64,000 nucleotides of DNA from Minisyncoccota bacterium. Lineage in GTDB: Bacteria; Patescibacteriota; Minisyncoccia; Phycocordibacterales; UBA5272. Both the position numbers and the translations under genes were made by a program. The notes under the pieces were generated by a model, which did no database searches, was not told where the DNA came from, and saw only the letters and a program-made list of their open reading frames with translations. The DNA is taken from contig DALYEZ010000001.1 in assembly GCA_031972295.1 (NCBI GenBank), positions 57,759 to 121,758 on the forward strand. Direction: 5' to 3'. Below are positions 1 through 64,000 of the stretch, piece after piece (within the stretch, counting starts at the first letter, position 1; the number at the start of each line of letters is the position of its first letter).

Positions 1-369
1 GCAGACAAATCAAAAATTCTTTTGGTAAAAAATATAACTGTTAAGGATTTTCATTTACCAGGAGGTGGTATAGACGGACAAGAAACCCCTGAAACTGCGG
101 TCATTCGAGAGGTCAAAGAAGAGCTCGGCATAAACACAACCATTCTCTACAAACTTGGAAGATATCTGTACCAAGGAACAAACAAGTATGTTGATATTTT
201 TGTCACTCAAACTGAATCAGAAGAATTTTTTATGCAGTGGGAACTTGACGCGGCGGAATGGTTTTCTATTAAGAGTCTCCCAATTTTACGCAAAACAACA
301 AAGCAGGCAATTCGTGACTTTCTAGCCCAAAATCAACCAGTCACAGGAGTCTGGGGATTAGAAGATTGA
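1..369 (+). CDS. NUDIX hydrolase, 5'-partial (frame is open to the window edge)
   Basis: Nudix box GGGIDGQETPETAVIREVKEELGI (Gx5Ex7REUxEExGU); frame open from nt 1. Confidence 0.7.
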   Translation, partial: ADKSKILLVKNITVKDFHLPGGGIDGQETPETAVIREVKEELGINTTILYKLGRYLYQGTNKYVDIFVTQTESEEFFMQWELDAAEWFSIKSLPILRKTTKQAIRDFLAQNQPVTGVWGLED

Positions 370-431
370 CAAAGCAATGCGTTTTGTTGTTTAATAGAAG
401 GACCCTATTCTCTTAGAGGAGGATTTGTATC

Positions 432-764
432 ATGTTGGCTGAAACGCTAATAGAAAAACAGTTTCGAGTAATGCCTGCTGGGTTAGGGCCGCATGGCGAG
501 CAAAAGGTAGTGGTGCTATGTGATGAACCAGTGGAATCATGGGTATTCACACTCAAAGGAACCGGGGTGTATTTGTTGCAAGGAAACGGTGCTACTACCC
601 AATTCCAGAGAGCAAAAGCGCTAGCTGAAGGAAAACTTCATGAAATGGCTCGTTCTGAGCGAGGAATCGTGAAGTCTGGCGCAAAAAACGTCACTTCAAT
701 CACCTCGCGATTTGCCAGAGGTCATGTAGGCCCAGATCGGGCGACGGAAATCTTCAATAAATAA
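432..764 (+). CDS. hypothetical protein
   Basis: 110-aa ORF with upstream GGAGG; no family recognised. Confidence 0.35.
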   Translation: MLAETLIEKQFRVMPAGLGPHGEQKVVVLCDEPVESWVFTLKGTGVYLLQGNGATTQFQRAKALAEGKLHEMARSERGIVKSGAKNVTSITSRFARGHVGPDRATEIFNK

Positions 765-794
765 CAGGAAGTAGCTATGACACAAGAGTCCTAC

Positions 795-838
795 TGACCC
801 CGAACGCTAGGTTGCGTCGGGGTCATTACTTTTTATAT
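795..838 (+). terminator. intrinsic terminator hairpin (gaccccg...cggggtc) plus T-run
   Basis: GC stem followed by ttacttttt, seen in sequence. Confidence 0.4.
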
Positions 839-851
839 TTAATCTATTTTG

Positions 852-857
852 TATACT
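852..857 (+). promoter_or_regulatory. -10-like TATACT 6 nt upstream of the alr ATG (leaderless-type start)
   Basis: no SD; the same geometry recurs at other genes. Confidence 0.3.
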
Positions 858-863
858 GAGAGC

Positions 864-1985
864 ATGAAAATACCCGCGGCATCATGGCTAGAGATTTCCC
901 AATCGGCTCTCACTCACAACTTTACACAATTCAAGAAAAATCTTTCACCAAAGACAAAGATTCTTTGTGTGATTAAAGGGAATGCCTATGGCCATGATTT
1001 AAAAACAATTCTTTCTGTACTAAAAAAAGAACATTCTGATTTTTATGGAGTATTTGATATACAAGACGCTCTCACTATTCGTGCCACAGACCAGAAAACT
1101 TCTATTTTAGTTTTATGTCCAACCACACCAGAATTCATACCACTCGCACTCAAACATAATCTTTCTCTATCAATTACATCAAATGAAACTCTTGCCAAGA
1201 TTACCCACAAAAAACTTTCAAAGCCTCTCAAAATTCATCTTTGCATTGAAACAGGGCTCGGGCGTGACGGTATTCCAAATCAAGAAATTTCTCGAACACT
1301 CGCCCTCATTCACAACAAAAAGAACGTCGTGATTGAAGGTCTATACACCCACTTTTCAGGCGCTGAGAGTAGAACATTTGATCAATTAACTCGATTACAG
1401 ACAAGCAGACTTATTGAATGGGAATCAGCACTCCATAATTTCGGAATCAAACCAATTACACACGCATCTGGTACAGCTGGAAGTTTGCTTGGAGACACCT
1501 TCAAACTTGATATGTGTCGCGTAGGCCTCGGACTCTACGGATTATGGCCAAGCGAAGAAACAAAACTTACCGCTAAAAAAGTCACCCTCAAGCCAGTGCT
1601 TTCTTGGAAAACAAAAATAGTTGATATAAAAGTATTGCCAAAAAATCACGGTATTGGATATGACGCGTCATTTATTACAAACAGAGACACAAAAATTGCA
1701 GTCGTACCTGTAGGCTATTACGATGGTATTCCGCGAAGCGCATCGAATAAGGGCTGGATGCTTGTAAAAGGGAAGCGTGTGCCTCTGAGAGGAAAAGTAA
1801 TGATGAATATGTGTGTACTTGATATTACCGACCTGGATGTAGAAGTAGAGGATGAGGTGGTTATCATAGGAAGACAGCTAAAAAACAATATCTCAGTTGA
1901 AGATTGGGCAAATTATTCTGGGACAATAAATTACGAAATAGTAACAAAAATAAACCCTCTTTTGTTAAGAATATTTGCTAAATAA
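864..1985 (+). CDS. alr: alanine racemase
   Basis: PLP-lysine motif VIKGNAYGHD; length and N-terminus typical of Alr; ATG 864 preferred over the upstream TTG. Confidence 0.85.
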   Translation: MKIPAASWLEISQSALTHNFTQFKKNLSPKTKILCVIKGNAYGHDLKTILSVLKKEHSDFYGVFDIQDALTIRATDQKTSILVLCPTTPEFIPLALKHNLSLSITSNETLAKITHKKLSKPLKIHLCIETGLGRDGIPNQEISRTLALIHNKKNVVIEGLYTHFSGAESRTFDQLTRLQTSRLIEWESALHNFGIKPITHASGTAGSLLGDTFKLDMCRVGLGLYGLWPSEETKLTAKKVTLKPVLSWKTKIVDIKVLPKNHGIGYDASFITNRDTKIAVVPVGYYDGIPRSASNKGWMLVKGKRVPLRGKVMMNMCVLDITDLDVEVEDEVVIIGRQLKNNISVEDWANYSGTINYEIVTKINPLLLRIFAK

Positions 1986-2042
1986 GATTTATCGTGTTAT
2001 TATGCTCCCAACCAAGAACATTCATTCCTTGAGGAGGCTTCC

Positions 2043-2300
2043 ATGTCTGAGCAAGAAGAGAGATACTTCATTTTCACAAAAGGGCAATATACGGCTATAT
2101 ACGGAGAAGTTTTGAGGTTCTTACGAAGTGCACATCCTTTTCTGGCAACAGAAAGCGTAGTGTCTGACAAATCTGGGCAAGCTATGCAATACATTCGTAG
2201 CAAAGTTAGCCCAGAAAAAAGGCGTGCCGAGGAAGGTGTGTTTTTGAATAAAGAAGAAGAGGGATTCTTACAAGATTTCCTCGCTTCAGAAATGTGTTAA
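2043..2300 (+). CDS. hypothetical protein
   Basis: 85-aa ORF with GAGGAGG SD. Confidence 0.35.
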   Translation: MSEQEERYFIFTKGQYTAIYGEVLRFLRSAHPFLATESVVSDKSGQAMQYIRSKVSPEKRRAEEGVFLNKEEEGFLQDFLASEMC

Positions 2301-2316
2301 AAATATCCAAGAAACA

Positions 2317-2369
2317 AAACCCCATAAGCCTCCGACGCAAAGTGCGCTGGATGCTTATGGGGTTTCTTT
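2317..2369 (+). terminator. hairpin aaaaccccataagc/gcttatggggttt with T-run
   Basis: 13-bp stem seen in sequence. Confidence 0.4.
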
Positions 2370-2385
2370 GTTGTATAATAGCCCC

Positions 2386-3021
2386 ATGGTAATCACATAT
2401 CACGGAAAGCAATTCTTTAAGGTCCAGTTTGGGGACACTATTTTTGCTTTTAATCCAATCTCTAAAGACTACAAATCGCTAAGTGGTAAAAGCACTCGTT
2501 TTGGAGCCTCTGTAGCACTCATCACAACAGACTTACCTGAATGCAATGGTGCAGAGCAGGTTGCTTATGCCGGAAAGGACCCCTTTGTTATCACAGGGCC
2601 AGGAGAATATGAAGTAGGTGGGAACTTTATCAAAGGCATCTACGGCGAAACAACTGTAGGTAAAGAAAAGAAAGTGAATACAGCATATGTAACCACAATT
2701 GATAATATTAAAATTGCATTCCTAGGATTTTCATCTGGCAAATTAACAGGGGATGTGAAAGAGCTCGCAGATCAGGTGGATATTCTTTTCGTCCCCGTAG
2801 GCGAGGAAACAGACGGACAAATGAATTACCACGATGCGCATGCGGCAGTTGTTGCACTTGAACCAAAACTTATCATCCCTATGGGCTACAACGAAAAAAC
2901 GCTCCCACTTTTCTTAAAAGAAGCTGGTGTTAAGCAGCTCGAAGCAGTTGAAAAGCTCACCCTCAAGCGAAAAGATTTGGACGGAAAAAGTGGTGAAATC
3001 ATTATCTTAAGCGAAGAATAG
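2386..3021 (+). CDS. MBL-fold metal-dependent hydrolase (UPF0173-like)
   Basis: MVITYHGKQFFKV N-terminus like M-I-W-GHS-F of UPF0173; beta-lactamase fold pattern; TATAAT 6 nt upstream of ATG. Confidence 0.6.
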   Translation: MVITYHGKQFFKVQFGDTIFAFNPISKDYKSLSGKSTRFGASVALITTDLPECNGAEQVAYAGKDPFVITGPGEYEVGGNFIKGIYGETTVGKEKKVNTAYVTTIDNIKIAFLGFSSGKLTGDVKELADQVDILFVPVGEETDGQMNYHDAHAAVVALEPKLIIPMGYNEKTLPLFLKEAGVKQLEAVEKLTLKRKDLDGKSGEIIILSEE

Positions 3022-3032
3022 AGCATCTTTCT

Positions 3033-3347
3033 ATGCGCCTCCTTACAGCACTCCGGCGACTAGAGAATCAAAAAAAGGATCTTTTTATTCTGGTAACGAC
3101 TTGTCTACTCACGGCATGTATCGTTATTTTCGGTTTTTTTTATACAAAGCCTTCTTTCTTTTACTCACAAAAAGAGGGGGCTGAGAACACACAAACCACC
3201 AGCACATTTACCTCTTTTCTTAGTGATGCAAAGGCGACCATGTCACCTGCATTTTCAAATATAAAAGAAGGGGTTAGTAGTGTATCTGAAGGCTATAAAA
3301 ACAGTAGTTTTAAAGATTTCTTTGTTCCAAAAAAAGATCAAAACTGA
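3033..3347 (+). CDS. hypothetical membrane protein
   Basis: N-terminal TM helix. Confidence 0.35.
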   Translation: MRLLTALRRLENQKKDLFILVTTCLLTACIVIFGFFYTKPSFFYSQKEGAENTQTTSTFTSFLSDAKATMSPAFSNIKEGVSSVSEGYKNSSFKDFFVPKKDQN

Positions 3348-3364
3348 TATACTAGTAAGCATCT

Positions 3365-5833
3365 ATGGCACGAAAGAACGAACCAGAAAGCGAAAGTGGA
3401 GTTGTCCGTCTTGGAAACGAGATCATACCGGCAGATATCGCGGGAGAAATGCGTACCGCCTACCTTGACTACGCGATGAGTGTCATTACCTCACGTGCTC
3501 TTCCTGATGCTCGTGATGGATTAAAACCAGTGCATCGCCGTATTCTCTTTTCAATGTATGAAAATGGACTCACTCCAACTGCAAAGTTTCGAAAATCAGC
3601 AACAGTAGTCGGAGATGTGCTTGGTAGCTACCACCCTCACGGTGACGCTTCCGTGTACGACGCGATGGTGAAAATGGCACAAGACTTTTCATTCCGTTAC
3701 CCGCTCGTTCTTGGACAAGGTAACTTCGGATCAATCGACGGTGACAATGCCGCCGCGTATCGTTATACCGAAGCAAAAATGTCTCGAATTTCAACAGAAA
3801 TTTTACGAGATATTAACAAAGAAACAGTTGATTTTGTTTCAAACTACGATGGACGTAAAAAAGAACCGACCGTACTTCCAACAGCAGTTCCAAACCTTCT
3901 CTTAAACGGTACCTTAGGTATTGCGGTTGGAATGGCGACCAACATTCCTCCTCATAATTTAGGAGAAGTTGTTGATGCGTCTATCTATCTTCTTGAAAAC
4001 GATGACGCAACTACAGAAGACCTATTACAATTTGTAAAAGGGCCAGACTTTCCAACAGGAGGTGTTGCTTTTGGTCAAAACGATATCGCGCGCGCCTATG
4101 CCACAGGGCGAGGTGGTGTTGTATGTCGTGGTGAGGCAGAAGTGGTGGAACAAAAAGGTGAGCAATACCAAATTATCATCACCTCACTTCCATACCGTGT
4201 TGTAAAAACAAATCTTATCGAAAGCATTGCTGACCTCGTGCGTGACAAAAAAATTGAAGGTATCCGCGCGCTTCGTGATGAATCTACAAAAGATATCCGT
4301 ATTGTTGTTGAACTTAAAAATGGCACAAATCCTCAGAGTATTTTAAATTATCTCTATCGACATACTGAGCTTGAAACAACGTTCCACTTTAACTGCGTAG
4401 CGCTTGTTGAAGGTATTCCGCAAACACTTTCGCTCAAAAACTTTCTATCAGAATTTACTAAGCACCGCAAAGAAGTTGTCCGTAGACGCACAGAATATGA
4501 CCTCCGGAAGGCTGAAGAGCGCGAGCATATTTTACTTGGGCTTAAAAAAGCACTTGATCATATTGATGAAATAATCAAGCTCATTAAAGCTTCTAAAGAC
4601 ACTCCTACTGCGCATAAAAATTTAATAGATAAGTTTAAATTTAGTGCCATTCAAGCAACGGCAATTCTTGAAATGAAACTCCAGAAACTTGCTGGACTCG
4701 AACGTAAAAAAATTGAAGACGAACTCGCAGAGGTTCAAGATTTAATTGCCGAACTTAAAAGTATTCTTTCAAACATAAAGAAGATGGTAAAAATTATCAT
4801 CGATGAACTTCGTGATATTAAAGAAAAGTACGGAGATGAGCGACGAACAAAGATTGTTAAGGGTGCAGTCGCAAATCTTTCACAAGAAGACTTTATTGCA
4901 GATGATGAGCACGTGCTTGTATACACTTCGGGAGGCTATGTAAAAAGAACTGACCCTGCTGAATTCCGCATGCAAAATCGTGGCGGAGTTGGTGTTGTTG
5001 ACCTTGACGCTAAAGAAGAAGACTTCATTACTCACATTCTTACCGCCTCAGCCCACAGCGATCTTCTCTTCTTTACTGATCGCGGAAAGGCATACCAACT
5101 TAAAATGTACGACATTCCTGAAGGCAAACGTGCAACTCGTGGTAAGTCAATCATGAACTTTTTGCAGATTCAAGCAAACGAAAAAGTAACATCTATTCTT
5201 GTCATGCCAAAAGGTACAAAGCAAAAATCTCTTGCGCTCATGATGGTTACTAAAAATGGTACAGCTAAGAAATCTTCAGCTGATAGTTTTAGAGACGTGC
5301 GCCGTAGTGGTATCATCGCTATTCGTCTTGACCCAGGAGACGAACTTCTTTCAGCACTTTTTGTAGAGAAAGGTGATGAAGTAATTCTAGCAACTTCTGA
5401 TGGACAATCTATTCGTTTTAAAGAAAGTGATATTCGAGAAATGGGTCGCGCGGCCGGAGGTGTACGTGGTATGGCAATTGATAAAGGTGACTACCTGGTA
5501 AACGCAGACGTTATCCGGAAAGATATGAAGAATCCAGAATTCTTGGTTATGACCGCAACAGGTAACGGAAAGAAAACGCCACTTGATGAATACAAAACAC
5601 AAAAAAGAGGTGGTAGCGGTATTAAAACAGTAAACGTAACTGCAAAAACAGGACGCCTTGTTATTGGGCGAGTTATTACGGACGATCACACAGAGCTCAT
5701 TGCTATTTCAAAACGAAGTCAGGTGATAAAAGTGGATACAAAAGCTATCCCATCACTTGGAAGAAGCACACAAGGTGTTAAAATTATGAAACCACGAGAA
5801 GGTGACTCCATTGCATCCCTCACACTTCTTTAA
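3365..5833 (+). CDS. gyrA: DNA gyrase subunit A
   Basis: [26 protein letters not shown] signature; catalytic Tyr region; 822 aa. Confidence 0.95.
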
Positions 5834-5839
5834 ACAAAC

Positions 5840-6373
5840 ATGAACTTCACAAATCCTACAATTCACATAGACGCTCTCGGTCTTAATCCAGGCGATGTAG
5901 TTGTAGACCTTGGAGCAGGAAGTGGTGCATATGCAAAAGTTGCAGCCAGAGCCGTGACAGCACGAGGTACTGTCTACGCAGTTGATCTCAATCGCGATCT
6001 TCTCACCCGACTCAAGAAAGACGCGACAGACGAACAGTTCCTTAATATCGATACTGTTTGGGGTGACATTGAACGAGAAAATGGCGTACAACTTACCTCA
6101 CACATTGCAGATGCAATTTTACTTTGCAATACGCTTTTCATGGTGGAAAACAAGCAGGGACTGTTACAAGAAATAAAACGTATTCTAAAACCAAAAGGAA
6201 AAGTACTCATTGTTGAATGGAGTGATTCTCATGGGGGAGTTGGCCCACACAAAGATCATGTTTTCAGTGAAGTAGAAGCAAAAAACCTTTTTAGTGCCGA
6301 CGGATTCACTATCTCTCACGCAAGCGACGACGCATCGTACCATTATCGATTTGTCGCAACAAACAATATATGA
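5840..6373 (+). CDS. class I SAM-dependent methyltransferase
   Basis: VVDLGAGSGAYA glycine-rich motif I. Confidence 0.6.
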   Translation: MNFTNPTIHIDALGLNPGDVVVDLGAGSGAYAKVAARAVTARGTVYAVDLNRDLLTRLKKDATDEQFLNIDTVWGDIERENGVQLTSHIADAILLCNTLFMVENKQGLLQEIKRILKPKGKVLIVEWSDSHGGVGPHKDHVFSEVEAKNLFSADGFTISHASDDASYHYRFVATNNI

Positions 6374-7692
6374 AAATGTCACCATTTCAACTTGTCATCG
6401 TTGGTTTATTTGGGCTCGCTGCGCTTGGAGCTGTCGGAGTCCTTTCAGGTGTCATAAAACTCCCTCAATCAGCAAATGAAAATCTTTCAGGGAGTGTCAC
6501 TATGTGGGGTACTATTGATGCAAAGGCTTTTCAATTTACTGAAAACTTTCTTCAGTCACAAAACAAAAATATCTCTTTCAAGTACGTACAAAAACCACAG
6601 GCAAATTTTGAGTCAGTCTTAAGCGAAGCAATCGCCTCTGGAAGAGGTCCTGACCTTATTCTTATCTCACAAGAACAAATTTTAAGAAATAAATCAAAGT
6701 TAGTACTACAAAAACTCGATGCAGATACAACACTTGCGTACAAAAACGCATACATAAACGGCGCTGAACTTTTCCTTACCGAAGAAGGGCTTACGGCACT
6801 TCCATTTGGTGTCAATCCACTTGTGATGTATTACAATGATCGACTTTTAACTTCTGCTGGCTTCTCAAAGCCACCACAGTATTGGGATGAAATGGAAACA
6901 TATGTAGACGCTCTCACTGTAAAAAACGACGACAAAGACATTCGTCAGTCTGCCATAGCTCTTGGTACTTTTGAAAACCTAGAATATCCGCTGGACATAG
7001 TGAGTGCACTCATTCTTCAGACAGGAAATAAAATTGTCGAAGGAAAAACAACCTATGACAATACAGACAACGCTCGCACAACCTATCAATCATACCTCGC
7101 AACAAATACATCAAACCAGGTTGTTGAATTTTTTAATGCCTTCTCAAATCCCCAAAAGAAACTCTATTCATGGAACAAGTCACTTCCTGACGATCTAAAT
7201 GCGTTCACATCAGAACTCATCACTTTCTGGTTTGGATATCCCACAGACGAAGCTCGTATCGAAGCAAAAAACCAAAATCTCAATTATAAAGTAACTTCAA
7301 TTCCTCAAATTAGAAATTCAAAGAATCGTCTTACCTATGGGAAAATATATGGTATTGGGATTCTAAAGTCGTCGCCAAACAAATCTGCAGCAAGCTTTAT
7401 TGCCCAAGAACTTACACGTAATGAAGCTCAAAAAGTAACACTCGAAGATGGGGGATTGCAATACCCATACCGTACAACTCCAACAGGTACCACCAAAAAC
7501 GACGTATCTGCATTGTTTGCTCGCCAAGCGATACAAGTTGTTGGCTATTACATGCCATCATTTGACTTCACCTACGCACTTTTTAATAGTACGTTGAGTC
7601 AAATAGCCTCCGGTGCACTTGATACAGATAGAGGGGTTCAAAGAATAGAAGCTGAATTGAACAATTACATTAGTAAAAATCAATTAAACTAA
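6370..7692 (+). CDS. membrane-anchored extracellular solute-binding-protein-like protein
   Basis: N-terminal TM then SBP-like pattern (WDE, NPLVMYYN). Confidence 0.4.
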   Translation: MKMSPFQLVIVGLFGLAALGAVGVLSGVIKLPQSANENLSGSVTMWGTIDAKAFQFTENFLQSQNKNISFKYVQKPQANFESVLSEAIASGRGPDLILISQEQILRNKSKLVLQKLDADTTLAYKNAYINGAELFLTEEGLTALPFGVNPLVMYYNDRLLTSAGFSKPPQYWDEMETYVDALTVKNDDKDIRQSAIALGTFENLEYPLDIVSALILQTGNKIVEGKTTYDNTDNARTTYQSYLATNTSNQVVEFFNAFSNPQKKLYSWNKSLPDDLNAFTSELITFWFGYPTDEARIEAKNQNLNYKVTSIPQIRNSKNRLTYGKIYGIGILKSSPNKSAASFIAQELTRNEAQKVTLEDGGLQYPYRTTPTGTTKNDVSALFARQAIQVVGYYMPSFDFTYALFNSTLSQIASGALDTDRGVQRIEAELNNYISKNQLN

Positions 7693-7694
7693 CC

Positions 7695-7801
7695 ATGAAA
7701 AAAACTCTCGCAACATTCTTTCTTCTTTCTGCTTTCACGGTAATTGCGTTTGCTCAACAACCAAGCACAGGCAATGAAGGTGCGCCAAGTACGGGGAATG
7801 A
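7695..7801 (+). repeat. 107-bp direct repeat copy A (5' end of paralog 1)
   Basis: identical to 8185-8291 apart from one c/t mismatch. Confidence 0.9.
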
Positions 7802-8183
7802 GAAGCCTGCATATTGTGCCACTATAGATAGGTCAGAGTTGGAAACATCTATTGTTCCTTGTGGAAGACAAGTTCATATTTGTTATAGTCCAGAAAATGC
7901 ACAATGTGAGTTTAAACATCTATTCATTTTAGTTAACAATATGGCACGAAACTTCATCGTAGTCGTATTTGCACCATTACTCACAATTGTCCTTATGTAC
8001 ATTGGATTTCTATTCATAAAAGATCAAGCAGGGGCTAAGGTAAAAGCAAAAGCTCTCCTTTTGCGAGTTCTTATTGGTACATTCTTTGTACTTGGAGCGT
8101 GGCTTGTAGTAAACTTTATCTTAAGTGCCTTAAATGTAGATACAGAGGTCAAAAAACCACTTCAAGGTAACAACACAAACTAA
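7695..8183 (+). CDS. VirB2/TrbC-like two-helix secreted membrane protein, paralog 1 (with Cys-rich insert)
   Basis: Sec signal AFA/QQ; two hydrophobic helices separated by a charged loop; 4-Cys insert. Confidence 0.45.
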   Translation: MKKTLATFFLLSAFTVIAFAQQPSTGNEGAPSTGNEKPAYCATIDRSELETSIVPCGRQVHICYSPENAQCEFKHLFILVNNMARNFIVVVFAPLLTIVLMYIGFLFIKDQAGAKVKAKALLLRVLIGTFFVLGAWLVVNFILSALNVDTEVKKPLQGNNTN

Positions 8184-8184
8184 C

Positions 8185-8291
8185 ATGAAAAAAACTCTTG
8201 CAACATTCTTTCTTCTTTCTGCTTTCACGGTAATTGCGTTTGCTCAACAACCAAGCACAGGCAATGAAGGTGCGCCAAGTACGGGGAATGA
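8185..8291 (+). repeat. 107-bp direct repeat copy B (5' end of paralog 2)
   Basis: see copy A. Confidence 0.9.
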
Positions 8292-8568
8292 CAGCATCTC
8301 TATTGTAAACCCAATAGGCCCAGACAATATCCAGGATCTTCTCGCCACTATTTTAAGTGCTATTGTACAAATCGCAATTCCATTTCTTGTACTCGCGATA
8401 ATGTATGTTGGATTTCTTTTTGTGGTTGCTCGAGGTAATCCAGAAAAGCTCGCTCAAGCAAGACAAGCTCTTTTCTACACACTTTTAGGCGCACTCATTA
8501 TTCTTGGAGCTCAAACTCTCTCAGTTATTTTAAGCGGTACCATTAACCAACTTACGAATCAAAATTAG
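8185..8568 (+). CDS. VirB2/TrbC-like pilin-type protein, paralog 2
   Basis: signal peptide identical to paralog 1; helix1-RGNPEKLAQARQ-helix2. Confidence 0.45.
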   Translation: MKKTLATFFLLSAFTVIAFAQQPSTGNEGAPSTGNDSISIVNPIGPDNIQDLLATILSAIVQIAIPFLVLAIMYVGFLFVVARGNPEKLAQARQALFYTLLGALIILGAQTLSVILSGTINQLTNQN

Positions 8569-8576
8569 AAACATTT

Positions 8577-9038
8577 ATGAAATATCTTTTTTCTCTTTCA
8601 TTATTTGCGCTCCCTCTGGTTGCCCAAGCAGAAATTCGAAACCTTGGAGATGTGCTCGCATGGGTACTCAATATAGTAAATGTTTATTTTATTCCACTTC
8701 TTGTATCTCTCGCTCTTCTTGCATTCTTTTGGCGTAACATTGTGGCGCTGGCAAAAAAAGATGAGCTCGTATCAAAAGCAGAAACAAAATGGTACCTCTT
8801 TTGGGGAATCATTGCTCTTTTTGTAATGGTATCTGTGTGGGGACTTGTGGGTATTTTAGCTGATGCGCTTGGTATCAAAAATGTTGTGCCCCAACTCAAT
8901 ACTGGTGACAATCCTAATGATGTAAACATTCCTGGTTGTGGTGTGCTTGCAGATCCAGAAACCTGTAACCCAGGCGGAGAAGATGGTTCTCCATTTTTTC
9001 CTGTTCCACCAGACTATGGGGGAGGTACGCGCCCATAG
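8577..9038 (+). CDS. VirB2/TrbC-like pilin-type protein, paralog 3
   Basis: signal peptide AQA/EI; two helices plus charged loop; Gly/Pro-rich C-tail. Confidence 0.4.
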   Translation: MKYLFSLSLFALPLVAQAEIRNLGDVLAWVLNIVNVYFIPLLVSLALLAFFWRNIVALAKKDELVSKAETKWYLFWGIIALFVMVSVWGLVGILADALGIKNVVPQLNTGDNPNDVNIPGCGVLADPETCNPGGEDGSPFFPVPPDYGGGTRP

Positions 9039-9106
9039 TTTACTGTGGATAACACTATACTTTTCAAGTTTTTCTTGCGATAATGAAAAGGTACAAAAAT
9101 ATAATT

Positions 9107-9460
9107 ATGAAAAGACTTTTAGCATCAGCTTTTGTGTTCGTTATCCCCGCAATTGCGTTTGGACAACAACGAATCGGATACCTATTTCAGCAGATTCTTA
9201 ACTTTATTGCTGACGTAATTCAGTTTTTAGGCCCAGTTCTTATTTCACTCGCTCTTCTTGCTTTCTTCTACAGTCTTATTCGATACTTGCTCGATAAAGA
9301 CAATACTGCAAGTTCAAAATCATACCTTGGATATTCAATTTTAATTCTCTTTGTAATGGTTTCTATTTGGGGAATTGTTGCTTTCCTTCAGCAAAACCTT
9401 GGTATTGGTGACGGACGAGATCTCTACAATACTCCTGGTGTAAATATCCCGAATCTCTAA
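9107..9460 (+). CDS. VirB2/TrbC-like pilin-type protein, paralog 4
   Basis: MKRLLASAFVFVIPAIAFGQQ signal; same two-helix layout. Confidence 0.4.
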   Translation: MKRLLASAFVFVIPAIAFGQQRIGYLFQQILNFIADVIQFLGPVLISLALLAFFYSLIRYLLDKDNTASSKSYLGYSILILFVMVSIWGIVAFLQQNLGIGDGRDLYNTPGVNIPNL

Positions 9461-9468
9461 ATCTAAAA

Positions 9469-9756
9469 ATGATAGCGTACGGACAAGAAGTTGACGCCTT
9501 TGTTCAAGGGGCAATAGGGAAGTTTGTTGAGATAATCATTAATCCAATTATTATTCTCTTTGCCACCGCATCTCTACTTGTCTTTATTTGGGGAATCATT
9601 GAGTTTTTGGCTCAAGGAAATAACCCAGAAAAAGCATCTACTGGTAAAAGGCATATGTTTTGGGGAATCATCGGACTCTTCATCTTCATTGCTTCTATCG
9701 GCATCCTACGCATCATCTCAAACACAGTAGCTGGTCCACAAATTCTTGGAAATTAA
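9469..9756 (+). CDS. VirB2/TrbC-like pilin-type protein, paralog 5
   Basis: helix1-QGNNPEKASTGKRH-helix2. Confidence 0.4.
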   Translation: MIAYGQEVDAFVQGAIGKFVEIIINPIIILFATASLLVFIWGIIEFLAQGNNPEKASTGKRHMFWGIIGLFIFIASIGILRIISNTVAGPQILGN

Positions 9757-9784
9757 ACTCTTCAAAAATTCTACGGATAAAAAT

Positions 9785-9816
9785 AAAAGGCGATCGCATC
9801 CATGCGTCGCCTTTTT
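9785..9816. terminator. bidirectional intrinsic terminator between convergent genes
   Basis: aaaaggcgatcgcat...atgcgtcgccttttt. Confidence 0.45.
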
Positions 9817-9823
9817 GATTTCC

Positions 9824-10246
9824 TTAGTCTTGGCAAACCCGCCAAGACTCACCTTTTGGGTAGATGCAGTACTCCACCACATCTCCGGGATTTCCACGAA
9901 ACTGAAGCTTGTTCGCCCCAGCTCCGCCAAATAAACCCGAAATCCCATCTTGATAGGTCTTTTCCACCCAACCTTGTTTTTCAGCCCTGAAAAACATACC
10001 TTCAGGGCCCCAGACTGCGATTGTCTGACTTACACTGTGTTCCACCATCTCGCTCCAATTTTCTTGGAGCCTCAGGGTTACCTTTCGGTACACCTTAGGT
10101 ACAGAGATTGTGTGTTGTACTGGGGTTTGCTGGGAAGAAGCTTGTTGCTGTTTTTGTTTCGATGGATCACCCTTTGGTCCCGGAACAAATACCCAAACCA
10201 CCAGTAAAACAAGAATGATCAGAACTCCGATGCCAACCTTGTTCAC
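9824..10246 (-). CDS. hypothetical membrane-anchored protein
   Basis: N-terminal TM; Gln-rich linker; overlaps the SPFH gene by 4 nt. Confidence 0.4.
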   Translation of the reverse strand: MNKVGIGVLIILVLLVVWVFVPGPKGDPSKQKQQQASSQQTPVQHTISVPKVYRKVTLRLQENWSEMVEHSVSQTIAVWGPEGMFFRAEKQGWVEKTYQDGISGLFGGAGANKLQFRGNPGDVVEYCIYPKGESWRVCQD

Positions 10247-11127
10247 GGAACACCTCCTTGGTTACCACTTTCGTTTTGACCAATGACAACAACTGGCCGA
10301 GCGCCACCACCTCCTGTGCCTCCCGTAATTTGGTTTGTGGTAACAGTAGTACGCTTACCAGTAACCCGATCTGCTTCGGCCTGTGCCTCAGCAAAACTTG
10401 CGCCCGCAGCAAGAGCGTCATTGATGATTTTCGTACGGAACGCAAGTTCCTGCTCTTGAGCGATTTTTTCCGCAGTTTCAATCACGTACTGATTACGAGC
10501 CGCCTCGAGAGCTGCTGGAATATCAGCTGATTCAAAGTACAGATCACAAATTTCTACACCTTTTTGCTTTGCTTCATAAGCCAAAGCTTGCGCACGATCA
10601 CTTGGCAGGACTGTGGTTAAGTCGACTTTCGCATCCTCAACCGTGAGAGAATTAAGTGTCGAAAGATAATATCGCACAGTCGCAATCCCAAGACTCTCAA
10701 GGGCGTCCCTTAAATTTTCCACAAGAGCCGCTGCATACGGATCAATCACTTTGTAAGCAATCAACCCTTTTGCCTTGTTCAACGTAACACCATCCTTAAG
10801 CTTCGGTTTTTCGATGGTGATGGGTATCGTTACCAGTTTCGAGGGTATTCTGATTGTGCCAATGACACCCGGCAGCTCAAAATACAAGCCCGTCTTCACC
10901 TGGAAGCCTGTGACCGCCTGAAAAACTGTTAGTATTCCTACTTCTCCAACTGGAACATTGTTGTTCAGGAAGAAGATAAATCCACCTCCAAAAACAATGG
11001 CCATTGAGAGCCAAATCCTAATGTCCTCCACTGGAGAGAAGATTTTTCCCCAACCTGCAAGCACCAGTAGACCAATCAAGGCCCCCAGCGTAAAACCAAA
11101 GAAAATTGAAATAATATTCCCGTTCAT
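10243..11127 (-). CDS. SPFH/band-7 domain protein
   Basis: N-terminal TM plus SPFH core and Ala/Glu-rich coiled region; Gly-rich tail. Confidence 0.65.
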   Translation of the reverse strand: MNGNIISIFFGFTLGALIGLLVLAGWGKIFSPVEDIRIWLSMAIVFGGGFIFFLNNNVPVGEVGILTVFQAVTGFQVKTGLYFELPGVIGTIRIPSKLVTIPITIEKPKLKDGVTLNKAKGLIAYKVIDPYAAALVENLRDALESLGIATVRYYLSTLNSLTVEDAKVDLTTVLPSDRAQALAYEAKQKGVEICDLYFESADIPAALEAARNQYVIETAEKIAQEQELAFRTKIINDALAAGASFAEAQAEADRVTGKRTTVTTNQITGGTGGGGARPVVVIGQNESGNQGGVP

Positions 11128-11326
11128 TTTTATGCCCTCCGGGCGTAAGTAACTGTGTGAATTTTCAACGATCCGAGGCTTTCTTTAGCCTTGTTTATAT
11201 TATATCATATTTAGCATATTTGTCAATATACCTATTCCATAATTTTACGTTGGCATTTAAATGTATTTTTGTGATTTTTTCACCACAAATACAATAATTT
11301 CTTTCCGTACGTGATAAAATATATTC

Positions 11327-12121
11327 ATGCAAATAGAACTTCTTCAAATTGTACTTTTTTCAATGAAAGTAGTAGCCGTAGTACTTGTAGCCACATGGCT
11401 CTATGCACTCGCAAAGAAAGATAATTCTGTTATGGATGTTGCTTATGGAATAGGCTTTATTGCGCTCGCAACATATACATACTTTTGTTCAGATATTCCA
11501 CAAGATCTGCGTGCAAGCATTATCACGCTTTGTACAATAGTGTGGGGAAGTCGGCTTTCTATTCGTATCTATCGACGCAACAGACATAAAGGGGAAGATT
11601 TTCGATATCAAGCATGGAGAAATACATGGATGAAATACGGAAAACTGTATTTTCACATTCGAAGCATTGTGCAGATATATCTCCTTCAAGGAATTATTAT
11701 CGGTGTAGTGGGACTTCCTATTATTTTTGCCAACACTCTTTCCTCAGAATCTTTCTCTTTACTCAACCTTTTTGGACTCTTCATTTTCTGCCTCGGATTT
11801 TACTTCGAAGCTCGTAGCGATGAAGAGCTTGATACGTTCTTAAAATACAGAAAAGGCAACGAAACAATATTACAGTCCGGGCTTTGGAAATATTCTCGCC
11901 ATCCAAACTACTTTGGCGAAGCGCTCATTTGGTGGGGAATGGCCCTCATGGTAGTAGGTATTGTGTACTGGCCGATTGTGTTTTTAAGTCCTATCCTCAT
12001 TACTTTTCTTTTACGATTTGTGTCTGGGGTACCAATGCTTGAAGCAAAGTATAGAAACAATCCTGAGTATCAGGCATATACACGGAAAACCAACGCCTTT
12101 ATTCCTTGGTTTTCGAAATAA
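11327..12121 (+). CDS. DUF1295 / steroid 5-alpha-reductase-like membrane protein
   Basis: KYSRHPNYFGEALIWWG motif. Confidence 0.65.
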   Translation: MQIELLQIVLFSMKVVAVVLVATWLYALAKKDNSVMDVAYGIGFIALATYTYFCSDIPQDLRASIITLCTIVWGSRLSIRIYRRNRHKGEDFRYQAWRNTWMKYGKLYFHIRSIVQIYLLQGIIIGVVGLPIIFANTLSSESFSLLNLFGLFIFCLGFYFEARSDEELDTFLKYRKGNETILQSGLWKYSRHPNYFGEALIWWGMALMVVGIVYWPIVFLSPILITFLLRFVSGVPMLEAKYRNNPEYQAYTRKTNAFIPWFSK

Positions 12122-12135
12122 AAAGAGCAAAAAAT

Positions 12136-12165
12136 AAAACCCGCATTTGGCGGGTTTTATTTTTT
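12136..12165. terminator. bidirectional terminator cccgc-atttg-gcggg with T-runs
   Basis: seen in sequence. Confidence 0.5.
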
Positions 12166-12180
12166 GTAACTTAAGAAAAA

Positions 12181-12618
12181 CTATTTGCAAGTACAGACAC
12201 CATCCTTACAGTTGCAGTTTGCACACATTTTGTCTTTCAAAAGAGCGTACTTTCCAGCACCAGTAAACACCATCGCAAGTGACGCAAGAAGGAGAACAAG
12301 TTGGAATTCATATCCACCATTACCTCCAAATCCATTTGCTAAGTGAACCTTAAAGATTGCTGTAAGCATTACTATTGTAAGAAGTGCGCCTGCTTCGCGT
12401 ACACAAATACCAAGAATTAAGAGAAGTCCACCGAGAAGCTCTACCCAAGCCGTAATGTATGCCCAGAAAGGCGCAAGTCCAATAGATCCAAAGAATCCTA
12501 TTGTTGCCTCCATGTTGTCCACCTTACCCCAACCGTGGTACACAAACACAAGTCCGAGCGCTATTCGAATAAGAAGAAGACCGAAATTTTTATTATGACA
12601 AGATGCTAAAGAAAACAT
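12181..12618 (-). CDS. DoxX-family membrane protein with Cys-rich C-tail
   Basis: LLIRIALGLVFVYHGWGK DoxX N-terminus; tail CANCNCKDGVCTCK. Confidence 0.6.
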   Translation of the reverse strand: MFSLASCHNKNFGLLLIRIALGLVFVYHGWGKVDNMEATIGFFGSIGLAPFWAYITAWVELLGGLLLILGICVREAGALLTIVMLTAIFKVHLANGFGGNGGYEFQLVLLLASLAMVFTGAGKYALLKDKMCANCNCKDGVCTCK

Positions 12619-12825
12619 AAAAATAATTATATATAAGGCGAAACCGCCTGTTTCTATTGTACACCCTTTAAAAAGAAACTGTCTCTGCGGTTAAGTCCGT
12701 CAAACAAATTACTGAATAAATACGTACATGCCGTAAAGCGCAAAAGTGACTACAATTAAAGAAGTGGCGAGTTTGAGGTTTGTATTCATATTGTTGTATG
12801 TATTATATCTGATAATTTTAATTAT

Positions 12826-12868
12826 AAAAAAGCCCCCAACCACACATCCTTGTGTTGGGGGGCATGGT
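12826..12868 (-). terminator. intrinsic terminator (cccccaaccacacatccttgtgttgggggg, T-run on minus strand)
   Basis: long GC stem. Confidence 0.5.
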
Positions 12869-12875
12869 AAGGCAC

Positions 12876-13268
12876 CTACCTGAACATCCTTTTTAGCTCT
12901 GGCCGAAGGTGTCGATTTTCCAAAATCATTTCCTTCACGAACTGACTCGTGAAAGGCATGACCTTTTTAAACCTGTCAACCACCAGATCCTGTAGGATCG
13001 GGACCTTTTCCATAAGATCCACAAGGTGAAAAGGTGATTGCGTCCTTTCAATTACCTTACGACCGAGTTCAATCAATACCTTTTCAGGCATGATCAACAA
13101 TTTGTTTGCGCCACGCTTTTGGTTTTCACGAAGTCGAAAACCAAAGAGAAGAGCGTTGAACAGGATGTCTGGATCGTTTACATCACTAGAAGTGGTGATG
13201 TAAACGAGAACACTCTGAGTCTCGTGTGAACTTTTGGCGTCCATAAGACGCCCGATGTAATCGTCCAT
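12876..13268 (-). CDS. hypothetical protein (start taken at MDDYIG)
   Basis: ORF; internal ATG avoids overlap with the upstream small gene. Confidence 0.35.
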   Translation of the reverse strand: MDDYIGRLMDAKSSHETQSVLVYITTSSDVNDPDILFNALLFGFRLRENQKRGANKLLIMPEKVLIELGRKVIERTQSPFHLVDLMEKVPILQDLVVDRFKKVMPFTSQFVKEMILENRHLRPELKRMFR

Positions 13269-13270
13269 GG

Positions 13271-13531
13271 CTACAGTCCCAAAGCGGCGCGGCGGCCATC
13301 TGGGGTTGTCAGCCAGGTGGAAAAAATGAGGGCTGCGAAAGCTAGAAGCGTGCACAAGCAGAGAGCAACTGTGCCAACAGCAGCGAAAAAACTGCTACCC
13401 GAAACAATTGCCAAAAGGCTGGAGACCAACACGAACCCCAGAATAAAGAGTCCGGCCAGTACGAGAAACTTATTCACAGTTTTCATTGAAAAGATCCTCA
13501 AATTACCGCACCATTTGCGGATAAAAGACAC
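13271..13531 (-). CDS. small hypothetical membrane protein
   Basis: two predicted TM helices. Confidence 0.35.
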   Translation of the reverse strand: MSFIRKWCGNLRIFSMKTVNKFLVLAGLFILGFVLVSSLLAIVSGSSFFAAVGTVALCLCTLLAFAALIFSTWLTTPDGRRAALGL

Positions 13532-13569
13532 TATAACACAATATATTACAGTGTCAATTTAAACTGACT

Positions 13570-14331
13570 TTATTTTTGAACTATTTTCTCTAGAATCTTT
13601 TCCGCAAATGCAAGTGACGGCTCACGTTCAAATGGCACAATAACGTCCGGAACATTTTTGTAAAAATCCATAAACATATCTATCTCCCTTGCTTCATCGA
13701 CAACTTTGTTGAGTGCAAACAAATATTTGGTACCGAAAAATTCAAGTAAATCAATAATCTGTTTTCCCACTCGCATACTGTTTTCTGTAGCTTCAACAAC
13801 CACAATTGCAACATCAAAACCACTTGTTACTCCCGTACTCAAACCATCAATACCAGCACGCTCATCAATAACAGCAAATTCATTCTCCTGTAATTTCAAA
13901 AAGGGAAGATATACCTTGAGGGCCTCAATAAGCTCATGATTACAATTTTGCGACTGAAGCATAGCTTTGGTAATAGGTCCCGCACTCATAAGGCGCACAT
14001 GCTCGCTTACTGGAAAAGAATACTTTTCAGATACTGTATCGAGTGGAGAAAGTGCGAACTCAGGACTCACAAGCAATTCGTGCTCGTGTTTACATTCTGG
14101 ACCATGGACATGAGCAGTGTTATAGCCTTTTTCTATGTGCGCCAAAACGTCCGGCATGCCCGCACCGATAAACTGCATCTCTTTTGGACCTTTGAGATTG
14201 TTGGTAAGGTCCATATTGTAATCAGCGTCTATCGCTAGAACCTTTTTTCCTGACTGCTCAAGGTACTTTACAAAAAGGGTCGAGAGAGTCGACTTTCCGC
14301 TACCACCTTTTCCAACAAATCCTATCTTCAT
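13570..14331 (-). CDS. ParA/MinD/CooC-superfamily P-loop ATPase
   Basis: deviant Walker A FVGKGGSGKSTLS; start at MKIGF. Confidence 0.65.
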   Translation of the reverse strand: MKIGFVGKGGSGKSTLSTLFVKYLEQSGKKVLAIDADYNMDLTNNLKGPKEMQFIGAGMPDVLAHIEKGYNTAHVHGPECKHEHELLVSPEFALSPLDTVSEKYSFPVSEHVRLMSAGPITKAMLQSQNCNHELIEALKVYLPFLKLQENEFAVIDERAGIDGLSTGVTSGFDVAIVVVEATENSMRVGKQIIDLLEFFGTKYLFALNKVVDEAREIDMFMDFYKNVPDVIVPFEREPSLAFAEKILEKIVQK

Positions 14332-14397
14332 AATTTCTTTATACTGGAAAAAGTCTGTGCTGTAAATTTTTGCATTATAGCGGTATACTTCACACAT

Positions 14398-14973
14398 ATG
14401 CCTGAAGCGTTATTTACTGACATTGTGAGTACTTTGGTACTCTTGTCCATTCCACTTATTGTTATCCTTTTTATCTTCCGTTTTAGCTACGCACTGCCAT
14501 ATACCGAATGGGTACGAGCGCAGTTGAATGAAAACGCCCTTATCTTTGCTTTTTTGATTAGCCTTTTTGCAACACTTGGCGCACTTACATATTCAAATCT
14601 CTATCTTTTTGCAGTGTGTGATTTTTGTTGGTATCAAAGAATTGCAATATATCCAATGATCTTACTTTTAGGTATTGCAGCGTTCCGAAAAGAACGGCTC
14701 ATCAAACCGTATGTTATCGCACTCGCAAGTGCAGGACTCCTTGTCTCTATCTATCACTGGACAATTCACATGGTAGCAACCTATGGCTCTCAAAGTGCGG
14801 CTGACGGACTTGTGCCATGCAGCGCGGATGCCTTCCTTCCTTCATGTAGTCAGACAGAAATTCTCGAGTATGGATTCATCACGATTCCATTTATGGCAAT
14901 TACAACACTTTCTCTTGTTATCGTACTCATGCTTTTTATCAAAAACAAAAGAAGTTCGTTTGATACAATGTAA
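14398..14973 (+). CDS. disulfide bond formation protein B (BdbC-like)
   Basis: CDFCWYQR motif; 4 TM helices; second Cys pair in loop. Confidence 0.6.
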   Translation: MPEALFTDIVSTLVLLSIPLIVILFIFRFSYALPYTEWVRAQLNENALIFAFLISLFATLGALTYSNLYLFAVCDFCWYQRIAIYPMILLLGIAAFRKERLIKPYVIALASAGLLVSIYHWTIHMVATYGSQSAADGLVPCSADAFLPSCSQTEILEYGFITIPFMAITTLSLVIVLMLFIKNKRSSFDTM

Positions 14974-14979
14974 TCAAGA

Positions 14980-17262
14980 TTGACCATGGAACTCACGAAA
15001 ATAGAACTCACCGGATTTAAGTCATTTGCGAAGAAAACAACGTTTCGTATTGATAGTTCTGTGACAGGAATCGTGGGTCCAAATGGCTCAGGAAAATCAA
15101 ATGTTGCAGAAGCATTTCGGTTTGTTCTAGGTGAACAGTCGGTAAAATCGATGCGCGGGAAAACAGGAAGTGATCTTATTTTTAAAGGCTCTAAAGGTCT
15201 AGGACAAATGTCGCGTGCGAAAGTTGATCTTACATTCAAAAACAATTCAGAAGACAAAGATGATTCTACATACGCATCTTTTCCTGAAATAGTACTCGGG
15301 CGAGAAATATTTGCTGATGGGACAAACGATTATTCCATCAATGGCACAAAGGTGCGTTTGAAAGACATTCAGGAACTCCTTGCACACAACAACATAGGAA
15401 CATCCCATCATCACATTATCTCTCAAGGTGAAGCAGACAGAGTACTGCACTCTTCGGTAAAAGAGCGTAAAGAAATGGTCCAAGACGCTCTTGGTTTGCG
15501 AATATACGAATGGCGATTGAAAGAAAGCGACAAAAAGCTAGCAACTGTGCTTGAAAACATGCGCGAGGCTCAAATAAGTCGCCGTGAAATAGCCCCGCAC
15601 GTACAATTTCTCAAAAAACAAATTGATAAAGTTCAAAAGGGAACAGAACTTCGGAGTGAGCTTTCTGCCCTCTACCACACCTATCTCGCACAAGAAGAAG
15701 CGTATATTCATGATCTAGAGTCTAAAGAGCCACACACTTTTGAAAGTCTCAAAAAAGAGCTCGGAAAAATTACTCAAGAAATCACCGAACACACAAACAA
15801 AAAACAAGTAACACTTCCAACAGAAATAACTACAAATCTAGTTCGAGCCGAGGAAGCAATTAGAAAATATGAACAAGAAAAAAATACTATTGTTCGTTCT
15901 GTTATTTCACTTGAAACAGAGCTTCGTATTTTAGAAAAAAATATTGAGAAAGCGCAAAACGGAGAAGCTGAAAAAATACAAGTAAGCACAGATGGACATG
16001 TTTCAAAAAAAGAAGTTGTTGAATTCGCTTCATCTATTAAAGAAATACACGAAAAAGTTATCTGGCGCTATGAACATAAAGAGTTTCAAGAGCTTCCTGC
16101 GCTTTTCAACCTGCTCAAAGCACGTCTTCATTCTTTTGAGTCTTTCTTAGAGAATGCTTCACATACACAGTCCGTTGTTCAAAAAGTGGATACCAGGGAG
16201 TTACTTCTTTCTGTCCAAAAACTCAAAGAAGATCTACGTGCGGCTACTGAAGACCAAACACGCATCACGCACGAACTTGAAAAAGCACTCGCACAAAAGA
16301 AACAAGCTGAAGAAGCAAAAGATGCCTACAAGGAAAGTTCTTTTGTAGACGAACGTCGAGTTTTTGAACTTGAACGTCTGCAGGCAGAACTACAAGGAAA
16401 GCTTTCTCTCACAGAGCTCAAAATAACCCAGATCCGAGAGCGAAAAGAACGATTTGAAGCGGAACTTGCCGAAGCCTCCGTACTCATTGGAGCATCTGTT
16501 TTACAATACAAAAATACCACTCTTACTCCTTTTGACCCTCACACGCAAGACGAACACCGAAAGAAGATCGAACGTCTCAAGCTCCGTATTGAAGACATTG
16601 GTTTCGTGAACGTAGATGAAGTTACAAAAGAATACGAATCAGTAAGCGGTCGCGATGAATTTTTATCAAACGAAATCCGAGACCTTGAAACAAGTAAAGA
16701 AAAACTCGAACAAGTGATGGAGGAGCTCAGAACAACTCTTGCCACACAGTTTGAAACAGGACTCACAACTATTAACACTCATTTCCAAAAATTCTTCCAT
16801 ACTATGTTCGGCGGTGGGGAAGCAAAGCTTGTTTTAATTGAGAAAGAAAAGCGTCAAAGAAAATCCGACACAGAAGAAGACGTGGACGATGCAGAGAAGG
16901 AAACAGAAACTGGTATTGATGTGACTGTGTCGCTTCCTCATAAAAAAGTAAAAGATATTGCCATGCTCTCAGGAGGTGAGCGAGCCCTTGCTTCTATCGC
17001 ACTTCTCTTTGCGCTTTCTCAGGTAAATCCGCCGCCATTCTTAATCCTCGACGAAACAGATGCTGCGCTTGATGAGTCAAACGCTAAAAAGTACGGTGCA
17101 GTATTAAACGAGCTCAGTGCACATTCAAAACTCATTGTAATTACGCACAACAGAGAAACAATGGCCCGCACCCACTCACTCTACGGTGTGACAATCGACG
17201 TCGATGGCTCATCACGCATTCTTTCTGTAAAATTAGATGAAGCTAATGTGTACGCAAAATAA
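14980..17262 (+). CDS. SMC-family ATPase, short (760 aa) and apparently hinge-less
   Basis: N-terminal Walker A GPNGSGKSN; C-terminal FGGGEAKL, LSGGERALASIALLFAL signature, LILDETDAALD Walker B; long coiled coils. Confidence 0.75.
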   Translation: MTMELTKIELTGFKSFAKKTTFRIDSSVTGIVGPNGSGKSNVAEAFRFVLGEQSVKSMRGKTGSDLIFKGSKGLGQMSRAKVDLTFKNNSEDKDDSTYASFPEIVLGREIFADGTNDYSINGTKVRLKDIQELLAHNNIGTSHHHIISQGEADRVLHSSVKERKEMVQDALGLRIYEWRLKESDKKLATVLENMREAQISRREIAPHVQFLKKQIDKVQKGTELRSELSALYHTYLAQEEAYIHDLESKEPHTFESLKKELGKITQEITEHTNKKQVTLPTEITTNLVRAEEAIRKYEQEKNTIVRSVISLETELRILEKNIEKAQNGEAEKIQVSTDGHVSKKEVVEFASSIKEIHEKVIWRYEHKEFQELPALFNLLKARLHSFESFLENASHTQSVVQKVDTRELLLSVQKLKEDLRAATEDQTRITHELEKALAQKKQAEEAKDAYKESSFVDERRVFELERLQAELQGKLSLTELKITQIRERKERFEAELAEASVLIGASVLQYKNTTLTPFDPHTQDEHRKKIERLKLRIEDIGFVNVDEVTKEYESVSGRDEFLSNEIRDLETSKEKLEQVMEELRTTLATQFETGLTTINTHFQKFFHTMFGGGEAKLVLIEKEKRQRKSDTEEDVDDAEKETETGIDVTVSLPHKKVKDIAMLSGGERALASIALLFALSQVNPPPFLILDETDAALDESNAKKYGAVLNELSAHSKLIVITHNRETMARTHSLYGVTIDVDGSSRILSVKLDEANVYAK

Positions 17263-17296
17263 AACACCGCGTTTTTAGACGCGGTGTAAGTAAATC

Positions 17297-18664
17297 TCAA
17301 GTGTAGTGGGGATCAATATCTACAGGCACATCCGAAAGTGAACTAACGAGAGATTGTAGTCCTTCCGTAACAACACCGAACTCCTTTATCAAAAACACCC
17401 CTCTGCTATAGCCCCCACGAAAAGCTTGGTATGTATGGAAGCAAATTTTTTCTACGTATTCACGCAGATGTGCTTCCTTGATTTCAAGACGTCCTGCAAC
17501 AAACGAAATCAACTTCGACCTCTCTGCAAATTGCATTTGCACCAAAGCACCCTGAGCGTGGGCGCTTTCAATGCCGAAGCGAATCTGTCGAAGCTTATCC
17601 ACCAAATTGGTGACGACTGCAGCGTTACCGCTTCCTTGCGGCAATACACCCTTTTCTTCAAGCCAATAGATGAATTGCAGACCGAAAACATCAGCCTTTA
17701 ATTCCTCGAGACCATGACATGCTTCTCGAAAATCTGAGTCAAAATGAAAACTAAGACCGTGAGAAATTTCATGCCCGATCGTGGCCTCAAAAAAACCCCT
17801 GAAAGTAAAAAGTTCTTGTGAGTGTGGAGGTAAAACTCGTCTGGCTATTTCTGTAGTGATGACTTCAAACTTTGCCTCCATGCTATTCACAAAAAAACAC
17901 TTTTTGGATCCAAATTCTCGCCTAATGTTTTCTTCATTAGGTAAACAGCAAGCCATTGGAACAATTTCGTATAGACTACCACCAGCACTCTCTACCACAT
18001 CTAAAGCGACCATCGGACAGAGAATGGGACTGGATTCAAACTGAAACGAATTCCCAAGCCACGCATCAAAGGCATTGGCATACGACTGAAACAATTGAAG
18101 ACGCTCATTCTTCTCTGGGGTAATCACCCCGAGAACTGCTTCCATTGTTGTCTTCACACCGAAGCGTGTATCTGCATAGCTCTCATAAAACCCAATGATT
18201 ATTTCGATCGCCGACTCTACCTTGAGCCAATTGATTTCACTTTGTTCGTAATCGTTTGACTCGAAGCTGCTAGCACGAGAAATCAGAAATGTCCGGAAGG
18301 AGTCGCTTGAAACTTTTTTTGCGGCTTGCCGGAGCAGTTCACAAATTTTTGCCAACCCCTCTTCATATTTCACACTGTAAGGAGTTTCTTCTAGCGATTC
18401 GCCCGAACCCATTACTACCGTCCGAGGATTCATGAAATTTGAAACTTCTTCCTGAGTCACTCCCTTAGGCCAGAACGGGAACTCTTTGTGGAAAATTTCA
18501 CCAGGAGCAAGAAAGGGTTGTGTCGATTGGGCAAGAAAAACCGAGTTTACAAACGGCATTGCCGTCTGCAAAATTTCCACAGCCTCTTTGTCGCCGGCAC
18601 TGAGACGATCAAGGTTAACCCTAATTTGATAGGGGATATGGGGAAGCTTCGCATTACGAGTCAT
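17297..18664 (-). CDS. putative gluzincin-type metallopeptidase (M49-like)
   Basis: HEISHG ... EELKAD resembles HELLGH/EECRAE of DPP-III; GGAGG SD before the ATG at 18664. Confidence 0.4.
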   Translation of the reverse strand: MTRNAKLPHIPYQIRVNLDRLSAGDKEAVEILQTAMPFVNSVFLAQSTQPFLAPGEIFHKEFPFWPKGVTQEEVSNFMNPRTVVMGSGESLEETPYSVKYEEGLAKICELLRQAAKKVSSDSFRTFLISRASSFESNDYEQSEINWLKVESAIEIIIGFYESYADTRFGVKTTMEAVLGVITPEKNERLQLFQSYANAFDAWLGNSFQFESSPILCPMVALDVVESAGGSLYEIVPMACCLPNEENIRREFGSKKCFFVNSMEAKFEVITTEIARRVLPPHSQELFTFRGFFEATIGHEISHGLSFHFDSDFREACHGLEELKADVFGLQFIYWLEEKGVLPQGSGNAAVVTNLVDKLRQIRFGIESAHAQGALVQMQFAERSKLISFVAGRLEIKEAHLREYVEKICFHTYQAFRGGYSRGVFLIKEFGVVTEGLQSLVSSLSDVPVDIDPHYT

Positions 18665-18771
18665 GGCGTTTCCTCCGAGGATTTTGGTTAAGAGAATACA
18701 AAGAACAACACACAATTCTTACCATAGGTTTGTTTTTTATTCAATAAAATCAGGTATACTAGTGAGTAATT

Positions 18772-20724
18772 ATGGTCAAGACACAATCATTCATCACGCC
18801 GCAATACGGCGATGAACTCGAAGGAACAATTGGAATTAATACAAAAGGTTTTGGGTTTGTAAAAGTTCTCACCCTAGAACAAAGCGTTGAAATACCTCAA
18901 CACGATCTCAACACAGCCCTTCACGGCGACGCAGTGCGGGTAAAAATAACAGGTAAGAATAAATTTGGACAATTTGTTGGGGAAGTTCTTGAGATTATCC
19001 GCCGAAGTAAACACGGTTTTGCAGGAACTCTTTTCAAAGAGAAAAATGTGTACTTCGTAAAGGCGCAGGACGCAAAAATGTACACGGAAATCATGATTCC
19101 AGAATCTGCGCTCAATGGTGCGGAGGCTGGGCAAAAAGTATTCGCAAAAATCACCGAATGGACTGACTCTAAAAAAAGCCCGTGGGGAGCAATACACACC
19201 GTCTTAGGTAAACCAGGTGACAACGACGCCGAAGTCTCGGCATACGCGCTTGAGCGAGGTTTTAACACTAGTTTTCCTATTGATGTAGAAGAAGAAGCGC
19301 GACAAATTGAAGAAAAAGGTATTACTGAAGAAGATCTCAAAGACCGAAGAGATTTTAGAAATGTACTTACGTGTACTATCGACCCTTTTGACGCAAAAGA
19401 CTTTGACGATGCGCTTTCGTTTCAAAAACTTCCAAACGGAAATTATGAGGTAGGAGTTCATATTGCCGACGTGTCACATTACGTTCGAGAAGGCACCGCA
19501 CTCGACAGAGAAGCAAAACTTCGAGCAACCTCTGTGTATCTTGTGGACCGCGTGATCCCGATGCTTCCTGAGGTGCTCTCAAACAATCTGTGTAGTTTGG
19601 TAGAAGGAAAAGATCGTCTTACATTTAGTGCTGTCTTTGAAGTAAACGAAAACGCAGAAATAGTAGGGAGTTGGTATGGAAGAACTGTCATCCATTCTCA
19701 AAAACGTTTCAGCTACGAAGAGGCACAAGAAATTTTAGATGCCGGTGGAGGACTTCACTACGAAGCACTCAACACACTAAATATTCTGGCAAAAAAGATC
19801 CAGAAACGTCGTTTTGAAAATGGTGCTCTTTCACTTGAAACAGAAGAAGTGAAGTTTAAACTTGATGAAAAAGGATTTCCTGTCTCTGTGTACAAAAAAG
19901 TTCGTGGTGATACACACAAAATGATTGAAGAGTGGATGCTCTCTGCAAACAAAGGTGTTGCAACATACGTTTCAAATCTCCCTAACCCGCAAGAACATAC
20001 TTTCATATACCGTGTCCATCCAGAACCAGAAGAAGATCGTATGCTCAAGCTTGCTAACATTTTGCGTAACGCCGGGCATCCGATTAATTTCACCAACGGA
20101 CTTGTACCTTCAAAAGACATTAATAAAATTCTTTCTTCACTCGAGGGAACAAAAGAAGGTGGACTCTTGCAGGTATATGTAACTCGGGCAATGCAGAAAG
20201 CGATATACAGCACTGACAATGTGGGACACTACGGACTTGCTTTTGATTTTTACTCCCACTTTACTTCACCCATCCGTCGCTATCCAGACACTATGGCGCA
20301 CCGGCTTTTGGCTATCTATTTGTCAGGTAATCGCTCAGAAACTTCCGCAAAAAAGTTTTATGAAGAGCTTTGTGCTCATTGCTCATTCCGAGAAAAAGAA
20401 GCTGCTGATGCTGAACGAGGTTCTGTAAAATACATGCAGGTACTCTATATGTCAGTCCGCATTGGTCAGACATTCAATGGAGTTGTCTCTGGTGTGTCAC
20501 AGTGGGGAATTTATGTTGAAGACTCTGCTACAAAATGTGAGGGGATGATAAAACTCCGTGATCTAGGGTCAGACTTTTATATGTACGACGACAAAAAGGA
20601 CCTTATTTATGGAGAAAATAGCGGACAAATCTTCAAATTAGGCGATGAGATGAAGATTCAGGTCAAGGGAGTAAATATTGAGGAGCGCCTTATTGATTAT
20701 GCCCGTGTTATTGACTCAAAGTAA
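18772..20724 (+). CDS. rnr: ribonuclease R (RNB-family exoribonuclease)
   Basis: RNB motif TIDPFDAKDFDDALS; C-terminal S1 domain. Confidence 0.9.
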   Translation: MVKTQSFITPQYGDELEGTIGINTKGFGFVKVLTLEQSVEIPQHDLNTALHGDAVRVKITGKNKFGQFVGEVLEIIRRSKHGFAGTLFKEKNVYFVKAQDAKMYTEIMIPESALNGAEAGQKVFAKITEWTDSKKSPWGAIHTVLGKPGDNDAEVSAYALERGFNTSFPIDVEEEARQIEEKGITEEDLKDRRDFRNVLTCTIDPFDAKDFDDALSFQKLPNGNYEVGVHIADVSHYVREGTALDREAKLRATSVYLVDRVIPMLPEVLSNNLCSLVEGKDRLTFSAVFEVNENAEIVGSWYGRTVIHSQKRFSYEEAQEILDAGGGLHYEALNTLNILAKKIQKRRFENGALSLETEEVKFKLDEKGFPVSVYKKVRGDTHKMIEEWMLSANKGVATYVSNLPNPQEHTFIYRVHPEPEEDRMLKLANILRNAGHPINFTNGLVPSKDINKILSSLEGTKEGGLLQVYVTRAMQKAIYSTDNVGHYGLAFDFYSHFTSPIRRYPDTMAHRLLAIYLSGNRSETSAKKFYEELCAHCSFREKEAADAERGSVKYMQVLYMSVRIGQTFNGVVSGVSQWGIYVEDSATKCEGMIKLRDLGSDFYMYDDKKDLIYGENSGQIFKLGDEMKIQVKGVNIEERLIDYARVIDSK

Positions 20725-20746
20725 ATTTTCAGGTATTTTATAACCC

Positions 20747-21037
20747 ATGCTTACACTAAGACTTCAAAGAATAGGACGAAAAAACGACCCACACTTTCGG
20801 CTTGTTGCAACTGACTCAAAGAACGCAGCTCAGTCAGGAAAGGCGGTAGAAACTGTTGGAACATACAACGTTAAAATGGGCGTGTTTAATCCAAACGTAG
20901 AGCGAGTAAAACACTGGCTCAAAGTAGGTGCAAAACCATCTGACACTGTATTTAACCTCCTTATCAACAAGGGTGTTATCGAAGGTAAAAAGCGAAATCT
21001 TCTCCCTTCAAAGAAAAAAGAATCTAAGAAAAAATAA
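20747..21037 (+). CDS. rpsP: 30S ribosomal protein S16
   Basis: MLTLRLQRIGRKNDPHFRLVA. Confidence 0.9.
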   Translation: MLTLRLQRIGRKNDPHFRLVATDSKNAAQSGKAVETVGTYNVKMGVFNPNVERVKHWLKVGAKPSDTVFNLLINKGVIEGKKRNLLPSKKKESKKK

Positions 21038-21044
21038 ATCTCCA

Positions 21045-21075
21045 AAACATCTGCCTCGCGCAGATGTTTTTGTTT
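21045..21075 (+). terminator. intrinsic terminator catctgc-ctcgc-gcagatg plus T5
   Basis: seen in sequence. Confidence 0.5.
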
Positions 21076-21151
21076 GACCAAAGCACGCGAGCAAGATACT
21101 ATGTAATGCGTAAGCGCGTGCTTACAAACGCTCTATAACATACACAACTCT

Positions 21152-21475
21152 ATGGAAGACAAAGTATTTCTCGAAACGGTAGTAAAAGCATTAGTAGACA
21201 ATCCGGATGATGTACAAGTGGCTCGAAAAGTTGATGAGATGGGAGTACTCCTTACTCTCGACATCAATCCCGCTGATATGGGGAAAGTAATTGGAAAAGA
21301 GGGAGCAACTGCGAAAGCGTTACGCACTATTCTCCGAGTCGTTGGAATGAAAAACAACGCACGAGTAAACCTCAAGATCAATGAGCCTGCTGGAAGCGAA
21401 AGAACAGCAGTTCGACGAACAACCCCAGAAGTACCAACAGTAGAACAGGTAATGCAGGAGATCAAAGGTCTCTAA
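21152..21475 (+). CDS. KH-domain RNA-binding protein (YlqC/UPF0109)
   Basis: GKVIGKEGATAKALR KH GxxG loop; conserved position between rpsP and trmD. Confidence 0.75.
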   Translation: MEDKVFLETVVKALVDNPDDVQVARKVDEMGVLLTLDINPADMGKVIGKEGATAKALRTILRVVGMKNNARVNLKINEPAGSERTAVRRTTPEVPTVEQVMQEIKGL

Positions 21476-21482
21476 ACCTTCA

Positions 21483-21508
21483 AAAACCACCACAAAAAGG
21501 TGGTTTTT
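21483..21508 (+). terminator. intrinsic terminator aaaaaccacc-acaaaaa-ggtggttttt
   Basis: seen in sequence. Confidence 0.5.
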
Positions 21509-21527
21509 GTGTATAGTAGGGAAATAT

Positions 21528-22187
21528 ATGCGTTTTCATGTTATAACCCTTTTTCCCAACATGTTTGAGTCGTACCTTTCCGACTCAATTTTAAAGCGTG
21601 CACAGGAAGCAAAAAAGGTTTCGTGGTTTTTCTATAACCCTCGTACTGAAAGCAAAGATAAGTGGAAACGAGTAGATGATAGACCGTACGGTGGAGGGCC
21701 GGGAATGGTGATGACAGCGGATCCTATTTTGCGAGCCATTGAAAAAATACAAAAAAAGATTGCTCGCTACAAAAAAACAAAAGTAAAGACAATTATCTTT
21801 TCACCAGGAGGGACACAATTTACAAATACTATTGCCCGAGAGCTTATTACTAAAAAGGTAACTGATATTATTCTTATTTGCGGAAGATACGAAGGCATCG
21901 ACGCTCGTGTAAAAAAGATTCTGAAAGCAGAGGAGTGGAGTATTGGTGAATATGTACTCACAGGAGGGGAATTACCTGCAATGATTGTGATTGACGCCGT
22001 GTCGCGCCACATAGACGGTGTCCTTGGTAATAATCTTTCACCTGAAGAAAACAGAGTCTCGGCTCACGAAACATACACTCGGCCAGAAACATTTGTTTGG
22101 AAAAAGAAAAAATACAAAGTTCCAGAAGTTCTTCTTTCAGGAGACCCCAAGAAAATAGACGAATGGAAAAATAACTCAAAAAAGTAG
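21528..22187 (+). CDS. trmD: tRNA (guanine37-N1)-methyltransferase
   Basis: MRFHVITLFPNMF N-terminus; SPOUT core. Confidence 0.9.
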   Translation: MRFHVITLFPNMFESYLSDSILKRAQEAKKVSWFFYNPRTESKDKWKRVDDRPYGGGPGMVMTADPILRAIEKIQKKIARYKKTKVKTIIFSPGGTQFTNTIARELITKKVTDIILICGRYEGIDARVKKILKAEEWSIGEYVLTGGELPAMIVIDAVSRHIDGVLGNNLSPEENRVSAHETYTRPETFVWKKKKYKVPEVLLSGDPKKIDEWKNNSKK

Positions 22188-22321
22188 TGCGCCTCAGTAT
22201 TGACGGTGACATTTTCGTACACCTGGCGGGTTTATACCTATACTACTACTAGAAATCCATGAGCTTTTGTCAAAGACAAGAAATCTTGCAAAAGGCAAAA
22301 AATAAGGTATTATAGGTACTT

Positions 22322-22636
22322 ATGGAAATTGCAGTAATCGAAACAGGCGGAAAGCAATACAAGGTTGCCCCAGGCACCTCTATTAAAATTGAGAAGCTTT
22401 CAGACACACAGAAAGTAGGGGACAAAGTAACTTTTGACAAAGTACTTCTTGTGGATGGAGCTACTACAGCTATTGGTGCACCATACGTAGCGGGAGCAAA
22501 GGTTGAAGCAACAGTAGAAGAAATTGGACGACATGACAAAGTTATTGTTTTGAAATACCGAGCAAAAAGTCGATACCAAAAGAAAAACGGCCACCGACAA
22601 CTTTTTGTAAAAGTAAAGATTGATTCAATCAAGTAA
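22322..22636 (+). CDS. rplU: 50S ribosomal protein L21
   Basis: MEIAVIETGGKQYKV. Confidence 0.9.
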   Translation: MEIAVIETGGKQYKVAPGTSIKIEKLSDTQKVGDKVTFDKVLLVDGATTAIGAPYVAGAKVEATVEEIGRHDKVIVLKYRAKSRYQKKNGHRQLFVKVKIDSIK

Positions 22637-22650
22637 TCAGAAACTAAAAA

Positions 22651-22680
22651 TAAAAACCGCACACTGTGCGGTTTTTATTT
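22651..22680. terminator. bidirectional terminator aaaaccgca-cactg-tgcggttttt between rplU and recR
   Basis: seen in sequence. Confidence 0.5.
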
Positions 22681-23283
22681 TCTATTTGAGAGCGCTTGCG
22701 AAAGAGTATTCGGATCGGCATATTCTATTTCCGTACCTGTAGAAAGTCCTCGTCCAAGAATACTCACTTTAATAGTTGGAACAAGTTGTCCGAGAATGGT
22801 TTGAATATACTTGTACGTATGATCACCTTCTTGAGTTGCTGCGAGTGCAACCACAACTTCTTGTAAGCCGGTTTCGACAAGTTTTTTTACCCTACGAACT
22901 AATTCCTGAATACGAACCTTTAATGAAGGTGTTTGTTCATGAAGAGGCAAGCTGCCACCAAGTACAAAATAAAAACCATCATAGACTCGACTTTTTTCAA
23001 TAGTCTGCAAATCAATATCTTTTTCAACAACAAGAAGAGTTGTTTTATTTCTGCGAGGATCTCGACACTCAGTACATTCAGCTTCATTATTACGTCGAGT
23101 AAAATACACAAAACATGACGGACACTGTGCCACATCTCTCCGCAAGACATTCATAGCATTCACAATTGCTTCATGAGACTCTTTTGATTGAGAGAGGATA
23201 TAGTAGGCAAAACGGCGCGCCTGACGCGGGCCAATGCCTGGAAACTTTGTAAACTCTTCTGACAATTTTTCAATAGGATCCAT
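22675..23283 (-). CDS. recR: recombination protein RecR
   Basis: FPGIGPRQARRFAYYIL HhH; C4 zinc finger CPSC...CTEC; Toprim. Confidence 0.9.
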   Translation of the reverse strand: MDPIEKLSEEFTKFPGIGPRQARRFAYYILSQSKESHEAIVNAMNVLRRDVAQCPSCFVYFTRRNNEAECTECRDPRRNKTTLLVVEKDIDLQTIEKSRVYDGFYFVLGGSLPLHEQTPSLKVRIQELVRRVKKLVETGLQEVVVALAATQEGDHTYKYIQTILGQLVPTIKVSILGRGLSTGTEIEYADPNTLSQALSNRK

Positions 23284-23291
23284 AGAATAGA

Positions 23292-24695
23292 TTAGAATGA
23301 TGCTCCGCCAGTAAAGTCGCTTTTTTCAATACTCAAGAAACTTGTCTTCTTGTCATCAAAGTATAATTCAACTTTTCCTGTTGGACCATTTCGATGTTTT
23401 TCGATTAAAATTTCAACAATGTTCGGCTTTTCTGGATTATCTTGATACTTATCTTCACGATGAATGAAAGCAACCACGTCGGCGTCTTGCTCGATGGAAC
23501 CTGAGTCACGAAGGTCAGAAAGACGGGGCTTACCACCACGAGCTTCCACAGCACGAGAAAGCTGTGAGAGGGCAATTACCGGCACATCAAACTCCTTAGC
23601 AAGACCTTTGAGGGAACGAGAAATTTCCGTAACCTGATTTACCAAGTTATCGTAATTTTTCGCAGTTGTCATAAGCTGCAAGTAGTCAACAATCACAAGT
23701 CCAATAGGAGCATCCGCATGTTGTGAGTTATATCGTCGCATTACGCTTCGCATACGCATAATAGAGTTTCCGGCCTGATCATCAATTGTGATAGGAGCCT
23801 TTGCAAGACGAGCGATTGCTTCTTGAAGTCGTGTAAAGTCTTCATCCAATGAAAGACGCCCCGTGCGCAACTTCCATGAGTCAACATGTGACTCAGCAGA
23901 GACCATACGATCAACGAGCTGTTGCTTACTCATTTCTAGTGAAAAGATAGCCACGGGAATATTTTCTTTTACTGCAGCATGTCGAGCAAAGTCGAGCGCA
24001 AGAGAGGTTTTACCGACAGAGGGACGAGCAGCGAGAATAATGAGATCGGCCTTTTGGAAACCAGAAAGTTTGTTGTCGATTTCAGCAAACCCCGTTGGCA
24101 CTCCACGAGTTTGCTGCCCTGACTGCTGGAGCTTCTCAAAACGATCCCAAGCATCATCAAGAAGGTCCTCGATTTTTTCTAGTTTCTGACCTTTGGAAAT
24201 ATTAGTAATATTGTACATCCGCTTCTCAGCTTCTTCGAGTACATGCTCAAGCTGTTTTTCTTCATTGTAGGCAAGTTCACCAATATGATGCGATGCGTTG
24301 ATGAGATTTCTTAAAACGGCCTTTTTACGAACAATTTCAGCGTAATAGTCTACGTTCGTAGCAGAGGGAACGGTATTTAAAAGCTCACTTACGTATGGTG
24401 TGCCGCCAATTCCTTCAAGTTCTTTTTGTTCACGAAGTTTTGTCGTTACAGTAAGAAGATCAATCGGCTCACGCTTCGACGCAAGCTCAAACATCGCTTT
24501 GAAAATAACTCGATGACGCTCAGAATAAAAAGATTCAGCTTCAACACTATCAAGAACATCGAACACTACATCCGGTCGAAGCATAATAGAACCCAGAAGC
24601 GCTTTTTCTGCCTCCAAATCTTGTGGTGGAATTCTATCAACAAACGGAGTAGTGCCTCGCATGTATCTCATACTACCATACTCACTTTTGGGCAA
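23292..24695 (-). CDS. dnaB: replicative DNA helicase DnaB
   Basis: N-terminal DnaB domain (DLEAEKALLGSIM); Walker A ARPSVGKTS; true start may be an internal Met (MRYMRGTT). Confidence 0.9.
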   Translation of the reverse strand: MPKSEYGSMRYMRGTTPFVDRIPPQDLEAEKALLGSIMLRPDVVFDVLDSVEAESFYSERHRVIFKAMFELASKREPIDLLTVTTKLREQKELEGIGGTPYVSELLNTVPSATNVDYYAEIVRKKAVLRNLINASHHIGELAYNEEKQLEHVLEEAEKRMYNITNISKGQKLEKIEDLLDDAWDRFEKLQQSGQQTRGVPTGFAEIDNKLSGFQKADLIILAARPSVGKTSLALDFARHAAVKENIPVAIFSLEMSKQQLVDRMVSAESHVDSWKLRTGRLSLDEDFTRLQEAIARLAKAPITIDDQAGNSIMRMRSVMRRYNSQHADAPIGLVIVDYLQLMTTAKNYDNLVNQVTEISRSLKGLAKEFDVPVIALSQLSRAVEARGGKPRLSDLRDSGSIEQDADVVAFIHREDKYQDNPEKPNIVEILIEKHRNGPTGKVELYFDDKKTSFLSIEKSDFTGGASF

Positions 24696-24734
24696 TTTTT
24701 ACTTTTTTGCTATATTTCTGGATAAGCTGTTGAT

Positions 24735-25649
24735 ATGGATTTCCAAATACTTCTTTATTACAAATACGTAACCATTACAGACCCCGTAGCCTTCATGAAA
24801 GAGCAGCGGGACCTCTGCGAACGACTCGGACTAAAGGGGCGTATTATTGTTGCGCACGAGGGCATAAACGGCACGGTAGGCGGAAGTGTAGACGCCACAG
24901 AGATGTATATCGCGGAAATGAAAAATGATCCGCGATTCATAGATATTCACTGGAAAAAGAGCTTCGGCCCACAAGATACCTTTCCGCGCCTTTCTATTAA
25001 AGTGCGCCCTGAAATAGTAACTACCAAAATTACCGACGTAGAATTAAATCCCCAAAAAGAAACCGCAACACATCTCAAACCGGAAGAATTACATGCTTGG
25101 TATCGTGAAGGAAAGAGTTTCAAAGTTATCGACATGCGCAATTCATACGAAATTGGTATTGGAACATTCAAAGATTCTGTTGATCCAGAAACAATGAATT
25201 TTCGTGATCTTCCGAAATCGCTTGAAAAATTAAAAGTACACAAAGATGAAACTGTGCTCACCGTATGTACCGGCGGTGTACGTTGTGAAAAAGCATCACA
25301 ATATTTAAAGACGCAAGGTTTTAAAGATGTCTATCAGTTAGATGGCGGCATTGTAAGTTACATGGAGAAATATCCCGGAAAAGATTTTGAAGGAACTCTG
25401 TATGTATTTGATAAGCGAAAGAAAATGGATTTTTGTAAACCAGGAGAACGAGATGTGATAGGGAAGTGCTCAATCTGTTTAAGTACCACCGAACGAGTAG
25501 AAAACTGTGCGGACGACGAATGTCATCTTCAATTTATTTGCTGTGATAATTGTATTTCAAAATATAACGGCATGGTCTACTGCAAAGAATGCAACAATAC
25601 TCAAGGTGAATTTCCAAAGGTGAGCGGGCGAGTAACTAAAATTATTTAA
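24735..25649 (+). CDS. rhodanese-domain protein UPF0176 (TrhO/YceA-like tRNA U34 hydroxylase)
   Basis: YYKY...HEGINGT N-terminal pattern; rhodanese Cys; C-terminal Cys-rich tail. Confidence 0.65.
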   Translation: MDFQILLYYKYVTITDPVAFMKEQRDLCERLGLKGRIIVAHEGINGTVGGSVDATEMYIAEMKNDPRFIDIHWKKSFGPQDTFPRLSIKVRPEIVTTKITDVELNPQKETATHLKPEELHAWYREGKSFKVIDMRNSYEIGIGTFKDSVDPETMNFRDLPKSLEKLKVHKDETVLTVCTGGVRCEKASQYLKTQGFKDVYQLDGGIVSYMEKYPGKDFEGTLYVFDKRKKMDFCKPGERDVIGKCSICLSTTERVENCADDECHLQFICCDNCISKYNGMVYCKECNNTQGEFPKVSGRVTKII

Positions 25650-25744
25650 AACAGGGTCAATGCCACAGAACTATTGACCCAAATGAGTATTTGTGTTATA
25701 TTGTTCAAGTACCCGAGATTGGCTTGGGAGATGGAGGCTGGGAA

Positions 25745-26073
25745 TGATTGCTCAAGAGATTCCTAACAAGTTGTTCACGGAGTTGGCAGGGAAGCTAACA
25801 CTAAGCGTACCCCCAGCCCTATTCATAGGGTCATTTGGCGAAAAAGGAAGTATTCGCTTCATCAAAGATGGACTTACCACATCGGTTGGCATCCATCGAA
25901 AAAAACAAATGGTCCCCGGGGACCCCGCAGAACTTGAAATCTCTCACGGACCACCACTGATGGTTCCGGTCATTCGCATCCTTCTGGGACTTCGTGAAGA
26001 TCCAGCATTTCTCCCAATTTTGGCGCGTTGCGATAATCTTTACGCGCGGTGCAAGGATTACGCGCGGGATTGA
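25745..26073 (+). CDS. hypothetical protein
   Basis: GGAGG SD before ATG 25745; GC elevated. Confidence 0.3.
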
Positions 26074-26096
26074 TTCTCTTTTTGCATATTGATTAC

Positions 26097-26131
26097 ATTC
26101 GCGGTCCGTAGTGACCGCGAATTTTTTATAT
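26097..26131 (+). terminator. intrinsic terminator attcgcggtc-cgtagt-gaccgcgaat plus T6
   Basis: 10-bp stem. Confidence 0.5.
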
Positions 26132-26175
26132 TTATTTCTTTACCTTATTGCCCCATCTACGCTATAGTTTAGTAT

Positions 26176-26577
26176 ATGTACAAACAAGTAACCATCATTC
26201 TCCTAGTTGTAATTGTAAGTATTTATTTATCGTTCAACTACCAACAAAAACAAAATCCCGCACCTATTGCAATTACTTGGTCATTTGAAACAAAAGAAGC
26301 TGAGGGAATGAATCCTCCGCAAACAAAAGTAACCGTTAGTATAGATGGAAAAGACTCTAATGCAGGCATCTATGATGGAACTTGTGCTTCTGTGGAACCT
26401 ACAGAACTTGAAAGTGGAGAACTTTCCGGAGTTCTTTGTTGGTGGGCGGGAGGTGGAACTGAAATTGGTGTCTTTAAAGAAAATGGAAAAATGATTCTCA
26501 AGAAAAGAAGCATGGACGAAGGTACTGCAGAAGAAGAAGGGTTTCGAGGTAATTTTCAAACAGTTCTTGAACTCTAA
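26176..26577 (+). CDS. hypothetical membrane-anchored protein
   Basis: N-terminal TM helix. Confidence 0.35.
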   Translation: MYKQVTIILLVVIVSIYLSFNYQQKQNPAPIAITWSFETKEAEGMNPPQTKVTVSIDGKDSNAGIYDGTCASVEPTELESGELSGVLCWWAGGGTEIGVFKENGKMILKKRSMDEGTAEEEGFRGNFQTVLEL

Positions 26578-26585
26578 CGTTAGGG

Positions 26586-26760
26586 GAAATAAAAAAGCCG
26601 CTCAAGATCCGGGGAGAATCGAGAGCGGCGGCACGGCGGGGGAACACACCGTGATGTCCAGAGAACTTTAGACCAAACCTCGGTCTTTAGATCCATTCCA
26701 GATGGGGATTGGTGGCCACCTGAAATGTTTCCGAACAAATACAACGTACGTTATTTTTTT
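26586..26760 (+). other. GC-rich structured 3' region of the 26176 gene ending in U8 (several hairpins)
   Basis: gccgctc...gagcggc, cacgg/ccgtg, agacc/ggtct hairpins then aacgtacgttattttttt. Confidence 0.25.
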
Positions 26761-26796
26761 ATTACTGTCAAGAATTTAGCTGGGAAAGTTAACCAA

Positions 26797-27045
26797 AAAA
26801 GAACCGCCGTGGGTCAACGGCGGTTTTGAAATGTGGCAGCAATACCACTATTAAGAATGATTGAGTTGGTTCAGGCAAACAAATGAGCAAAGATCCTGTA
26901 TCGCGCATGGAGGCTCGCGCATAGGGATCGAGCTCTGCACGATAGTGCCGTCTGGGCCCTTCGCACGTTCGTGTAGAGCATCACTGCGCAATTGTTCCGT
27001 CTGGAGAAAGCCCCCTTCAGCACAGACGTTACCTGAACCAACCCA
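26797..27045 (-). ncRNA. candidate structured sRNA B (about 250 nt) with promoter and terminator, paired 5' and 3' ends
   Basis: minus-strand TTGACA (27079-27074) -N17- TATTTT (27056-27051); 5' GTTGGTTCAGGTAA pairs with GTTTGCCTGAACCAAC near the 3' end; hairpin plus U6 terminator at 26802-26828; about 53% GC, no credible ORF. Confidence 0.35.
26865..26880 (+). repeat. GTTGG(N)TTCAGGC motif copy 1 (plus orientation)
   Basis: gttggttcaggcaaac. Confidence 0.8.
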
Positions 27046-27046
27046 C
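27033..27046 (-). repeat. motif copy 2 (inverted)
   Basis: reverse complement reads gggttggttcaggt. Confidence 0.8.
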
Positions 27047-27129
27047 TTGTAAAATACTTTATATTTACTAATCTGTCAAATATTTATCCACAAAAAAATC
27101 ACCAGACATATTGCCGGTGATTTAGGACA

Positions 27130-27147
27130 GTTGGCGGTTCAGGCGAA
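27130..27147 (+). repeat. motif copy 3 (plus)
   Basis: gttggcggttcaggcgaa. Confidence 0.8.
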
Positions 27148-27344
27148 TGTGTCGAGGCCGAGAGCGACATTGTGCGCAATGAAACTGGCTTTTGTTGAAT
27201 ACAACACATTCCACTCCGGAGGGAATCCCACCCTCGAAGATCACGCGCGCGTCTGGATTAGACCGTGACTGGTTGATTCGGAAGAAGCTCCGACAGAGCC
27301 ATATCCGGATACTGCAACCCCAAATCTGGTAGTTGCCCACGAGT

Positions 27345-27364
27345 GTTTGCCTGAACCGGCCAAC
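27345..27364 (-). repeat. motif copy 4 (inverted)
   Basis: reverse complement reads gttggccggttcaggcaaac. Confidence 0.8.
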
Positions 27365-27445
27365 TGGAGAAGATAGTACTCCCATCTACGTATCCTTGTC
27401 AATTTTTACAAAGATGCGTAGAGAATTATGTTAAAATAATAAAAA

Positions 27446-27862
27446 ATGAATAAAACTATAACTATTGAGACAGTGGTTCGTAAAGATATTAAAACAGTAT
27501 GGGACCTTTTTACCGGTCCAGAACATATCGAAAAGTGGGCACACGCATCAGATGATTGGGAATGTACTAAGGCAATAAATGATATTCGTGTTGGTGGTAG
27601 ATTTTCTTCTACCATGGGAGCAAAAGACAAATCAGTATCATTTGATTTTACTGGTACCTACACGGCAGTAGAGGAGGGTAAAGCACTTGTATACACACTT
27701 GATGATAATCGAACGGTTGTAACTTCTTTTACTGAAGAGGAAGACGGTGTACATATTATTCAAACTTTTGAAATGGAGAACGAGAACTCAGAAGAACTGC
27801 AGCGAGGAGGATGGCAGGCAATATTAGATACCTTTAAGAAATATACTGAGTCAGTTCAGTAA
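27446..27862 (+). CDS. SRPBCC (AHSA1/polyketide-cyclase-like) domain protein
   Basis: about 140 aa, pattern typical of the Aha1-like START/Bet-v1 fold. Confidence 0.55.
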   Translation: MNKTITIETVVRKDIKTVWDLFTGPEHIEKWAHASDDWECTKAINDIRVGGRFSSTMGAKDKSVSFDFTGTYTAVEEGKALVYTLDDNRTVVTSFTEEEDGVHIIQTFEMENENSEELQRGGWQAILDTFKKYTESVQ

Positions 27863-27869
27863 AACCAAT

Positions 27870-28985
27870 ATGAAAAAAATTATCATTCCCTTAGGTGTCA
27901 TCATTATTATAGGGATTCTTTTGTACGTATATCGCGGAGAAATAACCAAACATTACTTCAAGCCAACAGATACAAACGTTACTGAAGGTACTCATCAAGG
28001 AGGAAAGCAACCAGTTGTAGTTGCGGAAGATCTTAATATCCCTTGGGAATTAGTGTTCTTACCAGGTGGAGATATGTTAGTAACCGAACGTGCTGGAAAA
28101 TTGCTAAGAATTGGGAGTAATAGACAGGCGATTGAAATACAAGGGGTAGAACATCGAGGAGAAGGTGGATTACTTGGGCTCACGCTACACCCAAACTTTG
28201 CCCAGAATAATCTTTTTTACATCTACCTTACTACTTTGGATGGAAAAACACTGAGTAATCAAGTTGAACGATATACACTAACAGGCACAACTCTTTCCGA
28301 TAGAAAGGTAATTCTTGAAAACATCCCTGGCTCTACTAATCATGATGGTGGGCGAATTGCATTCGGCCCTGATGCGATGCTTTACATTACGACAGGCGAT
28401 GCGGGTACTCCTGATAATGCGCAAAAAATAGAAAGTTTGGCAGGAAAGATTTTACGAGTACAAGATGATGGATCAATACCATCTGATAATCCATTCAAAA
28501 ATGCAGTGTACTCATACGGTCATCGCAATGTACAAGGATTAGCATGGGACATTAATGAACAATTGTGGGCAACAGAACATGGAAGATCAGGGGCAGTATC
28601 TGGATATGATGAAGTAAATAAAATTATAAAAGGATCAAACTACGGCTGGCCATTTGTTCAAGGAGATGAAGTGCGGAGAGGAATGGTGTCTCCTTATTTA
28701 CATTCCACTGCAAGTGATACATGGGCCCCCGCTGGCGCAGTACATCTTAACAAACATCTTATCTTTACTGGATTGCGAGGAGAGTCACTCTACATCACAA
28801 ATACCACTACTCCAGGAGAAAACCTAAAGGCGTTTTTCAAGAGCACCTATGGACGTCTTCGTACTGTAACTATTGGGCCAGATAATATGCTCTATGTTCT
28901 TACCAACAACAAAGATGGGCGAGGGGATGCGGAAGCCAGAGATGATCGGATAATTAAAATAGATCCAAAAACATTGGGGTTATAA
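27870..28985 (+). CDS. PQQ-dependent sugar (glucose/sorbosone) dehydrogenase-family beta-propeller, membrane-anchored
   Basis: NIPWELVFLPGG, GGLLGLTLHPNF, HDGGRIAFGPDGMLY-like motifs; N-terminal TM. Confidence 0.7.
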   Translation: MKKIIIPLGVIIIIGILLYVYRGEITKHYFKPTDTNVTEGTHQGGKQPVVVAEDLNIPWELVFLPGGDMLVTERAGKLLRIGSNRQAIEIQGVEHRGEGGLLGLTLHPNFAQNNLFYIYLTTLDGKTLSNQVERYTLTGTTLSDRKVILENIPGSTNHDGGRIAFGPDAMLYITTGDAGTPDNAQKIESLAGKILRVQDDGSIPSDNPFKNAVYSYGHRNVQGLAWDINEQLWATEHGRSGAVSGYDEVNKIIKGSNYGWPFVQGDEVRRGMVSPYLHSTASDTWAPAGAVHLNKHLIFTGLRGESLYITNTTTPGENLKAFFKSTYGRLRTVTIGPDNMLYVLTNNKDGRGDAEARDDRIIKIDPKTLGL

Positions 28986-28992
28986 TGTATAG

Positions 28993-29454
28993 ATGGCGGA
29001 TGCAAATATAGAAATCCTTAAAAAGGAAACCTATTTGAAAGCTATAGAAAATAGCGTGGGGAGCAGACTGTTTAATTCTCTTTTTGTTAGATATAAACAT
29101 ACAGGAGAAGTAAAAGATATTTTAAATAACTGCGAACTCTCTTGTGCATTCTTCACAAGCAACATACTTCTTATGTTTGGAGTATTCGAGAAACCATTTG
29201 CAACAGTGAGAGGTTTGAAAGCATCAATTGATCAAAATTGTAAGTGGAAAAAGATTTCCCTTGGTGAGGTTGAAAAAGGGGACGTGGTCTTCTGGGAAAA
29301 GAAAAAACATGAGGACGGTACCGAAACGGCACATGTCGGATTCATGATTAATAAAGAAGAAGCAGTTTCAACAAGTACTCAAAGTAAAATGGTTGCTCGA
29401 CATTCAGCAATGAATAGGGCAATAGACAGTATTTACAGATACTCTTGGGAATAG
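28993..29454 (+). CDS. hypothetical protein (possible Cys/His hydrolase fold)
   Basis: ORF only; Cys...His spacing is suggestive but weak. Confidence 0.3.
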   Translation: MADANIEILKKETYLKAIENSVGSRLFNSLFVRYKHTGEVKDILNNCELSCAFFTSNILLMFGVFEKPFATVRGLKASIDQNCKWKKISLGEVEKGDVVFWEKKKHEDGTETAHVGFMINKEEAVSTSTQSKMVARHSAMNRAIDSIYRYSWE

Positions 29455-29562
29455 CACTTATTTTGACTTTAATATAAAATATGGCATTATGTATCTAAGA
29501 GTTCTTTAGGTCTTAATGCTGTAGTGTTGTGCTGTACCAATTCAACTGATGCGGAGGTTGCC

Positions 29563-29892
29563 ATGCCAAGAGACATTTTTTCGGATAATGAACCAAGCGA
29601 TGAGGAGATCATGGAAGATGTGAGTGACCAAACATTGCGTCACATGCATCTTGGTGAAAACATCAACTACCTCAGCAACAAACTGTTCGACCACACTGGG
29701 ACGCTGGTTGACGGTACCACCAAGGACGACGTCGCAAGAATGACAACTTATGCCAAGATCGGACTCCTGGAACGCATGTACAACCACACCCAAATGCAAG
29801 GCACCGGCCTGTGTTGGGAAATCGGTGCTTTCCTAGAAGACATCAGTGAGGATGAGAAGCGAGGCTTCAAGACCACTGACGACTACAACTGA
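29563..29892 (+). CDS. hypothetical protein
   Basis: GGAGG SD before MPRDIF; acidic protein. Confidence 0.35.
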   Translation: MPRDIFSDNEPSDEEIMEDVSDQTLRHMHLGENINYLSNKLFDHTGTLVDGTTKDDVARMTTYAKIGLLERMYNHTQMQGTGLCWEIGAFLEDISEDEKRGFKTTDDYN

Positions 29893-29895
29893 ACA

Positions 29896-29958
29896 CAAAC
29901 CCGCTTTGATGCGGCAAATGGAAACCCGTTTGCTTTCATCGGAGCGGGTTTTCTTTTT
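29896..29958 (+). terminator. compound hairpin terminator (aacccgct...agcgggtttt)
   Basis: seen in sequence. Confidence 0.4.
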
Positions 29959-29974
29959 GACCTATAGAAGATTA

Positions 29975-30005
29975 TAGACATAGATAGGTAATCTATGGTA
30001 CGAAT
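29975..30005 (+). promoter_or_regulatory. TAGACA-N18-TACGAAT promoter
   Basis: same architecture at 30722 and 32500. Confidence 0.35.
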
Positions 30006-30050
30006 TACTTGAACAAGTTCGTTCACATACAAGCACAAGGGGAATCCGAG

Positions 30051-30665
30051 ATGAACAAGCCACAGATCAAGAGTATTGGAGCCGGTTCCGTAACTGTTTC
30101 TGGTTTGACTCGAGAAGATGAGGAACTCTTCCAAGGACTCATCAACGGTCATCAACGCCTCAGTGTAGTTGATGGCAAGCTCGTTGCAACAGCTGTTCAT
30201 GAACCGCTGCCTGATCCAACTACGGATGAGGAGATGGCTCCATTCTGGCGTAGATGCGCACCGAATGAGGGAATACTGCAAGAAGAACTGTTCGATCGTG
30301 AGAACTATCAGAACAGCCTGTCACCATCCATCCTGATTCAGTCGTTGTGCGGATATGGTTATACACCTGAGGCTTACCGAAATCAATCGGAGCGTCTCAA
30401 GGGATATGGATTCGCGCAATTACGATCGCAACGCAGTCCCAGTGGTCAGTACTACGAGATCTGGTATTTGGCTGGTCTCTACCTTGCCCAAGGTGGCCTG
30501 GCGGAAGCTGTCGCCAAGTTCAAAAGCAACAACATGAACCTGAAAGACACCCAGGAGTACGCAAGGCGTTCGTTTAAAGCGGCCACAGACTTCTTGGCGG
30601 CGAATGTTCGCTTCGGAACTCTCGATGTGTCCGTCCAACGGTGGGCGATGTGCATGTCAGATTGA
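30051..30665 (+). CDS. hypothetical protein
   Basis: SD aagggga before ATG 30051 (30009 is a TTG). Confidence 0.4.
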   Translation: MNKPQIKSIGAGSVTVSGLTREDEELFQGLINGHQRLSVVDGKLVATAVHEPLPDPTTDEEMAPFWRRCAPNEGILQEELFDRENYQNSLSPSILIQSLCGYGYTPEAYRNQSERLKGYGFAQLRSQRSPSGQYYEIWYLAGLYLAQGGLAEAVAKFKSNNMNLKDTQEYARRSFKAATDFLAANVRFGTLDVSVQRWAMCMSD

Positions 30666-30682
30666 GGGTATCCAAATTTAGT

Positions 30683-30718
30683 CCGTCACGATGTTGTGGC
30701 GGACTTTTCTTTTTATAT
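30683..30718 (+). terminator. intrinsic terminator agtccgtcac...gtggcggact plus T-run
   Basis: seen in sequence. Confidence 0.45.
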
Positions 30719-30721
30719 TAG

Positions 30722-30752
30722 AAACAAAGTCTAGACATGACACAATGTTGCG
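30722..30752 (+). promoter_or_regulatory. TAGACA-N18-TATGAAT promoter
   Basis: shared architecture; leader homologous to the one upstream of 31491. Confidence 0.35.
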
Positions 30753-30797
30753 TGTTATGAATTATTTACTGTTCTTTAACCAACCAGGAGATTCCTG

Positions 30798-31337
30798 ATG
30801 AAAGCTCTCGTAGCAGCGATTTTCGTCATTTTGATGGTCATAGTAGTAAAGCCTCTCTCGCGGATGAATCCTCCAACGGGTGGACTCTTCATGGCTGTGG
30901 CTTTCATCCTCGTACTCATTCTGTTGGATAGAGCAGAAGAGCACTTCCATAAGAAAAAAGGAAAGAAGGAGAAACGTCCTCGAAAAACGATTTCTACGAT
31001 TTATCGCAACTATGAACCAGTGCTACGATGGTCCATTCAAGATAAGGATAAGGATACGGATTATGATCCGGACACAGCCGTTTTGTTCGATTCCGTCGTC
31101 GCAGTCGATGTGAGTTTCAAACAGTCAGTACATCTTCGAGATGGATGCGCTGTCGTCGCTGAATGTGCAGCGGCCAAGGGCAGTAACGATCCGATCAAGC
31201 TCGGTTGGGAACACCGAACCATGCGTCTGTTTTTTGAAGGAAGTTTTTTCGATAAGCAGGGACGGAGAGTTGTGGGATGCCGCAAACTCACCATGCTTTC
31301 CGACGGGAAGATGTACGCATCAGGCGTTCGCTACTAG
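30798..31337 (+). CDS. membrane protein, family A full length (2 TM, basic linker, conserved C-terminal domain)
   Basis: AGGAG SD; C-terminal domain homologous to the 31896 gene (AVDVxFxQS, AEC, GCxKLxxLxxGxxYAS). Confidence 0.5.
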   Translation: MKALVAAIFVILMVIVVKPLSRMNPPTGGLFMAVAFILVLILLDRAEEHFHKKKGKKEKRPRKTISTIYRNYEPVLRWSIQDKDKDTDYDPDTAVLFDSVVAVDVSFKQSVHLRDGCAVVAECAAAKGSNDPIKLGWEHRTMRLFFEGSFFDKQGRRVVGCRKLTMLSDGKMYASGVRY

Positions 31338-31347
31338 AAAGTTCATA

Positions 31348-31406
31348 GACGGGAGGGAAGAAATTCCTCCCGTCTCAAGCCACTCAATTGAGTGGCTTTT
31401 ATTTTT
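31348..31406 (+). terminator. two-hairpin terminator (gacgggagg...cctcccgtc, then agccactcaattgagtggct plus U-run)
   Basis: the same two-hairpin design follows the 31896 gene. Confidence 0.5.
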
Positions 31407-31490
31407 CATAACAGAATAGACATTCATAGACGAAATAGTATATTTGTGGTAATAATTATCCATTGTTCTTTAACAGAAATGGAGGTTTGC

Positions 31491-31650
31491 ATGAAAGCTC
31501 TTCTGTTCATCATCTTGTTGGCCACACTGGCAGCAACGCTTCTTTCAAGTGTCGAGTCTCTGTCAGCAAAGATCGGCATCATTGTGGTAATGATCGCCAC
31601 ACTTATTTTCTGCGATATATATTCGCGGAAGAAAAAAGGGGGTGGACTCT
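31491..31650 (+). CDS. small 2-TM protein resembling the N-terminal module of family A (MKAL..., ends RKKKGGGL)
   Basis: GGAGG SD; upstream leader (ttgttctttaac) and first codons (ATGAAAGCTCT) shared with the 30798 gene. Confidence 0.4.
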
Positions 31651-31834
31651 AATGAGATTCCTTGCACTCCTATTAATGGTTTGCGTGATTGGCCTCACGT
31701 CGATAGTGCTTCGAAAGGTTGATTTTGTACTAGCAAGAGCCGCCATCATTCTTTTTTCCATCATCGTATTCATTCTCCTCGAGAGATACATCTCTGGGGA
31801 AAGGAAGGTCCGAAGGAGAAAAAGAAGAAGGTAA
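31651..31834 (+). CDS. small 2-TM protein resembling the N-terminal module of family B (MRF..., poly-Arg tail)
   Basis: its ATG directly follows the preceding TAA (TAATGA junction). Confidence 0.35.
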
Positions 31835-31895
31835 ATGGCAAGCTTAATCCAATAGACATCGACCGTGTCGCGAAATGAAATAAGGAGAAATTCCG

Positions 31896-32420
31896 ATGAG
31901 ATTTGTTGCGATCCTTTTCTGGATTGGTTTGCTGATATACCTGCTTTTACAGCAGGATGCTGAAACGAACAAGGGTCTTGGTGTTATAGCAGTGATCCTG
32001 ATGGGGACTTTTCTCTGGTGGCTCATCCAAAAGAAAAAGGCACCTGAGCAGAAAGATACGATGCGTCGGGCAATTACGATAAGTGTCAATTACTTGGATC
32101 GAGAGTCGCCAATACGTTGGCTCCTCCACCACCAAGAATATCCCGAAACCGTCCAGGCTTTACGATCTGTCTTTGCGGTTGATGTACGTTTTCTGCAATC
32201 AAAGGACTACGAAGCTGGGTACATCTGTACCTTGATCGCCGAATGCTGGATTGCCATAGGCAATGAAATGCCTCCTTCGGTACTCGAAAATGTTCTTTTG
32301 TCTTTCGATCGTCGCACTGGTTTTTTTACCGATAGATCTGGGAAGATTGCTGTAAGCTGTGGCAAACTCTATCTTCTTCCGAATGGAAGCATCTACGCCT
32401 CGAGTATCCAGTACAAGTAA
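31896..32420 (+). CDS. membrane protein, family B full length, paralog of the 30798 gene
   Basis: AAGGAG SD; conserved C-terminal domain. Confidence 0.5.
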   Translation: MRFVAILFWIGLLIYLLLQQDAETNKGLGVIAVILMGTFLWWLIQKKKAPEQKDTMRRAITISVNYLDRESPIRWLLHHQEYPETVQALRSVFAVDVRFLQSKDYEAGYICTLIAECWIAIGNEMPPSVLENVLLSFDRRTGFFTDRSGKIAVSCGKLYLLPNGSIYASSIQYK

Positions 32421-32426
32421 TTTCAT

Positions 32427-32482
32427 CAGATGAAAGAACAGGGAGTTCTTTCATCTGAAGCCGCTCAATTGGGCGGTTTTTT
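32427..32482 (+). terminator. two-hairpin terminator (cagatgaaagaac...gttctttcatctg, then gccgctcaattgggcgg plus U6)
   Basis: 13-bp stem then a second hairpin with the same caattg loop as at 31378. Confidence 0.5.
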
Positions 32483-32499
32483 GTTGTAAATATTTTCCA

Positions 32500-32530
32500 T
32501 AGACAGAAATATACAGTCGTGGTACGAATG
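32500..32530 (+). promoter_or_regulatory. TAGACA-N18-TACGAAT promoter
   Basis: seen in sequence. Confidence 0.35.
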
Positions 32531-32564
32531 AGGAGTTGCACAAATACAACCAGAGGAGAACAAC

Positions 32565-33287
32565 ATGTCAGGTTACATAAGCAGTGCTGTGGAACAAGGT
32601 GACAGGGAATATCAACAAGACCGAGATTTCATCAAGGTGGCAGAAGGATATTCTATTCTTGCCGTCATGGATGGTCACGGCGAGAGAGGGTCGGAGATAG
32701 CGGAGTTCTGCAAGGTAGCCATCGGCGAGATTCTCGCAAACGAGGGGTACGCTTCAGATCCGGAAGAAGTGATCGGAAAGATCTTTACTGAACTCCTCGA
32801 GAAAGCCCCGTACCAGCACGATGGCGGCACAACACTTTCAATCGCCTGGATCAAGGAAGACAAAGCGGTCATCGGTGTGCTCGGCGATTCGCCGGTGCTG
32901 GTTGTGGACAAGTCTGGGCGGTGGTACAAGAGTCCTCTCCACAACACTTCAAACCAAGCAGAAAAGGATGCTGTTTTGGCAAAGGGTGGAAAGGTCGTCA
33001 CCAAGAACAACTGTCTGTACTTCCATGACCCCATGCATTACGGCGAGTACATCCAACTCAGCCGTGCAATCGGCGACAAAGTGTTCCAGGACATTCTCTT
33101 GCGAGAACCTGATATCTACACTGTCCCGAACCCCAAGTATGTTCTGGTTTCAAGCGACGGACTCCGCAGAGCAATCGCTGTAACCGTAAAAGACGACTCG
33201 ACCGCAGAAGGTCTCATGGAAGAAGCCAGGAAGTATGCCGGCGGGTTGTGGGACAATACCACGGTTCTTTTGTGGAAAAGTGCGTGA
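32565..33287 (+). CDS. PP2C-family (PPM) Ser/Thr protein phosphatase
   Basis: YQQDRDF...AVMDGHGERG...GDSPV...SDGL motifs. Confidence 0.75.
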   Translation: MSGYISSAVEQGDREYQQDRDFIKVAEGYSILAVMDGHGERGSEIAEFCKVAIGEILANEGYASDPEEVIGKIFTELLEKAPYQHDGGTTLSIAWIKEDKAVIGVLGDSPVLVVDKSGRWYKSPLHNTSNQAEKDAVLAKGGKVVTKNNCLYFHDPMHYGEYIQLSRAIGDKVFQDILLREPDIYTVPNPKYVLVSSDGLRRAIAVTVKDDSTAEGLMEEARKYAGGLWDNTTVLLWKSA

Positions 33288-33445
33288 GGCAAATAACGCA
33301 AACCATCTACCCTTAGAGAGGCCGATACACTGGTCTCTCAAGGGAGGTGGTTTTTTATTTTTATTAGAGGATAGAGATAAAAATTTTATACGCTATACTT
33401 TGAAATATGCAAATTACTAAGCTTGGAAATTGAAATACAATAAAT

Positions 33446-33904
33446 ATGAACCACTGGCTCATTAAAAGCGAACCTGATTGCTATTCCATAGACGATCTTA
33501 AGAAAGACAAGAAAATTCCTTGGAATGGCGTACGAAACTACCAAGCTCGTAACTATATGCGAGACCATATGAAAGTAGGGGATGTAGCCCTCTTTTATCA
33601 CTCAAGCACTAAACTAACAGGAGTATATGGTGTAGCAAAAGTTGTAAGTAAACCTCACGCTGATGTAAGTGCCACAGATCCGAAGGACGAACACTTCGAT
33701 CCGAAATCAACAAAAGAAAAACCAATTTGGGAATGTGTGGACTTTGCGTTTGTTAAAAAACTTCCACGAGCAGTATCGTTGGAGGAAATAAAGAGGGATC
33801 ATAAACTAGGAGGGATTATGGTTGCACAAAGAGGATCACGACTTTCAATCCAACCAGTAAGTAAAGCTCATTTCGATAGGATCATTGATTTGGGAAATAA
33901 GTAA
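33446..33904 (+). CDS. EVE (PUA-like) domain protein
   Basis: MNHWLIKSEPDCYSIDDL...WNGVRNYQARNYMR...GDVALFYHS typical of the EVE family. Confidence 0.7.
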   Translation: MNHWLIKSEPDCYSIDDLKKDKKIPWNGVRNYQARNYMRDHMKVGDVALFYHSSTKLTGVYGVAKVVSKPHADVSATDPKDEHFDPKSTKEKPIWECVDFAFVKKLPRAVSLEEIKRDHKLGGIMVAQRGSRLSIQPVSKAHFDRIIDLGNK

Positions 33905-34439
33905 GATGTACACCGTAAAGATAAATCCTAAATCACGGTATCTTCGTATTCGCATCAAACCAGGTGGCGAAGTACTGGTAACCGTACCTAAAAATGTAAA
34001 CTCATCGGTAGTAGCTAAATTCCTGCAAGATAAACACGATTGGATAGAGAAGAAGGTAAAATTGATGGAGCAATATTCAAAAATTCCAAAGGTTACATTA
34101 TCGAGAAAAGAAATTACCGCACTTAAAACAAAAGCACTGACATTTATAGAAGAACGTCTTCTATACTTCAATACAAAATACGGATACGAGTGGAATACAA
34201 TTACAATACGACAGCAGAAATCACGATGGGGAAGCTGCTCTAAGAAAGGCAATTTGAACTTTAATTACAAGATAGCATTACTGCCAGAACATCTCGCAGA
34301 CTATATTGTTGTTCATGAACTCTGCCACCTTGGAGAATTTAATCACTCAGATAGATTCTGGACACTTGTTGCTCGCACCATTCCAGATTATAGAGAAAAA
34401 AGAAAAGAACTTAGAGAGAAAGGAGTGGTGTTTCAATAA
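33885..34439 (+). CDS. DUF45 / YgjP-like zinc metallopeptidase-fold protein
   Basis: WGSCS...YIVVHELCHL (HExxH) as in YgjP. Confidence 0.7.
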   Translation: MIWEISKMYTVKINPKSRYLRIRIKPGGEVLVTVPKNVNSSVVAKFLQDKHDWIEKKVKLMEQYSKIPKVTLSRKEITALKTKALTFIEERLLYFNTKYGYEWNTITIRQQKSRWGSCSKKGNLNFNYKIALLPEHLADYIVVHELCHLGEFNHSDRFWTLVARTIPDYREKRKELREKGVVFQ

Positions 34440-34454
34440 AATTTCGTTTCTGTT

Positions 34455-34982
34455 TTGAGTCCAATTTTGTTATATTGTTTTAAAGATCGTAATCAACTTA
34501 CATCCATAATGACCTCAGGAAATAATTTTACAAGCAAACAAGAGTCTGGAAGTAGTAAAGAGTTACAGAAAGCGATGTATAGTCAGTGGTTTTTTATCCC
34601 ACTAACTCTTGCTGGGATTATTGGATTAATCTCAGGAGATTTTTTGCTCGGAATTGTTGTGTTCTTTATACTCACCATTTCTGAAACCGTTCATGTATAC
34701 CTTCCTTATGCAAATGATAATCCACAAAAGCTTTGGTTTAAACGAAAGATGTATGGATGGGGATGGGTACCTGTTACTTGGCAAGGATGGTCTGCAACGA
34801 CACTTTATAGTGCTGTTTTAGTATATTTTACTGTTACCCTCCCTCAAAGGCCTTCCGCACACGAAATAGTTTTTAACCTCCTTTTTCCAATAATCATTGT
34901 GACCCTGATGTTTATTTACCTTGCCTACAAAAAAGGCGAACGTCCAAAATGGCAATGGGGTATTAAAAATAATAATTTCTAA
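34455..34982 (+). CDS. hypothetical multi-pass membrane protein
   Basis: hydrophobic helices. Confidence 0.35.
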   Translation: MSPILLYCFKDRNQLTSIMTSGNNFTSKQESGSSKELQKAMYSQWFFIPLTLAGIIGLISGDFLLGIVVFFILTISETVHVYLPYANDNPQKLWFKRKMYGWGWVPVTWQGWSATTLYSAVLVYFTVTLPQRPSAHEIVFNLLFPIIIVTLMFIYLAYKKGERPKWQWGIKNNNF

Positions 34983-34987
34983 GGCTT

Positions 34988-36658
34988 TTACTTTTTTGTG
35001 ATCAGCGAAGCACGAACTAATCGAATATCTTCAAAAGAAGTTTCAACTTTTTTAGATTTACACAGTTGTATAATTTCTGTCAGTTTTGCCTCAGGATTTT
35101 TTGTAATAATACTAGAAATCATTTTGTGATGGGGGATAGGAGTCGCTAAATATTTTATCTTGAGGTCCGCCCCTTCTTTTAGTAAATCCTCAATATGAGA
35201 AATAATTGTTCCCGGAGTTAAATCTCTTTTTTCTGCAATTTCTTGCAAAGACAATTTTTCTTCAAGATATTTTTTTGTAATCATTCGCGTAGGGACTTTT
35301 TCTTCGTGTTCACTCTCAGATTCTTCTTGCTCTTCAATACTGCCATAGGCACGAGTAATAAAAGCCTCGTGGAGCTTTATAAGCTCAACTGCAGAATATT
35401 TTTCTAATGCGTTTTGAGCCCGAATAGATTTCGCGTGGAGCTCTTTATCAAGCATTAAAATTTCTGGATGCATGAGGAGTGCGTCATCATGAAAACCTAG
35501 AAGCTCAACACCTTCTATGGTCCGCACACGAGAAAGGGCAACATAACCCATTCCGAACGTAAATGTCTTTGAGAGGTCAATCTGAGCAGCGTCAAGCGTC
35601 ATTCCTTGTGACTTGTGCACAGTAATAGCCCAGGCATATCGAAGAGGAATTTGTTTTATTTCCGCCTTCACCTTTCCATCTTCTTCTATCCTCCAAGCAT
35701 CTTCTGTGACCGTTAATTCTGCGCCCGAGACTGTTTTTACGACAGGGAAGCCAAGATTGGTAAACTTTATAACAACCCCGAGTGTACCGTTATTATATCG
35801 CTTTCCTTGATCATTTTTTACAAACATAACCCTAGTTCCAACTTTAAGTTTCAGAGTCTCTGGCGCAAGACAACTTTGTATCAAACTATCAACAAGATTT
35901 GCTTTACCTTTTGTCTTCATCTCAAAAACTTTTTCTTCATCAGATATTTGTGCGTACTCAGTATTATTAATACGGTCAACATCTTCATTATGTGTGTATA
36001 GTTTGGTATGTGTAATATGAGCAACACTTTTTTTTGTCGAGCCCACAAGCGTACGTTTTAAATTATCTTCCAGGGTGCCAGAACGCATATCTCGCAAAAC
36101 CAAAGAAAGATTGTCTCCGGTATGACGATACTCAGTAGTCAGATAACAAACAACAGGATTTAGTTTTTTCCAAACTTTCGCATTAAATGCAAAATCATTC
36201 ACGCTCACTTCTTTATTTCTACTAACAGGAGGGAGTTGGAAGAAGTCTCCACAAAACACCACTTGCATTCCTCCAAATGGGCGACTGTCTTTACGAATAG
36301 TTCGTGCAACCAAATCAACCATATCAAGCCGATGAGCGTGGAGCATCGATATTTCATCAATAACAAGCACCTGAGTGCCTTTGTAGCGCGTATATAAATT
36401 TTTCTTTTGCTCTAACTCATCTAAATCATATTCAGTAAGTCGATCTTTGATTCCAATTCCGGACCAAGAGTGAAGTGTTACTCCTCCTATGTGCGTTGCT
36501 GCAATACCAGTAGAAGCAGTTATGGCCGCTGAAATAACATGAGACTTAAGCCATTTAATATATTCATTAAGCACGTATGTTTTACCTGCACCAGCTCCGC
36601 CAGTAAGAAATACAGAGTGTCCTAGTTTTAGAATAGCGAGAGCATCTTCCTGAGTCAT
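34988..36658 (-). CDS. PIF1/RecD-family ATP-dependent DNA helicase with C-terminal HTH-like domain
   Basis: Walker A GGAGAGKT, Walker B VLVIDEISML, ITVHKSQG motif. Confidence 0.8.
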   Translation of the reverse strand: MTQEDALAILKLGHSVFLTGGAGAGKTYVLNEYIKWLKSHVISAAITASTGIAATHIGGVTLHSWSGIGIKDRLTEYDLDELEQKKNLYTRYKGTQVLVIDEISMLHAHRLDMVDLVARTIRKDSRPFGGMQVVFCGDFFQLPPVSRNKEVSVNDFAFNAKVWKKLNPVVCYLTTEYRHTGDNLSLVLRDMRSGTLEDNLKRTLVGSTKKSVAHITHTKLYTHNEDVDRINNTEYAQISDEEKVFEMKTKGKANLVDSLIQSCLAPETLKLKVGTRVMFVKNDQGKRYNNGTLGVVIKFTNLGFPVVKTVSGAELTVTEDAWRIEEDGKVKAEIKQIPLRYAWAITVHKSQGMTLDAAQIDLSKTFTFGMGYVALSRVRTIEGVELLGFHDDALLMHPEILMLDKELHAKSIRAQNALEKYSAVELIKLHEAFITRAYGSIEEQEESESEHEEKVPTRMITKKYLEEKLSLQEIAEKRDLTPGTIISHIEDLLKEGADLKIKYLATPIPHHKMISSIITKNPEAKLTEIIQLCKSKKVETSFEDIRLVRASLITKK

Positions 36659-36697
36659 TGTGTTTCAAGTATACCGGTTTATATTCAGGAGAGGTAT

Positions 36698-36726
36698 TTG
36701 ACAATTATTTACTGTTTTGAGATTAT
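36698..36726 (+). promoter_or_regulatory. TTGACA-N18-ATTATA promoter for the GC-rich mini-gene
   Basis: seen in sequence. Confidence 0.35.
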
Positions 36727-36778
36727 ATTGATGCGTCCTCGGGATTCCCAGGCGCATCCCTCAGAAGAAAGAGGTGGA

Positions 36779-36943
36779 CAATGAAGAAGAGTTTCCAGCA
36801 GATGACCCAGCTCGTGCGCCGCAGCGTTGGCCGCGATTCCTCCACCCGGACCAACTCCACGGAGGTGACCGGCAACTCCGGCGACCGTGCAGCGAACCAG
36901 AATGAAAGTGCCGGCGCAGTCATTGCCGGCGTCGCGGGATAAG
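36779..36943 (+). CDS. 54-codon GC-rich small ORF (MKKSFQQMTQLVRR...AGAVIAGVAG)
   Basis: GAGGTGG SD 7 nt upstream; own promoter and terminator; about 60% GC against about 40% flanks. Confidence 0.3.
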
Positions 36944-36956
36944 TAGCCCACGAAAA

Positions 36957-36990
36957 CCAACCCTCCAACAAAACATCGTTGGAGGGTTCA
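36957..36990 (+). terminator. intrinsic terminator aaccctccaac-aaaacatc-gttggagggtt plus T-run
   Basis: 11-bp stem. Confidence 0.5.
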
Positions 36991-37070
36991 TTATTTTTAT
37001 AGAGTGGATTAAGATATTTGCATTAATTAATTTCTATGATAAAAATTAATTACCTCCGTTTGGGAGAAAT

Positions 37071-37328
37071 GTGATGAAAGCGTCGCAAGCGGGTTTTGGA
37101 TCACTCGGTCTATTCCAAGATCCATCTGAAACCTTAGCAGGACAGGGGATTAAGCTAGATCCTTCATTCGTGCATCTTTTGACATGTGCCGTGTGTCAAA
37201 AGGAACAACAAAATCGGTACGGAAGACATACGCATTACCCGTCACAAACTGAAGAAGCAACCTGTTGCCGGGAATGCGAAAAACGTTATGTGGAAGGAAA
37301 ATATTCCACCCGAATCATCGCTAACTAG
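37071..37328 (+). CDS. small Cys-rich (zinc-ribbon-like) protein
   Basis: CAVC ... CCREC spacing. Confidence 0.35.
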   Translation: MMKASQAGFGSLGLFQDPSETLAGQGIKLDPSFVHLLTCAVCQKEQQNRYGRHTHYPSQTEEATCCRECEKRYVEGKYSTRIIAN

Positions 37329-37452
37329 GGAAGTGTCTCATAAAAGCCCCGTTAAAATATTTTACTAACCCAAAGTGTGGTTCAAAGTAAGATAAGACGG
37401 GGCTTCGTTAATTTAATATAATGTCGCACAATATATCTTTTGCGACGTATAT

Positions 37453-37983
37453 ATGATTGAAACCATGAGGGGTATACTGGATCGAATGCTTACATATTTA
37501 CAGCGCTGGAAAGTTGTTAATGCCCTCTATCATCTATCCAGAAGCCGTGACTTACAAATCTGGCTACCTGAACATGATCTCTGTGCTTGGATTTCTGGTA
37601 GCAATATGCGTACGCATGCTGGTCCAGATACTTTTTTTCAAAAACTAAAATTCAGGTGGTGGTATTTTTTCTTTCGAGTTAGTAATCATGATCAGTTATA
37701 TCAAAAGATACGTAACGTAGTTCATCAATGTGAAAGGATCAACTGGATTGAGCGAACCAAAGGAGATGACAAAATTTCTGATTATATAGCCCTATCTTGG
37801 CGTGGTGAAGAAGTTTACCCGATCTCACATTTAATATTTGGGGTTTACTATGCAAGAACTATCTGGACAGGAGTTATGGTTGGTCTTCTTGTATGGTTTA
37901 CAATAGTTCAAGTAGAAAAGATTATTCCTAGAGAACCACAAAGAGTTCAAATAGAGATTATACAGCCTCAGATTAAACCTTAA
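37453..37983 (+). CDS. hypothetical protein
   Basis: ORF; C-terminal TM. Confidence 0.35.
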   Translation: MIETMRGILDRMLTYLQRWKVVNALYHLSRSRDLQIWLPEHDLCAWISGSNMRTHAGPDTFFQKLKFRWWYFFFRVSNHDQLYQKIRNVVHQCERINWIERTKGDDKISDYIALSWRGEEVYPISHLIFGVYYARTIWTGVMVGLLVWFTIVQVEKIIPREPQRVQIEIIQPQIKP

Positions 37984-38064
37984 TTAGAGGGGATTCGCTT
38001 CCCTGTTTTAGTAAAAGAAAAAACGACACTTGAACGTCGCAATTTCTAATCCAGTTATCCTTTT

Positions 38065-38466
38065 CTAAAATGATTTCTCAAAAAGATTATCTAGACAAAG
38101 AATATATTCTCTGAAGAAATCAAAATCCAACTCACCATCTTCTCCAGAATACTCTTCTTCACATTGAGCATGGGTTTTCTTTACATCATTTTTGTATTGG
38201 ATGTAACAAGCCTCTCCTGGTGCATCATATCTCCATCCAGTTACGTTATTCCATTTTGTGGACTCTTGTTTGTAAATAGTGAGACATGCCTCTTTTTGTT
38301 GAGCATCAAACTCTCTTTTTTCTGAGTTTTCCCGTGCATAATATTCTCTATTTGCAAGATCTGTCTTAGCTGCTAAATAGTTACTCACTATAACTGCAAT
38401 TGATACCAAAAAAATAACGACAACAATCTTAAACCAATTATTACTGATCAGATTTTTAATGTGCAT
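38065..38466 (-). CDS. hypothetical membrane-anchored Cys-containing protein
   Basis: N-terminal TM. Confidence 0.35.
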   Translation of the reverse strand: MHIKNLISNNWFKIVVVIFLVSIAVIVSNYLAAKTDLANREYYARENSEKREFDAQQKEACLTIYKQESTKWNNVTGWRYDAPGEACYIQYKNDVKKTHAQCEEEYSGEDGELDFDFFREYILCLDNLFEKSF

Positions 38467-38538
38467 ATTAATTTATATTATTAAAATAATATCACACACC
38501 CTTATTTCCCATCCCTCGTCAAATTCCCCACTCTTCCA

Positions 38539-38913
38539 TTGACATTTATATATTTTAATGCTATAGTATACGAAGCACTAGTTCATTTCACATACCAGAG
38601 GTTACAGATGAACGCAGAAACCCAACAACCGAAAAAAATTTCCCTGGAAGAGACACACATCTTCTGTTTTTGCATCGGAATACTAAACACCGTCATGGTT
38701 GGATACATACTTACCAAAAACGGTTTTCAGTACTTTGAAGAGCTGAAGGATCTAATCATGTTTGTGTTGTCTATCTACATAGCAATACGAATCAATCGTT
38801 TTATTGATCTTGATTATGAGTTCTTTGGTTTGCATTTGAAATCGGTGGTGCCTGCAATCTTGATGATAGGTGCAGTATCGGCGATTTTCAAGTACATACT
38901 GGTATATTTTTGA
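38539..38913 (+). CDS. hypothetical membrane protein
   Basis: 3 predicted TM helices. Confidence 0.35.
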   Translation: MTFIYFNAIVYEALVHFTYQRLQMNAETQQPKKISLEETHIFCFCIGILNTVMVGYILTKNGFQYFEELKDLIMFVLSIYIAIRINRFIDLDYEFFGLHLKSVVPAILMIGAVSAIFKYILVYF

Positions 38914-39423
38914 TCGAAAAAAACGGACGGCCAGAGGGCATTAACCAACAAGTTAGTGCCTTTTTATTTGCTTATATAAAAATAGAAAACCCGTCTTGCA
39001 ATAGGTTTTCTATTACATAAACGGGTTGTTACATTGAACCTGGCGATGGTTGAATTGGCGACAGTTGTTTCAACTCTTCAGAAAAAGCCACTGTGGGCTT
39101 ATCTCCCGAGAAGTTCTGGATGATGAATGCTTCGACACCATGTACCATGGTTGACTGAACCACTTTCATCTCACCACCTGAGACGCGACTGAGATCGCCA
39201 TAAAGCGGGGTGAAAAGAACAATACCCTTCATTGAATCCCTCCTCCTACAGTTGGTAAAAAGGAAACCACGCCATTAATTTATACTATATATTTGAATAA
39301 AAGTCAATAATACTAACCCTCACAACCTCCTCCCCCTTCAAAATCTAAGGGGAGATCATTATTGACAAATATGTACTCTAGTGGTAAAAATTGTTATTGT
39401 TCTCTGACAGAAGGGTGGTTTAT

Positions 39424-39666
39424 ATGCGAAACAAACTTCTGAGTGTATTTCTCGGAACAAATCCCAGCGACAAGGATATTTACGAGGCCAAAGGATTTTT
39501 GGCAGTAGCTGGCTTCCTTCTGTGGTTCTTTTGTTTTGCAATAATCGCGGAGCAAGGAATGCCATTCAGTTGGGCAGTACTCTTGCTGGCAGTTTGGGTA
39601 AGAATCATTAAGGCACTTGAAACCAATTTCGAGAAAGCGTCCGAACTTGAACGAGGAGGTGGCTAG
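39424..39666 (+). CDS. small hypothetical membrane protein
   Basis: 2 TM helices; start MRNKLL. Confidence 0.3.
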   Translation: MRNKLLSVFLGTNPSDKDIYEAKGFLAVAGFLLWFFCFAIIAEQGMPFSWAVLLLAVWVRIIKALETNFEKASELERGGG

Positions 39667-39947
39667 TGAAAATGACAGTTGCTTCAGCCTGTATTTATTT
39701 TATCGGCAAGGATGCCGATCCCGACAAACTGAATACCTTCAGAGTGCGCCTCTGGTTCGTGGTAGTGATTTTTTTCTTGTCGCTCACCACCATCGTCATC
39801 GCCATGTGTATGGAGATAGAAAATGGATGGATTGCTCTTCCTATCTGCCTTTGGAGCATGACGATGGCGAGTATTTACCGTTCGAAAACAATTTCAATTC
39901 AACAAGACAAACTAAGGAGGGGTGAATTTTGGACCCGCAAAGAATAA
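39666..39947 (+). CDS. small hypothetical membrane protein
   Basis: 2 TM helices; start overlaps the preceding stop. Confidence 0.3.
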   Translation: MKMTVASACIYFIGKDADPDKLNTFRVRLWFVVVIFFLSLTTIVIAMCMEIENGWIALPICLWSMTMASIYRSKTISIQQDKLRRGEFWTRKE

Positions 39948-40123
39948 GACTCTCACGAAATTTTGGACAGATATGGCATCGAGAATAAATCCGGTGCCAT
40001 TTTATTTTGCAAAAAAAGTAAATCCTAAAAATCCTAATATAGATTCACTTGCTGTAAACGAATTACTACTCCGAGTAGAGAAACTTGCAATAAAACGGCA
40101 TGTATACTATAGAATAGTAAGTT

Positions 40124-42541
40124 ATGAAGCTCTTAATCGTAGAATCTCCTTCTAAAGCCAAGACTATCGAAAAGTATCTCGATGGCGAATATACCGTACG
40201 TGCCAGTATTGGACACGTTCGTGATCTTCCTAAATCTAATAAGCAAGCTATCGACATTGAGGCTGGCTTTGTTCCGACATATGAGATTTCTCCCCGAAAA
40301 GACGCAGTAGTTGCTGAAATAAAAAAGCTCGCTAAAAAAGCATCTCAAGTGCTTTTGGCAACTGACCCCGACCGAGAAGGTGAAGCTATTGCGTGGCACA
40401 TACAAGAGGCTTGTAATTTGAAAGGTGCAGAGCGTGTGACGTTTAATGAGATCACTAAGGAAGCAGTGCTCGAAGCCATCAAACATCCCCGCGCAATTGA
40501 CATGAACTTGAAAGAAGCCCAAGAGGCACGTCGTGTACTTGATAGATTGGTGGGTTATGACCTCTCGGGACTTATTTGGAAAAAGGTACGCTATGGTCTT
40601 TCGGCTGGGCGAGTGCAGTCCCCTGCGCTCCGTATCATCATGGAACGTGAACGAGAAATTCGTGCATTCATTCCTGAAATTTTCTTTGTACTCGATGGTG
40701 ACTTTGAAACAACTGCAGTAAAAAAAATAAAGCTCACTCTTACGTGTGATGAAGAGCCGAAAACAAAAGATGAAGTTGATCGGATTCTGAAAATTGGCAA
40801 TGCACATGATTGGAACGTAGTGGACGTATCGCAAAGCGAAGCAAAACGAAGTCCGAAAGCCCCATTTACTACGTCTACCTTGCAACAAGCAGCGAGTTCA
40901 CGTTTAGGATTTTCACCATCACGCACCATGGGCGTAGCGCAGAAGCTTTACGAAAAAGGATTCATTACTTACATGCGTACCGACAGTACCAACATGTCAG
41001 CCCAAGCAGTTGCAGAAATAGCGAGCGTGATTACAAAACAATTTGGTAAAGACTACCTTGAAGTTCGACAATATAAAACAAAATCAAAAAATGCCCAGGA
41101 AGCCCACGAAGCAATTCGCCCAACACACGCAAGCGTAGGTCATGCCGGCGCAACAGATGATGAAAAAGAACTCTATGGACTCATCTGGGGGCGAACACTT
41201 GCTTCACAAATGAGTGACGCAAAAGTTTTGCGTACAAAAATTTCAGCGAATGTAGTTGCAAGTAAAGAAACTATTCCAAACTTTTCTGTAAACGGTTCCA
41301 TTACACTTTTCCCAGGATGGTTGCTGGCTGATCCAGACGGTAAGGGTGAGGACGTAGAATTACCTGCTCTTAAAGAAAAAGACGGACTGAAAGCACTCGA
41401 ACTCCGTTCGCTCCAAAAACAAACGGAACCACCAAGCCGTTATACTGAAGCCGGACTTGTAAAAGAGCTCGAAAAGCGTGGTATTGGTCGCCCTTCTACA
41501 TACGCATCTATTATTTCCACCATTGAAGAACGAGGGTATGTGGAGAAACAAGGTAAAACTCTCTTCCCTACTGACACTGGTGACGTAGTGAGCAGTTTCC
41601 TTGAAGAGCATTTTGGAAAATATATCAGTGACTCATTTACCGCAGAAATGGAAGACGAGCTCGACGAAATCGCAAACGGTACTCGCACATACAAAAAAAC
41701 ACTCGAAGAGTTTTACACACCGTTTTTGAAAGATGTGAAAGAGAAAGATAAGAGTGCGGGCAAAGCGACTGATTTAGGAAAAGCTGACTCCTCTATTCGG
41801 TGTCCAATCTGCACAAGTGATATGGTTATTAAACTTGGTAAAGGTGGGAAATTTTTGTCCTGCTCTCGATATCCAGAATGTACCGGTGCACTGACCCTTG
41901 ATGGTCAGGAAGTTGGCGAAGAAAAACCATTTACCTTTCACCCAAAAACAGGTGAAGCTATTTATCTTCTTACAGGACGCTTTGGGCCATACGTACAACT
42001 TGGTAAGAGTCCTAAGAAAGAACCAAAGGTAAAAGGAAAGAAAAAGAAAATTGCTGAGGAAGTTGCAGCACCAATAGTGCCCGCACCAAAACGAGCAAGT
42101 CTTCCTCCACGCTTTAAACCAGAAGACCTGACTCCTGAAATGGCAATAAAACTTCTTGAGCTTCCTCGAGATTTAGGAATGGATCCCAAGACGGGAGAAC
42201 CTATCATTGCAAACAACGGACGCTTTGGGCCATACGTTGGACGCAATCGAGAATTTAGATCTATTAAAAAACCACTCGATGCATACACCATAACCCTCGA
42301 GCAAGCAGTGGTGCTCTTAAACACACCGAAGGCATTACCAAAAGGCGCGACACTTGTGCGCACTGTTGGGATTCATCCAAAAACAAAACGTGAGATCCAA
42401 ATCTTGAACTCAAAATCCGGATTCTTTGTGAAGCAAGGCTTGCAGCGTATTTATATTCCTGACAGCATGAATGTTGAAACAATCACCCTTGATGAAGTTA
42501 TCGATATTATTAATTCTGCAAGTACACGCGGAAAAAGATAA
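40124..42541 (+). CDS. topA: DNA topoisomerase I
   Basis: Toprim MKLLIVESPSKAKTI; catalytic region; C4 zinc ribbon CPIC...CSRYPEC. Confidence 0.95.
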   Translation: MKLLIVESPSKAKTIEKYLDGEYTVRASIGHVRDLPKSNKQAIDIEAGFVPTYEISPRKDAVVAEIKKLAKKASQVLLATDPDREGEAIAWHIQEACNLKGAERVTFNEITKEAVLEAIKHPRAIDMNLKEAQEARRVLDRLVGYDLSGLIWKKVRYGLSAGRVQSPALRIIMEREREIRAFIPEIFFVLDGDFETTAVKKIKLTLTCDEEPKTKDEVDRILKIGNAHDWNVVDVSQSEAKRSPKAPFTTSTLQQAASSRLGFSPSRTMGVAQKLYEKGFITYMRTDSTNMSAQAVAEIASVITKQFGKDYLEVRQYKTKSKNAQEAHEAIRPTHASVGHAGATDDEKELYGLIWGRTLASQMSDAKVLRTKISANVVASKETIPNFSVNGSITLFPGWLLADPDGKGEDVELPALKEKDGLKALELRSLQKQTEPPSRYTEAGLVKELEKRGIGRPSTYASIISTIEERGYVEKQGKTLFPTDTGDVVSSFLEEHFGKYISDSFTAEMEDELDEIANGTRTYKKTLEEFYTPFLKDVKEKDKSAGKATDLGKADSSIRCPICTSDMVIKLGKGGKFLSCSRYPECTGALTLDGQEVGEEKPFTFHPKTGEAIYLLTGRFGPYVQLGKSPKKEPKVKGKKKKIAEEVAAPIVPAPKRASLPPRFKPEDLTPEMAIKLLELPRDLGMDPKTGEPIIANNGRFGPYVGRNREFRSIKKPLDAYTITLEQAVVLLNTPKALPKGATLVRTVGIHPKTKREIQILNSKSGFFVKQGLQRIYIPDSMNVETITLDEVIDIINSASTRGKR

Positions 42542-42588
42542 TTGAGAAATACTTGTCTTCTTAGCTATAAGATGGTTGTATATAAGAA

Positions 42589-44034
42589 ATGGCAACCATA
42601 GCAACCAAACCTTTTTCTGAATTAAAACCTCTTCTTAAAGACAAGAAGCTTTCTGAAATTGCGCTTATTGAGAAGGCATACCACTTTGCCAAAAAGGCTC
42701 ACGATGGCCAGGCACGAAAAAATGGAGAGCCGTACTTTAACCACGTATTTGCAACTGCAAAAAACGTGGCTGAACTTAATATTGATAGTCACACCATTTG
42801 TGCTGCCATGCTCCATGATGTTCTTGAAGACTGCCCTCAAGTAACTGAAGAAGAATTTAGAAAAGAATTTGGAGAAGATATTACGTTCCTTGTACAAGGT
42901 GTAACCAAACTTGGAAAATTAAAGTACCAAGGAGTTGAGCGACATGTGGAATCCCTCCGAAAGTTTTTCATTGCAATGGCAAAAGATATCCGTGTTGTGA
43001 TTATCAAACTTGCTGACCGTCTTCACAATATCCAAACGCTTGAGTTCGTTAAAAAAGAAAAACAGATGCGCATTGCCCTTGAAACTCTTGAAATTCACGC
43101 ACGGCTTGCTGATCGTCTTGGAATTGCAAAACTCAAAGGTGAGCTTGAAGATTATGCTTTCCCTTATGTGTACCCGAATGATTACAAAAAAGTTCTAAAA
43201 CTTTTACAAACACGTAAACAGGATGACGATGAACATGTCCAAAAAATGTTCCGGAAACTAAAACGGAAACTTGCAGAACAAAACATCAAGACTTCCATTA
43301 GCTATCGTGCAAAGCATCTCTATTCATTGTGGCGAAAGTTGGAGCGCTATGACATGGATATCAATAAAATCTATGACTTGATTGCAATTCGTATAATTGT
43401 GGACTCACCAGAGGAATGCTATCGAGCACTTGGTGTTATCCATAAAAACTGGCGACCAATTCCCGGCCGTATTAAAGACTATATCGCGGTTCCAAAACCA
43501 AACGGCTATCAAAGTCTTCATACAACTATTTTTACTGGAGACGGAAGCACAGTGGAAATACAAATCCGCACTCAAAAAATGCACGATGAAGCCGAGCTCG
43601 GTATCGCCTCTCACTTAATGTATAAAGAAGTTGGCAAGGATACTATCTCTAAAGAAATTGCAAAAAACACGACTTGGGTACAGCAATTGCTCCACTGGCA
43701 AGAAGATGTTGGATCACATGAACTCATGAATATTCTCAAGGCGGAGGTTTTTGATAAACGAGTATTTGTTTTAACCCCGAAAGGTGAAGTGGTTGACCTT
43801 CCTCGTGGTGCAACACCTATCGACTTTGCATATGCTATTCACTCTGATTTAGGAAGTCATTTAGCAAGCGCTAAAGTAAATGGAAAGATGGCAACACTCT
43901 CTACCCCACTTACAAGCTCTGATATTGTTGAGATAGAAACAAAAGAAAGCGCGAAACCAACTCGCAAATGGCTTGAGTATGTAAAAACGAATGACGCTCG
44001 ACGACATATTCAAAACTTTCTTGATGGAAAATAG
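42589..44034 (+). CDS. RelA/SpoT-family (p)ppGpp synthetase/hydrolase, short form (HD, synthetase and TGS only)
   Basis: HD motif HDVLED; synthetase DLIAIRIIV/GYQSLHTT; TGS; no ACT. Confidence 0.85.
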   Translation: MATIATKPFSELKPLLKDKKLSEIALIEKAYHFAKKAHDGQARKNGEPYFNHVFATAKNVAELNIDSHTICAAMLHDVLEDCPQVTEEEFRKEFGEDITFLVQGVTKLGKLKYQGVERHVESLRKFFIAMAKDIRVVIIKLADRLHNIQTLEFVKKEKQMRIALETLEIHARLADRLGIAKLKGELEDYAFPYVYPNDYKKVLKLLQTRKQDDDEHVQKMFRKLKRKLAEQNIKTSISYRAKHLYSLWRKLERYDMDINKIYDLIAIRIIVDSPEECYRALGVIHKNWRPIPGRIKDYIAVPKPNGYQSLHTTIFTGDGSTVEIQIRTQKMHDEAELGIASHLMYKEVGKDTISKEIAKNTTWVQQLLHWQEDVGSHELMNILKAEVFDKRVFVLTPKGEVVDLPRGATPIDFAYAIHSDLGSHLASAKVNGKMATLSTPLTSSDIVEIETKESAKPTRKWLEYVKTNDARRHIQNFLDGK

Positions 44035-44046
44035 TATACTGTTTGA

Positions 44047-44682
44047 ATGCGAAGCGTTGAGCATCTCATAGAACAACATCATCTCGCGCAAGAATCAAAA
44101 ACTTCTCTTGCGTTAAAAATTACCTTCGAACAATACCAGGACGATTTTTCTATTTCTGAAAAAGAACTCGGAGAAGCCGTACTTCTTGATGTTGGCACAG
44201 GCACAGGTGAATTTGTACACTACCTCAAAAAAATACTAGGAAATGATCACGTCTATGGAGTAGATTTTAATATCTCAACACCTTCCCCAGATCATCCATA
44301 CCTTGCCCACGGAGACATCCAAGCTCTTCCGTATGCAGATAATCTTTTTGACATTACTCTTTCTCGAAACGTACTCCATGGAATTTTTTTAAGTAGCCCT
44401 ACTGGTGCGTCAACAGAAAAGGCTTTGTCAGAACTTCTACGTATAACTAAAAATGGCGGTCAAATCCTATATGCAATAAAAAGCCCTGAGGCTATTAAAA
44501 AGGCAATCCTAAAAGACATCCAGAAGAAAGAAACTCAGGAAGAACTCTTGATGAGACTGCGGACCGGCGTTGAAACAGAGGCCCTTTATTTACAGCACCT
44601 GCAAACACTTGGTAATACAATTTCTGTGGTTTTCCGTGGGTCACGTAAAATAGTAAAAATACATAAACGTACGGTACAATAG
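44047..44682 (+). CDS. class I SAM-dependent methyltransferase
   Basis: VLLDVGTGTGEF motif I. Confidence 0.55.
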   Translation: MRSVEHLIEQHHLAQESKTSLALKITFEQYQDDFSISEKELGEAVLLDVGTGTGEFVHYLKKILGNDHVYGVDFNISTPSPDHPYLAHGDIQALPYADNLFDITLSRNVLHGIFLSSPTGASTEKALSELLRITKNGGQILYAIKSPEAIKKAILKDIQKKETQEELLMRLRTGVETEALYLQHLQTLGNTISVVFRGSRKIVKIHKRTVQ

Positions 44683-44686
44683 AACC

Positions 44687-45682
44687 ATGAAAGAATACGA
44701 TTTTGTAGCTATTGGCGACACAGTAATTGACGCCTTTATCCATCTCAAAGAAGCTGAAACACACAGTGATGCTCTCGGCAGAAATCGAAAACTCTGTATG
44801 GATTTTGGAACTAAAATTCCTTATGAAGCCGTATACGAACTGCCTGCTGTAGGTAACTCAGCAAATGCAAGTGTTGCCGCTGCTCGGCTTGGACTTTCTT
44901 CTGCTCTCATTACAAATATCGGAGATGATACCTATGCTGATAAATGCATCACTCACTTAAAAGACGATAATGTTTCTACTGAGTATGTTGTTCGACATGA
45001 GGGAAAGAAAACAAATTACCACTACGTACTTTGGTTTCAAGATGAACGAACTATTTTGATCAAACACGAAGCCTACACATACAACCTCCCTGCTCACTTC
45101 ACCGCACCAAAATGGATATACTTAAGCTCTTTTGCAAAAGAAGCAGAAAACTTCCACGACACTATTACTGACTACCTCCAAAAACACCCACAGGTAAAAC
45201 TTGCGTTCCAACCTGGCACTTACCAACTGAAACTTGGTTTAGATCGCCTCAAGAGCTTATACGCTCGCACAGAGGTATTTGTTTGCAATGTTGAAGAAGC
45301 ACAAGGATTACTTGGAGACACCACATCGTCTACACCTGATCTTCTAAAAGCAATTCACAATCACGGACCCAAAATAGTGGTAATTACCGATGGTGTACGT
45401 GGCGCATATATTTTAGTTGAAGGTAAAAGCTATTTTATGCCACCTTACCCTGATACAAAACCACCTCTTGAACGTACAGGTGCCGGAGATTCTTTTGCTT
45501 CGACATTTGTTTCAGCCCTCGCACTCGGACTAGCTCCTCTTGGGGCTATTATGTGGGCACCAGTAAACTCCGCTTCGGTTGTACAGTATGTTGGTGCACA
45601 AAAAGGATTGCTCACTAAGGAAGAACTTGAACAATTCCTTCGCTCAACACCTGAAGACTACAAACCCCAAGAAATAAAATAA
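44687..45682 (+). CDS. PfkB-family carbohydrate kinase
   Basis: N-terminal AIGDTVIDAF and C-terminal GAGDSFASTF motifs. Confidence 0.7.
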   Translation: MKEYDFVAIGDTVIDAFIHLKEAETHSDALGRNRKLCMDFGTKIPYEAVYELPAVGNSANASVAAARLGLSSALITNIGDDTYADKCITHLKDDNVSTEYVVRHEGKKTNYHYVLWFQDERTILIKHEAYTYNLPAHFTAPKWIYLSSFAKEAENFHDTITDYLQKHPQVKLAFQPGTYQLKLGLDRLKSLYARTEVFVCNVEEAQGLLGDTTSSTPDLLKAIHNHGPKIVVITDGVRGAYILVEGKSYFMPPYPDTKPPLERTGAGDSFASTFVSALALGLAPLGAIMWAPVNSASVVQYVGAQKGLLTKEELEQFLRSTPEDYKPQEIK

Positions 45683-45730
45683 TGCTGAAAACCTCACACG
45701 TGTGTACAGCACTCTTCTACAACTAAAAAA

Positions 45731-46693
45731 CTAAAGCTCTTTTGCTGCTTTTAGAATGTCATCTGCGGTGAGTTTGTAATGCTTGAAAAGTTCGTCTTGT
45801 GTACCTGACTGTCCGTATTTGTCTTGCACACCAATGAATCGCATTGGCACAGGATAATTTTGAGCCAAGAACTCTGCGACCGCACTTCCCATACCGCCCG
45901 CAACTTGATGCTCCTCTGCAGTTACAATTTTTCCAAACCGTTTTGCAAAAGAAAGAACAGCTTCACTATCAAAAGGTTTAATTGTGTGGAGATTTAAAAC
46001 TGCAACCTCATATCCTTCTTCTTCTAACTTTTGTGCCGCAACGATTGCATGATACACGAGAGTGCCACACGCAATGATCCCAACTTTTTTTTCATCATTC
46101 CGTATTTCTGAATCAAAAATTATATATGCTTTACCTAGTACAAACGGCGTTGCATCGTTGGTAATTATCGCAGTCTTTTCACGACCTAAGCGGATATATG
46201 AAGCCCCTCTCGTTTCAGCAATAGCAAGAGTAGCTTTTTTTGCTTCAATTGCATCACATGGGACAACTACGGTCATTTTTGGTAGCACTCTCATAAGAGC
46301 AATGTCTTCGATAGCTTGGTGTGTACCCCCATCTGGACCTACAGATACCCCAGCGTGTGCCCCGACAATTTTTACATTTACATCGTTGTAGGTAATAGTA
46401 GTACGAATCTGTTCCCAGTTTCGCCCAGGAGAAAACATTGCGTAGGAAGCCATGAATGGAATCTTGCCCATCGCTGCCATACCAGAGGCAACTCCTGACA
46501 TATTTTGCTCTGTAATCCCTACTTCAAAAAAACGTTCTGGAAATTTTTCTTTAAACAAAGAAATTTTAGTTGAGTCGGTCAAATCTGCACACAAAGCAAC
46601 AACATGAGAATCTTTTTCTCCTGCTTCAAGTAAACCTTCACCAAATCCTTGGCGAATAGGAACGTATTTAATCTCCAATGAATCTATTTTCAT
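45731..46693 (-). CDS. transketolase, C-terminal (pyrimidine-binding) subunit
   Basis: Tkt Pyr plus C-terminal domain pattern; partner tktN at 47373. Confidence 0.85.
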   Translation of the reverse strand: MKIDSLEIKYVPIRQGFGEGLLEAGEKDSHVVALCADLTDSTKISLFKEKFPERFFEVGITEQNMSGVASGMAAMGKIPFMASYAMFSPGRNWEQIRTTITYNDVNVKIVGAHAGVSVGPDGGTHQAIEDIALMRVLPKMTVVVPCDAIEAKKATLAIAETRGASYIRLGREKTAIITNDATPFVLGKAYIIFDSEIRNDEKKVGIIACGTLVYHAIVAAQKLEEEGYEVAVLNLHTIKPFDSEAVLSFAKRFGKIVTAEEHQVAGGMGSAVAEFLAQNYPVPMRFIGVQDKYGQSGTQDELFKHYKLTADDILKAAKEL

Positions 46694-46783
46694 ACGAGCT
46701 GTATATTCCTCTTTAGTATATCATCACAAAAAACAAAAACGGCCCTTTTGAGCCGTTTTTGTTTTTTAAAATAAAGTTTTTTA

Positions 46784-47116
46784 TTAAGCAATTTTCTTGA
46801 AACGACGACTACTTACAATCGCTACAACAATACCAATAATGATTGGAAGTACGATAGTGAGCACAAGACCGATAACACCTTGTACGTTTGCAAAAACATC
46901 AGTGAGAGCTGTTCCTGAATCTGCAATCTGCTTAATCTGAACACCTAAGATAATAAGGTAGAAAACCGCAACGGCAACTCCAGAGAAGAATGCTGATTTC
47001 AGAATACCTCTATGCGCAAGCGCTGAACCAACGATTATGAGTGCGAGTGAAAGTGGTAAAAGAATATTCACTGCGAAAACACTTAATTGAAATACGATGT
47101 CTAAAAATAATTGCAT
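46784..47116 (-). CDS. small hypothetical membrane protein
   Basis: 3 TM helices. Confidence 0.35.
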   Translation of the reverse strand: MQLFLDIVFQLSVFAVNILLPLSLALIIVGSALAHRGILKSAFFSGVAVAVFYLIILGVQIKQIADSGTALTDVFANVQGVIGLVLTIVLPIIIGIVVAIVSSRRFKKIA

Positions 47117-47166
47117 ATGTGTCTTAAATTATACCACCAAAACACTAGAAACACACAAGAAAAGAA

Positions 47167-47370
47167 CTACTTGAGAAGCCACTTCCCGATCCAAAATGAA
47201 ACCGCACCAATAAGAATTGCCACAAAACCAATACCAGCAATTGCCCCAGCAAAAGATATCTCATCATTAAAGCCTAAGACAGCTGGGATAAAAGCATACA
47301 ATCCCCAAAGAAACACGACGATTCCACCAAAAAGGAAAATTCCACCAAAAATAGTTTTTACTGTTTTCAT
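47167..47370 (-). CDS. small hypothetical membrane protein
   Basis: 2 TM helices. Confidence 0.3.
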   Translation of the reverse strand: MKTVKTIFGGIFLFGGIVVFLWGLYAFIPAVLGFNDEISFAGAIAGIGFVAILIGAVSFWIGKWLLK

Positions 47371-47372
47371 AT

Positions 47373-48224
47373 TTAGTTATTCATATTTTTTAATTCTTCA
47401 ATTGCGAGTGCGCCCTGCTCTTTGTTTGGAGGCATACCGTGCCACTTGTAATCATTCTCAAACATCTTTACTCCTTTACCAGGAATAGTGTGTGCAATGA
47501 TGACCGACGGACGATCAAACACGGCTTGCGCTTCGCCAACCGCAGAAATAATGTCCTGAAAATTATGTCCGTCTATTTCTTGTACGTGCCAATTAAATGC
47601 TCGCCATTTATCCGCAAGAGGTTCGAGTGGCATGATGTCTTCTGTGTATCCATCTATCTGAATATTATTTCTGTCGACAATAGCGATGATGTTTCGAAGC
47701 TTCTCTTTTCCTGCATGAAGTACCGCCTCCCACACTTGTCCTTCATTTAATTCCCCATCACCTAACATAGTGTAGAAAAAAACAGAGGATTTGTTGCCAT
47801 TATCAAGCCGGTCAGCAAGCGCCATACCTACTGCCTGAGAGAGCCCTGAGCCAAGCGGACCAGAAGACGTCTCGAGTGCAGAAAAATATTCTCGATGTGG
47901 ATGCCCTTGAAGTTTTGAACCGAACCTACGCAAGGTTTGAAGTTCTTCAACTGGAATGTATCCAGCATGTGCCATGGTTGCATAAAGCACCGGGCAGATA
48001 TGTCCATTTGAAAGAATAAGCCTGTCGCGATTTTTCCAAGTTAGGTTTAACGGATCATGATGCATGATATAAAAATAGAGAGCAGTAAAGATGTCTGCCA
48101 TACCTAAAGGTCCAGCAGTGTGTCCACTTCCCGCTTCAACAAGCATTTTGATTATCGACTGACGAATATCATTTGCTTTCTGTGTAAGCATTTCTATTTT
48201 TTCATCAGTAAGAGTTTGCATCAT
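47373..48224 (-). CDS. transketolase, N-terminal (TPP-binding) subunit
   Basis: GHTAGPLGMADIFTALYF; GDGELNEG. Confidence 0.85.
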   Translation of the reverse strand: MMQTLTDEKIEMLTQKANDIRQSIIKMLVEAGSGHTAGPLGMADIFTALYFYIMHHDPLNLTWKNRDRLILSNGHICPVLYATMAHAGYIPVEELQTLRRFGSKLQGHPHREYFSALETSSGPLGSGLSQAVGMALADRLDNGNKSSVFFYTMLGDGELNEGQVWEAVLHAGKEKLRNIIAIVDRNNIQIDGYTEDIMPLEPLADKWRAFNWHVQEIDGHNFQDIISAVGEAQAVFDRPSVIIAHTIPGKGVKMFENDYKWHGMPPNKEQGALAIEELKNMNN

Positions 48225-48910
48225 TATTGAGTAGTATCGAACAATTGTTCTAACTTCTTTATTGTACCAAGGGAATCACCTGACTCAAAGATTGCGCTCC
48301 CTGAAACGAGCCTCTCTGCTCCTGCTTGCACAAGAAGATGTGCCGTTTCTTCATTTACCGCACCATCAACAGAAACGATCATCTCAGGATATTTTTCTTT
48401 AATTAGTTTAATTCTCTCAAGCACTCGCTCATCAAATGATTGCCTCTGAAATCCTGGTCGCTCTATACCCATACATTGCACAGCATGTACTTGGTGGTCT
48501 TTATCAAGGAGTGAAAAAAGTTCAGTAAGCGGTCTATTATTATCTATCGCAAGTACAGCTTCCATATCGTAGTGCTCAAGCGCTCGAAGTGCCTTTAACA
48601 TTTCATCTTCTTTTGCCGAGCCCACATGAAGCACGGCGCGCATTCCACCAAGCTCCATTACTTTCTCAACAGCTTTCATAGGGTCAGTAACCATTAAATC
48701 AAACTCGTAGTTTACATCTTGCCAAAAAGGAAGCTCGGTATCTTGTGGAATATTTTCGAAACCACCATCATTGTATGGCCATGTTTGTGATGGAACAAAC
48801 TTCCCATCACAGAGATCTATCTGCACCCAAGGCACAAACTTAGCCACTCGTGCAACTTTATTATGTATCTCTTCAAAATCTTCGGGTAGAATTGCGGGAA
48901 TAATATGCAT
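48224..48910 (-). CDS. rpe: ribulose-phosphate 3-epimerase
   Basis: IIPAILPEDF, DLMV, VDGAVN, GSAIF pattern. Confidence 0.75.
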   Translation of the reverse strand: MHIIPAILPEDFEEIHNKVARVAKFVPWVQIDLCDGKFVPSQTWPYNDGGFENIPQDTELPFWQDVNYEFDLMVTDPMKAVEKVMELGGMRAVLHVGSAKEDEMLKALRALEHYDMEAVLAIDNNRPLTELFSLLDKDHQVHAVQCMGIERPGFQRQSFDERVLERIKLIKEKYPEMIVSVDGAVNEETAHLLVQAGAERLVSGSAIFESGDSLGTIKKLEQLFDTTQ

Positions 48911-48912
48911 AC

Positions 48913-49368
48913 TTATTTTGTAATAGCATCAATTTTTTCAATGCGGCGTCCATGACGTTCCTCTGTTGAGAAATGAGTATCTAAAAACATATCTATCGCA
49001 GCTTTTGCCTCATCAAACTGCATCATACGCGCACCCAGCGAAAGAACGTTTGCATTATTGTGTTCACGCATAAGTCGCACGATGTCTAAATTGCCTCCAT
49101 AGTAGAGCCCTGCGCGAATTCCGTGATATCGATTTGCAATAATCGCCTCCCCTTGTCCTGAGCCACCAAAAATAATGGCTCGTGCATTTTCAACTCCAAA
49201 TTGAATAAGTGCTTCTATTGCAGGCGAAATAGTATCTGGATAATCATCGGTTTCAATATATGTTTCTGCCCCACAATCTTGCACATCGTGATGGAGTGAG
49301 AGAAGATATTTTTCCACCTGCTCTTTAAGCTCAAATCCGGCATGGTCTGATGAAAGAAAGATTTTCAT
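48913..49368 (-). CDS. rpiB: ribose-5-phosphate isomerase B
   Basis: MKIFLSSDHAGFELK. Confidence 0.85.
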   Translation of the reverse strand: MKIFLSSDHAGFELKEQVEKYLLSLHHDVQDCGAETYIETDDYPDTISPAIEALIQFGVENARAIIFGGSGQGEAIIANRYHGIRAGLYYGGNLDIVRLMREHNNANVLSLGARMMQFDEAKAAIDMFLDTHFSTEERHGRRIEKIDAITK

Positions 49369-49518
49369 ATAGACAGTATACCTGGTTCATAAAAAATATT
49401 CGACAAAACAAAACCCCCATCGCAAAATGCAATGAGGGTACGGAAGTTTATAGCTATTCTTCCAACTTTTTTGACAAAGGTCTAAGGAACAAAAGTTCCA
49501 AAACCTAAGTCCGAAATT

Positions 49519-49974
49519 CTATTTTGCGAGACAAGCCGAGAGATCCTCGGCATACCAGTTGGCGTCAAGGAAAGAATAGAACCAATCCCACACGCGACCA
49601 TTCCAGCGCAGACACAGAACACATCGGTCGCCGTCTGAATTACGAAGAATGCTTCCCCCGAATAGGATCCCGTCACTGGTTTTCCAGCTTTCGGGGATCA
49701 ATGAGTCCTGCTCCCAGAGGGTCTGGAGAACTTTCGCATCGAGGCGGATGTGTCCCACCTCTTTAAGGCGACGGATCTTTTCTTCGCTTTGGATCGACAC
49801 CTCACCGGAGCGAAGCATCGTCTCAAAGGTGACCTTGTTCAGATCAAGTTCGGTAAGCGCGAGTGAGCGCTCATCCTGTTCTTCAATCGACCAGCCCTTG
49901 CCCATGAAGGCGCTGGGGTCGAATGGAGTGGTGCGGTCAATACAAATCAAGTTTGAATTAGTTACCATCGTCAT
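49519..49974 (-). CDS. hypothetical protein (GC-elevated ORFan)
   Basis: 151-aa ORF, about 55% GC against about 42% in gap. Confidence 0.35.
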   Translation of the reverse strand: MTMVTNSNLICIDRTTPFDPSAFMGKGWSIEEQDERSLALTELDLNKVTFETMLRSGEVSIQSEEKIRRLKEVGHIRLDAKVLQTLWEQDSLIPESWKTSDGILFGGSILRNSDGDRCVLCLRWNGRVWDWFYSFLDANWYAEDLSACLAK

Positions 49975-50130
49975 TCTCCCTCTTGTCTTTTGATATTTTG
50001 TTTCGAGTTTGCCACAGCTTTAAATACTCATTTACTTAAATATTCGAAGCTATGGCAAACAAATAACACTTGTTTTAATGAGCTTTTAACTTTTTTTATT
50101 ATAGCACAATAATGTGCTATGTGTCAATAT

Positions 50131-51159
50131 TTAGACAGTTCGTCCTGTTTTCAAAACATGGTCTACAAGTGTATATGTATACCCCATTTCGTTGTCATAC
50201 CACCCTAAAACTTTTACTAAGTTTCCTCCCACAACTCGCGTCATCTCTAGGTCTGCAATAGAAGCATGACTTTCTCCAAGAATATCAGTTGAGACAATTG
50301 GATCGTGCGTTACAGAGAAAACCTTATTCCACTTTTCACTCTTGGCTGCTTTTTCTAAAATAGCATTCACTTCTTCCTTAGTTGTATCTCGTTTAGCGAT
50401 GAAAGTAATGTCGACAATCGAGCCAGCAACAACAGGTACACGAATAGAAATACCATCGAAAAGTCCTTCTAATTTTGGAAATGCTTTAGTAACCGCAATA
50501 GCAGCTCCAGTTGATGATGGAACAATATTCATTGCAGCAGCTCTTCCCTCTCGGAAATCTTTTTTGTTTGGACCATCTACAATACCTTGGCTCGCTGTGT
50601 AGCCATGAACTGTATTTAGAATTGCTTTTTCTACACCAAGCACTTCATCTAAAATCGCAATGAGCGGAGATGCTGCATTTGTGGTACATGATGCATTTGA
50701 AGTAATGTCACAAGTACCGAACTTTTCTTCATTAACTGACATCAAAATAGTTTCACCTTGTGCACTACCAGTATCACCTTTTGCAGGAGCAGAAATGACT
50801 ACTTTTTTTGCACCCGCTTGAATATGAGCTTGAGATTTTTCGTATGTTGCAAAAAGTCCAGTTGACTCAACAACAACATCTATATCAAGAGCTTTCCACG
50901 GTAAAAGAGTTGGATCTTTTTCTTGAAGAAATGTAAGAGGTGCACCATCGACAAGAATTGATTTCGCATCTGCAGATACAGCAACAGAAAAACCAGGATT
51001 TCGATATACAGTGTCGTATTGCAAAAGGTACGCAAGATTGTGAACATCACCAAGATCATTTACTGCAACAACTTCTATCTCAGGATTCTTGTGTGCAACT
51101 CGCAAAAAGGCTCGGCCGATGCGACCAAATCCATTGATTCCTACTCGAATTTTTTTCAT
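50131..51159 (-). CDS. gap: glyceraldehyde-3-phosphate dehydrogenase
   Basis: VGINGFGRIGR; catalytic SNASCTTN. Confidence 0.9.
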   Translation of the reverse strand: MKKIRVGINGFGRIGRAFLRVAHKNPEIEVVAVNDLGDVHNLAYLLQYDTVYRNPGFSVAVSADAKSILVDGAPLTFLQEKDPTLLPWKALDIDVVVESTGLFATYEKSQAHIQAGAKKVVISAPAKGDTGSAQGETILMSVNEEKFGTCDITSNASCTTNAASPLIAILDEVLGVEKAILNTVHGYTASQGIVDGPNKKDFREGRAAAMNIVPSSTGAAIAVTKAFPKLEGLFDGISIRVPVVAGSIVDITFIAKRDTTKEEVNAILEKAAKSEKWNKVFSVTHDPIVSTDILGESHASIADLEMTRVVGGNLVKVLGWYDNEMGYTYTLVDHVLKTGRTV

Positions 51160-51204
51160 TGGTACATTATACGTTCTCTTAAAGATGTTTGCTATACTAG
51201 CCCT

Positions 51205-52620
51205 ATGTCAAAGCAGTATTACACAACTATTGGACTTGAAGTCCATACTGAACTCAAAACCGCCTCAAAAATGTGGTGTGGTTGTAAAAATGAGCCAGAT
51301 AATGAGTCGCCAAACACAAATGTTTGCCCTGTGTGTACTGCCCAGCCTGGAAGCCTACCTGTTGCCAATAAAGAAGCAATTAAGAAAGTTATCACGGTAG
51401 GTGTTGCGGTAAACGGTACAATCCCAGACTTTACAGAATTTGACCGTAAGAACTATTTCTACCCCGACATTCCAAAGGGTTACCAGATTAGTCAGTATAA
51501 ATACCCCCTTGTCTCAGGTGGTGAGCTCGCAGGGGTAAAACTCACACGTATTCACCTTGAAGAGGACACCGCAAAATCTTCTCATGGCACAGGTTCGTCG
51601 CTTGTTGATTTTAACCGTGCTGGTGTTCCTCTTATGGAGCTTGTGACAGAACCTGTCATTAAAGATGCGAAAATGGCCGGTGCCTTTGCGCGCGAACTAC
51701 AACTTCTCCTTCGAACACTCAAGGTATCTGATGCAAACATCGAAAAAGGTCAGATGCGAATTGAAGTAAACATTTCTGTTTCAGAAGATCCAAACAAGCC
51801 CGCCTCAAAATATGTTGAAGTAAAAAACATTGCCTCATTTCGATCAGTTGAAAAAGCTATTGAATACGAAACGGCACGACAGATTGAAATGATTGAAAAT
51901 GGTGTCCCGTTTGTAAAAGAGACACGTGGTTGGGATGACACAACAAACACAACGTTCAGTCAGCGTAAAAAAGAAACCGCTGAGGAATATCGCTATTTCC
52001 CCGATCCTGATTTACCAAAACTCTACCTCTCACAAGTTCCTGAATTTAATGTAGAAAAAATCCGAAGTGAACTCCCTGAACTTCCATGGCAAAAACGAGA
52101 AAGATTACAAACACTCGGATTAAAATCAGAAACAGTTGAGCAGTTGGTTTCTGATGAAGTGTACGGAGTTCTTTTTGACACCATCACCGGCATTTCCAAC
52201 AAAAAAGAGATGCTTGTAACTGCTGCAAACTATCTCACTGTTGATATTCCAGGTCTTCTCCAAAAAGAAGGTTCAAGTCTTCCATCTGCTGAGGCCCTTA
52301 CAGAACTATTCCTTATGACCGATGCGGGTGAACTTTCAAGTCGCGGTACAAAAGATATTCTTGCAATGCTTGTACAGGGCGAGAAAGAATCTCCGAAAGC
52401 TCTTGCAGAAAAACATGGACTCATTCAGAAAAATGACCCTGAAGCACTTCGTCTTCTCGTGCGTGAAGCAATCGCATCAAACCCAAGCCAAGTAGCCGAG
52501 TTTAAATCAGGAAAAGAAAGTATCTTAATGTTCTTTGTTGGGCAATGTATGAAAGCATCCAAAGGTTCCGGTAATCCAGGGCTATTTCAGGAATTACTTA
52601 AAGAAGAACTCAGTAAATAA
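51205..52620 (+). CDS. gatB: Asp/Glu-tRNA amidotransferase subunit B
   Basis: YYTTIGLEVHTELKT...MWCGC; C-terminal YqeY-like domain; TATACT 6 nt before the ATG. Confidence 0.9.
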   Translation: MSKQYYTTIGLEVHTELKTASKMWCGCKNEPDNESPNTNVCPVCTAQPGSLPVANKEAIKKVITVGVAVNGTIPDFTEFDRKNYFYPDIPKGYQISQYKYPLVSGGELAGVKLTRIHLEEDTAKSSHGTGSSLVDFNRAGVPLMELVTEPVIKDAKMAGAFARELQLLLRTLKVSDANIEKGQMRIEVNISVSEDPNKPASKYVEVKNIASFRSVEKAIEYETARQIEMIENGVPFVKETRGWDDTTNTTFSQRKKETAEEYRYFPDPDLPKLYLSQVPEFNVEKIRSELPELPWQKRERLQTLGLKSETVEQLVSDEVYGVLFDTITGISNKKEMLVTAANYLTVDIPGLLQKEGSSLPSAEALTELFLMTDAGELSSRGTKDILAMLVQGEKESPKALAEKHGLIQKNDPEALRLLVREAIASNPSQVAEFKSGKESILMFFVGQCMKASKGSGNPGLFQELLKEELSK

Positions 52621-52624
52621 AAAT

Positions 52625-52657
52625 AAAACCTCCGAAATTTCGGAGGTTTTATTTTTG
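52625..52657. terminator. bidirectional terminator aaaacctccgaaatttcggaggtttt
   Basis: seen in sequence. Confidence 0.55.
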
Positions 52658-52663
52658 TATCAT

Positions 52664-53833
52664 CTATACAACAAAGTTATTAATGTTGTATAGATCAGGA
52701 TCGTCTGTATTTTCTTCCTTCTTAACTTCTTCTTTCGATCTATCATCAACAAGATTCTCTTCTTGCTCAAGACTTTCTGTATACACTGGATGCTCGGCAG
52801 GCAAAGCGTTTTCAAGAGGTGTTGTTTCTACAACTGTATTTGTGGCAACCATTGGATGCTCTAGTGGAGCTTCAACAATTGTTTGTTCTGGAGCAACGTC
52901 TAGAACAACTGCAGGAATAATAGTGCTCGCAGCCATCATATCTTTTGGATTTACCCTATCAATCATTTCTCGCATACCAGATTTTGAAACAGGTGATCCT
53001 GTTTTAATGTGATCGAGAATAGATTGTAATTCTTCGTACGAGAAGAAGTCGATTGAGATTTTTCCACCAACTTCTCTCTTTTCAATATGCACTCGAGTGC
53101 CTAATGTTTCAGCAAGAGACCCTTCAATCTCAGCAATATCTGGATCAAAGAAGCGATCCTTTTTACGCACTTTATCGTAGGCAATCCGCCTTGCAATACC
53201 TTCAGCTTCACGCACAGTCATCTTTCGAAGAAGCATTTCCTTAAACAAAGTAAGTTGCTCTTCTGGGCGGTCGATAAGCATCATCAGTGGTCGGGTGTGT
53301 CCTTCTGAAATTTTTCCTGTGGCAAGTGCGTTCAAGACATCCTCTGGTAACGTAAGAAGTCGTAATGTATTTGAAACGTACTCACGACTCTTGCCCATTT
53401 TTTGCCCAATCTCACCATGCTTTAAATTAAACTCAGATGAAAGTTGTGCGAACGCTTTAGCGCGGTCAACAGGATTTAGATCTTCACGCTGCAAGTTTTC
53501 AAGAATCGCGAGTTCGAGTTTTGCACGAGAGTCGTCACCAACACGAATGAGTACGGGAACTTGTGTTAATCCAGCTAATTTTGACGCCCGCAATCGACGT
53601 TCACCAGCAATAAGTTCATAGCTTACGTTCAAACTTCCATCTTCATTCCAATTTTCAATACGCGAAACAACAAGCGGTTGTAAAATTCCATACTGCTTAA
53701 TTGAATCAGAAAGTTCCTTGAGTGCTTGCTCATCAAACTCACGCCGTGGCTGATACGGATTTGGAACAATCTTCTCAACATCTACCCAAAAGATTGCATT
53801 CTCGTATGGATTTTTTGCGTGTGTTGGTGGCAT
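52664..53833 (-). CDS. parB: ParB/Spo0J-family partition protein with long acidic C-terminal extension; no adjacent parA
   Basis: ParB box LIAGERRLRA; HTH. Confidence 0.8.
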   Translation of the reverse strand: MPPTHAKNPYENAIFWVDVEKIVPNPYQPRREFDEQALKELSDSIKQYGILQPLVVSRIENWNEDGSLNVSYELIAGERRLRASKLAGLTQVPVLIRVGDDSRAKLELAILENLQREDLNPVDRAKAFAQLSSEFNLKHGEIGQKMGKSREYVSNTLRLLTLPEDVLNALATGKISEGHTRPLMMLIDRPEEQLTLFKEMLLRKMTVREAEGIARRIAYDKVRKKDRFFDPDIAEIEGSLAETLGTRVHIEKREVGGKISIDFFSYEELQSILDHIKTGSPVSKSGMREMIDRVNPKDMMAASTIIPAVVLDVAPEQTIVEAPLEHPMVATNTVVETTPLENALPAEHPVYTESLEQEENLVDDRSKEEVKKEENTDDPDLYNINNFVV

Positions 53834-53860
53834 ATTGGTAAGAGTTGAACAGATTTTATC

Positions 53861-53890
53861 ACAAACAAAAAAAGAGTGCGCGCACTCTTT
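53861..53890. terminator. bidirectional hairpin aaaaagagtgcgcgcactcttttt
   Basis: seen in sequence. Confidence 0.5.
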
Positions 53891-53909
53891 TTTTGTTTTT
53901 TATTTTTTG

Positions 53910-53991
53910 TGCCGGAGGAGAGACTTGAACTCTCATGGGTTACCCCGCTTGCTCCTAAGGCAAGTACGTCTACCAATTTCGCCACTCCGGC
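53910..53991 (-). tRNA. tRNA-Leu (anticodon UAG)
   Basis: acceptor GCCGGAG/CTCCGGC; anticodon loop CUUAGGA; long variable arm; T-loop TTCAAGT; discriminator A; CCA not encoded. Confidence 0.85.
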
Positions 53992-54039
53992 ATGTTCTTG
54001 GATTCTAAGTCAAAATCACAAAAAAGTACATCTATATTC

Positions 54040-55017
54040 CTACTTCAACAAATTCTGTATTGCCTGAGCCAGGAGCATGCTGTCGTGACGGATAAAACTT
54101 CGGCTTTCGGCAATAGCATCTGCTTTTTGAAAAGAAACTGTCGTTTGAGATAAAAGTGGAAGCCGAACAATCTTTTTATTCGTAGGGAGGTCATCTATTA
54201 CAAGTACTCCATCTCCCTCTTGAAGCTCGTATTTTTCTAACTGTTCTTTTGACGGCGGAAAGCTATTAACCAACACAATATCGAGCGATCTTTTTAGATA
54301 ACTTTCCACATCTTCAACATAACCCTTTGCTGTCCAATACAATGTATGACCTTTTTTGTTTGTAAGATTTATGGGGAAAATAATTTTTGCTTTTGTTTTT
54401 TGCAAAGCTTCAACCATCCCAGAAACTGCAATATTAGGAAGCACTGAGCAGTAATAGTTTCCCGGACCAAGAATAATAACATCTGCGCTCTCTATAGCTT
54501 CAAGTGCACGAGTATTGAGTACAACATTACTTTCATAGTGTATCTTCGCAACTCCCCCAGCCTGCATGTCGGTGTGATTAATTGCATCCTCACCCCTTAA
54601 AAGGGTCCCATCTTCGAGTGTAATACAAAGATTAGCTTCATCATCAGTTACAGGAATAACTGCTCCTCGAACTTTCAGGATGTCACTCGCCACTTCAATT
54701 CCTTTTACAAAACTCCCTGTCACTTTCTCAAGTGCTGCAAGAAAAATATTTCCAAAACTATGTCCCGAGAGTCCACCTTCCTCGAAACGATACCCCATCA
54801 ATTTTCGCACCGTATCTGAATGTTCAGAAAGTGCAATCAAACATTGCCGCACATCTCCTGGTGGCAAAACACCAAGCTCATCTCGAAGCACGCCCGTAGA
54901 ACCTCCGTCGTCAGCCATAGAAACAATTGCAGTAATTTGTACGTCAGAAATAGTTTTGAGACCAGAAAGAATAGTGAAGCTTCCGGTACCGCCACCGATT
55001 GTCACAATCTTTTTCAT
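54040..55017 (-). CDS. YvcK/UPF0052 (CofD-like) family protein
   Basis: IVTIGGGTGSFTILSGL...DDGGSTG. Confidence 0.7.
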   Translation of the reverse strand: MKKIVTIGGGTGSFTILSGLKTISDVQITAIVSMADDGGSTGVLRDELGVLPPGDVRQCLIALSEHSDTVRKLMGYRFEEGGLSGHSFGNIFLAALEKVTGSFVKGIEVASDILKVRGAVIPVTDDEANLCITLEDGTLLRGEDAINHTDMQAGGVAKIHYESNVVLNTRALEAIESADVIILGPGNYYCSVLPNIAVSGMVEALQKTKAKIIFPINLTNKKGHTLYWTAKGYVEDVESYLKRSLDIVLVNSFPPSKEQLEKYELQEGDGVLVIDDLPTNKKIVRLPLLSQTTVSFQKADAIAESRSFIRHDSMLLAQAIQNLLK

Positions 55018-55173
55018 ATGTTGATTATACCAAGTAACCTGGGGACAGCAGTCTTTACAAAAATGAGTTTAGTAGTATAAAGGAAAGGTTGACTGTTGTT
55101 CTTTGCAAAGACTACTTTGTATTTAAAAGCCCGAATACACTGTAGTTATCCTGGAAGGGCTAGTGAGGTAACC

Positions 55174-55443
55174 ATGTCGAATATCTCTACGGAAGACGCT
55201 GTGAGTGTTGCTCGGAATATTTCCGACCTGATCCCGAATAGCCGTATCGCAGCGGCTCACCGTGCTCTGGATGACAAGATTGATGAAGCAAACGCCGGCG
55301 CCCGAGGGTTCTCGGATAAGGCAGTCCAGCAATGGAAGGAATGGAGGCTGGTACTGAAGTCTGAACTGGTGAAACGAGGAATTGAATCCTCCGAACGTCC
55401 GGCACGGGCGGTTTCATTTCAACATCAAGGAGCAGCGGCATGA
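55174..55443 (+). CDS. hypothetical protein (GC-elevated); a 37-codon basic ORF follows via an ATGA overlap
   Basis: GAGGT SD before ATG 55174. Confidence 0.3.
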   Translation: MSNISTEDAVSVARNISDLIPNSRIAAAHRALDDKIDEANAGARGFSDKAVQQWKEWRLVLKSELVKRGIESSERPARAVSFQHQGAAA

Positions 55444-55614
55444 GCATGATGCGACAATTCTGGAAGCCGCCAAAGTCACGGCGCCGGCCACCACCAGCTG
55501 AAACAACGGTACCTGCCGGCGCCGTTGTCAAAAAAAAGCAATCAAAAAAATAACGATTGCTAGCCGACCAGAATGGGGCGTCAACTGTTGACGCCCCAAG
55601 AAATTCAAAACAAA

Positions 55615-55641
55615 GCACCGCACCATGTGCGGCTTTTTTAT
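55615..55641 (+). terminator. weak intrinsic terminator ccgca-ccatg-tgcgg plus T6 (a strong hairpin ggggcgtcaactgttgacgcccc lies at 55576-55598)
   Basis: seen in sequence. Confidence 0.3.
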
Positions 55642-55832
55642 TGCCTTTTTTTAGAAGATATGCTTTAATTATCGAGTTCATTTCAAATTAACAACAAACA
55701 CGAGCTTGTAACCGTTTGCCCTTCTTCCCTTTCTGACAAGGCAAATCCATCTCGTGCAGGAAAAAAAGCTCAATTCCTTTTTCCTGAGGAATTTTTTTGT
55801 TTAATAATGAAGAACATACAAAATTAATATTT

Positions 55833-56933
55833 ATGCCAGAATTACAAAACGCAAACATTTACGGTGATGCAAATAATGCACAACTTAAAAACGCAGTCCA
55901 AACTGCACCTCACCGCCTCAAAGCAGATGACGTGGTAGACGGTACTGTCGTGTCTATCAAGAAATCAGCAATCTATGTAGACCTCGGTATTCATGGAGTT
56001 GGTATTATCTACGGAACAGAGTTCATCCAAGCTCGCGATGTTATCAAAAAGATAAACGTCGGTGATGCTATCAAAGCAAAGATCATCGAGACTGAAAACG
56101 AAAATGGTCACGTAGAACTCTCACTCAAAGAAGCAAAGCAGGCTGCAATGTGGAGCGATGCTGAAGAAGCAATCAAAGCAAAAACAGTATTTGATCTTGT
56201 TATCAAAGAAGCAAACAAGGGTGGACTTATTCTCGACTGGCAAGGTGTGGCTGGATTTCTTCCTGCATCACAGCTCAAGAGTGAAAACTATCCTCGCGTT
56301 ATGGATGGCGACAAAGAAAAGATTTTGCGAGAACTCAAGAAGCTCATCGGAAAACGTATTTCTGTGTGCGTGATTGGAGCAATGCCAAAAGAAGGTAAAC
56401 TCATTTTCTCTGAAAAAGATGTTGATGGAAAAGAGAAGACAGAAGTTATGGGTAAGTACGCTGTTGGCGACGAAGTTGAAGGTAAAGTAACTGGCGTTGT
56501 AGAGTTTGGCGCATTTGTAGAACTCGAAGACGGACTTGAAGGACTTATTCACATTTCAGAAATGTCATGGTCACTCATTGATGATCCTAAGACACTCTTC
56601 AAGGTTGGCGACAAAGTAAAAGCTCGCATTATTGAAGTGAAAGACGGTAAAGTATCACTCTCAGTAAAAGCACTCACCGTGAACCCATGGCTTGAAGCAG
56701 AAAAGAAATTCAAGAAAGGAGACATTGTGAAAGGTGTTGTAATTAAATTCAACAAACACGGCGCACTCGCTTCTATCAATGAAGGAGTAGCAGGTCTTGT
56801 ACACATTTCAGAGTTTGCAAGTGAGGAAAAAATGAAATCATCACTCGGACTTGGAAAGGTATACGACTTCGCAATCACATTCTTTGAACCAAAAGAACAG
56901 CGAATGACACTCACCTACATTTCAAAAGAATAA
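55833..56933 (+). CDS. rpsA: 30S ribosomal protein S1 (4 S1 domains, short form)
   Basis: repeated S1 motifs; start at MPELQ with TAATAT 2-3 nt upstream. Confidence 0.8.
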   Translation: MPELQNANIYGDANNAQLKNAVQTAPHRLKADDVVDGTVVSIKKSAIYVDLGIHGVGIIYGTEFIQARDVIKKINVGDAIKAKIIETENENGHVELSLKEAKQAAMWSDAEEAIKAKTVFDLVIKEANKGGLILDWQGVAGFLPASQLKSENYPRVMDGDKEKILRELKKLIGKRISVCVIGAMPKEGKLIFSEKDVDGKEKTEVMGKYAVGDEVEGKVTGVVEFGAFVELEDGLEGLIHISEMSWSLIDDPKTLFKVGDKVKARIIEVKDGKVSLSVKALTVNPWLEAEKKFKKGDIVKGVVIKFNKHGALASINEGVAGLVHISEFASEEKMKSSLGLGKVYDFAITFFEPKEQRMTLTYISKE

Positions 56934-56951
56934 TCTTTCTGAAATAAATAA

Positions 56952-56974
56952 TAAAACCACCGAAAAGGTGGTTT
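56952..56974. terminator. bidirectional terminator aaaaccacc-gaaaa-ggtggtttt
   Basis: seen in sequence. Confidence 0.55.
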
Positions 56975-56976
56975 TA

Positions 56977-57567
56977 TTATTTTCCGTTGTATATCGACAT
57001 TGCTTTTGGTAATCCTTCTTCAACAATCATTTCGAGAGCCTGTAGAACGGTCTTTGAAAGTTTTTTTAACCCATCTTTTTCTTCATCTTTCATAACACCT
57101 AGAATCCACTTCCCTACCTTTTCTTCACCAAGTGGTTTTTTCAATTTTCCTCCCGTTGTTGTCGGAGAAATTCCAACTCGAACACGAATAAAGGCTTCTG
57201 ATTTTACCGCTTTAATAATAGACTGAACTCCATTATGTCCACCAGAACTGCGGTTAAAAGAAATTTTAAAGGCACCCCGTGCAAGGTCAAGGTCGTCATA
57301 TATCACAACCAACTTCGTCAAATCCTTTGGTGACTTTATTAGGGGCGCAACTGCTTTTCCAGAAAGATTCATAAAAGTATCCGGAAGTACGATTATTGCC
57401 TTTTTATCTGCAATTATTGTTTTTGTTTTCTGCGCACGGAGTATGCCGTCAGTTTCAAAAGCGTCAGCCTTGGTTAATTTTGCAATATGGCTCGCAACAA
57501 TACGTCCGACGTTATGTCGTGTGAATTCATATTCATTTCCAGGATTTCCAAGTCCAAGGATTATCAT
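56977..57567 (-). CDS. pth: peptidyl-tRNA hydrolase
   Basis: MIILGLGNPGNEYEFTRHNVG. Confidence 0.9.
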   Translation of the reverse strand: MIILGLGNPGNEYEFTRHNVGRIVASHIAKLTKADAFETDGILRAQKTKTIIADKKAIIVLPDTFMNLSGKAVAPLIKSPKDLTKLVVIYDDLDLARGAFKISFNRSSGGHNGVQSIIKAVKSEAFIRVRVGISPTTTGGKLKKPLGEEKVGKWILGVMKDEEKDGLKKLSKTVLQALEMIVEEGLPKAMSIYNGK

Positions 57568-57599
57568 ATTCTTCTATGATACACTATAGAGAATATTTT

Positions 57600-58268
57600 A
57601 TGCGAAACCCACTCGACTGGATAGCAGATCAGGTTCTTGAATTCTTTTTTATTCTACGCAACCTCCGAAAAACAAAAGAAGAACGTGTGGTGGCACGACG
57701 TGCAGCATGGTACGCAAAAGCGCAAGAAATACTCCGTTTTGTAACCACTGTTGGTTTTTTCTTCATCATCATTAAAACGTTCCTTATACAACCCTTCCTT
57801 GTACAGCAAACTTCAATGGTACCCACATTCGAACCCTACGACTACATTATTGTCGATCGATTTTCGTATACTTTTTTAGAAGAACCTAAACGTGGAGACG
57901 TAGTTGTGTTTAAATCTAGTCCAGAAAATGGTAATCGATACCTCATCAAGCGAATTATTGGACTTCCAGGAGAACAAATTACTATTGATGGCACAACTAC
58001 AATTATCACAAATAGTACTCACCCTGAAGGGTTTCAACTCAATGAAACATACATCGAAAACAAAGATGAGCGAACAAAAAAAGTCGCAACTCTTGGTGTA
58101 GATGAATATTTTATGATGGGAGACAACCGCCCACTCAGTCTTGATTCACGACAAATCGGTCCTATTAAGCGCACGCAAATTATTGGAAGAACACTCGTTC
58201 GTCTATATCCATTCACACAAATATCACTCTTTCCTGGCTCAGTGGACGTTTTAACTAAAACCCCGTAA
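57600..58268 (+). CDS. lepB: signal peptidase I
   Basis: S26 boxes: SMVPTF, RGDVVVF, GDNRPLSLDSR. Confidence 0.8.
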   Translation: MRNPLDWIADQVLEFFFILRNLRKTKEERVVARRAAWYAKAQEILRFVTTVGFFFIIIKTFLIQPFLVQQTSMVPTFEPYDYIIVDRFSYTFLEEPKRGDVVVFKSSPENGNRYLIKRIIGLPGEQITIDGTTTIITNSTHPEGFQLNETYIENKDERTKKVATLGVDEYFMMGDNRPLSLDSRQIGPIKRTQIIGRTLVRLYPFTQISLFPGSVDVLTKTP

Positions 58269-58314
58269 ACTGAAATAGTATTCGATATTTAGATTAGAAG
58301 AGTCGGTATACACT

Positions 58315-59622
58315 ATGTCAAAAGAAAACACACAGAACGTAAATTCGCTTCAGTCTCCGAAAGGGACGCGCGATATTATTGGAGATGACTATTACAAGTT
58401 TCAGGGGCTTTTCGAAAAAGCACAAGAAGTTTCTGTCTATTACGGTTTCAAACCAATAGAGACACCCATCCTTGAACACGAAAGTACATTTACCTCAGCT
58501 GTTGGTGTGGGCACAGATATTATCGACAAAGAGATGTATACCTTAAAAACAAAAGGTGGCGATCATCTCGCAATGCGTCCAGAACAAACTGCAGGACTTA
58601 TGCGTGCATACATTGAACACGGCATGCAGTCGCTCCCTCAGCCCGTACTTCTCTATCACTCAGGCCCCGTATTCCGTCACGATAATCCGCAAAAAGGACG
58701 CTACCGCCAGTTCTATCAATTTGATGTTGATGCACTCGGAAGTGATTGCAGTATTTTAGATGCTCTCATCATCAAAACTATTTACACCGTACTTACCGAA
58801 GCGGGCGCAAAAGATTTAGTGGTTAATATAAACTCAATCGGCGACAAAGAATCTCGTCCTGCATATATCCGCGCACTTACAAACTACTACAAGAAGCATC
58901 TCAAAGACTTACCCCTAGTAGATCAGGAACGACTCAAGACAAACCCGCTTCGCATTCTTGACTCAAAGCATCCTGTTACTAAAGAAATAAACCAAGGCGC
59001 ACCAGACGCTGTGAGCTTCCTTTCAAGTTCTGGTAAGAAACATTTCAAAGAAGTGCTTCAATACCTCGACGACATGAGTATTACGTACGAAATCGACAAA
59101 CTCCTCGTGCGAGGACTTTCCTACTACACGCACACCGTATTTGAAATCATGGAAAAAAACGAAGACGGAAGTATGGTAACCATCGCTGCTGGAGGTCGCT
59201 ACGACTATCTTGGTAAAATGATTGGTTCTAAAAAAGACATTCCTGCAGTTGGAGGCTCGCTTGGCATGGATAGAATCGTAGAACGGCCTTGGTTTAAAAA
59301 TCTTGCACCACGAATCATGAAGAAACCAAAAGTATTTTTTGTACAACTTGGGTTTGAGGCAAAATTAAAAAGTCTTGCGGTATTAGAAATTTTACGGAAA
59401 GCACGTATTCCCGTTGAACAGTCTATCTCGAAAGACAGTCTTGGAAGTCAGCTCAGTATTGCGGAAAAGCTCGGCATTCCTTACGTGCTCATCTTCGGAC
59501 AAAAAGAAGCCATGGAACATTCTGTAATTGTCCGCGATATGGAAAACAGATCTCAGGAGACAGTGAAAATTGATGAATTAAGCGATTACATCAAACACCT
59601 TAAAGACCACCAGACAAAATAA
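58315..59622 (+). CDS. hisS: histidyl-tRNA synthetase
   Basis: class II motifs; PKGTRD; HisRS anticodon-binding domain. Confidence 0.9.
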   Translation: MSKENTQNVNSLQSPKGTRDIIGDDYYKFQGLFEKAQEVSVYYGFKPIETPILEHESTFTSAVGVGTDIIDKEMYTLKTKGGDHLAMRPEQTAGLMRAYIEHGMQSLPQPVLLYHSGPVFRHDNPQKGRYRQFYQFDVDALGSDCSILDALIIKTIYTVLTEAGAKDLVVNINSIGDKESRPAYIRALTNYYKKHLKDLPLVDQERLKTNPLRILDSKHPVTKEINQGAPDAVSFLSSSGKKHFKEVLQYLDDMSITYEIDKLLVRGLSYYTHTVFEIMEKNEDGSMVTIAAGGRYDYLGKMIGSKKDIPAVGGSLGMDRIVERPWFKNLAPRIMKKPKVFFVQLGFEAKLKSLAVLEILRKARIPVEQSISKDSLGSQLSIAEKLGIPYVLIFGQKEAMEHSVIVRDMENRSQETVKIDELSDYIKHLKDHQTK

Positions 59623-59625
59623 AAC

Positions 59626-59658
59626 AGAGCTCGCGATCATCGCGAGCTCTTGTTGTTT
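59626..59658. terminator. bidirectional terminator agagctcgcgat-cat-cgcgagctct
   Basis: 11-bp stem. Confidence 0.55.
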
Positions 59659-60096
59659 TCACTGAGGGCGTTCCTCTGTGTCCTTTTCGATTGCTTGCCA
59701 GAGAAACTCAATGGCATTCATAACCACCTGTGGTGTATTTTCCCTGCGAAAGGTAACTTTCCCTGCATCATCTGTGACTGAGTCAATGATACGGATATAT
59801 TCATCCATATCATTGTCCTGCGTCACTTCAAGGAAACCCACTGACCCGACCGGAAAAGATGTAACTCCCCTTCTGTTCTTCGGCACTTGAGTTTCAAGTA
59901 CCGAACGGAGCAAACTGAGTGCAGACAAGGTCTTAGGTGAACATGTTCCACTCCGGGTGAATTCAACAAAAGGTGGTTCACCAATAGGGTTTTTTATCCC
60001 GAAAGTACTGATTTCAAAACCTCCTTCTACCAAACCCATGACCAACCTTGTACCATTTCCCATATCGCCACGACGGCTTCCCATGACAGACTCCAA
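59659..60096 (-). CDS. hypothetical protein
   Basis: ORF only; GC-elevated. Confidence 0.3.
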   Translation of the reverse strand: MESVMGSRRGDMGNGTRLVMGLVEGGFEISTFGIKNPIGEPPFVEFTRSGTCSPKTLSALSLLRSVLETQVPKNRRGVTSFPVGSVGFLEVTQDNDMDEYIRIIDSVTDDAGKVTFRRENTPQVVMNAIEFLWQAIEKDTEERPQ

Positions 60097-60217
60097 AAAT
60101 CACCCATGATTAGGTACCTCCATTCATCTCAAAGAAAGACACCTGTGTCAATCTAAGTTATAAAAAGGTTATTCTCATTGCAAAACAAACGCAAATGTGG
60201 TAAAAATATGGTTACTT

Positions 60218-60469
60218 ATGCCAACCGCTTACGTAGAAATAAAACGAGGACAAAATGAACCAGCCGCAGGTACACTTCGACGATTCACAAAAAGAGTCCA
60301 AGAATCGGGAATCATTCCAAAGAAACGAAGTCAGCGATATGCTGCCCGAGATCTTTCCCCTCTTAAAGTACGAAAGGCGAAACTCCTCAAAATCGGACGA
60401 ACAAAAACATACAACCGATTAAAGAAACTTGGCAAACTCACTCCTCCAAAAAAGAAAGGCGGACGATAA
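60218..60469 (+). CDS. rpsU: 30S ribosomal protein S21
   Basis: MPTAYVEIKRGQNEP...LRRFTKRV; basic tail. Confidence 0.75.
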   Translation: MPTAYVEIKRGQNEPAAGTLRRFTKRVQESGIIPKKRSQRYAARDLSPLKVRKAKLLKIGRTKTYNRLKKLGKLTPPKKKGGR

Positions 60470-60471
60470 AA

Positions 60472-60903
60472 ATGAAAACGGTGGAGAAAGAACTAGTTAC
60501 AATCATTCGAGAAACGGTAGGGGCAATTCCGTCCTTACCGTTTTTTGATGTTGTACAAAAAATACTCGGCAAAAAATACACACTGCGTTTGATATTCAGT
60601 ACCGAAAAAAATATTCAGTACCTAAACAAAACGCATCGCAAAAAAACATACATTCCAAACACACTTGCTTTTCCTCTTTCAAAAAACGAAGGTGAGATTT
60701 ATATGTCACTGAAAATAATGCGTTCGCAAGCAAAAGAATATACACTTTCGTACCCTGATTTTATTCTTTTTCTTTTCATCCACAGCTGTCTGCATTTGAA
60801 AGGATACGCACATGGGAGTACAATGGAAGAGCAAGAACGAAAGTACTTAAAACAATTTGCTCCACATGCCACGTACCCATACGACTATAGTGACCGGAAT
60901 TGA
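60472..60903 (+). CDS. ybeY: rRNA maturation RNase YbeY
   Basis: HSCLHLKGYAH zinc motif (HxxxHLxGYxH); LAFP. Confidence 0.7.
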   Translation: MKTVEKELVTIIRETVGAIPSLPFFDVVQKILGKKYTLRLIFSTEKNIQYLNKTHRKKTYIPNTLAFPLSKNEGEIYMSLKIMRSQAKEYTLSYPDFILFLFIHSCLHLKGYAHGSTMEEQERKYLKQFAPHATYPYDYSDRN

Positions 60904-62041
60904 TATCGGCACCTCTTACATAAAAGTGGTCGTTGGTGAACGTGCTGAAAATGATACATACCCGAGTATTCGTGCGGTGGTAACAGTTGAGAACAACGGC
61001 ATGCGACGAGGCTACATAGACTCAACTCAAGACGTTACCCGTTCAATAGAACGCGCCTTATCACTTGCAAGTAAACAATCAGGATATCCCATTACTCGAG
61101 TTGTAGTTGGTGTTCATGGTCTTGGACTTACTTCAATTCAAGGCACAGGCCACGCGGTCATTACGCGCGCCGATAGCCAAGTCACCACACTTGATACAAA
61201 CCGTGCGATCCAAAATTCAGAAGACACGCTCGGTGAACAAAAAAACCAAAAAATTCTCCACGTCATTCCACAAAAATGGAAGCTCGACAACAAAGACGTT
61301 CTTGCAAAAGTGCTCGGACTCACTGGTGGCAAGCTTGAAGTAAAAACACTTTTTGTTACCTACCCTGAGCAGCAAATAGAAGAACTCCACGCAATCTTTG
61401 AGTCGCTTGGCATTGATGTAGACGACACTATTGCAAGTCCGATTGCCACAAGCTTATGTGTGCTTTCAAAAAAAGAGCGCACTATTGGTTCGGCAGTCAT
61501 TGATATCGGCGCAGAAACAACCACTATGGTGGTATACGAACACTCCGTTCCCCTCCTTGTACATACGATTCAAATAGGAAGTAACGACATTACAAACGAC
61601 ATTGCTCTTGGTCTTAAGGTTTCTATTGAAGATGCAGAAAAAATGAAGCGTGGTTCATACGAAGGTAACGTTTCAAAACGGAAAATAGACGAAATTATTC
61701 GCGCGCGCACAACCGACATTTTTGAACTGGTTGATGCGCAGCTACGAAAAGTTCATCGTAGCGGGCTTCTCCCCGCAGGAGCCCTTCTTCTCGGCGGTGG
61801 CGCAAATCAAAAATTAATTCTAGAAATTGCAAAAGATATTTTACGAATTCCCGTAACCACAGACTCTCAAGAACTCACTACAATTACCAAAGGTAAGATT
61901 AAGGATCCGAGTTTGGGGGTTGCGTGCGGACTTGCACTGCTCCAAAGCGATGCATCAAGCGGACGTGCTGGCAGCGCCACAGAAACACTTTCACAGAGCT
62001 TTCGTGCAATTATTCACTTCTTCAAGCAGTTCTTACCATAA
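60866..62041 (+). CDS. ftsA: cell division protein FtsA
   Basis: IVTGIDIGTSYIKVVVGE actin-like fold; start uncertain (ATG 60866 or GTG 60890), overlaps the ybeY 3' end. Confidence 0.85.
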   Translation: MPRTHTTIVTGIDIGTSYIKVVVGERAENDTYPSIRAVVTVENNGMRRGYIDSTQDVTRSIERALSLASKQSGYPITRVVVGVHGLGLTSIQGTGHAVITRADSQVTTLDTNRAIQNSEDTLGEQKNQKILHVIPQKWKLDNKDVLAKVLGLTGGKLEVKTLFVTYPEQQIEELHAIFESLGIDVDDTIASPIATSLCVLSKKERTIGSAVIDIGAETTTMVVYEHSVPLLVHTIQIGSNDITNDIALGLKVSIEDAEKMKRGSYEGNVSKRKIDEIIRARTTDIFELVDAQLRKVHRSGLLPAGALLLGGGANQKLILEIAKDILRIPVTTDSQELTTITKGKIKDPSLGVACGLALLQSDASSGRAGSATETLSQSFRAIIHFFKQFLP

Positions 62042-62156
62042 GAACACACTTTTAAAGACTGTCACCTTACTGTAGTTTCTTTTCGCTTTTGTACTCCTCT
62101 AGTCTTTCTGATACTATATACCTATTCAAAAACACGTGCGTTTATTGTAATATTTT

Positions 62157-63386
62157 ATGCCAAAAATCAATCCAGAAATAGAAAATTTTGCCCGAATTAA
62201 AGTCATCGGTGTTGGAGGTTCAGGAAAAGGAGCAATCAATCACATGATAGAGTCACGTGTTAAAAACGTAGAATTTATCGCTGTAAATACTGATGTTCAA
62301 GATCTCCATAATTGTCTCGCTGAACGAAAAATTCATATTGGTAAAAACTTCACTAAAGGTCTCGGTGCGGGAATGAATCCTGATGTAGGAAAGCGTTCTG
62401 CAGAAGAAACAAAAGAAGAAATTCAAAATGCAGTGAAGGGTGCTGACATGGTTTTCATTACATGTGGTATGGGTGGTGGAACAGGAACAGGTGCGGCACC
62501 AACAATCGCAAAAATTTCTAAAGACGAAGGTGTGCTTACGGTTGCAGTTACAACAAAACCATTCTTCTTCGAAGGCGCACAACGAATGAAGATCGCAGAA
62601 CAAGGTCTTGCAGAGCTTGAACAAAATGTTGACGCCCTCATTGTTATTCCAAATGACAAACTCCTTGCAGCAGTAGACAAAAATACATCACTCAAAGATG
62701 CTTTCGCAATGTGTGATGAAGTGTTGAAGCAGGCAGTAGAAGGTATTTCTGAACTCATTTCAAACTCTGGAATCATGAACGTTGACTTTGCTGACGTACG
62801 CGCGGTAATGCAAGATTCAGGAACAGCACTCATGGGTGTAGGACGAGGAGCTGGAGAAAATAGAGCGGTTGAGGCAGCTCACGCAGCCATCAATTCCCCA
62901 TTGCTCGATGTTTCTATTCATGGAGCTCGTGGAGTACTCTTTGCTATTTCAGGAAGCGACGATCTTTCACTCTTTGAAGTTCAAGAAGCGGCTAAGATCA
63001 TTACTGAATCAGTTGATAAAGATGCCAAGATTATCTTTGGTGCATTTAAAGATGACACACTTAAGAAAGATGAGGTTAAGGTTACTGTTATTGCAACTGG
63101 CTTTCCTACAGTAAGTGGCAACAAACGTTCAACTCCCCTTTTCGGTGGCAATATGAACGCAACTCAAATCCAATCATCAATGCAGCAGCCTATCAACCGA
63201 AACCCAGAGCCTGAACGAAAAGAGATTCATAACGTTCTTCCTATTGCAGATATCGAGACAAAAAAAGAATCTACAAGCACAACTTCTTCTACTACAACAC
63301 CAAAACAAGGAGATGTGATTAATGTTATTGAGGACGATACAGACGACTGGGGCGCAGTACCTGCATTCTTACGACGACGAAAGTAG
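62157..63386 (+). CDS. ftsZ: cell division GTPase FtsZ
   Basis: GVGGSGKGAINHM, tubulin signature GGGTGTG. Confidence 0.95.
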   Translation: MPKINPEIENFARIKVIGVGGSGKGAINHMIESRVKNVEFIAVNTDVQDLHNCLAERKIHIGKNFTKGLGAGMNPDVGKRSAEETKEEIQNAVKGADMVFITCGMGGGTGTGAAPTIAKISKDEGVLTVAVTTKPFFFEGAQRMKIAEQGLAELEQNVDALIVIPNDKLLAAVDKNTSLKDAFAMCDEVLKQAVEGISELISNSGIMNVDFADVRAVMQDSGTALMGVGRGAGENRAVEAAHAAINSPLLDVSIHGARGVLFAISGSDDLSLFEVQEAAKIITESVDKDAKIIFGAFKDDTLKKDEVKVTVIATGFPTVSGNKRSTPLFGGNMNATQIQSSMQQPINRNPEPERKEIHNVLPIADIETKKESTSTTSSTTTPKQGDVINVIEDDTDDWGAVPAFLRRRK

Positions 63387-63422
63387 TTTCATCTGGTATT
63401 ATTAAATCTTTAACAAACCTAT

Positions 63423-64000
63423 ATGTTTGATCTTATTATCATTGGTGGAGGTCCTGGAGGCACAGCAGCGGCTGTATACGCTGCTCGAAAACAATTAAAA
63501 ACGTGTATGGTCATCAAGGAGTGGGGTGGACAATCTATTGTGTCCTCTGACATCCAAAATTGGATTGGTACGCCCCATATCGGAGGTAATGAGCTTGCAG
63601 AAAGCTTCAAGAAGCATGCATACGAATACAAAGGAGATTTCCTTACTTTTAAAGAAGGATTCTATGCATCGAAAATTGAAAAAGCAGCAGATGGATTTTC
63701 TGTAACTCTTGAATCTGGCGAAACATTAGAATCAAAAACAATTCTTGTATCTACTGGAAGTGCACGACGCAAGCTTGGGATTCCAGGATCAGACACGTTT
63801 GAACATAAAGGGGTTGTATACTGCGCATCGTGTGACGGTCCCCTTTTCTCTGGTATGGACGTGGTTGTAGTAGGGGGCGGAAATGCAGGCTTTGAGTCAG
63901 CCGCACAACTTCTTGCATACTGCAAAACTGTAACTCTTTTAAACCGTAGCGAAACATTCCGAGCTGACGAAATTACAGTAAAAAAGCTTTCAGCTCATCC
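63423..64000 (+). CDS. trxB: thioredoxin-disulfide reductase, 3'-partial (runs off the window)
   Basis: FAD motif IIIGGGPGG; redox CASCDG. Confidence 0.8.
   Translation, partial: MFDLIIIGGGPGGTAAAVYAARKQLKTCMVIKEWGGQSIVSSDIQNWIGTPHIGGNELAESFKKHAYEYKGDFLTFKEGFYASKIEKAADGFSVTLESGETLESKTILVSTGSARRKLGIPGSDTFEHKGVVYCASCDGPLFSGMDVVVVGGGNAGFESAAQLLAYCKTVTLLNRSETFRADEITVKKLSAH

Follow-up and report, generated by a model that had tools for sequence, protein, structure and literature searches.

Much of bacterial diversity belongs to the Patescibacteria, which apparently live on other cells and whose largest class are the Paceibacteria. One patescibacterial species is genetically tractable, and there the T4SS, pilin series included, is essential. 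VirB2-like pilin arrays in Patescibacteria are an already published kind. TM7x carries an array of 4-6 small Sec-signal proteins (McLean 2020, PMC7427843), and in S. epibionticum SEML1 a pilin series within the T4SS gene cluster is essential (Wang 2023, PMC10633639; PMC12857230). A survey of 441 patescibacterial VirB2-like pilin arrays (Quiñonero-Coronel 2025, PMC12102498) defined an array as 2-11 tandem VirB2-like genes, with a mean identity of ∼25% and a maximum of 54%. In the same survey, a pilin gene was near virB4 in only 1135 of 1948 assemblies, many pilin genes lying elsewhere, and monoderm T4SSs are described as normally pilus-free. According to a review, a pilus has been visualised for no patescibacterial T4SS (PMC12857230).

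The locus described here lies in a window of 64,000 nt (the whole stretch of DNA that was analysed), and the genomes nearest to it are Candidatus Paceibacteria. The sequence-only reading had claimed five consecutive small genes with gaps of 1-45 nt, which agrees with the five ORFs found (95-162 aa, gaps of 1-44 nt). P1-P5 are all co-oriented and form one tightly packed block, 7695-9756, behind the gene of a MalE-like solute-binding-fold protein (SBP; Table 1). The intergenic gaps are 2 nt for SBP-P1, 1 nt for P1-P2, 8 nt for P2-P3, 44 nt for P3-P4 and 8 nt for P4-P5. Kyte-Doolittle analysis gave two strongly hydrophobic segments and a short K/R loop in each of P1-P5, the arrangement of the PF18895 T4SS_pilin hairpin (two hydrophobic helices, short polar/basic loop). 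The claimed architecture of two helices and a charged loop was therefore recovered as two TM segments in all five proteins, together with a confident AlphaFold2 (AF2) hairpin for P2. Downstream of P5, direct folding revealed a GC-rich hairpin (MFE -21.6 kcal/mol, z -5.9; 0 of 200 shuffles as stable) that is likely a bidirectional intrinsic terminator ending the operon; the consensus promoter/terminator scan gave background-level signals only and missed it.

Table 1. Features of the SBP-pilin locus and of the surrounding window
Feature	Coordinates	Strand	Remarks
Class I SAM methyltransferase	5840..6373	+	stop overlaps SBP start by 4 nt
Membrane-anchored MalE-like solute-binding-fold protein (SBP)	6370..7692	+	440 aa; first gene of SBP + pilin block
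108-nt direct repeat	copy 1 7694..7801 (P1 5' end), copy 2 8184-8291 (P2 5' end)	+	99% identity, 92 nt exact
P1, type-A pilin-like subunit	7695..8183	+	162 aa
P2, type-A pilin-like subunit	8185..8568	+	127 aa
P3, type-B subunit	8577..9038	+	153 aa
P4, type-B subunit	9083..9460	+	125 aa as ORF; 117 aa from ATG 9107
P5, type-C subunit, leaderless hairpin	9469..9756	+	95 aa
GC-rich hairpin, A/U runs on both sides	9785..9815	.	downstream of P5
Signal peptidase I gene	57576-58268		same 64-kb window

Profile comparisons show that P1-P5 are, as predicted proteins, diverged homologs in one two-helix hairpin family (PF18895, the VirB2-like pilins of monoderms/CPR, related to TrbC/VirB2). An HMM built from 20 paralogs matched exactly P1-P5; no other ORF of the window came below E = 0.5. 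Because this HMM picks out exactly five ORFs and the arrangement recurs in >60 other genomes, the five-ORF array is far beyond chance. With n = 5 and 23-52% identity between paralogs, the locus corresponds to the patescibacterial pilin array of 2-11 tandem divergent VirB2-like genes. P2 and P5 scored 36.4 and 30.0 bits against PF18895 and exceeded its gathering score (GA) of 26.6, P1 (19.6 bits) and P3 (15.2 bits) remained below it, and P4 had no direct Pfam match. Against PF04956 (TrbC), P2 reached 25.0 bits with a GA of 27.9 (E 2e-5, profile positions 11-94 of 98), and the other four gave no match. P1, P3 and P4 join the family because they are homologous to its passing members: the local HMM gave E values of 3e-33, 9e-37 and 1.5e-35, respectively, P3/P4/P5-type proteins aligned with the P2 family at an hhalign probability of 97.5% (E 8e-12), and 15 of 18 P3/P4/P5-type (type-B/C) relatives match PF18895. 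P4 also scored 66 bits to P3 in blastp. The suggestion of VirB2/TrbC-type pilins was thus upheld by PF18895 for P2 and P5, by sub-threshold scores for P1 and P3, and through hhalign for P4; its PF04956 part fell short of the gathering threshold, P2 coming near.

Small two-TM products and the individually weak Pfam scores of P1, P3 and P4 would also be expected if the five ORFs encoded small membrane proteins of separate families, such as holins and bacteriocin immunity proteins, or if hydrophobic ORFs had lined up by chance. Strong mutual homology and conservation in >60 genomes effectively refute this explanation, to which we assign almost no weight. The neighbours of the array are housekeeping genes, none of them of phage or bacteriocin type, and the PHROGs search returned no holin-type or other annotated match, only two matches at E ∼0.08 to families of unknown function. 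The outcome named beforehand as fatal to the pilin assignment, i.e., no similarity to pilin profiles together with no T4SS ATPases elsewhere in the genome, or membership in another family such as holins, did not occur, given the PF18895 passes, the lack of a holin among the PHROGs matches and the VirB4-positive scoring of all five published genomes that carry the same locus.

A type IV prepilin has a class III signal peptide with the cleavage motif G↓F/M-x-x-x-E and a single N-terminal hydrophobic helix. Such pilins were considered and rejected for P1-P5, whose N-termini are classical Sec signals (AFA↓QQ, AQA↓E, AFG↓QQ) or, in P5, carry no signal, and which have two helices, not one. This supports the earlier statement that the proteins are not prepilins.

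In P1, the Sec signal (AFA↓QQ) is followed by a low-complexity linker, then by a 4-Cys mini-domain (Cys 41, 56, 63, and 71) and finally by the two-helix hairpin. The P1 orthologs in the related loci L007 and L008 score ∼200 bits and keep the four cysteines. P2 has the same signal and linker, followed by a hairpin with the loop RGNPEK, and its model places the helices at H49-81 and H86-125 (hairpin pLDDT 94-97). By its profile scores, P2 is the most VirB2/TrbC-like of the five. One of its 37 homologs is named "pilin [Minisyncoccia bacterium]" and several have precomputed PF04956 matches; close homologs of the array proteins bear the source names "pilin" or "TrbC/VirB2 family protein". The 5' ends of P1 and P2 form a 108-nt direct repeat, which reads as a recent gene conversion or duplication. 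Their signal peptides are consequently one duplicated sequence and not independent evidence. When the P2 model was compared with PDB structures by Foldseek, only generic helical hairpins came up (T3SS needle, ATP synthase c, coiled coils; best E 2.9), and the comparison was uninformative because two helices make too simple a fold for it. The P2-family profile found nothing meaningful among PDB sequences, the best match being a signal-peptide match. In a tblastn search of 72,556 plasmids with the P2 mature domain, a single weak match was obtained (E 9e-3). It lies in the membrane region at the N-terminus of a 562-aa protein of a Vallitalea plasmid, beside PrgI and an ATP-binding protein; the neighbourhood is suggestive of a T4SS context, yet the match is too weak for use.

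P3 has a Sec signal (AQA↓E), a hairpin with the loop KKDELVSK, and a C-terminal Gly/Pro-rich tail with Cys121 and Cys130, a Cys pair that is kept in the P3 orthologs of L007 and L008. The P3 tail and the 4-Cys insert of P1 had both been picked out by the sequence-only reading and are present in the translations. P4 carries the signal AFG↓QQ. Its true start is probably the ATG at 9107 (MKRLLAS..., 117 aa) rather than 9083, since orthologs and sibling-contig gene calls begin with MKRLLA; the P3-P4 gap would then become 68 nt. A Sec signal had been predicted for every paralog, which holds for P1-P4 and fails for P5: the last protein starts with MIAYGQEVDAF and has no upstream in-frame start. In an alignment, its first residues (MIAYGQE) fall on AIAFGQQ, the cleavage region of P4; P5 begins at the point where the other subunits would be cleaved. 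The last array gene is also leaderless in all four other loci that were read (L007, L008, L009, and L034).

Directly upstream of P1, 2 nt away, is the SBP gene. A membrane-anchored solute-binding-like protein had been proposed at this position, and the 440-aa product fits it, with a TM segment at residues 3-32 and a confident MalE-like fold (AF2 pLDDT 89.4). Its best Foldseek matches are maltose-, cyclomaltodextrin- and oligosaccharide-binding proteins (E ∼1e-22). Homologs in Paceibacterota are named "extracellular solute-binding protein". The fold is that of MalE-type (cluster B/D, SBP_bac_1/8) ABC binding proteins, with weak profile matches. The SBP differs from them in being TM-anchored, in having no adjacent permease or ATPase, and in being followed by pilin genes. 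An ABC importer with the SBP next to permease and ATPase genes is not what was found: neither an ABC permease (BPD_transp_1) nor an ABC ATPase lies beside the SBP in this window or in any of the six related loci with gene tables that were read (L007, L008, L009, L011, L012, and L013).

We show by gene order that a gyrA-methyltransferase-SBP-pilin array block recurs across Paceibacteria, which is new here. Among the 66 related GTDB species genomes whose sequence extends far enough downstream of the SBP, 64 have at least four pilin ORFs behind it, with five in 39 genomes and six in 15. Of 67 related loci, 62 have gyrA and 65 the methyltransferase upstream of the SBP, and the same block is seen in all six loci with gene tables. 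Each paralog has its own positional ortholog in close relatives. Ortholog identity is 59-78% for the pilins and 73-74% for the SBP, compared with 23-52% between paralogs. Antigenic variation, suggested in PMC12102498, does not fit subunits that have positional orthologs and a degree of conservation close to that of the SBP.

The persistence of the SBP-pilin linkage down to ∼30% SBP identity, and also in loci that showed no gyrA or no methyltransferase upstream, would suit a T4SS-independent module. The SBP and five hairpins would make up a unit for non-ABC, SBP-dependent uptake or signalling, with the ten TM helices as a channel or sensor. The confident SBP fold, its resemblance to oligosaccharide-binding proteins and the lack of ABC permease or ATPase genes in the six loci point the same way. 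Against it, the hairpins are homologous to pilins and to no transporter family, gyrA and the methyltransferase are equally syntenic, so that adjacency is a weak argument, no energy-coupling component was found, and N-terminal domain fusions in relatives and Cys-pair tails suggest display over transport. We regard this module as improbable. A point against the pilin-array reading, too, is that the linkage of SBP and array may mirror no more than the general collinearity of small genomes, gyrA being conserved upstream as well.

The earlier statement that VirB4, VirB6 and VirD4 are missing from the window is in line with our scan of its 46 larger ORFs, in which no T4SS ATPase was found and none of VirB4, TrsD, VirB3 and VirB6. 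Among these ORFs, the array is thus not placed inside or next to a virB4 cluster as it is in S. epibionticum. All five genomes of a published data set that carry the same locus are VirB4-positive. In one of them, GCA_000996025, the T4SS core (VirB4, TrsD, VirB3, and one PF18895 pilin) comprises genes 156-162, with VirB4/TrsD/VirB3 as genes 160-162, and the g2-type array gene KKR45844.1 is gene 409, ∼250 genes away. The comparison in this genome covers g1-g3, the last two array genes being beyond the locus examined. In the published survey table, g2 is the only one of these three listed, g1 and g3 being absent, which shows that surveys by profile threshold under-count such arrays. In published Paceibacteria genomes, CONJScan "FATA_PrgF" matches adjoin VirB2 matches, away from virB4. 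As an observation that counts against the pilin-array reading, the T4SS cluster of relatives has its own single pilin, and a distant array could serve something else. The same reading is weakened by the lack of a T4SS gene among the scanned ORFs of the window, by the PF04956 score below its GA, by the uninformative structure comparison of the hairpin, by the review's statement on unseen pili and by the normally pilus-free T4SSs of monoderms.

In some relatives, N-terminal Fn3 or CHB_HEX_C_1 domains are fused ahead of the PF18895 hairpin (350-670 aa, at least 10 related loci; L034 and L080 belong to the relatives with such heads), and 9 of 10 Fn3-type fusions exceed the PF18895 gathering threshold. 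We infer from these fusions that the N-terminus of the hairpin would be the exposed end. They also fit the idea of hairpins that anchor or scaffold a surface layer and adhesins in the membrane: the small paralogs would make up a membrane hetero-oligomer, with no T4SS polymerisation, and its type-A members would hold extracellular modules at the cell surface (here the Cys mini-domain, in relatives the Fn3 arrays). The distance from virB4 and the separate pilin in the T4SS cluster of relatives are consistent with such anchors. However, T4SS clusters are what defines the family and where it occurs elsewhere, the S. epibionticum series in the T4SS cluster is essential, and five conserved, distinct paralogs, mostly with no appended domain, are hard to explain as anchors. 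We consider an anchor or scaffold role unlikely.

We propose, with a probability of roughly 0.6, that this locus is the form which the VirB2-like pilin array of Patescibacteria takes in Paceibacteria. P1-P5 are most likely subunits of the patescibacterial T4SS surface structure. P1-P4 would take the Sec route and be processed by signal peptidase I, and P5 would insert without a leader. All five would adopt the VirB2 topology, with N- and C-termini outside and the basic loop in the cytoplasm, and form a membrane pool of subunits. From this pool, the subunits would be extracted by a VirB4/TrsD/VirB3 machine, whose genes would lie elsewhere on the chromosome as they do in relatives, and be assembled into a pilus or a short envelope-spanning conduit that touches the host cell. 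Since the five paralogs are conserved and non-interchangeable, a heteromeric structure with division of labour is favoured over antigenic variation. P2-type proteins are the plausible bulk subunit; P1-type proteins would contribute variable N-terminal extracellular modules (the 4-Cys mini-domain here, Fn3-like arrays of 350-670 aa in some relatives), which may be shown on the outer face together with the C-terminal Cys-pair tail of P3-type proteins. The weakest step of this scheme gives the MalE-like protein, co-transcribed with the array, a possible role in binding glycans of the host surface or in passing on captured solutes. A more speculative variant, which we think improbable, would make the SBP and array one conserved, virB4-independent Paceibacteria apparatus: a surface filament or channel that senses glycans or captures solutes and is built from co-opted pilin-fold subunits, with the Fn3 and Cys modules as exchangeable host-recognition heads.

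The window shows that Paceibacteria retain a constant complement of roughly five different pilin-fold subunits in a conserved housekeeping block, behind a sugar-binding-like protein and apart from the ATPase cluster. The gain is incremental, since the basic phenomenon has already been published. For structural modelling and proteomics, the locus offers a defined set of subunits; it also offers the SBP as a candidate partner protein, and natural domain-fusion variants that would mark the N-terminus as the exposed end. Besides the recurring block, the new features are its position away from virB4, positional orthologs between close relatives, a last subunit that is leaderless in every locus read for it, and Fn3-like fusions in some relatives.

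Among known systems, the Mbov_0395 / MMCAP2_0565 proteins of Mycoplasma ICEs (NF045849) and the PrgF-type proteins of MPF-FATA are likewise small two-TM hairpins of monoderm T4SSs. Matches to NF045849 are weak (P5 27.3 and P2 23.0 bits, cutoff 40), and these proteins are encoded by single genes on mobile elements, whereas the array here is chromosomal and has five genes. With the TrbC/VirB2 pilins (PF04956; A. tumefaciens VirB2, RP4 TrbC, and F TraA), the array proteins share a signal, two helices, a short basic loop and a mature core of ∼85 residues, and P2 matches PF04956 near threshold over its full length. Differences from the diderm systems are the monoderm host, five paralogs where those systems have a single major pilin and VirB5, scores below the PF04956 GA, the lack of adjacent VirB genes, and one leaderless subunit. 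The closest likeness is to the patescibacterial arrays (PMC10633639, PMC7427843, and PMC12102498). In Saccharimonadia, the array is inside the virB4/virB6 cluster, whereas here it belongs to a gyrA-methyltransferase-SBP block with no T4SS gene found in 64 kb; the leaderless fifth subunit and Fn3-fused variants are not part of the descriptions in the accessible sections of the three papers. Those arrays and the present one are from the same phylum, are PF18895/VirB2-like, comprise ∼5-6 tandem genes with Sec signals, have comparable identities (mean 25% and maximum 54% in the published arrays, 23-52% for P1-P5), and are chromosomal, apparently vertically inherited and free of a relaxase context.

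The pilin-like genes P1 to P5 form an operon-like array of plus-strand ORFs with intergenic gaps of 1, 8, 44 and 8 nt, closed after P5 by a hairpin. P1 directly follows SBP, a solute-binding-fold protein with an N-terminal transmembrane (TM) helix and a confident MalE-like fold (pLDDT 89.4), whose best structural matches were maltose-, cyclomaltodextrin- and oligosaccharide-binding proteins (E ~1e-22). The sequence-only reading of five consecutive, closely spaced genes behind a membrane-anchored solute-binding-like protein was thus confirmed with minor corrections. P4 probably starts at ATG 9107 (MKRLLAS..., 117 aa), because its orthologs and the gene calls on sibling contigs begin there. The hairpin is a likely terminator common to the pilin operon and a convergent minus-strand pair. 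Among the fetched loci of related genomes, a similar pair lies 3' of the array in L007, L008 and L012 (Band_7 was recorded only in L012) and is absent from that place in L009, L011 and L013.

Positions of the array, its surroundings and related genes (window positions unless a locus is named; scores in bits, gathering score 26.6 for PF18895, T4SS_pilin, and 27.9 for PF04956, TrbC/VirB2)
Feature	Positions	Strand	PF18895	PF04956	Remark
SBP, 440-aa ORF	6370-7692	+			stop 2 nt before P1 start
P1 ORF, 162 aa	7695-8183	+	19.6	no match	
P2 ORF, 127 aa	8185-8568	+	36.4	25.0	PF04956 profile positions 11-94 of 98
P3 ORF, 153 aa	8577-9038	+	15.2	no match	
P4 ORF, 125 aa as first called	9083-9460	+	no match	no match	
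P5 ORF, 95 aa	9469-9756	+	30.0	no match	
108-nt repeat, P1 5' end	7694-7801				
108-nt repeat, P2 5' end	8184-8291				
Hairpin flanked by A and U runs	9785-9815				-21.6 kcal/mol, z -5.9
SPFH/Band_7 protein (294 aa) and 140-aa protein	9824-11127	-			N-terminal TM helix in the 140-aa protein
DoxX-family membrane protein	12181-12618	-			Cys-rich tail at end (CANCNCKDGVCTCK)
DsbB-like protein	14398-14973	+			near DoxX-family gene
PIF1-like helicase	34988-36658	-			C-terminal HTH domain
Signal peptidase I	57576-58268				
Giant pilin, L034	7300-8889				
Giant pilin, L080	7300-9084				
Giant pilin, L050	7345-8961				
Giant pilin, L066	7822-9840				
Giant pilin, L052	7722-9563				
562-aa hypothetical protein, L094	11944-13632				Vallitalea pronyensis plasmid pVpro

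The first structural reading, VirB2/TrbC-like and not type IV pilin, is supported, since tests it had proposed came out for it: P2 and P5 exceeded the PF18895 gathering score, and the N-termini of the array proteins have no prepilin-type features. In the proposed PF04956 comparison, P2 came close to the threshold but stayed below it. Weak NCBIfam matches were to a Mycoplasma ICE 'pilin-like conjugal transfer protein' model. By blastp, the paralogs of four genomes fall into subtypes A (P1, P2), B (P3, P4; 66 bits between them) and C (P5). The type-B/C alignment matched the P2-family alignment over the whole hairpin (hhalign, 97.5% probability, E 8e-12), and 15 of 18 type-B/C proteins matched PF18895. 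An HMM made from 20 paralogs of the family recovered exactly P1 to P5 in the 64-kb window and nothing further below E = 0.5. The AlphaFold2 model of P2 (27 homologs) is a confident helix-loop-helix (H49-81 and H86-125, pLDDT 94-97); PDB structure and sequence searches were uninformative, the hairpin fold being too simple. That the array encodes holins or immunity proteins, or is a product of chance, is very improbable, and a PHROGs search returned no holin-type match.

In all five proteins, as predicted, a short K/R-containing loop connects two strongly hydrophobic segments (loops in order: KDQAGAKVKAK, RGNPEK, KKDELVSK, DKDNTASSK and QGNNPEKASTGKRH). The cleavable Sec signal claimed for every paralog holds for P1 to P4, whose signals end in AFA|QQ, AFA|QQ, AQA|E and AFG|QQ, respectively, but not for P5, which begins MIAYGQEVDAF and has no in-frame upstream start. 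The P5 N-terminus (MIAYGQE) aligned with the AIAFGQQ cleavage-site region of P4, so P5 is effectively born mature. It looks as if its leader had been trimmed off; the final array genes of L007, L008, L009 and L034 are leaderless too.

P2 homologs stem from Minisyncoccia/Paceibacteria MAGs, one being named 'pilin' by NCBI, and the nearest genome in GTDB is that of a Candidatus Paceibacteria MAG (SBP 93% identical). The arrangement of gyrA, SAM methyltransferase and SBP followed by five pilin-like genes is conserved in L007 and L008 (P2-type proteins 71-75% identical to P2), in L009 (42%) and in L011-L013, contigs reached through SBPs only 31-36% identical. An SBP-alignment scan with one genome per GTDB species gave 532 relatives, from which 80 loci were kept, including Nomura-, Kaiser-, Adler-, Taylor-, Zambryski- and Wolfebacteria. 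At least four pilin-like ORFs lie directly 3' of SBP in 64 of the 66 loci whose sequence extends 2.5 kb or more beyond it (five in 39, six in 15, four in nine, seven in one). Upstream, gyrA was found in 62/67 loci and the methyltransferase in 65/67. Caution is due with the SBP linkage, since these two genes are almost equally syntenic, which also counts against a T4SS-independent module of SBP and hairpins; that module is improbable, although pilin ORFs still follow SBP where gyrA/methyltransferase was not found upstream.

Each of the five paralogs has its ortholog at the same array position in the close relatives L007 and L008, with 59-78% identity where SBP has 73-74%; inside the window, paralog identity is 23-52%. 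In distant L009 only the P2- and P5-type relationships are still recognisable. The pattern is one of old duplication with purifying selection on each retained copy, and it speaks for non-redundant roles and against antigenic variation.

The 5' ends of P1 and P2 share a 108-nt sequence at 99% identity, covering the signal peptide and the low-complexity QQPSTGNEGAPSTGN linker; the remainder has diverged. These signals and linkers thus go back to a recent conversion or duplication and do not count as independent features. The first two genes of L007 likewise have one common 5' end, but with another leader than in the window, and the L088 genes at 7354 and 7809 have 40 nt exactly in common. Exact repeats of at least 40 nt occur in 5 of 78 related arrays. 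On sequence grounds, the 5'-end repeats look like sporadic gene conversion between adjacent paralogs.

The first or second array gene is enlarged to 350-670 aa in no fewer than 10 related loci. Such giant pilins carry a signal peptide, Fn3, CHB_HEX_C_1 or purple-acid-phosphatase-N-like (Pur_ac_phosph_N) beta-sandwich domains and a C-terminal PF18895 hairpin, above the gathering threshold in 9/10. The N-terminal fusion domains mark the N-terminus as the extracellular, decoration-bearing end, in agreement with the 4-Cys mini-domain in P1 and the tail with a Cys pair in P3. In the VirB2/TraA topology both termini are outside; by this analogy an extracellular N-terminus is what would be predicted. 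The DoxX-family or DsbB-like protein could be relevant to disulfide formation in Cys-containing pilin subunits.

The window is ordinary chromosome, encoding alanine racemase, GyrA, SMC, RNase R, DnaB, RecR, TrmD, topoisomerase I, RelA/SpoT, pentose-phosphate and glycolytic enzymes, GatB, ParB, S1, Pth, signal peptidase I, HisRS, FtsA and FtsZ. The PIF1-like helicase gene lies in its lowest-GC stretch (0.368 at 34-36 kb vs. ~0.41 elsewhere), adjoining the highest (0.45-0.46 at 30-34 kb); this stretch may be foreign DNA. As the sequence-only reading had stated for VirB4, VirB6 and VirD4, none of these was found among the 46 larger ORFs scanned in the window, nor was VirB3. We favor, at a probability of roughly 60%, a T4SS-assembled heteromeric pilus or conduit; the pilin interpretation is supported. 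P1 to P4 would be exported by Sec and cleaved by signal peptidase I, and P5 would insert into the membrane leaderless. From this membrane pool, a VirB4/TrsD/VirB3 machine would build a heteromeric pilus, or a short conduit reaching to the host, with P2-type proteins as the putative bulk subunit and P1- and P3-types as decorated subunits. The MalE-like protein would be co-expressed and act as a partner that binds glycans or solutes. A surface anchor or scaffold formed without T4SS-driven polymerisation is unlikely.

Patescibacterial pilin arrays have already been published, and the window array is one member. McLean et al. (2020; PMC7427843) described for TM7x an array of 4-6 small proteins with Sec signals. 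Wang et al. (2023; PMC10633639) report that the predicted pilins arranged in series within the T4SS cluster of S. epibionticum are essential, and describe that T4SS as lacking a recognizable relaxase or coupling protein. Quiñonero-Coronel et al. (2025; PMC12102498) give VirB4 in 2,417 of 3,035 Patescibacteria assemblies and VirB2-like proteins in 1,948 VirB4-positive ones, near virB4 in only 1,135; their survey covers 441 arrays. A text search of PMC12102498 gave no mention of the SBP/gyrA-linked block, and a literature search on CPR TrbC-type proteins with a solute-binding protein found nothing. Five published genomes carry the block (L038, L053, L062, L068, L088), all listed as Paceibacteria with VirB4. 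For GCA_000996025 (L088), Table S3 of PMC12102498 gives T4SS core genes 156-162 (one PF18895 pilin, VirB4, TrsD and VirB3) and a single distant 'VirB2' match, KKR45844.1 (gene 409). By exact-sequence look-up, KKR45844.1 belongs to the 90%-identity cluster of the second gene of the SBP-linked array. It is flanked by the first and third genes, KKR45845.1 and KKR45843.1, both 'hypothetical' and missing from Table S3; the last two array genes fall outside the retrieved sequence. Only one of three mappable array genes was thus registered by the survey, a sign that arrays of this kind may be under-recognised in Paceibacteria.

In the same table, CONJScan 'FATA_PrgF' matches are interleaved with VirB2 matches away from virB4 in published Paceibacteria genomes (e.g., GCA_000995965 genes 545, 548, 550; GCA_000996115 genes 203, 205, 206). 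The PrgF profile thus seems to detect type-B/C subunits of these arrays, and the PrgF proteins of Gram-positive T4SSs may be members of one hairpin superfamily with them. The sole plasmid match of the P2 mature domain (E 9e-3) was to the N-terminal membrane part of the L094 protein, which comes directly after a PrgI-family protein and an ATP-binding protein of 599 aa and precedes an M23 peptidase, a Gram-positive-type T4SS context. To the published arrays, the present analysis adds the gene architecture conserved in Paceibacteria, a fifth subunit without a leader, the variants with fused domains and evidence of survey under-detection.

What the first reader, a model, noticed from the sequence alone, without database searches (positions are those of the whole stretch)
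26797..27402. Two tandem 250-270 nt candidate structured sRNAs on the minus strand, each with its own promoter, terminator and mutually complementary ends
The 860-bp stretch 26580-27440 has no credible ORF and is about 53% GC, against about 40-42% around it. Read on the minus strand it splits into two units of the same design. Each unit has a sigma70-like promoter: TTGACA-N18-TACTAT at 27402-27373, and TTGACA-N17-TATTTT at 27079-27051. In both, the predicted transcription start falls on a shared motif, GTTGG(N0-2)GGTTCAGG(C/T)AA. A reverse-complement copy of that motif lies near the 3' end of each unit, so the 5' and 3' ends can pair as a 14-15 bp closing stem. Each unit then ends in a hairpin plus U6-7 terminator (27091-27122, 26802-26828). 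All four motif copies (26865, 27033, 27130, 27345) alternate in orientation. Paired ends are a hallmark of stable structured RNAs such as 6S, Y RNA or RNase P P1, but I found no RNase P, tmRNA, SRP or 6S consensus blocks. This is either a new sRNA family in duplicate or a pair of small non-autonomous elements with 15-bp terminal inverted repeats.
Basis: seen in the sequence. Interest (0 to 1): 0.75.

Follow-up and report, generated by a model that had tools for sequence, protein, structure and literature searches.

The report
Tandem structured small RNAs, Paceibacteria
An 800-base gene-free stretch of a Paceibacteria (candidate phyla radiation) genome holds three small RNA genes in a row, each with its own promoter and terminator and all built on the same three-armed fold; they match no family in the Rfam release 15 copy searched and their function is not known.

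Summary
On the minus strand, 27402-26797 holds two transcription units. Each has a TTGACA promoter, a long helix (P1) that pairs the 5' end with a segment just before the terminator, and a hairpin/U-tract terminator. The folds are far more stable than shuffled sequence (z -5.7 and -5.3).

- The window comes from a Paceibacteria (CPR) genome.
- I found homologous units in two other lineages: a three-unit array in L003/L011 and a single unit in L024.
- A covariance model built from unit 1 alone finds the L024 unit at E 6e-12. Of the shared pairs, 98.7% stay paired and 6 changed on both sides.
- The 'shared motif' is not conserved in sequence. It is the P1 helix, and it covaries.
- All seven units share a three-way junction: P1, an A-rich linker, P2 (CAYUC...GRRUG) and P3 (GRAY...RUUC).
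- There are no Rfam, phage, viral or metagenome matches, no conserved ORF and no target-site duplications.

Verdict: an undescribed, narrowly distributed family of sibling structured sRNAs. The function is inferred, not shown: a stable shared scaffold that carries unit-specific effector loops, which are anti-Shine-Dalgarno-like in unit 3.

The parts
27373..27402 (-). Unit 1 promoter: -35 TTGACA (27402-27397), 18-nt spacer, -10 TACTAT (27378-27373)
   Evidence: A TTGACA -35 box sits at the same relative place in L003 uA, L011 and L024.
27090..27366 (-). Unit 1 RNA (u1), about 275 nt including the terminator. The predicted start at about 27366 is the first base of P1.
   Evidence: Fold z -5.65. 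The ortholog in L024 is found by covariance model at 48 bits, E 6e-12. No Rfam hit.
27349..27366 (-). u1 P1, 5' strand: CAGUUGG-CC-GGUUCAGGC
   Evidence: Pairs with 27144-27128. All 16 pairs are kept between the window and L024, with 2 changes on both sides and 2 G-U changes.
27128..27144 (-). u1 P1, 3' strand: GCCUGAACC-G-CCAACUG
27341..27348 (-). u1 junction linker AAA and P2 5' strand CACUC. P2 pairs with GAGUG at 27216-27212.
   Evidence: AAACAYUC and GGAGUGG are conserved in the window, L024 and L003.
27212..27235 (-). u1 hairpin P2c (GAGGG..CCCUC, 27235-27219), then the P2 3' strand GAGUG (27216-27212)
   Evidence: The hairpin is kept with G-C to A-U and G-C to U-G changes in L003 and a G-U in L024.
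27145..27211 (-). u1 P3 domain: stem GAAUGUGUUG (27211-27202) with CGACACAUUC (27154-27145). It encloses the conserved hairpin UUGCGCACAAUGUCGCU (27179-27163).
   Evidence: P3 has 4 pairs changed on both sides between the window and L024. The hairpin loop CACWWUGK is conserved in three lineages.
27089..27123 (-). u1 intrinsic terminator (stem 27123-27096, then a U-run)
   Evidence: The L024 unit ends in a closely similar hairpin, AUCACCG..CGGUGAUUUUUUU.
27051..27079 (-). Unit 2 promoter: TTGACA-17-TATTTT
   Evidence: L003 uB has TTGACA-17-TACTCT in the same place.
26797..27045 (-). Unit 2 RNA (u2), about 250 nt. Parts: P1 27045-27031 with 26876-26862; linker AA; P2 hairpin 27028-26998, which holds a GGGGG stretch (27015-27011) spanning its apical stem and loop; P3 domain 26997-26877; small hairpin 26848-26833; terminator 26825-26802.
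   Evidence: Fold z -5.25. The counterpart uB in L003/L011 has a G-C to A-U change in P1. In uB, 8 of 10 L003/L011 substitutions fall at unpaired positions and the other 2 are C to U opposite G.
26743..26771 (-). Unit 3 promoter: TTGACA (26771-26766), 17-nt spacer, weak -10 TACGTT (26748-26743)
   Evidence: Read from the sequence. It falls below the scan threshold. L003 uC has TTGACG-17-TAGTAT.
26592..26736 (-). Unit 3 RNA (u3), about 145 nt. A small three-way junction comes first: P1 26737-26730 with 26662-26655, linker AA, then P2 with a CCAAUCCCCA loop, then P3. Two further hairpins with UUCCCC and UCCCC loops follow; the second of these is the terminator.
   Evidence: Fold z -4.79. Weak similarity to sX13: 25.6 bits against a gathering score of 50, E 0.017. 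Core alignment.

Best explanation
**What it is.** The stretch is a tandem array of three independently transcribed genes for sibling structured small RNAs, in a Paceibacteria (CPR) genome.

**The shared core.** Each RNA is built on the same three-way junction:
- a long P1 helix that pairs the very 5' end of the transcript with a segment just upstream of the terminator;
- a 2-4 nt A-rich linker;
- P2, which starts CAYUY and ends RRRUG;
- P3, which starts GRAY and ends RUUC, and abuts the 3' strand of P1 with no linker.

The arms beyond this core differ completely between units.

**Shown.**
- The gene anatomy.
- Conservation of the core with compensatory changes across three lineages.
- Strand polarity.
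- Absence of coding signal.

**Inferred mechanism.**
- The core is a common scaffold. It buries both ends, which would stabilise the RNA.
- Its junction-proximal pairs are conserved in sequence, so the core probably also serves as the handle for one shared protein partner.
- The variable arms and 3' tails carry unit-specific effector sites that act in trans.
- For unit 3 and its L003 counterpart uC, the effectors are exposed CCCC/CCUCC loops. These can pair with the G-rich Shine-Dalgarno sequences of the minority of mRNAs in this genome that have one, and so block translation.
- For unit 1, the candidate effector is the conserved 8-nt hairpin loop CACWWUGK.
- For unit 2, the candidate is the GGGGG stretch at the tip of its first hairpin. 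That stretch could also pair with the C-rich loops of unit 3.
For: **Anatomy.** Promoters and terminators. Folds with z -5.65, -5.25 and -4.79, and z -7.79 for the L024 ortholog.

**Homologs.** Arrays or single units sit at the same locus in L003, in L011-13 and in L024-30.

**Structure, unit 1.**
- A model built from window u1 alone finds the L024 unit full-length at 48 bits, E 6e-12.
- On that alignment 98.7% of cells are paired and 6 pairs changed on both sides. Slid controls give 36-46% paired and 0-1 such pairs.
- With L003 added by hand, 12 helix columns show changes on both sides.

**Shared core.**
- With filters off, the u1 model aligns end to end to window u2 and to L003 uB, uC and uA, keeping P1-P2-P3. 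The scores are weak, 4-9 bits.
- On trimmed cores of the seven units, 93% of cells are paired and 10 of 19 pairs changed on both sides. No shuffle of 500 reaches this, and slid controls give 0-3 such pairs.

**Selection.** Between L003 and L011, 8 of 10 substitutions in uB fall at unpaired positions and the other 2 are C to U opposite G.

**Strand.** There are five G-U pairs in the window/L024 comparison. The model scores 281-290 bits on the minus strand against 18 on the plus strand; that contrast is partly by construction.

**Not coding.**

**Unit 3 effector.** CCCC loops. Duplex of -13.5 kcal/mol with AAGGGGGAA. Only about 8 of 38 genes have a Shine-Dalgarno-like sequence.
Against: - **No expression data.**
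- **Few lineages.** Only three lineages are available, and two of them are represented by near-identical or identical contigs. The covariation statistics are therefore thin.
- **Hand-made alignments.** The three-lineage table and the seven-unit core alignment were trimmed by me from each unit's own fold. This biases the percentage paired upwards.
- **Weak links between units.** The covariance-model links from u1 to u2, uB, uC and uA are weak (4-9 bits). Their E-values look small only because the search space was 0.6-1 kb.
- **L003 uA.** It does not fold better than shuffled sequence (z -1.05), and its P1 has a four-position non-Watson-Crick loop.
- **No partner or target.** No protein partner or mRNA target has been identified.
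- **Narrow distribution.** The family is absent from more distant relatives at this locus, so it cannot be a core housekeeping RNA.
- **Fast divergence.** The array diverges much faster than its flanks: flanks are 85-89% identical in nucleotides, while the array gives no blastn hit. This could also mean weak constraint on the arms.
Confidence: 0.55

Rival explanations
1. The units act by binding a protein rather than by base-pairing. They would be stable decoys or scaffolds in the manner of 6S RNA, Ms1, Y RNA or CsrB. They would sequester or assemble a protein such as RNA polymerase, a nuclease or a translational regulator. The arms would be spacers or extra binding sites rather than seeds.
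For: - The ends are buried in a long helix and the fold is strong and compact.
- The junction-proximal pairs are conserved in sequence, not only in pairing, as expected for a protein-recognition site.
- There are several paralogs with one core.
- u1 has no obvious long single-stranded seed.
Against: - No hit to 6S, Y RNA, Ms1 or CsrB models even at E up to 10.
- The folds are branched, not rod-like with a central bubble.
- GGA motifs are not enriched beyond what the composition predicts (read from the sequence).
- No Ro/TROVE, RtcB or CsrA gene among the annotated neighbours.
- u3 and uC do carry classic C-rich seed loops.
Confidence: 0.2
2. The array is the RNA part of a mobile or defence-type accessory module that is exchanged between strains. 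Examples would be antitoxin-like or decoy RNAs, or RNAs that work with the variable neighbouring genes. On this reading it is not a regulator of chromosomal genes.
For: - The locus is a mosaic hot spot.
- The slot between the 133-aa gene and the EVE gene holds three RNAs (window, L003), one RNA (L024), a MazG-like gene (L006, L008) or only a roughly 60-nt sRNA (L004, L014, L015, L031).
- The window also has about 6 kb of extra genes beside the array.
- Window u1 resembles the L024 unit more than L003 uA does, although the window's flanks are closer to L003.
- The upstream slot holds unrelated genes in L003 and L011, although their arrays are 97% identical.
Against: - No integrase, transposase, reverse transcriptase, toxin or known defence gene was recognised in the neighbours.
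- No hit in phage records or viral contigs.
- No repeats mark element ends.
- PADLOC was not run.
Confidence: 0.12
3. The units are small non-autonomous transposable elements (MITEs). Their 15-bp terminal inverted repeats would be transposase binding sites, and the apparent promoters and terminators would be incidental.
For: - Each unit is bounded by an inverted repeat, and two units in one genome share the repeat sequence.
- Matched changes in both arms would also be expected if one transposase had to recognise both ends.
Against: - No target-site duplications: the flanks are CTTCTC/TCCTAA and ACAAG/ATCAT.
- Copies occur only in the array. There are none elsewhere in the 64-kb window or in the other fetched DNA of L003 and L011.
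- The interiors of the units are unrelated.
- The arms contain G-U pairs, which would be A-C mismatches in DNA or on the other strand.
- Internal helices P2, P2c and P3 also covary.
- The -35 box, the start site at the first base of P1 and the terminator are all conserved in position in all lineages.
- No transposase is nearby.
Confidence: 0.03
4. The stretch is a decayed protein-coding gene, or it encodes small proteins, and the folds are a by-product of its GC content.
For: - An 87-aa ORF (27385-27122) and several 45-63-aa ORFs exist in the stretch.
- The neighbouring GC-rich 25693-26073 stretch did turn out to be a real gene.
Against: - Six-frame segments of the window array give only short chance matches to the homologous arrays: the best is 11 aa at E 0.001, in a database of about 2.4 kb.
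- By the same approach, the real 109-aa neighbour gives 75% identity over 106 aa at E 7e-52.
- No gene was called here by the source pipelines in L001, L003-like contigs or L024.
- The folds beat dinucleotide-preserving shuffles, so GC content alone does not explain them.
Confidence: 0.02
5. The units are cis-acting leaders or riboswitches that control adjacent genes, or they are DNA-level structures such as recombination sites.
For: - GC-rich structured intergenic elements are often riboswitches.
- Unit 1's promoter lies back to back with the AHSA1-family gene in the window and with the EVE gene in L003 and L024.
Against: - Each unit ends in its own terminator. What follows is another promoter or a convergent gene, so nothing lies downstream to regulate.
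- The neighbour on the promoter side differs between lineages: AHSA1 in the window, EVE in the others.
- No riboswitch model matches.
- The G-U pairs point to RNA, not DNA.
Confidence: 0.03

Closest known systems
Sibling sRNA arrays such as Listeria LhrC1-5 (also Qrr1-5, OmrA/B, AbcR1/2). This comparison rests on my own knowledge and was not tested here.
   Same: - Several paralogous sRNA genes sit head to tail.
- Each has its own promoter and intrinsic terminator.
- In LhrC the hairpin loops are C/U-rich and pair with ribosome-binding sites, as proposed here for u3 and uC.
   Different: - Those siblings are short (about 100 nt), alignable with each other and lack a long end-to-end closing helix.
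- Here the paralogs keep only a three-way-junction core, while the 100-200 nt of arms are unalignable.
- The host is a CPR bacterium in which most genes appear to lack a Shine-Dalgarno sequence.
Xanthomonas sX13 (Rfam RF02232) and other C-rich-loop sRNAs (RoxS/RsaE; cyanobacterial Yfr1)
   Same: - u3 has three hairpins that each present a run of four or five C. This is the design of sX13, and cmscan gives it as the best hit (25.6 bits, E 0.017).
- The roughly 60-nt relatives in L014 and similar loci give a weak Yfr1 hit.
   Different: - The scores are far below the gathering thresholds (50 and 38 bits), so this is convergence in design, not homology.
- u3 also carries the three-way-junction core at its 5' end, which sX13 lacks.
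6S RNA, Ms1 and Y RNA: stable RNAs whose 5' and 3' ends pair
   Same: The termini are paired in a long helix, the RNA is 150-300 nt with its own promoter, and it is probably abundant and stable.
   Different: - No covariance-model match.
- The topology is a branched three-way junction, not a rod with a central bubble (6S) or a stem with a bulged Ro site (Y RNA).
- No Ro ortholog among the annotated neighbours.
MITEs and other small elements with terminal inverted repeats
   Same: The units are 190-240 bp and bounded by 15-18 bp inverted repeats.
   Different: - No target-site duplication, no dispersal and unrelated interiors.
- G-U pairs and covarying internal helices.
- Precisely placed promoters and terminators.

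Membership tests
Any Rfam 15 family (6S, SRP, RNase P, tmRNA, Y RNA, riboswitches, ribozymes, known sRNAs) | Covariance-model score at or above the family's gathering score | tested here: not met
   - At gathering thresholds the whole window gives only tRNA-Leu.
- At E up to 10 on 26400-27600 the best hit is sX13, 25.6 bits against 50.
- L011, L024 and four other loci also give nothing relevant.
- ARAGORN finds no tmRNA.
sX13-type C-rich-loop sRNA (unit 3 only) | Several hairpins whose loops carry runs of 4-5 C | tested here: met
   The loops are CCAAUCCCCA, UGUUCCCC and UCCCC in the minimum-free-energy fold, z -4.79.
sX13-type C-rich-loop sRNA (unit 3 only) | Homology to the RF02232 model | tested here: not met
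   25.6 bits, with a gathering score of 50.
6S RNA | Rod-like fold: closing stem, large central bubble that mimics an open promoter, and a terminal stem | tested here: not met
   The predicted folds are multi-branched three-way junctions. No RF00013 hit.
Bacterial Y RNA (YrlA-type) | Encoded next to an rsr (Ro/TROVE) gene, with a tRNA-like domain | tested here: not met
   - Neighbour annotations covering about -6.8 kb to +10 kb around the array (-5 kb to +5 kb in L006 and L008) list no TROVE or RtcB family.
- No Y_RNA hit.
- The rest of the genome was not searched.
MITE / TIR element | Target-site duplication flanking the inverted repeats | tested here: not met
   The flanks are CTTCTC | TCCTAA for u1 and ACAAG | ATCAT for u2.
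MITE / TIR element | Multiple dispersed copies with similar interiors | tested here: not met
   The motif is confined to the array. The interiors do not align.
Independent sRNA gene (general) | Own sigma-70-type promoter and intrinsic terminator, conserved in position in relatives | tested here: met
   for the window. A TTGACA box with a TAnnnT -10 and a terminator is present at every unit in L003, L011 and L024.
Independent sRNA gene (general) | Detected transcript of the predicted size and strand | not testable with these tools
   No transcriptome data were available.
Conserved structured RNA (general) | Base pairs maintained through compensatory changes in orthologs | tested here: met
   - Window against L024: 98.7% paired, 6 pairs changed on both sides, slid controls 0-1.
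- Three lineages aligned by hand: 12 columns with changes on both sides.
- Only three lineages were available, so this is support, not proof.

The most novel reading that the evidence does not exclude
The conserved three-way junction is the handle for a dedicated, still unidentified protein. The hypervariable arms are interchangeable specificity modules. The array would then be a cassette-like, horizontally shuffled set of programmable RNAs, a guide-and-scaffold system particular to CPR bacteria, rather than a set of ordinary riboregulators. Three observations fit this: the arms diverge far faster than the flanking genes, the RNA similarities do not follow the flank phylogeny, and the number of units per locus varies.
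Probability: 0.1. Interest if true: 0.8.

Novelty: new member of a known kind. Interest (0 to 1): 0.5.

Why it matters
**Context.** CPR/Patescibacteria have tiny genomes and few recognised regulators. My literature searches found no report of an sRNA family in Paceibacteria.

**What this adds.**
- A family of sibling structured sRNAs with a defined, covarying three-way-junction core gives a concrete handle on post-transcriptional control in these uncultured organisms.
- It provides a model that can be searched across genomes.
- Most mRNAs in this genome seem to lack a Shine-Dalgarno sequence. C-rich, anti-Shine-Dalgarno-like loops would therefore single out a small set of Shine-Dalgarno-led genes, several of which lie beside the array.

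**Limits.** The distribution seen so far is narrow (three lineages at one locus) and the function is not known. The finding is solid but of moderate reach.

Tried and rejected
**Alignment and search attempts that failed**
- **Direct alignment of unit 1 with unit 2, and of window units with L003 units.** MAFFT was tried in several modes. Only the ends and a few blocks align, and RNAalifold on those alignments was uninformative. mafft-qinsi is not installed.
- **BLASTN of the array against all fetched loci and against phage records.** No hits beyond identical contigs.
- **Pattern scans.**
  - The unit 2 end pattern in viral contigs gave two related AT-rich coding hits, which are chance.
  - The unit 1 internal pattern gave five hits, all in GC-rich coding DNA, also chance.
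  - The unit 2 end pattern in metagenome contigs gave one hit that, read by eye, appears to lie inside a protease gene, probably chance.
  - The unit 1 junction pattern in viral contigs gave none.

**Alternative identities considered**
- **A fourth RNA on the plus strand at 25674-26122**, with its own promoter and terminator. Rejected: it is a conserved 109-aa gene with a GGAGG ribosome-binding site.
- **TIGR arrays, box C/D-like k-turn, tRNA with a group I intron, SRP Alu domain, 5S rRNA, hammerhead and phi29 pRNA.** L003 uA has UGAU/CUGA-like strings. All were considered from memory because of end pairing or three-way junctions. None has model support, and the junction lengths or sizes do not fit.

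**Other checks**
- **Extra family members elsewhere in the window.** The loose motif hits at 12885 and 37573 lie in or at the end of coding sequence. No other GC-rich intergenic island exists.
- **Pfam on ten neighbouring proteins.** Nothing RNA-related.
Full report
**1. What is in the sequence**

Read on the minus strand, 27402-26590 contains three units of one design.

| Unit | Promoter | Transcript | Terminator |
|---|---|---|---|
| u1 | TTGACA-18-TACTAT, 27402-27373 | 27366 to about 27090 | 27123-27096 plus U-run |
| u2 | TTGACA-17-TATTTT, 27079-27051 | 27045 to about 26797 | 26825-26802 plus U-run |
| u3 | TTGACA-17-TACGTT, 26771-26743 | about 26736-26592 | about 26629-26597 plus U-run |

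- The scan tool reports the first two promoters (10 of 12 matches each) and both terminators. The u3 -10 box is too weak for its threshold.
- The motif GGTTCAGGYAA occurs at 26868, 27029, 27136 and 27347 in alternating orientation. No shuffle of 100 reaches the observed count.
- In both units the predicted transcription start is the first base of the helix that the motif forms with its inverted copy.
- Fold stability: u1 -109 kcal/mol, z -5.65; u2 -100.2, z -5.25; u3 -60.9, z -4.79. No shuffle does as well.
- GC is 54-55% in the RNA bodies, 47% over the whole 26580-27440 stretch, and 39-41% in the flanks. This is the only GC-rich intergenic island in the window.
- No ORF exceeds 87 aa.

**2. 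Known families**

- cmscan against Rfam 15 finds only a tRNA-Leu in the whole window at gathering thresholds.
- At E up to 10 on the region, the best match is sX13 to u3, at 25.6 bits against a gathering score of 50.
- ARAGORN finds no tmRNA.
- The homologous loci give nothing either.
- Literature searches found no report of sRNA families in Paceibacteria.

**3. Source and relatives**

The flanking TrhO-family gene (24735-25649) finds Candidatus Paceibacteria MAGs.

| Lineage | Loci | What sits at this locus |
|---|---|---|
| W (window) | L001, L002 (identical to the window) | 133-aa gene, then u3, u2, u1, then an AHSA1-family gene and about 6 kb of further genes before the EVE gene |
| A | L003; L011-13 (97% identical to L003 in the array) | 133-aa gene, then uC, uB, uA, then the EVE gene |
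| B | L024-30 (identical to each other) | 133-aa gene, a single unit, then the EVE gene |
| More distant | L006, L008 | a MazG-like gene in this slot |
| More distant | L009 | a different gene |
| More distant | L004, L014, L015, L031, L032, L034 (L034 judged from the gene layout only) | only a roughly 60-nt sRNA divergent from the EVE gene: TTGACA promoter, hairpin, UCCCCC stretch, terminator |

- Pattern scans of viral and metagenome contigs gave only chance hits in coding DNA.
- A phage BLASTN gave nothing.
- The family is therefore narrowly distributed as far as these tools can see.

**4. Is the structure conserved? Unit 1**

- A covariance model made from window u1 alone used 39 pairs: P1, P2, hairpin P2c, P3 and a small conserved hairpin. 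It finds the L024 unit full-length at 48.1 bits, E 6e-12.
- On the resulting alignment, 98.7% of cells form standard pairs.
- Six pairs changed on both sides: two in P1 (G-C to U-A and A-U to G-C) and four in P3.
- Five further pairs differ by a G-U.
- Slid controls give 36-46% paired and 0-1 double changes.
- L003 uA is too diverged for the model with default filters. It still shares these blocks: AAACAYUC, the P2c hairpin followed by CGGAGUGG, UUGCGCACnnUGUCGCU and ACAUUCGCC.
- Placed by hand, it raises the number of helix columns with changes on both sides to 12.
- Its P1 has a symmetric UGAU/UGAU loop where the other two lineages have four Watson-Crick pairs, and its fold is not better than shuffles (z -1.05).
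- Even so, L003 and L011 show no substitution in the roughly 300-nt body of uA. uB has 10 and uC about 10, where about 8 would be expected for uA.
- In uB, 8 of the 10 fall at unpaired positions and 2 are C to U opposite G. This is what selection on a minus-strand RNA fold predicts.

**5. Are the units related to each other?**

- With filters off, the window-plus-L024 model aligns end to end to window u2 (9.3 bits), L003 uB (9.1), uC (8.4) and uA (4.3). Each alignment keeps P1, P2 and P3 and deletes the arms.
- These scores are weak. The E-values are small only because 0.6-1 kb was searched.
- Reading the folds, all seven units share one layout:
  - P1;
  - a 2-4 nt linker: AAA, AA or AGAG;
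  - P2 beginning CACUC, CAUUC, CAUGU or CAUUU (CGUCU in u2) and ending GAGUG, GAAUG, ACAUG or AGACG;
  - then directly P3, beginning GAAUG, GAACA, GGAUG or GAUCU and ending CAUUC, UGCUC, UGUUU, GGUUC or AGUUC;
  - then directly the P1 3' strand.
- On cores trimmed to these elements, 93% of cells pair and 10 of 19 pairs changed on both sides. No shuffle of 500 matches the covariation score, and slid controls give 0-3 such pairs.
- Caveat: I cut these cores from each unit's own fold, so the percentage paired is biased. The informative point is that helices of different sequence sit at the same places relative to conserved junction nucleotides.
- I conclude that the units are distant paralogs of one family with a conserved three-way junction and free-running arms.

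**6. Rivals tested**

*MITE.*
- No target-site duplication.
- No dispersed copies.
- Unrelated interiors.
- G-U pairs and covarying internal helices.
- Promoters and terminators conserved in position.

*Decayed gene.*
- Six-frame segments give only short chance matches to the homologous arrays.
- The neighbouring 109-aa gene, checked the same way, gives 75% identity at E 7e-52.
- That gene (25744-26073) had at first looked like a fourth RNA, because it is GC-rich and has its own promoter and terminator.

*Cis-regulator.* Each unit ends in a terminator with nothing downstream to control.

*Phage or mobile origin.*
- No hits in phage records or viral contigs.
- No recognisable mobility or defence genes nearby.
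- The locus is nevertheless clearly mosaic. Flanking genes are 85-89% identical in nucleotides between the window and L003, while the arrays give no BLASTN hit. Window u1 is closer to the L024 unit, whose 133-aa gene is only 66% identical to the window's.

**7. How it probably works (inference)**

- P1 starts at the first transcribed base and pairs with the segment just before the terminator, so both ends are buried. This would stabilise the RNA.
- The first pairs of P2 and P3 are conserved in sequence, which suggests a specific tertiary fold or a common protein partner.
- The arms differ between units and evolve fast, so they are the likely unit-specific parts.
- u3 (loops CCAAUCCCCA, UGUUCCCC, UCCCC), uC (CCUCCCCC, UUCCCCA, AUCCCC) and the roughly 60-nt relatives (CCCCCUCCUU in L004) present C-rich, anti-Shine-Dalgarno-like single strands. 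This is the design of sX13, RoxS/RsaE and LhrC, which block ribosome binding (known from the literature, not tested here).
- RNAduplex gives -13.5 kcal/mol for u3 with AAGGGGGAA.
- Only about 8 of 38 genes in the window have a Shine-Dalgarno-like sequence. Many of the rest have a -10-like box directly before the start codon, which suggests leaderless mRNAs.
- Several Shine-Dalgarno-bearing genes lie next to the array.
- For u1, the best candidate site is the conserved hairpin loop CACWWUGK.
- For u2 and uB, it is a GGGGG stretch at the tip of the first hairpin (window 27015-27011). That stretch could also pair with the C-rich loops of u3 or uC.
- None of these interactions has been shown.

**8. 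Verdict**

- This is a real, previously undescribed family of sibling structured sRNAs in Paceibacteria.
- It is a new member of a known kind, namely independently transcribed bacterial sRNAs in a tandem array.
- Its notable feature is the shared three-way-junction scaffold.
- Confidence that these are genuine structured RNA genes is about 0.8.
- Confidence in the scaffold-plus-effector, trans-acting mechanism is about 0.35-0.4.
- The best-explanation confidence of 0.55 in the report form is for the combined statement.
- Interest is moderate: 0.5.

Noticed in passing
window 26592-26771 (-): A third sRNA gene (u3) lies directly after unit 2. It has a TTGACA -35 box, a small three-way junction, and then hairpins with CCCC loops, the last of which is the terminator. 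The best Rfam hit is sX13, at 25.6 bits against a gathering score of 50.
   Followed up: yes
window 25674-26122 (+): This GC-rich stretch has its own promoter (TTGACC-17-TATATT) and terminator and looked like a 410-nt RNA. It is a conserved 109-aa gene (25744-26073) with a GGAGG ribosome-binding site. It is 75% identical in L003 and has no Pfam family. In L011 and L010 the same slot holds an unrelated 141-146-aa gene.
   Followed up: yes
L004 9130-9230 (-); L014 472-527 (-); L015 1335-1442 (-); L031 2905-3000 (-); L032 1000-1110 (-): In more distant Paceibacteria, a roughly 60-nt sRNA is transcribed divergently from the EVE-domain gene. It has a TTGACA promoter, one hairpin, a single-stranded UCCCCC/CCUCC stretch and a terminator. 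It gives a weak Yfr1 hit in L014 (22.9 bits against a gathering score of 38). It may be the ancestral occupant of this locus.
   Followed up: partly
window, upstream 20 nt of 38 long ORFs: Only about 8 of 38 genes have a Shine-Dalgarno-like sequence. Many others have TATACT or TATAAT directly before the start codon, which suggests leaderless mRNAs. Several Shine-Dalgarno-bearing genes (25744, 30798, 31896, 32565) lie in the variable island beside the RNA array.
   Followed up: partly
window 26176-33445 compared with L003, L011, L024, L006, L008: The locus is mosaic. The slot between the 133-aa membrane-anchored protein gene and the EVE gene holds three RNAs plus about 6 kb of genes (window), three RNAs (L003), one RNA (L024) or a MazG-like gene (L006, L008). 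Flanks are 85-89% identical in nucleotides between the window and L003, while the arrays give no BLASTN hit.
   Followed up: partly
L003 12709-12385 (-) compared with L011: The body of unit uA has no substitution between L003 and L011 over about 300 nt, while uB has 10 and uC about 10. Yet uA folds no better than shuffled sequence (z -1.05). Its P1 carries a symmetric UGAU/UGAU loop (a possible tandem G-A motif) where the other lineages have four Watson-Crick pairs.
   Followed up: partly
window 53909-53991 (-): tRNA-Leu (anticodon TAG). This is the only Rfam or ARAGORN hit in the window.
   Followed up: no

Follow-up and report, generated by a model that had tools for sequence, protein, structure and literature searches.

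Within the window, the 64,000-nucleotide stretch of DNA analysed in our study, we delimited an island (29563-33287) of foreign composition, with GC3 values ranging from 0.44 to 0.60 compared with 0.34 for the host. It contains orphan genes and one PP2C phosphatase gene, arranged as follows:

29563-29892: gene A
30051-30665, + strand: gene B, 204 aa, family unassigned
30798-31337, + strand: gene C, with two TM segments predicted by eye from the sequence and an all-beta C-terminal domain
31491-32420, + strand: D-E-F unit, in which gene F starts at 31896
32565-33287, + strand: gene G, PP2C phosphatase

Among the island proteins, only the PP2C phosphatase could be identified with Pfam, PHROGs, PADLOC and NCBIfam. 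Proteins C and F are paralogs sharing 34% identity; an indexed search returned no close homologs of either, and their C-terminal domain showed fold matches in phage proteins only. For gene B, we retrieved 21 homologous proteins and 34 metagenome loci, where the homologs occur as singletons in varied contexts with mostly TTGACA-type promoters; those in other Patescibacteria stand alone, with TTGACA-type promoters of their own and long leaders. All contigs carrying island proteins belong to one strain (99.94-100% identical, with 2 single-base differences), so they offer no population variation for testing constraint; the organism occurs in SRR6410602, SRR4000976 and the PRJNA377521 aquatic metagenomes. 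In addition, a contig scan for relatives through the flanking GSDH gene yielded only matches of at most 43% identity from unrelated phyla, and no integrase was found among the annotated neighbour genes.

Strong terminators follow genes A, B, C, F and G:

29897-29958, + strand: terminator after gene A, a long hairpin followed by a T-run (-35.8 kcal/mol, z=-8.0)
30680-30715, + strand: intrinsic terminator after gene B (z=-4.1)
31347-31407, + strand: intrinsic terminator after gene C, a double hairpin (z=-7.9)
32426-32486, + strand: intrinsic terminator after gene F, a double hairpin (z=-6.7)
33291-33362, + strand: intrinsic terminator after gene G (z=-6.9)

The second hairpin of the terminator after gene C shows 82% identity to the one after gene F. 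Because the hairpins are followed by T-runs, they are terminators and not attC sites; integron cassettes, which are promoterless, separated by attC recombination sites and located beside an integron integrase, were rejected for this reason and because a promoter-like element precedes every gene. No terminator was detected between E and F by the hairpin-plus-T-run and fold z-score analysis. Given terminators of this strength (z=-4 to -8) between A, B, C, F and G, the downstream genes need promoters of their own, and we infer the transcription units A, B, C, D-E-F and G.

A previous sequence-only reading of this DNA had described a bipartite motif, TAGACA-N18-TAYGAAT, in front of the genes starting at 30051, 30798 and 32565, and our analysis established that this motif is real and not a product of chance. 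The three copies are intergenic, lie on the + strand and start 65-76 nt 5' of the respective ATGs. Exact matches occupy 29975-30005 and 30732-30762; the spacing, described as exactly 18 nt, is thus correct for the first two copies but not for the third (32500-32529), whose spacer measures 17 nt. When spacers of 16-19 nt were allowed, we obtained three matches against 0.02 expected in the 64 kb on both strands, all intergenic and upstream of genes, a number reached in 0 of 100 shuffles, which rules out a chance origin. An additional GGTACGAAT, formerly assigned to the last two copies, belongs instead to the first and third, the second copy having GTTATGAAT in its place. Neither half of the motif stands out when taken alone: TAGACA is not over-represented in the window (20 copies, 28 expected), nor was TAYGAAT called over-represented (30 copies, 20 expected).

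A more general form, TAGAC(A/G)-N17/18-(TGn)TAnnAAT, matches at four sites, starting at 29975, 30732, 31427 and 32500, all of them intergenic and on the + strand. Each lies 11-26 nt 3' of a strong intrinsic terminator and 34-45 nt 5' of a gene with a Shine-Dalgarno site, resulting in a constant order of elements in the island units: terminator, motif, leader, Shine-Dalgarno site and ATG. These sites, together with related ones in the island and elsewhere in the window, are listed below; those designated P are candidate promoters unless otherwise discussed.

29463-29490, + strand: P0, TTGACT-N16-(TGG)CATTAT, candidate promoter of gene A, with GTTCTTTA downstream at 29501
29964-29969, + strand: extra ATAGAA box, exactly 10 bp 5' of the P1 -35 box
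29975-30005, + strand: P1, TAGACA-N18-(TGG)TACGAAT, putative promoter of gene B
30732-30762, + strand: P2, TAGACA-N18-(TGT)TATGAAT, putative promoter of gene C, with TGTTCTTTAAC in the leader
31416-31456, + strand: P3, ATAGAC (31416) and TAGACG(31427)-N17-(TGG)TAATAAT(31450-31456), putative promoter of the D-E-F unit
31853-31881, + strand: P4, TAGACA-N17-TGAAAT, in front of gene F and abutting its Shine-Dalgarno site
32500-32529, + strand: P5, TAGACA-N17-(TGG)TACGAAT, putative promoter of gene G
33372-33399, + strand: P6, TAGAGA-N16-TATACT, 5' of a host EVE-domain gene (33446)
39362-39391, + strand: P7, TTGACA-N17-(TGG)TAAAAAT, with leader TTGTTCTCTGAC, outside the island
18715-18744, - strand: P8, TTGAAT-N17-(TGG)TAAGAAT, with leader TTGTTCTTTG, 5' of the host M49 peptidase gene (18664-17297)

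The -35 box of P0 is canonical and not TAGACA. In P1, 45 nt separate the end of the -10 element from the ATG, and the spacer contains a 7-bp inverted repeat, CATAGAT/ATCTATG. The TAGACA boxes reported in front of the genes at 31491 and 31896 are present, at 31417 and 31853, respectively, but the -10 elements proposed for them fared less well. For the gene at 31491, TAGACA(31417)-N16-TATATT exists as an overlapping alternative within the P3 region; the better candidate, and the one homologous to the other sites, is TAGACG(31427)-N17-TGG-TAATAAT. For the gene at 31896, a promoter is doubtful, as TGAAAT (31876-31881) has no A at position 2 and ends 2 nt 5' of the Shine-Dalgarno site; with neither a usable -10 element nor an upstream terminator (fold z=+1.1), P4 is probably a vestigial copy. 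We also considered P4 as a deleted copy of P2, and discarded this origin because the resemblance was noted by eye and the alignment is not significant.

The -10 half is not confined to the island. TGGTAnnAAT occurs 11 times in the window, and 6 of these copies, as read by eye, lie inside or abutting gene-upstream DNA, which makes up about 9% of the sequence; the automatic gene-model flag scored only the 3 island copies as intergenic. Copies 5' of host genes are found at 18715(-), 39391(+) and 60197(+). Among other loci, a search with TAGAC[AG]-N16-18-TAnnAAT gave 1 match in 0.98 Mb.

The claim that the cassette promoters differ from those of core genes was borne out. Core genes carry ATTGACA and TATA(A/C)T, with the -10 element often ending exactly 6 nt before the ATG, as is the case for 8 host genes; this placement suggests that many host mRNAs begin right at the ATG. 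TTGACA, TATAAT, TATACT and GGTATA head the list of words enriched in the intergenic DNA of the host, indicating that the organism uses canonical sigma-70 signals. No experimental mapping of promoters or transcription starts in Patescibacteria (CPR bacteria) came up in a literature search.

The suggestion that the cassettes were duplicated as a unit held in part. Local alignments scored against shuffles gave z=7.5 for IG2 vs IG3, z=8.5 for IG3 vs IG5 and z=3.4 for IG1 vs IG3, and C and F are paralogs. The relationship extends beyond the island: P3 and P7 are homologous over 73 nt (75% identity, z=11.7; 38 of 50 positions identical in the best 50-column window), with TTGACA of P7 aligned to TAGACG of P3, and P8 was matched to the module family by nhmmer (E=9.5e-4). 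The -10 side of the module is TGGTAAAAAT in P7 (39362, TTGACA-N17-TGGTAAAAAT) and TGGTAAGAAT in P8 (18744 on the minus strand, TTGAAT-N17-TGGTAAGAAT). As P7 and P8 have TTGACA and TTGAAT at the homologous position, TAGACA occupies the place of a canonical -35 box. Judging from these alignments, the promoters are related by descent; among the genes behind P1, P5, P7 and P8, which include two small membrane-protein genes downstream of P7 (39424, 39672), no protein similarity was found. The shared leader yielded no conserved RNA structure, and Rfam detected one tRNA and nothing else in the window. Outside the window, the -10-plus-leader pattern produced 47 single matches in IMG/VR, a number consistent with chance, and a profile HMM of the module gave no convincing match in 1.4 Mb of loci, the best (E=0.007) coming from a locus that had been retrieved with this very pattern.

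Taken together, these observations suggest that TAGAC(A/G)-N17/18-TGnTAnnAAT probably represents housekeeping sigma-70-type promoters with an extended -10 element, present as diverged copies of one module. TAGACA would be the TTGACA hexamer with one base changed, and TGn plus TAnnAA(T) would constitute the extended -10 element. Compared with the extended -10 promoter (TGnTATAAT), the -35 boxes match TTGACA at 5 of 6 positions in P1, P2 and P5 and at 4 of 6 in P3; the spacers to TAnnAA, at 18 nt in P1 and P2 and 17 nt in P3, P5, P7 and P8, all lie within 17 ± 1 bp; and a TGn abuts the TA-initiated -10 element throughout (TGG, TGT, TGG and TGG in P1, P2, P3 and P5, and TGG in P7 and P8). The intergenic position between a terminator and a leadered gene, and the homologous modules with TTGACA or TTGAAT, point the same way. 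Two features are atypical. All four island copies have A at the normally well-conserved -35 position 2, where P7 has T, and the -10 element is a 7-mer, TAnnAAT, such that the TGn-aligned hexamer (TACGAA, TATGAA or TAATAA) does not end in the conserved T; it has A at position 6 and the T directly behind it, a form also found 5' of three host genes.

Under this sigma-70 interpretation, each promoter would restart transcription directly past a strong rho-independent terminator, so that the foreign-composition island would be expressed as separate, leadered, Shine-Dalgarno-dependent units. Transcription is predicted to start about 6-9 nt 3' of TAnnAAT, near 30012, 30769, 31463 and 32536. The promoters would resemble one another because they are diverged copies of one terminator/promoter/5' leader module, which spread by local duplication within the island and also stands ahead of unrelated genes at other places in the chromosome. 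Such reuse of a promoter is nothing unusual, and it involves no new regulatory system or principle.

Co-regulation by a special sigma or transcription factor, as formerly suggested, is not needed to account for the motif, since the homologous 73-nt module at 39362 has a canonical TTGACA. The ATAGAC boxes could nevertheless be sites for a dedicated regulator, arranged as direct repeats over the -35 element, or for an alternative sigma factor, with the island genes as the regulon and TAGACA retained for that factor instead of serving as a weak -35 box, a possibility that we consider unlikely. The island intergenic DNA, 808 nt in all, contains 6 of the window's 20 + strand ATAGAC copies, where 0.18 would be expected (P about 4e-8), and none on the opposite strand; the excess goes beyond the four -35 sites and would suit a factor that recognises ATAGAC specifically. 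Moreover, a second box is placed exactly 10 bp 5' of the -35 box in P1 (ATAGAA, 29964) and in P3 (ATAGAC, 31416); the A at -35 position 2 sets the four island promoters apart from P7, their closest outside relative; and TAGACA was found in only 1 of about 34 regions upstream of B homologs (locus L053, TAGACA-N17-TAGTAT), indicating that the box belongs to the island and does not travel with the gene. However, Pfam, NCBIfam and PADLOC detected no DNA-binding regulator or sigma factor in the island, and sigma-70 architecture accounts in full for the position, the spacing and the TGn extended -10. Phasing at 10 bp concerns only 2 of the 4 promoters, could equally result from a 10-nt tandem microduplication and, by a rough estimate allowing for the several offsets tried, reaches only about P=0.01; two extra ATAGAC boxes lie within a terminator stem (31345) and within the vestigial copy (31852).

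The repeats invite comparison with PhoB/OmpR-type sites, in which direct repeats of 10-11 bp overlie or replace the -35 element, as do the ATAGAM repeats 10 bp apart at the -35 of P1 and P3. Unlike such operators, in which every regulated promoter has at least two phased repeats and a cognate regulator exists, the phasing here is seen in two of the four island promoters, and no response regulator was identified nearby. To our knowledge, the ATAGAM box has no sequence relationship to the pho or OmpR boxes described so far. A broader version of the regulator hypothesis, which we hold to be improbable, would see a mobile-element-derived regulon, in which a regulator or an altered sigma specificity would read the strand-specific ATAGAC boxes, phased at 10 bp in two promoters, with TGnTAnnAAT as a lineage-specific -10 variant beside a mostly leaderless host transcriptome.

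It is very improbable that the motif is simply a duplication relic devoid of promoter function, with the genes transcribed from elsewhere, for instance from the promoter of gene A (29463) through read-through. The homology among the intergenic regions is demonstrable and the copy at 31853 does look like a relic, but read-through would have to pass the strong terminators described above. Furthermore, while the C and F proteins have diverged to 34% identity, the terminator stems have been kept, and so have the -35 and -10 boxes, still in register at 17-18 nt, as if the boxes had persisted through selection, and the same module stands ahead of other genes with a canonical -35 box. Recognition by a non-sigma-70 holoenzyme is scarcely credible and is contradicted by both register and sequence: the consensus sequences are TGGCAC-N5-TTGC for sigma-54 (with GG at -24 and GC at -12 spaced by exactly 12 nt), GAAC...CGT for ECF factors and a GAAT -10 element for sigma-H, and although the -24 element TGGCACG resembles TGGTACG of P1 and P5 and GAAT resembles the Bacillus sigma-H -10 element, P2 reads TGTTAT without the GG, the downstream TTG is out of register by 2 nt in P1 and 5 nt in P5, P1 has no GC at -12, no GAAC/CGT pair is present, and a sigma-H-like factor would call for an AGGA-type -35 box, which is absent, and for a spacer shorter than 17-18 nt.

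Among known systems, the promoter modules come close to the putative mobile promoters described by Matus-Garcia, Nijveen and van Passel (Nucleic Acids Res 2012; PMC3488235), who set a threshold of 80% identity or more across 50 nt or more. As in that system, homologous upstream regions precede non-homologous genes in one genome (B, C, D, the PP2C phosphatase, two small membrane proteins and the M49 peptidase). The copies reported here, in contrast, fall below the threshold, with 75% over 73 columns in the best pair (P3/P7), and their spread is partly ordinary tandem duplication of a gene with its flanks (C and F; C and D). The island also resembles phage morons, or acquired single-gene units, in that its genes are bracketed by their own putative promoter and a rho-independent terminator, its codon usage is foreign, the only fold matches for the C-terminal domain of C and F are phage proteins, and a phage-like contig of small ORFs carries one member of the family. 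It differs from them in having borders without prophage, integrase, att repeats or tRNA. There was no DNA similarity to deposited phage genomes, and the IMG/VR viral contigs contained no relatives of A, B or G.

The window provides a clean comparative case, in which host mRNAs that appear to start at the ATG, an acquired island and the family of a propagated promoter-plus-leader module can be set against one another. The island genes have long leaders, Shine-Dalgarno sites, strong terminators and a common variant promoter, the latter being putative, and they yield testable predictions of start sites and possible parts for genetic tools in Patescibacteria.

At the 3' edge of the island, the 5' flank of the terminator after gene G contains a 24-nt inverted match to gene E. 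P6, which follows this terminator, has the layout of the island units, a terminator T-run and then ATAGAsA, and the alignment of IG3 vs IG6 reaches z=4.8.

The sequence-only reading had reported the bipartite motif TAGACA-N18-TAYGAAT in front of three genes of an island, a compositionally foreign group on the + strand at 29563-33287:

29563-29892, +, gene A, 109 aa
30051-30665, +, gene B, 204 aa
30798-31337, +, gene C, two predicted transmembrane segments (by eye from the sequence) and a C-terminal domain
31491-31652, +, gene D, small membrane protein
31652-31834, +, gene E, small membrane protein
31896-32420, +, gene F, paralog of C (34% identity)
32565-33287, +, gene G, PP2C phosphatase

The observation proved real, with small errors. 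The motif is exact at 29975-30005 and 30732-30762, but in the third copy (32500-32529) the spacer is 17 nt, and GGTACGAAT, previously assigned to the last two copies, actually lies in the first and third. Upstream of D we recognised a fourth copy, TAGACG(31427)-N17-TGG-TAATAAT(31456). Behind the TAGACA at 31853 comes TGAAAT, a hexamer that has no A at position 2 and stops 2 nt short of the Shine-Dalgarno site of F. With spacers of N16-19, the TAGACA/TAYGAAT pair matches three times in 64 kb against 0.02 expected, no shuffle reaching three, and neither half-site alone is over-represented in the window; the signal is the pairing of the half-sites and their location.

RNA folding revealed strong hairpin and T-run terminators 3' of A, B, C, F and G (-18 to -36 kcal/mol; z -4.1 to -8.0 against shuffles) and no comparable terminator in the E-F gap (z=+1.1). 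Every motif copy starts 11-26 nt downstream of a terminator T-run and ends 34-45 nt upstream of an ATG preceded by a GGAG-type Shine-Dalgarno site, and we infer the transcription units A / B / C / D-E-F / G. Most likely, and with reasonable confidence on our part, the motifs serve as extended -10 promoters for the housekeeping sigma factor; they would re-initiate transcription after each terminator and would have multiplied, as terminator-promoter-leader modules, through local duplication. In form they come close to ordinary sigma-70 promoters of the extended -10 kind. The terminators after the paralogs C and F (31347-31375, 32426-32458) are both double hairpins; their first hairpins have homologous positions and perfect stems, yet no common sequence, and their second hairpins are 82% identical.

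Local alignments of the upstream intergenic regions, scored against shuffles, gave z values of 7.5 for C and D, 8.5 for D and G, 3.4 for B and D, and 2.6 for B and G; the region before D also aligns (z 4.8) with that before the host EVE gene, where ATAGAGA-N16-TATACT lies downstream of the last island terminator. The upstream regions of C and D have in common a 42-nt block from the -10 element to the Shine-Dalgarno site, and their leaders an 11-nt block, TGTTCTTTAAC; downstream of both C and F lies a common terminator (82% identity), followed by ATAGACA. These similarities indicate that the island promoters are related by descent. Outside the island, 39348-39423 holds a further module copy, 75% identical to the promoter of D over 73 columns (z 11.7), which reads TTGACA-N17-TGGTAAAAAT, its canonical TTGACA aligned to the TAGACG before D. 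A five-copy profile also matches the upstream region of the host M49 peptidase gene (E=9.5e-4), whose module is TTGAAT-N17-TGGTAAGAAT-...TTGTTCTTTG. These two modules place TAGACA at the -35 position within a recognisable promoter family and show that the TGGTAnnAAT half is not confined to the island.

At the locus 39348-39950, the promoter-plus-leader module homologous to that of D is followed by two small genes whose products (80 and 91 aa) resemble membrane proteins with two TM segments. A pyrimidine-rich block, (T)GTTCTYT(A/G), occurs at 29501, 30771 and 31465, with variants at 30017, 39399 and 18706 (minus strand), 7-11 nt downstream of the -10 element at the predicted mRNA 5' end; a search for conserved secondary structure in this leader block found none. 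Three of the four window copies of GTTCTTTA lie in the leaders of A, C and D.

The organism uses canonical sigma-70 signals, since ATTGACA, TATAAT, TATACT, GGTATA and GCTATA are the most enriched words in host intergenic DNA. In 8 long ORFs exactly 6 nt separate the end of a TATA(A/C)T from the ATG, and in 15 the gap is 6-11 nt; examples are at 852, 2374, 28981, 44035 and 51193 (+) and at 55029, 51171 and 49380 (-). This spacing implies that many mRNAs of this Patescibacterium are probably leaderless; our literature search found no paper on leaderless mRNAs in Patescibacteria. Island genes, in contrast, carry Shine-Dalgarno sites in leaders of 34-45 nt, and the proposed distinction from the core genes held for -35 sequence, -10 form, leader length and Shine-Dalgarno use.

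The main rival, a factor reading the ATAGAC boxes, is in our judgement unlikely. ATAGAC is strongly enriched and strand-specific in island intergenic DNA (6 of 20 window copies within 808 nt), all island copies keep an A at the second -35 position, against T in the nearest relative outside the island, and in the promoters of B and D a second box lies 5' of the -35 box at a distance of exactly 10 bp. However, the island yielded no regulator, and this phasing is limited to those two promoters. The earlier interpretation was partly right: it stands for promoters and for duplication, and a special regulator is unproven. That the motif is a pure relic is very improbable, as the terminators contradict it. 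Among paralogous copies within one clonal genome, the basis of this comparison, both boxes are kept in register despite the divergence of C and F to 34% identity, which suggests constraint. Readings as sigma-54, ECF, sigma-H or integron attC elements fail on register or anatomy.

The island set resembles the putative mobile promoters of Matus-Garcia et al. (PMC3488235), but has diverged too far to reach the 80% identity over 50 nt that those authors require. Several side observations may deserve more attention than the motif itself: the probably leaderless mRNAs of the host, the -10 variant of 7 nt, the phasing of the ATAGAC boxes and a 24-nt stretch in which E and G are complementary. The last is an inverted match of 31676-31699 (E codons 9-16) with 33283-33306 (the G stop codon and first 19 nt of its 3' UTR), complementary at 22 of 24 positions; no such match arose when the 4-kb region was shuffled 200 times. 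It could be the relic of an inverted gene fragment, or a site of RNA-RNA pairing at which the D-E-F mRNA would bind the G mRNA near its 3' end.

C, D, E and F (30798-32420) form a nested paralog set: D has its start and upstream region in common with C, and E its start with F and its second transmembrane segment with C (DNA-level repeats D1, D4, D9). D and E look like truncated copies retaining only the membrane part. C and F end in a domain from an uncharacterised family (160 representatives, proteins of 110-130 aa) that has no match in Pfam or PHROG and one member on a phage-like contig of small ORFs. A confident all-beta model of this C-terminal domain (pLDDT 87) had no match in the PDB; predicted structures of phage proteins, several of them multi-domain and >700 aa, matched it weakly (E about 1e-3, TM about 0.6). 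B is a member of a Patescibacteria-wide family, function unassigned, whose relatives are single and in varied contexts; a fold search with its structural model gave no match.

GC3 is 0.44-0.60 in island genes against 0.34 +/- 0.07 in 64 host ORFs, and their codon choices are clearly unlike those of the host, a Patescibacterium according to homolog source names and neighbouring genes. The island is foreign. No integrase, tRNA or flanking repeat was found at its borders; it resembles phage morons in having one gene, one promoter and one terminator, but a search for phage context among viral contigs and deposited phage genomes found none. Two further ORFs, 49519-49974 (-) and 12876-13355 (-), may also be acquired because their GC3 (0.62 and 0.53) is outlying against the host mean of 0.34; upstream of the former lies a textbook TTGACA-N18-TATAAT promoter (50127-50098).
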